Below are positions 1-22,717 of a DNA stretch of 22,717 nt, in pieces. Source of the stretch: Candidatus Eiseniibacteriota bacterium. Lineage in GTDB: Bacteria; Eisenbacteria; RBG-16-71-46. Each line of letters opens with the position of its first letter. The first letter of the stretch is position 1. A program made the translations under genes and the position numbers. The notes under the pieces were generated by a model. The model searched no databases, was not told the DNA's origin, and was given only the letters and a program-made list of their open reading frames with translations. The stretch spans positions 1-22,717 of the forward strand of contig JBGAOA010000067.1 of NCBI GenBank assembly GCA_044222065.1. The letters run 5' to 3'.

Positions 1-24
1 GAAGCTCGAGACGAGCGCGACCGC
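1..24 (-). repeat. Displaced duplicate of the nitroreductase 3' end (encodes AVALVSSF); left boundary of the SIR2-like cassette
   Basis: 1-24 gaagctcgagacgagcgcgaccgc vs 974-997 gaagctcgacaccagagcgacggc: 20/24 identical. All 4 differences are at synonymous third codon positions on the minus strand. Confidence 0.9.
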
Positions 25-923
25 TACTGAAACGCCGGGACGTCCTCAAGGAAGCCGATGATGCCGAGGCCCCTCGCTGACAGCATGATCTTCCGATCAC
101 GGAAGATCCCGTGAAGTACTTCTGCTCTCTTGACTTCGCCAAGCCCCTTCGCAGTCGCGAAGATCTGGATGTCGTCTCTGGTCTGCTCGACTACTTGCAT
201 GCGACTCAAGTTCGTTCGATCAAACCCGAATCCGAAGAAGCACACTCGCTCAGCGATCTGGAGAGACAGATGGGTTCTCGTCGCCGCCCCATCTTCGGGC
301 CTCTCCCCCACCACCCGGATTGTCTCGGAGGCGCGCTTGACGATCTCTGGAGAAGCTCCGGCTCCAAATTCGAGGTCAGACAGTTTTCCCAGACTCCCGT
401 AGAAGTGAATCACTTTGATCGGCTCGAGCGCGAAGTGTGCATGGACCCGATCGAGGCCAAATGCGGCCATCACGGCTTGCAGCAGCGATTGCTCAAACGT
501 GCGTTCGTAGTTGAACGTCACAACCGTGAGCAATCCCCAGTCTGGCCTCGGAGTCGCATACAGCAATTTGAAGAAGCTCGGGAACCAGCGATCGAGTTGA
601 GTGTCTCTAGGCGTGGTTTCCAGAGACGTGCGGCCTTCGAGCTTCAACAGCGAGGCCGCCATGGCCGCCTTGCCGAGCTCTTGAAACTCAGCACGCTGCT
701 CGAGAAACAAGTCGATCGAAGGCAGACATGATCGTCGAAACTCAGAGCGGAAGCCCTGAATCGCCTCCCATGAGTGGCCCAAGCCGGTCAGAACGGGCGT
801 GAGTCGTCCGTTCGAAGTCGAGAAGTCCTCGTCGATCACGTCTATGAAACTTGAGGCGCTGGGGAACCCGTACGGCATGCTTGCGCCTGCACCCAGAACT
901 AGCGTTGTGCGCCTCTTGATCAT
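24..923 (-). CDS. SIR2-like (SIR2_2/AbiH-like) domain protein, putative NADase/anti-phage protein, 299 aa
   Basis: C-terminal part of ORF 24..2021, starting MIKRRTTLVLGAGAS (ATG 923, GAGGG upstream). Motifs LVLGAGAS, VVTFNYE, IHFYGSLG and FFGFGF match the SIR2-like GAGxS/TxNYD/HGS/GYS pattern. GC is lower than the flank (32/60 in line 481 vs 42/60 in line 1621). Confidence 0.75.
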   Translation of the reverse strand: MIKRRTTLVLGAGASMPYGFPSASSFIDVIDEDFSTSNGRLTPVLTGLGHSWEAIQGFRSEFRRSCLPSIDLFLEQRAEFQELGKAAMAASLLKLEGRTSLETTPRDTQLDRWFPSFFKLLYATPRPDWGLLTVVTFNYERTFEQSLLQAVMAAFGLDRVHAHFALEPIKVIHFYGSLGKLSDLEFGAGASPEIVKRASETIRVVGERPEDGAATRTHLSLQIAERVCFFGFGFDRTNLSRMQVVEQTRDDIQIFATAKGLGEVKRAEVLHGIFRDRKIMLSARGLGIIGFLEDVPAFQ

Positions 924-997
924 GGACGGACTCGCCCTCGCAGCGCGACGACCTCGACTGCCTACGCGTTCCGGAAGCTCGACACCAGAGCGACGGC
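25..997. mobile_element. Putative ~973-bp one-gene insertion at the nitroreductase 3' end, with no integrase inside
   Basis: Bounded by the synonymous 24-bp repeats. Interior has lower GC and carries a replacement 3' end plus the SIR2-like gene. Confidence 0.65.
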
Positions 998-2152
998 ACG
1001 ACGCGGCGTGGGATCCACCGGCTTCGCGTGACCGAGGCGCACGAGCGCGACGGGTTCCTCGCCCGCGGCGCCGAACGCGGCGAGCAGGTGGTCGCGGTGC
1101 TCCGGCGCCTCGATCGGCGCCGAGATCGCATGGTGGGCGACGCCGAGCTGGGTCGCCTTGAGGCAGAAGCGCTCGAACGCCTGACCGGCGGCGAGCCACT
1201 GCGACTCGTCGCGGCGCGAGGTCGTGAACAACGCGAGCGCACCGGCCGAGCGCATCTGGTCGCGCGCCTGCGTCGAGGCCGCGTCGTTGCCGAAGCGCAG
1301 GAAGAAGCTCCCCGGTTTGAAGTAGCGGCTCGCGAGCAGTTCCGCGACCGGACCGACCTCGAGTGCGCTCACCGGCACGCCGTCGCCGCGCCGCTTCTCT
1401 TCGCCGTCGAAGCGCAGCCACGAGTACGCCTCGGCCTGCGCGCGCGCGTCGCGCATCTGCGAGCGCACCGCGTCGTGCGTGAGGCCGGCGATCGAGCGCA
1501 GCCGGTCGCGGCCGTCGAGCCAGTGGATGCGCACATCGTCCGACGCCTGCGCGAGCAGCTGCACGCGGTTCTCGGGGAACAGGCCGCGGCCGTCGTACTC
1601 GCGGCGGTTCGTGCGCCGCCGCGGGATCATCTCGAACAGCGCGCGGTCGTGACGCGTCTCGCCGCCGTGGCTCGAGACCTCGGCGACGACGGGCGACGAG
1701 GGACCGTGCGGGAAGTACGTGACCGCGGGGCGCAGCCGGTAGGCGCGCGCGGCGACGAGCAGGTTCTCGAGCGAGGCGCCGAGCGACGTCATGAGTCCGC
1801 GGCGGTCGGGATCGCTCACGGGCAGCGCGCGGCGCGTGTCGGCGACGACGCGAATCGTGTTGTCCTCGACCTCGAAGCGCCACGGCTGCGCGTTCCAGTC
1901 GCTCGGCGCGAGCACGGCGGCGCCGATCAGCGTGCGCGCGGCATCGGCGGGATTCGCGGGCAGCTCGGCCGGCAGCCGCCAGGGCTGGAGCGCGGTCGGG
2001 CGTTCCGGACGTCGCGCCCACGCGCGGTGAGGCTCGAGGGCCGCGTAGGCCGCGGCGCCTCCCATGAGAATGAGGAACCGTCGGCGGTCGAGCGGATTCG
2101 GGCTCGGAGTCTGTCGGTCGGCTCTCGGGCCGCTCCGTGTCTGGCCTTCCAT
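962..2152 (-). CDS. Acg-family FMN-binding nitroreductase-like protein with twin-arginine signal
   Basis: Start MEGQTRS (ATG 2152, uncertain). Tat-like LDRRRFLILMGGAAA. Motifs LAPSDWNAQPWRF, DPDRR..SLGASLEN, IPRRRTNRREY, WLAAGQAFERFCLKAT and VRLGHA..PTPRR are typical of the Acg family. Confidence 0.85.
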   Translation of the reverse strand: MEGQTRSGPRADRQTPSPNPLDRRRFLILMGGAAAYAALEPHRAWARRPERPTALQPWRLPAELPANPADAARTLIGAAVLAPSDWNAQPWRFEVEDNTIRVVADTRRALPVSDPDRRGLMTSLGASLENLLVAARAYRLRPAVTYFPHGPSSPVVAEVSSHGGETRHDRALFEMIPRRRTNRREYDGRGLFPENRVQLLAQASDDVRIHWLDGRDRLRSIAGLTHDAVRSQMRDARAQAEAYSWLRFDGEEKRRGDGVPVSALEVGPVAELLASRYFKPGSFFLRFGNDAASTQARDQMRSAGALALFTTSRRDESQWLAAGQAFERFCLKATQLGVAHHAISAPIEAPEHRDHLLAAFGAAGEEPVALVRLGHAKPVDPTPRRAVALVSSFRNA

Positions 2153-2275
2153 AGGGGCCGAAAGGTGCGGGAGACCCCCGGTCGCGTCAACCCGAACCTC
2201 GCCGGCACCCGAAGCAGTCGAACGAGCGCATATGCGGCAATACGAAAAAAATCTGCGCGAGTTCATCTCGGGGGG

Positions 2276-2304
2276 TTGACGCCCGGGGGGTCCGAAACGA
2301 GACT
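2276..2304 (+). promoter_or_regulatory. Sigma70-like promoter TTGACG-N17-GAGACT with upstream A-tract
   Basis: TTGACG 2276-2281, 17-nt spacer, GAGACT 2299-2304. A7 tract at 2245-2251 is unusual in this GC background. Confidence 0.65.
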
Positions 2305-2310
2305 GCTTGC

Positions 2311-2376
2311 GATCGCTTCTACGGCGGGCCCGCTCGGCCCGCGACGACCCCGGGGCCCGAGGCCCAGGGGTTTTTT
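2311..2376 (+). ncRNA. Candidate ~65-nt sRNA or attenuator leader upstream of the Mut7-C gene
   Basis: Lies between the promoter and an intrinsic terminator. Contains hairpin GCGGGCC(2324-2330)/GGCCCGC(2336-2342). Confidence 0.45.
2347..2376 (+). terminator. Rho-independent terminator
   Basis: CCCC-g-GGGCC-cga-GGCCC-a-GGGG followed by TTTTTT (2371-2376). Confidence 0.8.
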
Positions 2377-2398
2377 CATTGGGGCGGATGGCCCGATC

Positions 2399-2899
2399 GT
2401 GACCCCCACTCGTTTCGTGAACGACTCGGCTCTCGAGCGCCTCGCCCGTCGGCTCCGGATCCTCGGCTTCGACGTCGTGGGATCGCGCGGCTCGCGGCTC
2501 CTCGACCTGTTCGAGCGGGCGGCTCGGGAAGACCGCACGGTGCTCACGCCGAGCCTCCGCCGTCCGCGCGCCTACGCCGCGGTCCCGACGCTCACGGTCC
2601 CGCGCAGCGATCTCGATGCGGCCGCAGCCCGGGTGCTCGCGGGGTTCGAGCCCTCGGGGTCCCCCTTCACGCGCTGCCCCCTCTGCAACGCCTCGCTGCA
2701 GCGCCGGCAGCCCCTCGAAGCCCTCGGCGAAGTCCCGGGCCGGGTGCTCCGGAGCGCGAAGGGGCCGATCTCCTACTGCCCCCACTGCGGGAAGTGGTTC
2801 TGGGACGGCACTCACGTCGCACGGTTGCGCGAGTGGATGGGCCGGCTCGGAATCGCCGCCGGGCCCGATGCCAATCGCAGCGGCTCTGAAAGCGCCTGA
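2399..2899 (+). CDS. Mut7-C RNase domain protein (PIN fold plus C4 zinc ribbon)
   Basis: GTG 2399 in frame with ORF 1028..2899. RFVNDSALERLARRLRILGFDV, RCPLCNASL and CPHCGKWFWDGTH match the Mut7-C pattern. Confidence 0.9.
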   Translation: MTPTRFVNDSALERLARRLRILGFDVVGSRGSRLLDLFERAAREDRTVLTPSLRRPRAYAAVPTLTVPRSDLDAAAARVLAGFEPSGSPFTRCPLCNASLQRRQPLEALGEVPGRVLRSAKGPISYCPHCGKWFWDGTHVARLREWMGRLGIAAGPDANRSGSESA

Positions 2900-2924
2900 A
2901 ACACGCCTCGCGACGCGAAAGTTG

Positions 2925-2953
2925 TTGAATCGGCCCGCGCCGTTCACCAAAAT
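2925..2953 (+). promoter_or_regulatory. Sigma70-like promoter TTGAAT-N17-CAAAAT
   Basis: TTGAAT 2925-2930, 17-nt spacer, CAAAAT 2948-2953. The predicted +1 (about 2960-2961) coincides with the base of a long hairpin. Confidence 0.6.
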
Positions 2954-2960
2954 GTTCCGC

Positions 2961-3084
2961 GCGAACGGGCCGGGCTGCGGGACGGGCCTGGAGAGCTTCG
3001 TGGGGAGTGGCTCGGCCGTAGTGCCGGCTCCGTTCGCACTTCTTCGCCGGCCTCGCGTGGCTTGTCCCCTCGCGGGCCGGCGAA
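2961..3084 (+). ncRNA. Candidate structured ncRNA or leader with two long hairpins, family unknown
   Basis: Stem 1: 2961-2988 pairs with 3009-3037 (about 26 bp including 3 G-U), 20-nt purine-rich loop. Stem 2: TTCGCCGGCC 3043-3052/GGCCGGCGAA 3075-3084 plus CGCG/CGCG. Confidence 0.55.
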
Positions 3085-3149
3085 CTCGTCTCGGAACTTC
3101 CGCGCGCCGCACGCTCACACCTCCCTCGCGCGCCCGTCTCGCGTCCGCC

Positions 3150-3158
3150 TGTTAGACT
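3150..3158 (+). promoter_or_regulatory. Extended -10 element (TGn-TAGACT) for the GT2-wecA pair
   Basis: TG-t-TAGACT at 3150-3158, 43 nt before ATG 3202. Confidence 0.45.
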
Positions 3159-3201
3159 CGCCCGCGCGTTTTCCTCGGCACCTCCGGGCCTCCCGACGCG
3201 A

Positions 3202-4062
3202 ATGGATCTCTCGATCGTCCTCGTCCACTACAAGTCCCCCGACGCGCTGTTCGAGTGCCTGCGCACGCTCGACGCCGATCGGGCGGGACTCGCCTCCGAG
3301 ATCGTGGTCGTGGACAACGACTCGCGGGACGGCACCGTGGATACGCTGCGCTCGCGGCGGCCGGACGTGCAGGTGATCGCGAATCGCGACAACGTCGGCT
3401 ACGCGAAGGCGGTGAACCAGGGGATCCGCGCCACCACGGGCGACGTCGTGCTCGTGATGAACCCCGACTGCGAGGTGAGGCCGGGCGCGCTCGCGACGCT
3501 CGTCGCCCACCTGCGCGCGCACCCGCGCGTCGCGATCGCGGGGCCGGAGATCTCGAACCCCGACGGCACCGTCGAGTTCTCGGCGCGCGCGTTCCCGGAC
3601 CACTGGACGTTCCTCTTCAACCGCTACTCGCTGCTCACGCGGCTGTTCCCGAACAACCCGTGGTCGCGGCGCTACCTGCTCACCGACTGGGACCATCGCT
3701 CGGTGCGCGAGGTGGACTGGCTCTCGGGCGCGTGCCTCGCCGTGCGCCGCAAGGCGATCGACGAAGTCGGCGGCATGGACGAGGCGTTCTTCATGTTCAA
3801 CGAGGACGTGGACTGGTGCCGTCGCACGAAGCTCGCGGGCTGGGCGAACGTCTACGTGCCGGACGCGCACGTCGTGCACCACATCGGCGCGAGCAAGGGT
3901 CGGGTCGCTTCGCGCGTGATCCTCGGGCGGCACGCGGGGATGATCTACTACTTCCGCAAACACCACCCCGCGAATCCGCTCGTCGAAGCGCTCGCCGCGG
4001 CGTTCATCTGGATGCGCGCCGGACTGATGCTCGCCCAGAACGCGTTGAAGCCGCGCGGCTGA
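3202..4062 (+). CDS. GT2-family glycosyltransferase (WbbL-like)
   Basis: SIVLVHY, VVVDNDSRDGT, NVGYAKAVNQG, MNPD, DWLSGACLAVRR, GMDEAFFMFNEDVDWC, VVHHIGAS. Confidence 0.93.
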   Translation: MDLSIVLVHYKSPDALFECLRTLDADRAGLASEIVVVDNDSRDGTVDTLRSRRPDVQVIANRDNVGYAKAVNQGIRATTGDVVLVMNPDCEVRPGALATLVAHLRAHPRVAIAGPEISNPDGTVEFSARAFPDHWTFLFNRYSLLTRLFPNNPWSRRYLLTDWDHRSVREVDWLSGACLAVRRKAIDEVGGMDEAFFMFNEDVDWCRRTKLAGWANVYVPDAHVVHHIGASKGRVASRVILGRHAGMIYYFRKHHPANPLVEALAAAFIWMRAGLMLAQNALKPRG

Positions 4063-5114
4063 TGCACGTCCCCTACTCGCTCCTGCTCGCGGCCGGCGCA
4101 GCGTTCGCGGCACTCGCGTTCACACCCGTCACGATCGCGCTCGCGCGCGCGATCGGAGCGATCGCGCCGCCCGGACCGCGCGACGTGCACGCCGAGCCGA
4201 TGCCGCGCCTCGGCGGTCTCGCGATGATCGTCGCGGTGCTCGGCGTCGCGTGGCTCGCGCGCGCGCTCCCGGGCCCGGCGCGCGAGCTGGACCCGCGGCC
4301 GCTCGTCGGGCTCACGCTCGCGAGCGTGCCGATGCTGCTGCTCGGCCTCGCCGACGACACGCGCGGCGTCTCGCCGCTCACGAAGCTCGGCATCCAGGCG
4401 TGCGCGGCGCTCATGCTCGCGCTCTACGGCTACGGCGTGCCCGTGCTCACGAACCCGCTCGGCGGCAGCTTCGCGTCGGGGCTCTGGAGCGTGCCGCTCA
4501 CCGTGCTGTGGGTGCTCGCGGTGACGAACGCCGTGAACCTGATCGACGGGCTCGACGGACTCGCCGCCGGCATCGTGCTGATCGCGAGCGCGACGCTGTG
4601 GGTCGCGGGACGCCTGCACGCCGACTTCTACGTCATGTTCACGGCGGCGCTGCTGATCGGCGCGACGCTCGGCTTCCTGCGCTGGAACTTTCCGCCCGCA
4701 CGCACGTTCATGGGCGACACCGGCAGCCAGTTCCTCGGGCTCGCGCTCGCGGCCGCGACGCTGCTCGAGAACCGCAAGGGCACGGCGACCGTGACGCTGC
4801 TCGTGCCGCTCGTCGCGCTCGGCGTGCCGATCGTGGACACGGCGTTCGCGTTCGCGCGCCGGATCGTGCGCGGCGAGCCGCCGTTCCGCGGCGACTCGGG
4901 GCACGTGCACCACCGGCTGCTGCGCCTCGGGCTCTCGCCGCGCGCCGCGACGCTCACGCTGTGGGGCCTCGCCGCGGCCTGCGGCGCCGCGGCCCTCGCG
5001 TTCGCGGCGCTGCCGCGCGCGCAGGCGACGCTCGCGACCGCCGCGCTCGCGGCCGCGCTGTTCGTGGCGTTCCACTTCGTGGGGCACGCGAAGGACGGCA
5101 AGCGCTCGTCCTGA
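4062..5114 (+). CDS. wecA: Undecaprenyl-phosphate GlcNAc-1-phosphate transferase (WecA/TagO, MraY-like GT4 family)
   Basis: ATG overlaps the GT2 TGA. Motifs PMPRLGGLAM, GLADD, NAVNLIDGLDGLAAG, NFPPARTFMGDTGS and HVHHRL; polytopic membrane protein. Confidence 0.9.
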   Translation: MHVPYSLLLAAGAAFAALAFTPVTIALARAIGAIAPPGPRDVHAEPMPRLGGLAMIVAVLGVAWLARALPGPARELDPRPLVGLTLASVPMLLLGLADDTRGVSPLTKLGIQACAALMLALYGYGVPVLTNPLGGSFASGLWSVPLTVLWVLAVTNAVNLIDGLDGLAAGIVLIASATLWVAGRLHADFYVMFTAALLIGATLGFLRWNFPPARTFMGDTGSQFLGLALAAATLLENRKGTATVTLLVPLVALGVPIVDTAFAFARRIVRGEPPFRGDSGHVHHRLLRLGLSPRAATLTLWGLAAACGAAALAFAALPRAQATLATAALAAALFVAFHFVGHAKDGKRSS

Positions 5115-5370
5115 CGCGGTCGCGGCCGCCCCCGTCGCCGCGGCGGCTCGCGCCGGTCCCTGGCACGAGCGCCGCGTGTCGATGCGACGTCCTGTCGCAT
5201 CGAATCCTCCCGACCTCCCGACCGCTTCCCCGGAATCGAGCGACGCCGCGGTGTCGAGCAGCCCGCGTGCCGCGAGGCGGCCGCGATTCCGCGCGCACTT
5301 GCGGGCTCCGGCCGCGTCCGCCGCGTCGCCCGCCGTCGTCGCGGTGTCCACGCCGCGACGCGTCCGACGA

Positions 5371-6444
5371 TCAGCCCTTCCGGATGCGCTGCAGGTCCTT
5401 CTTCGCCTCTTCGAGCTTCGGATCGAGCTTCACCGCCTGCTCGTACTCGGCCCGCGCCTCGGCCTTCTTCCCCTGCTTCTCGTAAATCTGACCGAGCCGC
5501 CAGTGCGCGCCCGCGTGCGAGGCGCCGCCGGGCTCGGGCTCGGCCGCGAGATAGCCCTTGAGCCAGCGCTCGGCGCGCGCGAAGTCGCCGGAGCCGTTCC
5601 CGGTCACGATCACGCGCGCCGCCTGGTACTGGGCCGCGAGATCGCCCGGCCGCTCGCGCGCCGCCTGCGCGAGCAGCGCATCGATCGCCTCGTAGCGCCC
5701 GTCGCGCGCGTAGAGCTGCGCGAGCAGCACGTACGCGCTGCCGCGCCCGGGGTCGGCGGCGAGCGCCTCGCGCGCGACCTGCTCCGATTCGGCGTAGCGC
5801 TTCTTCGCGCCGTACCAGCTCGCGAGCGACATGCGCGCGCGGTACGAGTGCGGCGCCGCGGCGATTGCCGCGCGCCAGTGCCCCTCGACACCGTTCGTGT
5901 CGTTCGTCGCGAGCGCGTGGCGGGCGCGCAGGATGGCGCCCTGCTCGGCGTCGAGCTTCGACGTCTCTTCGAGCAAGGCGAGCGCCTTCTTCTTGTCGCC
6001 GCCGATGATACCCGGCGCCTTCAGGTAGAACAGCAACAGCCCTTCGCGCGCGTCCCACTGGCGCGGATCGAGCGCGAGCGCGGCCTCCGCCTCCTTCTTG
6101 AAGCGCTTGCCGAGCCCGATCCCCTTGAGCGGCCCGGCGCGCTCGGCGAGCGAGCCGGCCACCATCGCGAGCTGCGTGTGGTAGGCCGCGTGGTCGGGCG
6201 CGAGCGACACCGCCTTCTCGGCCGCGGCGAGCGCGGACTCGTCGTGCCCGTAGACGTCTTCAATCTGCGACCACAGCCACTGCGCCTCGGCGTCGTTCGG
6301 GTTCGCCTTCACGCGCGGCTCGATCGCCGCGCGCGCGGCGCGAAAGCGGCCGAGCTCGAGCAGCCGGGCGGGCGAGTCCTCGGCGCGCGCCTCGGGCGCG
6401 AGGACGGCGAACGAAAGCAGCAGGGCGAGCGTGCGAACTCTCAT
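5371..6444 (-). CDS. Secreted tetratricopeptide-repeat protein
   Basis: Start MRVRTLALLLSFAVLAPEARA (signal peptide, GGAG upstream). Helical repeats such as AHWRLGQIYEKQGKKAEARAEYEQAVKLDP; also FYLKAPGIIGGD. Confidence 0.85.
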   Translation of the reverse strand: MRVRTLALLLSFAVLAPEARAEDSPARLLELGRFRAARAAIEPRVKANPNDAEAQWLWSQIEDVYGHDESALAAAEKAVSLAPDHAAYHTQLAMVAGSLAERAGPLKGIGLGKRFKKEAEAALALDPRQWDAREGLLLFYLKAPGIIGGDKKKALALLEETSKLDAEQGAILRARHALATNDTNGVEGHWRAAIAAAPHSYRARMSLASWYGAKKRYAESEQVAREALAADPGRGSAYVLLAQLYARDGRYEAIDALLAQAARERPGDLAAQYQAARVIVTGNGSGDFARAERWLKGYLAAEPEPGGASHAGAHWRLGQIYEKQGKKAEARAEYEQAVKLDPKLEEAKKDLQRIRKG

Positions 6445-6540
6445 CGGACTCTCCGGGGTGGATCCGTGGCGCGTCGGGGGGCGTGCGCCGCGGCCGCGCG
6501 GCGCGCGAAGGTCGCAACGCACGGGGCGTGCCGCACGTCC

Positions 6541-6618
6541 GCGACGACGAGCGCGCCCCGAACGACGTCGGGCGCGGCCCCCGCGGGGACCGCGCCCGAT
6601 GCGTCGTGGCGTCGTCGC
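6541..6618 (-). terminator. Long GC hairpin 3' of the beta-barrel gene (terminator or stability stem)
   Basis: Nested inverted repeats 6541-6549/6610-6618, 6562-6567/6602-6607 and 6568-6577/6590-6599; no U-tract. Confidence 0.5.
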
Positions 6619-6640
6619 GACGGCGCGCAGCGAGCGCGTC

Positions 6641-7240
6641 TCACCAGTACGTGCGCGTCCAGGCGACCTTCGCGGACACCCGGCCGGTCGAGGGCTTGAA
6701 TCCGCCGAACACGGGATTGTCGGCCTCGGCGTCGCTGGCGACCGACGTCACGCGGACGTACACGCCGAGCAGGCTGTTGTGATCGATCGGGGTGTGCACG
6801 CCGCCCGAGACGAACAGGCCGGGCTGGAAGTCGGAGTAATCGGCGCCCGTGCGATAGAGCTTCGTGTAGACGGCCGAGAACCCGGTGCCGAAGAACGGAT
6901 GGACCGGCGCCTTCCACTTGAAGTGCCAGAGCATCTCGAAGCTCGCCGGCAGTTCGATCTGCGACGAGCTGCTGAAGCGTCCGAGCAGGTTGTGCTCGAG
7001 CGAGCCCGCGAGCATCAGGTGCGTGCCGACCACGCGGCCGTAGCTCACGCCGTAGCCGATGTTGCCGTTGGCGGCGTCCTCGTCGAGGCTGCGCGCGTAG
7101 CCGCCGCGGAACGAAATCCAGTGCGCGCCCTTGCTCCACGCATCGGGCGCATCTTCGGCGCGCGAGGCGCCGGCGGTCGCGAGCGCGGCGGCGAGCACGG
7201 CGGCCGCGACCACGAGCGACCGCGCAGAGCGGAACGTCAT
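6641..7240 (-). CDS. Outer-membrane beta-barrel protein (OmpA/OmpW-like, small barrel)
   Basis: Start MTFRSARSLVVAAAVLAAALATAGASRA (AGGAG upstream). Alternating beta-strand pattern, HPFFGTG, aromatic C-terminus (WTRTYW). Confidence 0.75.
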   Translation of the reverse strand: MTFRSARSLVVAAAVLAAALATAGASRAEDAPDAWSKGAHWISFRGGYARSLDEDAANGNIGYGVSYGRVVGTHLMLAGSLEHNLLGRFSSSSQIELPASFEMLWHFKWKAPVHPFFGTGFSAVYTKLYRTGADYSDFQPGLFVSGGVHTPIDHNSLLGVYVRVTSVASDAEADNPVFGGFKPSTGRVSAKVAWTRTYW

Positions 7241-7601
7241 CGGAGAGCTGCTCCTTTCGGGATCACCCGGTCGGGTGGATCGCTCCGAGGCCGCGGCCGC
7301 GGGCGGCGCGGCGGCCTCGAGCGCGTGCCCGAGTCGCGCGAAGCGCACCCACGGGCGCAAAGAGGCCGGGACCGTAGCAAACGGGCCGCGGCGCGGACAA
7401 GGGCGGTGCCGCGGGGCGCCGGAGGCGCTGCGCGCTCGTCGAAGCGGCGCGTTGCCCGGGCTCCCGCGCTCCCGCTCGGGGCTCGATGCGCGTGCGCGGA
7501 CGCCGCGCGCCGCGAGAGAGCGTTCGATCGGCGGCGAATGCCCGGCGCTCGCCCCCGCACCGCTTCCCCGCGCGCGGCGGCTTCCGTTATGGTCCGCGAC
7601 G

Positions 7602-8873
7602 ATGCGTGCCAGGACTCCCCGCACTCCGGCGCTGCGCTATCGCGCGGCGCGTCGGACCGACGTCGAGACGCTCGCCGAGCTCGGCTTCCGCGCCTATCGC
7701 GTGGCGAGCCTCGAGAAGCGGCGCGAGTTCTACACGGATCACCCGCGCTTCACGATCAAGGACGTGCGGGTCGCCGAGCTCGACGGCCAGATCGTGGCCT
7801 CGCTCGTCCTCTACCCGCTCGTCGGCTACGTGCGCACCCAGAAGCTGCCGTTCGTCGGCATCGGCTCGGTCGCCGTGTCGCCCGAGCACCGCCGCCGCGG
7901 CGTCGGCGAGACGCTGCTGCGTTCGGCGCTGCGCGAGATGCGGCAGAACGGCCAGCCCTACACGACGCTCTACGCGTTCCGCGGCTCCTACTACCGCAAG
8001 ATGGGCTGGGGGCCGGTCGAGCAGGTTCAGCAGCTCACGGTCTCGCCGAAGAACCTGCCGCACTCGGAGCAGGCGCGGAACGTCCGGCGCCTCACGCTGC
8101 CCGACCGGCCCGCCGTGCAGGCGCTCTACGAGCGCATCGCGATGCAGGGTCACTTCGCGCTCACGCGCAAGCCCGAGTGGTGGGCGCAGCGGCTCTGGAC
8201 GCTCGGCGGCGACTGGGTCGTGTACGAGGGCAAGCGCCGCGGACACATCGAGGGTTACCTCTACTACGAAACGGACCACTCGCGCGGGCCGTTCGCGCTC
8301 GAACTCGAGCTGCGCGAATTCGCCGCCGCCACGCCCGACGCGCACCGCGCGCTCGTCGGCTACCTCGCGTCGCTGTCCGACCAGGTCGCGCAGATCGAAG
8401 CGTGCGTGCCCGCGGACAACGCGTGGTTCACGCTGCTCAAGTCCGCCGAGAACCTGAAGCCGGGCCCGCAGCTCGGCGTCTTCACCGACACGGGCAACGT
8501 CGCGACCGGACTCATGCTGCGGCTCACCGACGTGAAGGCCGCGCTCGAGCAGTTCCCGGTCGCGCCCGCCGCGCGCGGCGACGTCGCGATCGAGGTCGCC
8601 GACGAGCAGCTACCGCAGAACGCGCGCGTGTACCGCGTCTCGGCGCGCGAGGGGCGCCTCAAGGTGGCGCCCGAGTCCGCGCGGCACGCGCGCACGCGAA
8701 CGCCGCGCGTGTCGCTCGGCGTGGACACGCTCGCAACGCTCGTCGCCGGCACGCTCTCGCCCGCGCGCGCGGCCGAAGTCGGGCTCGCCGAGTCGAGCGA
8801 CGGCGGCGTCGAGACGCTCGAGTACTGGTTCCGTACGCGGCCCGCGTTCCTCTACCCGCTGAACGGCTTCTAG
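7602..8873 (+). CDS. Eis-like GNAT acetyltransferase with C-terminal SCP2-like domain
   Basis: VGIGSVAVSPEHRRRGVG acetyl-CoA motif, LYAFRGSYYRKMGW, MLRLTDVKAALE, C-terminal Phe (LNGF). 423 aa from ATG 7602. Confidence 0.85.
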   Translation: MRARTPRTPALRYRAARRTDVETLAELGFRAYRVASLEKRREFYTDHPRFTIKDVRVAELDGQIVASLVLYPLVGYVRTQKLPFVGIGSVAVSPEHRRRGVGETLLRSALREMRQNGQPYTTLYAFRGSYYRKMGWGPVEQVQQLTVSPKNLPHSEQARNVRRLTLPDRPAVQALYERIAMQGHFALTRKPEWWAQRLWTLGGDWVVYEGKRRGHIEGYLYYETDHSRGPFALELELREFAAATPDAHRALVGYLASLSDQVAQIEACVPADNAWFTLLKSAENLKPGPQLGVFTDTGNVATGLMLRLTDVKAALEQFPVAPAARGDVAIEVADEQLPQNARVYRVSAREGRLKVAPESARHARTRTPRVSLGVDTLATLVAGTLSPARAAEVGLAESSDGGVETLEYWFRTRPAFLYPLNGF

Positions 8874-8907
8874 GCCTCCCACTCGCTCACGCCCGGAGAC
8901 CGCGCCC

Positions 8908-9348
8908 GTGCCGATTCCCGGCTTTCCCGTCACGCACGAACTCACGCCCCGCTTTCGCGACACCGACGCGATGGGGCACGTCAACAACGCCGTGTACGTC
9001 ACGTACCTCGAGGTCGCGCGCCAGGAGTACTGGCGCGCGATGGCGAAGGAGCTGGACTACTCGCGCGTGCCGTTCATCCTCGCTCACGTGTCCATCGACT
9101 TCCGCTCCGAGGCGCTCGTGAACGAAGTCCTCCAGCTCGCCGTGCGCTGCGACTGGATCGGCGGGAAGTCGTTCGGGTTCTCGTACGAGATCCGCGACCG
9201 CGCGACGGAACGCCTCGTCGTCGAGGCCACCTCGGTGCAGGTGTGCTACGACTACGATGCGAAGCGCAGCATCCCCGTGCCCGATTCGCTGCGGCGCCAG
9301 CTCGAGACCCTCGAGGGCCGCACGATCGGAGCGAAGGAGCCGGCATGA
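8908..9348 (+). CDS. Acyl-CoA thioesterase (4HBT/YbgC hotdog fold)
   Basis: RFRDTDAMGHVNNAVYVTYLEVAR. Confidence 0.92.
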   Translation: MPIPGFPVTHELTPRFRDTDAMGHVNNAVYVTYLEVARQEYWRAMAKELDYSRVPFILAHVSIDFRSEALVNEVLQLAVRCDWIGGKSFGFSYEIRDRATERLVVEATSVQVCYDYDAKRSIPVPDSLRRQLETLEGRTIGAKEPA

Positions 9349-9650
9349 AGCGATCCTCGATTTCGCGCCGCAAGTTCCTCACGCTCGCCGCCGCCGGCGC
9401 CGCGGCGACGATCGCCGCCCCCGCGACCGCCGCGACTCCGTCGCGCACGAAGCCGGCGCGCCGGCCCGAGCCGAAGCCCGCCCCCGGCGCTCCGGGCCGC
9501 CGCACCGCGAGCGCGGCCGAGATCGAGAAGCTCAGGGGCTACACGGCCGAGTCGCTCAAGGCGATCCGCGCGTACGCGCTTCCGCCCGGCAGCGACCTCG
9601 CGTTCAGCTTCCGCCCGCTCAAGCCGCGGCGCGGCCGCCGGGAGGACTGA
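9345..9650 (+). CDS. Small Tat-signal protein, putative amidase partner subunit (101 aa)
   Basis: ATGA overlap with the thioesterase and AAGGAG RBS. Begins MKRSSISRRKFLTLAAAG. Ends 3 nt before the amidase ATG. Confidence 0.75.
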   Translation: MKRSSISRRKFLTLAAAGAAATIAAPATAATPSRTKPARRPEPKPAPGAPGRRTASAAEIEKLRGYTAESLKAIRAYALPPGSDLAFSFRPLKPRRGRRED

Positions 9651-9653
9651 GCC

Positions 9654-11054
9654 ATGCTCGGCGAAGACGTGCTTTTCTTGAGCGTCGCGGAACTCGGCGC
9701 GCGCATGCGTGCGCGCGCGCTTTCGCCGGTCGAACTCACCGAGGCCTACCTCGCGCGCTGCCGCCGGCTCGGCGACCGCCTGAACGCGATCGCCACACTC
9801 ATGCCCGAGGTTGCGCTCGAACAGGCGCGCAGGGCCGAGTCCGAGATCCGCGCGAACAAGTGGCGCGGCCCGCTGCACGGCGTGCCATACCTCGCGAAAG
9901 ATCTGTTCGCCGCGGCCGGCGCGCCGACGACGTGGGGCGCCGCGCCGTGCCGCGAGCAGCGCTTCGACCACGACGCGACGGTGATCGTGAAGCTGCGCGA
10001 GGCCGGCGCGGTGCTGCTCGGCAAGAGCGCGATGATCGAGTTCGCGGGCTGCCTCGGCTACCGCTTCGCCGACGCCTCGCTCCAGGGCCCGTGCCGCACG
10101 CCGTGGAATCTCGGGCGCTGGGCGGGCGGATCGTCGTCCGGCTCGGGCGCCGCGGTCGCCGCCGGGCTGTGCGCGTTCGCGCTCGGCACCGAGACCTGGG
10201 GCTCGATCCTGTGTCCGGCGGCGTTCAACGGCCTCACCGGCCTCCGGCCGACCTACGGCCGCGTGAGCCGCTTCGGCGCGATGGTCGGGTCGTGGACGTT
10301 CGACAAGGTCGGGCCGCTCGCGCGCGAAGCGGCCGACTGCCGGCTCGTGCTGCGCGCGATCGCCGGCGCCGATCCGCGCGATCCGAGCACGACGAGCGAG
10401 CCGCTGCCGTCCGAGGGGGCGCGCACGCGCCCGTCGTCGCTGCGCGGCGCGATCGTGAACCTCGACTTCACGAAGTTTGGCGAGCCCGAAGTGAAGGCGG
10501 CCTTCGAGCGCTCGCTCGAAGACCTGCGCGCGCTCGGCGTGACGCTCGAGGAAGCGGCACTGCCCTCGCTTCCGGCCTCGGAGGCCGCCGGCGTGATCAT
10601 CACGGCCGAGGCGCTCTCGACGTTCGAGAACTACTTCGCCGACGGCGGCGTGAAGCAGCTCAGCGACCCCTACGCGGCGCACCAGCGCGAGATCAACCGC
10701 GACCTGCGCGGCGACGACGTCGTGAAGGCGTGGCGCATCCGCCGGGTGCTGCAGGAGAAGATGAGCGAGTTCTTCGGCCGCTACGACGTCCTCGTGTCAC
10801 CGAACTTCATGTCGGTCGCGCCGCCGATCGAGCGCGACCTGTACGAGACGCTGCCGTACCCCGACCCCGTCGGCGGCGTCGGGAACGCCTGCGGGCTGCC
10901 CGCGATCGCGCTCCCGAACGGCTTCGGCCGCGACCACTGCCCGACGAGCTTCCAGCTCGTCGCTGCCCCTTACGAAGAAGGACCGCTGCTCGACCTCGCC
11001 GAGGCCTACCAGCGTCGGACCCGATGGCACCGGGAGCATCCGGTGCTGCAGTGA
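9654..11054 (+). CDS. Amidase-signature family enzyme (GatA/AtzE-like)
   Basis: GPLHGVPYLAKD (catalytic Lys), GGSSSGSGAAVAAG, GTETWGSILCPA (nucleophile Ser), GLRPTYGRVSRFG. Confidence 0.93.
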   Translation: MLGEDVLFLSVAELGARMRARALSPVELTEAYLARCRRLGDRLNAIATLMPEVALEQARRAESEIRANKWRGPLHGVPYLAKDLFAAAGAPTTWGAAPCREQRFDHDATVIVKLREAGAVLLGKSAMIEFAGCLGYRFADASLQGPCRTPWNLGRWAGGSSSGSGAAVAAGLCAFALGTETWGSILCPAAFNGLTGLRPTYGRVSRFGAMVGSWTFDKVGPLAREAADCRLVLRAIAGADPRDPSTTSEPLPSEGARTRPSSLRGAIVNLDFTKFGEPEVKAAFERSLEDLRALGVTLEEAALPSLPASEAAGVIITAEALSTFENYFADGGVKQLSDPYAAHQREINRDLRGDDVVKAWRIRRVLQEKMSEFFGRYDVLVSPNFMSVAPPIERDLYETLPYPDPVGGVGNACGLPAIALPNGFGRDHCPTSFQLVAAPYEEGPLLDLAEAYQRRTRWHREHPVLQ

Positions 11055-11174
11055 CGTCTCACCGCGAGCGCGCGGAGGGGAGGCCGCACCTCTCCGTCCG
11101 GTCCCCGATCGGAATCCGTCCGCTCCCTCCCGGCTTTCGCGACCCGCTCGCGGAGGCGTAGAATCGAGGGTGCC

Positions 11175-11645
11175 ATGCCGCTCCAAGAAGAGATCCAGCA
11201 GAGGACGCCGTTCCGCTCGCTGCAGGAAGAGGCGTTCCTCAATCTATACCGCACGACCCGCCTGCTGCTCGATCGCTGGCTCGAGTTCTTCAAGAGCTAC
11301 GACCTCACCGACAGCACGTACACGGTGCTGCGCATCCTGCGCGGCGCGGGCGAAGAAGGCCTGTCGTGCGGCGACATCGGCGCGCGCATGCTGCATCGCG
11401 ATCCCGACGTCACGCGGCTGTGCGACCGCATGGAAGAGCGCGGCCTCGTCGAGCGCTCGCGTTCGAGCGAGGACCGGCGCGTGCGCAAGGTGCGCCTCAC
11501 GCCGAGCGGGCTCGAACTCGTGAACTCGATGCAGGAGCCCACGGACCGCCTGCACCTCGACCTCCTGAGCCACATGGAAGAGGCCGACCTGCGCCGGCTG
11601 ATCGAGCTGCTCGAAAAAGCGCGCGCACCTTTGACCGCCCGCTGA
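11175..11645 (+). CDS. MarR-family transcriptional regulator
   Basis: YTVLRILRGAG, DVTRLCDRMEERGLVERSRSSEDRRVRKVRLTPSG. TAGAAT -10-like element at 11159-11164. Confidence 0.93.
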   Translation: MPLQEEIQQRTPFRSLQEEAFLNLYRTTRLLLDRWLEFFKSYDLTDSTYTVLRILRGAGEEGLSCGDIGARMLHRDPDVTRLCDRMEERGLVERSRSSEDRRVRKVRLTPSGLELVNSMQEPTDRLHLDLLSHMEEADLRRLIELLEKARAPLTAR

Positions 11646-11680
11646 CTCGCCCGCGCGTCCGCCGCCTCATCCTCGTGCGC

Positions 11681-12637
11681 ATGCTCCGGCGCCCCTGTGC
11701 CTCGCTGCGCGCGTGTCTGCTGGCCGCGCTCCTCGTCCAGGGCTTCGCCGCGGGCGCCCGCGCCGCCGCGTCGCCGGCTGCGCGCGATACCGTGGCCACG
11801 CCGGACTCGCTGCTCACGCTCGCGACGAAGGGCGCGCTCGTCCGCGCCGCGACGCGCACGGCCCTGATCGACGCGGGCCGGCAGGTCGAGCAGTGCCGCG
11901 CGCAGCTCGAGCACGCGACCGGCGGTCGGCCCGACCCGATCACCGTGATCGTCGTGCCGTTCGCGTGGGCCTCCGCGCGCGAGGAGGCGCAACGGCGCGT
12001 CGCGGCCGGCGAGCGCGTCGTGCTGTGGGTGGGGCCGACACTCAAGCCGCGCCGCGTCTCCGACGCGGGCCCGCTCGCCGACCCCGAAGCGGCGTTCCAG
12101 CACACGGTCGGTCACGCGCTCGTCGAATCGTGGGCGGCCGCCGCGCGCGCGCGCAATCGCTTCGAGGGCGAGCCCGTGACCGGACTCGTCGAGGGCCCGG
12201 TCCGCACCGCGCCCGCCGTCGCGCATCCCACGGACGGCGCGCTCGCGCACCGCGGCGCCGACCGGCTGCCGGACTGGTACGAGGAAGCCCTCGCCGTGAC
12301 GTGCGAGCCGATGGGCGCGCAGCGCGCGCGCATCGAGTGGCTGAGGACGCGGATCGAGAAGCGCGTTCCGTTCCCGAAGCTGCTCGCGCTTCAGACCCCC
12401 GAGCCGCGTCCGGCCGTGTTCGGTTCGGAGTCCTACGCGCTCCTGCGCTTCCTGCTCGACCAGGAGGACGCCTACTTCCTGACGCGCCTCGCCGGGGGAC
12501 TGCTGCGCGGCACGCCGCTCCCCGAAGTGCTCGCGGGCGCGTCGGCGGTGTACTCGAAGGCCGAAGCGCTCGAAGGCCAGTGGCTCGAATGGATGAAGGA
12601 CCCTTCGCGCCGCTTCGCCGCCCATCGATCCCCCTAG
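11681..12637 (+). CDS. Secreted peptidase-MA/gluzincin-like protein with degenerate HTxxH motif
   Basis: Signal-like N-terminus, FQHTVGHAL at the HExxH position, LPDWYEEALA (PxWxxEGxA-like), SYALLRFL. Confidence 0.6.
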   Translation: MLRRPCASLRACLLAALLVQGFAAGARAAASPAARDTVATPDSLLTLATKGALVRAATRTALIDAGRQVEQCRAQLEHATGGRPDPITVIVVPFAWASAREEAQRRVAAGERVVLWVGPTLKPRRVSDAGPLADPEAAFQHTVGHALVESWAAAARARNRFEGEPVTGLVEGPVRTAPAVAHPTDGALAHRGADRLPDWYEEALAVTCEPMGAQRARIEWLRTRIEKRVPFPKLLALQTPEPRPAVFGSESYALLRFLLDQEDAYFLTRLAGGLLRGTPLPEVLAGASAVYSKAEALEGQWLEWMKDPSRRFAAHRSP

Positions 12638-12652
12638 CACCGGAGCCCGACG

Positions 12653-13921
12653 TTGAACCGCACCCCGCACCGCATCCTCGCGTCCGCCGTCCTCGCCGCC
12701 CTCCTGCCGCTGCTCGCCGCCGCGCCGCACGCGCGCGCCGAAGGCGCGCCCCCTCTGCCGCGCGTCGCGACGGCCACCCAGCCGCGCGTGCTGTTCGACA
12801 ACGCGCACGCCGAGACCGCCGGGAACGCGGACTGGATCATCGACACGGATCAGCCGGTGCCGGTGCCCGACCAGTCCACGGTCACGCCCGCGACGCCGCG
12901 CACCTACTGGCTCGGCGCCACGTCCTCGTGGGGGATCGACCTCGTGAAGCGCGGCTTCTACGTCGCGACGAACACGGCCCCGCTCGCCTACGGCGGCGCC
13001 GGGGCCTACGACCTGTCGCAGTGGGACGTGCTCGTCGTGTGCGAGCCGAACACGAAGTTCACCGCCGGCGAGTCGGCCGCGATCCTGCAGTTCATCGCGG
13101 ACGGCGGCGGCCTCGTCGCGGTCGTGGACCACGACAACTCGGACCGCAACGGCGACGGCTTCGATTCGCCGAAGATCTGGAACGCGCTCGATCCGACGCA
13201 GCTGCTCGGCATCCACTCGCAGTCCACGGGCGAGACGAACAACAACATCACGCAGGACTCGGGCAACGAGGAGACGTCACCGGCGGACTCGGTGACGCAC
13301 GGCCCGTACGGCGTCGCCGACAGCCTGTCGTTCCACAACGGCACCACGTTCGTGCTCAACCCGGCCGCGAACCCGCGCGTGCGCGGGCTGTTCTGGATGA
13401 ACGGCCTCGCGCACGGGAACACCGGCGTGATGGCGGCGCGCAGCGAGTACGGCAGCGGCCGCGTCGTGTTCGTCGGCGACAGCTCGCCCGCCGACGACGG
13501 CAGCGCGCAGCCCGGCAACAGCAGCATCTTCGACGGCTGGGGCGAGGCCGCGGGCCGCGACAGCATTCTGTTCCTGAACGCGACGCGCTGGGTCGCGCGC
13601 CGCTACGAAACGGTCGGCTCGCCGCTCGGGGGACTCGAGCGCGGCGGGCTCGCGCTGGCCGCGCCGGCGCCGAACCCGTCGCGCGACGCGGTCGTGCTGC
13701 GCTTCGCCCTGCCGCGCGCGACGCGGGCGCGGCTCGAGGTGTGGGACGTCGCAGGCCGGCGCGTGCGCGTGATCGGCGACGGCGACTCCCCCGCGGGCGA
13801 ACACGCGGCGACGTGGGACGGCCGCGACGCCGCGGGCGGACTCGCGCCCGCGGGCGTCGACCTCGCGCGCCTCGTCACGCCCGAGGGCGACGTCGCGCGC
13901 CGCTTCGTGCGCGTGCGCGGA
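12653..13921 (+). CDS. Secreted protein with GIFT/class I GATase-like domain and C-terminal FlgD-Ig tag; expected stop codon reads GGA, so the end shown is inferred
   Basis: TTG start with GGAG, signal peptide, VLFDNAHAETAGNADWIID, DVLVVCEPN, GRVVFVGDSSP. The tail PAPNPSR...VWDVAGRRVR...WDGRD...RRFVRVR is a typical terminal FlgD-like tag. A hairpin and a convergent gene follow. Confidence 0.7.
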
Positions 13922-13926
13922 ACGAC

Positions 13927-13963
13927 CGCGGCGCGCGGCGGAGCGATCCCGCCGCGCGCCGCG
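13927..13963. terminator. 15-bp hairpin between convergent genes
   Basis: CGCGGCGCGCGGCGG 13927-13941 / CCGCCGCGCGCCGCG 13949-13963. Confidence 0.65.
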
Positions 13964-13981
13964 CGCGCTTCACGTGCCGCC

Positions 13982-15856
13982 TCAGATCGCGTCGGCGAGC
14001 TTGAGCGTCTTCTTCTGCACGCGCCCCGCGCGCGAGAAGCCGATCTCGATCTTCGTCCCGACCGGCGCGTCCTCGGTCAGCTTCTCGACGCCCGTCAGGT
14101 CGAGTTCGAGCGGCGGCTTGCCGTTCACGCTCACGATCTCGTCGCCGACCGCGAGGCCCGCCTTCGCCGCCGGCGAGCCCGGCAGCACCTGCCCGACGAC
14201 GATTTTGCCGTCGCGCTGCACGAGCTGCGCGCCGAAGCCTCCGAAGCGGAACGGCGTGTCGAAGCGCGCCCCGGGCTCCAGGTGGATCTCGCGCCGCTCG
14301 TAGTCGATCGTCAGCTTGAAGCGGTCGAAGACTTCGTTTCCGAAGTTGCCCGCGTAGTCCTCGCTCGCGAGCGCGCCGGTCTCGGCGCCGAAGAACGACA
14401 CGATCGGCGCGCTCCACGCGTACGGCCCCACTTCGAGCTTTTTCGCGCGCGCGACGTAGTTCGTGAACGTGCCGCCGAAGCCGCCGCCCGTGGCCTCGAG
14501 CGTCTTCCCCGCCTTCGCCTTGAGGTCGTGCTTCTTCCAGAACGGCCCGTGCAGGTCGAGGCTGCCGCTGCTGCCGACGTCGAGCCGCCCCTCACCCTCG
14601 ATCGCGCCGTCGAGCTTGAACTTCACGACCGGCACGTGGCCGCTGATCGTGATCGGCAGCGTCGCGCCCTTCCCTTCGTAGCGGAAGCCCTTCGGATCGA
14701 CGAGCCGGATCGTGCCGTGGTCGTAGTCGATCTCGTTCACGAAGCGGCTGATCACGTCGTAGCCCACGATGCCCGCGCAGCGCCGCCAGAAGAACGGACC
14801 GAGCATCGAGTTCACGTCGAGGATCCCGACCTTCACGCCCTTCACTTCGACGCCGTCGCCGTCGGCGCCCGCGAGCTTCAGCGAGGCGATCTCGCCGAAC
14901 GACGCGCTGCCCGCGGCGCCCGCGCCCTGCCCCTGCATGGAACCCTGGCGCGCGATTCCGAGTTCGGCCGCGTACGCGCTGTCGATCACGGTGACGCTCG
15001 CGCCCGTGTCGTAAAGGAAGTCCACCGGCGCGCCGCCGTTGACCGCCGCCTTGAGCCACACGTGCTTCGCGCGATAGTCCACCGGGATCGTCGCCGCGCC
15101 AGGAGTCTTCAGGAACGCGGGCGCGTTCGAGGCCTCGGGCAGCGTGAAGCGCGACGCCGGGATCGCGACGTTGAACTCGACCGTGTCCACCGACACGGTG
15201 AGCGTGTTCATCGCCATGCCTTCGACTTCCTGCACGAGGCGGAACGCGATCTTCTGCCCGTTCACCTCGCGCCAGTCCGAGGACCGGCCGATCATCGTCT
15301 GCCGGTCGTTCTGCGCCACGGTCTTCGCGAGCAGCCCGGTCTTCTTGTCGAAGTGCAGCGAGCGCGCCCGGCCCTTCGGCGGCGTCACCTCGAGCACGTC
15401 GTACGCGCCGAGCGAGTCCTTCGCCTCGCCCGCGAACGCGATTTTGCCGCCGCCTTCACCGGCCGTGAGCCACTGCTCGTTCTCGAACCACGTGTTCGCG
15501 ACCGCGTCCTCGAGGTCCTTGCCGTCGAGCACGTTCGCCTTCCCGCTCGGATCCGAGCGCCACGCCTTCGGTCCGTTCGAGCCCGAGATCAGCTTGAACG
15601 GGCCGAGCGCGATCTCGCTCGCGCTGCGATCGGGACGCTCCGACCAGCTGCGCATCGTGCCCTTGAGGCCGAACGCCGAGATGGACGCGACGGTGCGCTG
15701 CGAGCGGATGTTCTCCCAGGCGGCGCGGCCGCCGATCGCGGCGAGATAGCGCTCCACGACGGGCTTCGCGGCAGGGGCCAATTCGGCCGCGGCGGGAGGC
15801 GCCGCGGCGATCAACGCCGCGAAGGCGCACGACCACACTCGAACGAGACGAGGCAT
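13982..15856 (-). CDS. Secreted aspartyl protease with two retropepsin-like domains and a C-terminal PDZ domain
   Basis: Start MPRLVRVW (GGAG upstream). FLYDTGAS..GIVGYD and RLDVGSSG..GNFGNE; PDZ motif VLPGSPAAKAGLAVGDEIVSVNG. TAGATT -10-like element at 15926-15921. Confidence 0.88.
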   Translation of the reverse strand: MPRLVRVWSCAFAALIAAAPPAAAELAPAAKPVVERYLAAIGGRAAWENIRSQRTVASISAFGLKGTMRSWSERPDRSASEIALGPFKLISGSNGPKAWRSDPSGKANVLDGKDLEDAVANTWFENEQWLTAGEGGGKIAFAGEAKDSLGAYDVLEVTPPKGRARSLHFDKKTGLLAKTVAQNDRQTMIGRSSDWREVNGQKIAFRLVQEVEGMAMNTLTVSVDTVEFNVAIPASRFTLPEASNAPAFLKTPGAATIPVDYRAKHVWLKAAVNGGAPVDFLYDTGASVTVIDSAYAAELGIARQGSMQGQGAGAAGSASFGEIASLKLAGADGDGVEVKGVKVGILDVNSMLGPFFWRRCAGIVGYDVISRFVNEIDYDHGTIRLVDPKGFRYEGKGATLPITISGHVPVVKFKLDGAIEGEGRLDVGSSGSLDLHGPFWKKHDLKAKAGKTLEATGGGFGGTFTNYVARAKKLEVGPYAWSAPIVSFFGAETGALASEDYAGNFGNEVFDRFKLTIDYERREIHLEPGARFDTPFRFGGFGAQLVQRDGKIVVGQVLPGSPAAKAGLAVGDEIVSVNGKPPLELDLTGVEKLTEDAPVGTKIEIGFSRAGRVQKKTLKLADAI

Positions 15857-16093
15857 TCGATGGTTCTCCGGGTGGATCCGCGACGCGTCGCGGAGCGCGG
15901 GCTCGGCGGGATCGGCAGGGAATCTAACGCATTGCCGCGCCGGAGCGTTTCGACCGCCCCGTGCGGCGCCCACGAGCGCGGAGCGGGGCGCGCCGAGCGC
16001 GGCGCGCGTTGCCTGCGCGAGCGATCGCCGACTATCCTGCGCGCGGCTGCCGACACACCCCACGGATAGACGCTCACCGGAACGGAGTCTGAC

Positions 16094-16576
16094 ATGAAGA
16101 AACTGTTGTGCCTCGGCGCGCTGCTCGCGCTGCTTCCGACCACGGCGCTCGCCCAGCAGCGCCTCGCGACCGCGTTCGGCCCGCGCGTCGGCGTGAGCAC
16201 CGGCCCCGACCAGCTCGTCCTCGGTGGTCAGCTCGATCTCGGCGAGGTCGCGCCCGACCTCACGTTCACGCCGAGCGGCGAACTGGGCTTCGGCGATCAC
16301 ACGACGACGATCCAGCTGAACGGCGACTTCCACTACCACTTCCGCGTGCAGGGCTCGCCGTGGCGGCCCTACCTCGGCGGCGGCATCGGAATCGCGTTCT
16401 ACAGCTTCGACGTGCCGGCCCCGTTCGACGACTCGGACACCGCGGTCGGCGCGAACGTCGTCGCGGGCGCGATCGTCCCGACGCAGAGCGGGAGCCGATT
16501 CTTCACTGAGCTGAAGCTCGGGATCGGCGACGTGCCCGACCTGAAGATCCTCGTCGGCTGGAACTTCGCGCTCTGA
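16094..16576 (+). CDS. Outer-membrane beta-barrel protein
   Basis: Signal MKKLLCLGALLALLPTTALA, GGAG RBS, RPYLGGGIG, C-terminal VGWNFAL. TATCCT -10-like element at 16033-16038. Confidence 0.85.
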   Translation: MKKLLCLGALLALLPTTALAQQRLATAFGPRVGVSTGPDQLVLGGQLDLGEVAPDLTFTPSGELGFGDHTTTIQLNGDFHYHFRVQGSPWRPYLGGGIGIAFYSFDVPAPFDDSDTAVGANVVAGAIVPTQSGSRFFTELKLGIGDVPDLKILVGWNFAL

Positions 16577-16591
16577 GCGCGGCGTGACTCG

Positions 16592-16617
16592 CGAGGGCGG
16601 CCCGGTGGCCGCCCTCG
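16592..16617. terminator. 11-bp hairpin between convergent genes
   Basis: CGAGGGCGGCC-cggt-GGCCGCCCTCG. Confidence 0.65.
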
Positions 16618-16630
16618 TCGCGTTCGCGCG

Positions 16631-18541
16631 CTACTTCGCGGCGCCGCGCGGCAGGTACGGGTTCGGCTCGCGCGACACGACGAGTGGGCTCAGCGCGGGC
16701 TCGGGCCGCAGCCCCGCCTTGCGCGCCGCCTCCTCAGCCTCGACCCGGGCCTTGAGTTCGATCACGTTCCGATCGCCGGGACGGATCTCGAGCAGCCGGT
16801 CGAGCGCCCAGCGCACCTCGCCGTAGTCGGGGATCCGCGACGCCGCGGCGGCGAGCCCGAGCAGCGCGGCCCAGTTCTTGGGCTCCTTCTCGAACGCGGC
16901 GTGGTACGCGGCGATCGCCTCGGGGAGGTGCCCCGCGAGGTTCTCGCTCGTCGCGAGCTGGAGCAGCATGCGCGGGCTCGGCGACGTCTCGACGGCGCGG
17001 CGGAACGCGAGCACGGAGGGCTCCCAGCGCTCGAGCTGGTTGTAGCGCGTGCCGACGAAGTCCCAGAGCCGCGCGCGCTCCGCGTCCGAGCGTCGCGGCG
17101 GCCCGTTCGCGAGCGCCTCGGCGCGAGCGACGCCGCGCGTGTCGTCCGAATCGAGCGCCATGCCGAGCACGGTCGGGACGAGCACGGCGAGCAGCGTCGC
17201 GGGCGCGAGCCAGGCGAAGCGCGGCGCGCCGCGCAGCGTCTCGATGACGATCCACGCGCACGCGAGCCCGAGCCCGGCGCCCGCCATCGCGAACACGTCC
17301 CAGTCGCGCGCGAGCCCGTTCACGGGATGCACGAACGGGATCATCGCGACCCACGGCAGCGCGAGCAGCGCGAGGAACGCGCCCTCGCGGCGGCGCGGCA
17401 CGTCGCGGCCCATCGCGAGCAGCGCCGCGAGCGCGGCCGGGAGCACGGGCGCGAGGTGCAGCACGAGGTTCGGCGCATCCACGGCGCGCACGCCCGCGAA
17501 CGCCGCCGCGAACGGCCCGCCCGCCGCCGCGACTTCGGGCGGCGCGTAGTGCACGCGGTCGTACGTCGCGACGAGGCGCACGGTCTTGGCGGCCGAGGCG
17601 GCGAGCGCCGCGCCGGCGATCGCGATCCCCGCCCACGCGCGCCGTTCGCGCGCGAGCGCCGGGTTCGCGCGCCCGCCCGCGTGGTACGCGAACGCGACGG
17701 CCGGCAGCACGAGCGGGCCCGAGCGGTGGAGCAGCACCGCGAGCGCGGTCGCGACGCCGAGGCCGAGTGCGCCGCCCTCGCCGCGCGCGACGCGCACGCC
17801 GAACGCGCCGATCGCCGCGATCGCGACGACGAGTTCGGTGAACGCCTTGCCGTAGCCCGCGAACAGCGCGAATGCGCCGCCGAACGTCGCGACGCCGGCG
17901 CCCGCGACGAGCAGCGCTCCTTTCGCGCCCGCCGAGCGCGCGAACGCGAACGCGAAGCCGCCGAGCAGCGCGGCCTCGATCGCGTCCATCGCGCGTGCGA
18001 CGAGGTTCGGATCTCCGAGCCGGGCGCGGTCGAACGCGATCGGCACGGTCGAGTGCAGGAACGCATCGAGCGGCAGCGCCTGCGGCCACACGCGCTCGGG
18101 CACGAGCCCGATCTCGGCCGATCCCTGACGCAGCAGGAAGTCGCCGACGAACCGCGTGCGGTCGGGCAGCGCCCACGCGATCGCCGCGGCGCACGCGCCG
18201 AACGCGAGCGCGCCGCGCGCGGGCCGGCGCTCGCGCGCGCGCCCCGCGGCCTCGAGCGCCGCGGCCGCGCGCTCGCCGAGCGGAGGCACGAGCGCGAGCG
18301 CGACGAGCGCCCACGCGCTCCAGCCGAGCGCCGGCGGCAGGAAGCGCGGCGCGGCGAGGCTCCAGGCGTAGGCGCCGGGCGCGTACGGCGCCGCGGCGCG
18401 CACGAGCGCGAGCACGACGTGCGCCGCGGCGAGCGCCCACGCCGCGCGCGTCGCGGCGGCCTCGGCGAGCGGCGGCGTCACGGGCGGCGCCGCGGCCGCC
18501 GCGGATCCCGACCGCTTCGGCCGGCGGCGCTCGCGGGCCAC
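16631..18541 (-). CDS. Polytopic membrane protein with C-terminal TPRs (possible GT-C fold glycosyltransferase)
   Basis: GTG 18541 is 5 nt after the dsbD stop. Many TM segments, loop motifs RFVGDF and ARDWDVF, TPR-like tail AYHAAFEKEPKNWAALLGLA. Confidence 0.65.
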   Translation of the reverse strand: MARERRRPKRSGSAAAAAPPVTPPLAEAAATRAAWALAAAHVVLALVRAAAPYAPGAYAWSLAAPRFLPPALGWSAWALVALALVPPLGERAAAALEAAGRARERRPARGALAFGACAAAIAWALPDRTRFVGDFLLRQGSAEIGLVPERVWPQALPLDAFLHSTVPIAFDRARLGDPNLVARAMDAIEAALLGGFAFAFARSAGAKGALLVAGAGVATFGGAFALFAGYGKAFTELVVAIAAIGAFGVRVARGEGGALGLGVATALAVLLHRSGPLVLPAVAFAYHAGGRANPALARERRAWAGIAIAGAALAASAAKTVRLVATYDRVHYAPPEVAAAGGPFAAAFAGVRAVDAPNLVLHLAPVLPAALAALLAMGRDVPRRREGAFLALLALPWVAMIPFVHPVNGLARDWDVFAMAGAGLGLACAWIVIETLRGAPRFAWLAPATLLAVLVPTVLGMALDSDDTRGVARAEALANGPPRRSDAERARLWDFVGTRYNQLERWEPSVLAFRRAVETSPSPRMLLQLATSENLAGHLPEAIAAYHAAFEKEPKNWAALLGLAAAASRIPDYGEVRWALDRLLEIRPGDRNVIELKARVEAEEAARKAGLRPEPALSPLVVSREPNPYLPRGAAK

Positions 18542-18546
18542 GTCGC

Positions 18547-20423
18547 TTACCTGCCGAGCGCGGCGTTCTCGGAACGCGCCACGCGCATGCGCTCGAGGAA
18601 GTCGTCCGCGGGCAGGAATCCCTCGACGCGCGCGACGCGCACTTCGCCGCCGCCGTTCTTCAGGAACACGACGGTCGGCACGCCGGTGATGTCGTACTGC
18701 TTGCGCCACGCCTCGGCCTCGGGCGAGTCGTAGCGCGTCAGGTCCACCTTGAACGCGGCGAAGTTCGCGGCCTCGGCGATCACGCGGCGGTCGGTGAACG
18801 TGAAGTTCTCGAGTTCGTGGCAGGGCACGCACCAGTCGGCCGAGAAGTCCACCATCACGACCTTGCCCTGCGCGAGCGCCGCGTCGAGCGCCTCGTGCGA
18901 CGCGGGCGCGAACGGCACCGACTTCGCGCCCGAGTTCATGACGATCCACGCGCCGCCGACGAGTCCCGCGACGCCGACCGCGCGCTTGAGCCACTGGAAG
19001 CCGCGGCGCTTCGCGGCGCTCTTCTCGAGGAAGCCCAGGTACAGACCGCCGGCGATGAGGGCGACCGGAACGACCGTCCCGGCCGACTTCGGCGCGAACG
19101 CGAGCAGCGCGTAGAACAGCCCGACCGCGACGAGGATCACGCCGAACACCTTCTTCACCCACACCATCCAGTCGCCGGAGCGCGGCAGGTTCTGGAGCAG
19201 GTTCGAGAACGTGCCGAGCACGAGGTACGGGAAGCCGAGTCCGAGCGCGAGCGCGAAGAACGTCGTGAAGCCGAACACCGGGTCGCCCTTCGCGCCGACG
19301 ACGGCGAGCAGCGCGACGACCGGCGGGCCGACGCACGGCGCCGCGAACACGCCGACCACGAGGCCCGAGAGGAAGATGCCGATCGCGCTCGTGCCCTGCG
19401 CGCCGCCGAGCTTCGACAACAGCCACGCCGGCGGCTGCAGCTCGTAGAGCCCGAACATCGAGAGCGACAGCGCGATCATGAGCGCGCCGATCGCGAGCAG
19501 CACGACCGGGCTCTGCAGGAACGAGCCGAACAGCCCGCCCGTGAGCGCCGCGACGACGCCGAGCGTGCTGTACATGATCGCCATGCCGAGCACGTACAGC
19601 AGCGCGAAGCCGATCACCTGCGCGGGCGGCGCCGAACGGCGCGCGCCGAAGATGGACACGGTCACGCCGAGCATCGGGTAGACGCACGGCGTCAGGTTGA
19701 GCGCGAGGCCGATCAGGAACAGCGTCAGGTACGCGAGCAGTCCGCCGCTCTCGATCCGCTTCGCGAGCGGGTTCTCGATCGTGGCCGCGGCCGGATTCGC
19801 GGGCGGTGCGGTCGTGAAGCCCGCGCCGGGCGCGGCGGCCGGCGGAGCCTCGGCGGCGCTGTCTGCGGGCGTCTCGCCGGCCGGCGCGTCCGCCGGCGGC
19901 GCGGCGCCGCCCGTCACCTCGACGTCGATCGTGAACGGCACGCTCGCGGGCGCGAGGCACACCTGGTCGTTGCAGGCCTGGAAGCGCACGACGCCGCGCA
20001 GCGTGCGGACGCCGTTCGTCGCGTTCGCGGCGGCGCGCAGCGGCAGCGTCGCCGTGACGGTGCCGTCCCACACGAGCAGCGGCTCGGGATCGATCTCGAG
20101 CTTCACGATGCGCGGCGCCGGATAGCGCGGCGCGGCCGCCGTGACGCCGGCCGCCCCGGTCAGCTCGACCTCGGTCGGGATCAGCGTCTCGTTCGCGGGC
20201 GGATTCGCGTTCACGTGCCAGTGCTCGAGAATCGTGAGCGCGATCGCGGCGTCGGCCGCGCCGCCGGCCGCGAGCTTCACCGGCGCGGCCTTCACGCGCA
20301 TCATCTCGGCCGGCTTCGGGGCGTCGCCGAACTGCGCGCGCGCCGCGAGCGGGGCGAGCAGCGTCACGGCCGAGAGCGCCGCGAGCGCGAGGCGCCGCGG
20401 CGAGAGGGAACGAACGAACGCGA

Positions 20424-20427
<4 letters not shown>
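18547..20427 (-). CDS. dsbD: Thiol:disulfide interchange protein DsbD (alpha, TM-beta and thioredoxin-gamma domains)
   Basis: [33 protein letters not shown] and [14 protein letters not shown] overlap with the upstream gene. Confidence 0.93.
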
Positions 20428-22553
<2,126 letters not shown>

Positions 22554-22599
22554 GCGGTCGATGGACGCGCCATGCGCGCGGACGATCCTCGGGGACTAG

Positions 22600-22717
22600 G
22601 CTCCGTTCGAAAACCCGCTTGCCGCGTTGGCTCGGTCGTTCGTCACTGCGGAGAATCCTGCGGACACACCTCGTTCCTCACTCCCTCGCCGCCTTGCACT
22701 CGGGTTTTCAAACGGAG
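22600..22717. repeat. MITE/REP-like inverted-repeat element, cut by the window edge
   Basis: CTCCGTTCGAAAACCCG 22601-22617 vs CGGGTTTTCAAACGGAG 22701-22717 (16/17 complementary). Preceded by CTAG at 22596-22599. Confidence 0.7.

Follow-up and report, generated by a model that had tools for sequence, protein, structure and literature searches.

A SIR2-like gene between two copies of a nitroreductase gene end in an uncultured sludge bacterium of Candidatus Eiseniibacteriota

Anatomy of the insert

The window analysed here, i.e. the whole stretch of 22,717 nt, is an entire contig (C114; JBGAOA010000067.1, assembly GCA_044222065.1) of an uncultured sludge bacterium (Candidatus Eiseniibacteriota), whose 4.2 Mb genome has a GC content of 72 % and is 94 % complete. 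Position 1 is the contig end, and the features next to it, all on the minus strand, are as follows:

1..24, minus strand: orphan repeat copy (AVALVSSF) of the nitroreductase 3' end, truncated at the contig end; 20/24 match, host-typical codons
24..923, minus strand: SIR2-fold gene, 299 aa, both ends complete (translation)
924..961, minus strand: leader of 38 bases between the nitroreductase stop and the SIR2 start
960..1241, minus strand: region where the divergence of the SIR2-bearing allele from those of other strains is greatest (contig comparison); candidate homologous anchor
962..2152, minus strand: conserved nitroreductase-family gene (PF00881), the target
974..997, minus strand: in-gene repeat copy, followed by R-N-A-stop at 973..962

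The first-pass annotation had described the two repeat copies, and alignment and translation confirm its reading: on the minus strand 24..1 and 997..974 are identical at 20 of 24 bases, both encode AVALVSSF, all four differing codons are synonymous, and the last base of the SIR2 stop codon (frame 923..24) is the first base of the orphan. The copies are spaced 973 bases apart, with the edge of the duplication 36 bases before the nitroreductase gene end and 24 bases of it visible before the contig ends. The 949 bases between them have a GC content of 58 % versus 72 % for the genome and hold the last four codons of the nitroreductase, the leader and one complete SIR2-fold gene, the other long frame in the insert being the antisense shadow of the latter. 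The GC3 of the SIR2 gene is 69 % versus 91 % in the neighbouring gene, and a foreign one-gene insert is supported. As had also been claimed, the DNA between the copies (25-973) is free of integrase and transposase genes and of inverted repeats, and no inverted repeat with arms of at least 6 bases was found at either junction. A sigma-70 scan, which is weak in 70 % GC DNA, gave no promoter-like site in 1-2400, and no terminator was found in the leader. Since the leader has neither room nor a match for a promoter of its own, the SIR2 gene is presumably expressed by read-through from the nitroreductase gene.

Across all six frames of the 4.2-Mb genome, the heptapeptide AVALVSS is confined to these two copies. 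At the DNA level, the in-gene 24-mer has two other genome matches of at least 20/24 on both strands, the orphan among them, while the GC-richer orphan 24-mer has 16, and the weight therefore rests on the peptide match and its position rather than on the 20/24 identity alone.

The two copies also differ in codon usage. The in-gene tail uses GCT (2 % of its amino acid's codons in the genome), CGT (5 %, twice), GGT (5 %) and GAT (13 %), whereas the codons of the orphan account for 28-98 % of those of their amino acid, and the orphan is the more host-like copy at three of the four differing codons. The codon contrast drawn by the first-pass annotation therefore stands as far as the host-typical orphan and the rare tail codons are concerned, but the last 14 codons of the nitroreductase reach only the 11th percentile when called genes are ranked by rare codons, and CGT CGT, GAT and GGT sit upstream of 997, beyond the duplicated stretch. 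With its host-typical codons and silent differences, the orphan looks like the displaced end of the host gene, as had been supposed, and this is probably what it is.

The SIR2-fold protein and its relatives

For the SIR2 protein 240 relatives were found, the best of which are 28-38 % identical, and both of its ends align with 38 relatives. Pfam gave no match for the protein of the window, while 22 of the 39 aligned members match PF13289 (SIR2-like domain); a PADLOC match covers the first 37 residues only. The predicted model (pLDDT 91.5) matches the folds of Sir2-HerA, KomC, SIRT3, ThsA and DSR2 at TM-scores of around 0.4-0.55, and the GAGAS loop (G11-S15) and N138 are invariant in the 39 aligned sequences. 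The catalytic His146 of KomC aligns, in a weak alignment (E 0.0003), to Tyr175, residues 173-175 being encoded at 399-407 of the minus strand. Position 175 is Tyr in 29 and His in 10 of the 39 members, and an invariant His lies two residues earlier; judged from these residues, the family possibly has a variant SIR2 active site. The protein thus shares the SIR2 fold, the GAGAS loop and a T-x-N-Y motif with the SIR2-domain NADases (Sir2-HerA, KomC, ThsA, DSR2, Avs5), but differs from them in being single-domain, in having no partner gene in the insert, and in the Tyr175 that takes the place of KomC His146.

Members of the SIR2 family were also found in 28 viral-collection loci. Neighbours could be called at 22 of the 23 loci looked at, giving 44 neighbouring genes, two of which are integrases; there was no common partner family among these 44 neighbours, and none of the 22 loci showed flanking direct repeats. 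Because of the fold of the predicted model and the locations of these relatives, the SIR2 gene may have an anti-phage role.

Two further relatives lie beside repeats. One (L045, genome G099) belongs to an array of single genes separated by structured repeats of 110-150 bases that are around 78 % alike (at about 1-145, 1220-1367, 2444-2555 and 3289-3395), and no clear pair of integron core motifs was found in these repeats. In the other (L047, genome G054; 1290-1500), an attC-like stretch bearing both core motifs comes after the SIR2-family member, and the next gene has a similar repeat behind it; from this layout, this member is probably an integron cassette.

Alleles of the site and gene-end copies elsewhere

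Four sludge metagenome runs from four studies (X1, X2, X3 and X15, of 24 listed) were compared with positions 1-3000 on the basis of contigs, not reads, and partial or absent cover of the SIR2 gene in a run was not counted as absence of the gene. In all four runs contigs match parts of the SIR2 gene with 0 differences. A contig of X1 matches 449-1160 with 0 differences and so bridges the nitroreductase-SIR2 junction, while a contig of X3 (depth 2.7), the only listed contig across the joint between SIR2 and the orphan, matches 1-112 with 0 differences and extends 80 bases past position 1. A loose end from run X3 was not found in the genome. An assembly artefact, i.e. a chimera of SIR2-bearing and SIR2-free strains at the contig end, is very improbable: the orphan does occupy the last 24 positions of a contig that comes from a mixed population, and the one contig across the joint is shallow, but that contig follows the window exactly and continues beyond it, the main nitroreductase allele of X3 shows 24 differences from the window in 560 bases, so that X3 is unlikely to be the sole source of the window, and the comparable scars described below sit inside contigs.

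In the same runs, the contigs that follow the nitroreductase gene depart from the window at 960 (X1, X2, X3) or 946 (X15), a short way past the nitroreductase stop. The SIR2-free allele anticipated for this site is therefore seen in other sludge samples, and SIR2-free and SIR2-bearing alleles coexist in the same sludge populations. Compared with the window, the X1 allele (record 3) differs at 16 of 201 bases in 960-1160 and the X2 allele (record 19) at 12 of 143 bases in 960-1102, and seven strain differences, among those listed, fall in 1184-1241. Divergence is around 8 % in 960-1160 versus around 4 % in 1131-1781, and contigs of X2 and X3 show 0-3 differences each in 1752-3000. Among the differences listed for 1031-1818, 18 are silent, the host-like state being found nine times in the window and nine times in the other strain, so that the listed differences give neither the direction of transfer nor the foreign allele. 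One contig of X15 joins the other haplotype to the SIR2 leader, as far as 936, a combination that may be genuine or stem from a collapsed bubble.

The nitroreductase gene (960-2260) is a mosaic among the sludge runs, with blocks of around 4 % divergence alternating with near-identical blocks. This mosaicism is a sign of frequent homologous recombination, unless it results from collapsed assembly bubbles.

Beyond the sludge runs, scans of metagenome and genome contigs yielded relatives at 54-64 % identity only, and a relative found via the target protein is titled Candidatus Eisenbacteria. Within the family, the nitroreductase gene is present in 82 of 88 other genomes, and its C-terminal motif is conserved among the orthologues shown. 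The downstream DNA was compared in 80 of the 82 gene-bearing genomes, two genera supplying about 30 of these loci, which are hence not independent. A convergent gene homologous to C85:2801-4204, which we take to be a tldE/pmbA-like gene, lies at most 450 bases from the nitroreductase stop in 35 of the 80 loci and farther away, behind other genes, in 20; it was not found in 21, and four loci are too short. The nitroreductase 3' site thus takes variable cargo across the family, as had been expected. The SIR2 family itself is found in none of the 88 other family genomes and in four of 205 other genomes of the phylum.

One genome of another genus (G013) carries a 25-base copy of the nitroreductase tail 2.1 kb downstream, beyond a gene for a membrane protein; there the duplication has its edge 92 bases from the gene end, as opposed to 36 in the window. 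This was the single hit of the tail-copy test at the 80 family loci, while the gene-middle control gave 0/80, and a 7-mer peptide test likewise gave one and none. A duplicate is seen in one of the 20 family loci with cargo, a count obtained with a DNA test that would miss repeats as short and diverged as those of the window.

The sequence left of position 1 is absent from the assembly. No overlapping contig end (8-129 bases) was found for position 1 anywhere in the assembly. In the genome under study, the homologue of the usual downstream gene lies on contig C85 (C85:2801-4204). No copy of the nitroreductase tail was found at the start of this contig, and its first three genes were not found behind the nitroreductase gene in any of the 80 family loci; a join of C114 and C85 is suggested by synteny, the sole indication.

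The first-pass annotation had proposed to scan the genome for similar duplicates of gene ends, and such duplicates were found. The last 150 bases of each of 2783 genes (own gene calls) were searched within 15 kb, outside in-frame genes. At 40 bits or more, 11 of the 2783 genes have a downstream copy of their end, compared with three that have an upstream copy, one and one for gene middles, and two and three for gene starts. Upon inspection by eye, five of the 11 proved to be orphan ends around cargo, while six did not, i.e. four chance matches, one paralogue tail motif and one tandem copy. Together with two cases from a peptide scan, the following were retained:

C13: FGGY-family kinase gene end; cargo, a Na/H exchanger
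C126: EamA gene end; cargo, a membrane protein
C3: esterase gene end; cargo, a secreted protein
C50: GNAT gene end; cargo of 13 kb
C61:31477: orphan end, less sure (tail motif common to paralogues)
C34: found by peptide scan; cargo, a DUF4160 and DUF2442 pair
C43 (L053), 5681-8517: found by peptide scan; decayed partial copy of a carbonic anhydrase gene at the contig end, behind a 332-aa frame

The genome therefore holds about seven further integrase-free inserts bracketed by gene-end copies.

Among the candidates rejected on inspection, those on C108, C110, C12, C72, C61:8735 and C54 were chance or domain matches, C5 has a tail motif common to a paralogue, C20 is a local 52-base tandem copy, and C25 and C56 are probable paralogues. 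Chance matches dominated both a search of 160 low-GC stretches for 19/24 repeats and a self-comparison run without filters.

Scar repeats range from 24 to about 190 bases, those of the sister scars reaching 42-191, and the differences between their copies are a mixture of silent and non-silent ones. At C126 the stop codon of the cargo falls inside the repeat, much as at the SIR2 locus. At C34 the first copy gains 14 codons. The esterase gene on C3 (L050; about 90490-91397 and 88727-89000, minus strand) has a first copy without around 100 bases that are present in the orphan, and is out of frame, so that neither copy is whole; the defect is due to either a later deletion or a misassembly. Since the C3 target is out of frame and C34 gains codons, restoration of the target is not a rule.

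At C50 it is the first copy and not the orphan that is more host-like (7 versus 1). The polarity at the SIR2 locus could accordingly be reversed, with the SIR2 allele being the resident one and the orphan having arrived with the DNA left of position 1, anchored by homology on the far side. The product would be the same, at least two other downstream alleles exist (those leaving the window at 960 and 946), and the orphan is the less host-like copy in some sister scars; at this locus, however, host-typical codons mark the orphan and rare ones the in-gene copy, and the SIR2 gene is the part that is low in GC and rare in the family, and we therefore regard a reversed order as improbable.

Three tyrosine recombinases and one resolvase are encoded in the genome, and no match to a large serine recombinase was found. 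One of the tyrosine recombinases (241 aa; C76, L057:7122-7847) lies close to a contig end. The stretch with the lowest GC content listed in the genome (57 %; C16:79019-83228, L058) also reaches a contig end. DprA was found, while neither ComEC (PF03772) nor Ku has a match in the 94 % complete genome.

Integron attC sites are marked by the core motifs RYYYAAC and GTTRRRY, neither of which occurs in the leader or the tail, so that the SIR2 locus lacks the mark of an integron cassette. A broader possibility is that of a non-autonomous, site-specific mini-cassette, served by a recombinase encoded elsewhere and excising as a 973-base circle via the repeat. The insert is indeed compact and promoterless and takes the last base of its stop codon from the start of the repeat, as gene cassettes do, the relative L047 has an attC-like setting, and the 241-aa tyrosine recombinase is at hand. 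Set against this are the lack of inverted repeats and core motifs at the junctions, the lack of a common motif by eye among the eight junctions, the unrestored targets of C3 and C34, and the viral-collection loci, 0/22 of which have a flanking direct repeat; such a cassette is quite improbable. For similar reasons, the claim that a defined unit of around 973 bases, with its own recoded replacement end, moved in trans is not supported: the rare codons and strain differences extend upstream of 997, the edge in G013 is at 92 and not 36, the junctions have no motif in common, and two scars are not restored.

Origin of the insert

Of the three options that the first-pass annotation had left side by side, homology-assisted capture fits best, the trans-mobilised mini-cassette is unlikely, and an island remnant is the main rival. 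We consider it moderately probable that the locus is the scar of an additive gene gain by host recombination with a related strain. We infer the donor, the old copy and the route as follows. The donor would be a related strain that already had a SIR2-like gene behind its nitroreductase gene; its DNA would have paired with the nitroreductase gene of the recipient and replaced the 3' part, while the SIR2-stop end of the incoming DNA would have been joined, without long homology, to the recipient gene 36 bases before its end. The resulting order would be the gene with the donor tail, SIR2, and then the old tail of the recipient. Either one homologous crossover with an illegitimate joint or one crossover involving a circularised fragment would give this product, and the data do not separate the two. 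The differences would be silent because both tails are working alleles of two strains, rather than because of recoding by an element.

Host recombination would explain the silent differences, the donor-like differences upstream, the variable repeat lengths, the unrelated cargos and the absent integrases. It is favoured by the strain differences and rare codons that run upstream of the duplicated stretch, by the mosaic haplotypes of the nitroreductase gene, by the unrelated cargos of the sister scars, by the different edge in G013, by the absence of the SIR2 family from the 88 other family genomes, by the enrichment of gene-end copies downstream of genes and by the small number of recombinases in the genome. 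Against it, the unassembled DNA left of position 1 could contain an integrase or additional repeats. The joint coincides exactly with the cargo stop at the SIR2 locus, while at C126 the cargo stop is located within the repeat; unless selection or subsequent trimming is responsible, random joining would not be expected to be so precise. The lack of a ComEC or Ku match, which bears on uptake and joining, the nine-to-nine split of silent changes, the opposite polarity at C50, the one of 20 family loci and the six spurious hits among the top 11 also count against it.

Several known systems resemble the locus. Homology-facilitated illegitimate recombination has been proposed, in the form of sequential displacement, for Vibrio T6SS immunity arrays and Rhs orphan tips (PMC5361080), and also for dimorphic loci (PMC2884548). 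As these papers present the process, the Vibrio and Rhs cases share with the history proposed for our locus an upstream homologous anchor, a downstream non-homologous joint and an old 3' piece left behind the new DNA, but the displaced piece described there is a functional toxin tip or immunity gene, whereas here it amounts to a few codons of a housekeeping gene in a genome with no ComEC match. At our locus, no shared bases are visible upstream of the duplication edge.

Insertion with long target duplication (Furuta, Abe and Kobayashi 2010; PMC2853133) is described in that paper's account for restriction-modification genes, with imperfect direct repeats of more than 30 bases, inserts of less than 20 kb and an unproven mechanism. 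The likeness to the account given there extends to a small defence-type cargo, imperfect direct repeats of variable length, the absence of other mobile genes and repeats that may overlap the 3' end of a gene, and our insert likewise is shorter than 20 kb and holds no other mobile-element gene. It differs in its SIR2-like cargo, with no restriction or modification gene, and in the 24 bases of repeat visible. The same scar surrounds unrelated cargos that are not nucleases, which rules out breakage by an enzyme of the cargo as a general explanation.

A third parallel is icd of Escherichia coli, where, in the description given by PMC13626634, the 15-kb prophage e14 excises and a C-terminal fragment with mostly silent differences (icdC) lies at its far end. 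There, as here, the gene is completed by one copy of the tail and a C-terminal fragment with silent differences remains at the far end of the insert; compared with e14 as described, our insert is a single gene without an integrase, and the duplication edge varies between lineages (two cases, in which a later deletion could have shifted the edge). This anatomy is the same as would be left by an integrase-bearing island that integrated in the 3' part of the gene with its own copy of the tail, and of which later deletions left SIR2 and trimmed the displaced tail to the SIR2 stop. Such trimming would account for both the exact stop joint and the rare codons upstream of the duplication, and the 28 viral-collection loci, with two integrases among 44 neighbours, point in the same direction. 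However, around eight genes of one genome would each have to have gained and then lost an integrase, no remnant of one lies between the copies, and the scar in G013 has a different edge, so that a trimmed island, although the main rival, is unlikely.

Overall, the locus works like known insertion scars, yet it is not a member of the restriction-modification, integrase or integron-cassette class, as it has no restriction-modification genes, no integrase and no attC. That several unrelated inserts of this genome bear the same scar points to ordinary recombination with relatives, an event of a known kind, and not to a new self-moving cassette. The pattern of insertion with target duplication has been described since 2000-2010, and the locus alone is one more case. 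A literature search, with most subscription journals outside its scope, found no paper on genome-wide orphan gene tails.

It is tempting to speculate, although we hold this to be rather doubtful, that the displaced gene tails mark a general route, independent of integrases, by which blocks of 0.6-13 kb are added behind housekeeping genes in this lineage, that these blocks might loop out via the repeat and insert again at the corresponding gene of other strains without ComEC-type uptake, and that the cargo here would represent a one-gene anti-phage SIR2 class with Tyr or a shifted His for the catalytic His. Regardless, orphan gene tails offer an inexpensive way to recognise recent gene gains missed by integrase-based island finders, and the presence of alleles with and without SIR2 in the same sludge metagenomes makes the unproven mechanism testable. 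The locus also provides a candidate for a SIR2 defence protein encoded by a single gene; its family is widespread, and most aligned members are without the usual catalytic His.
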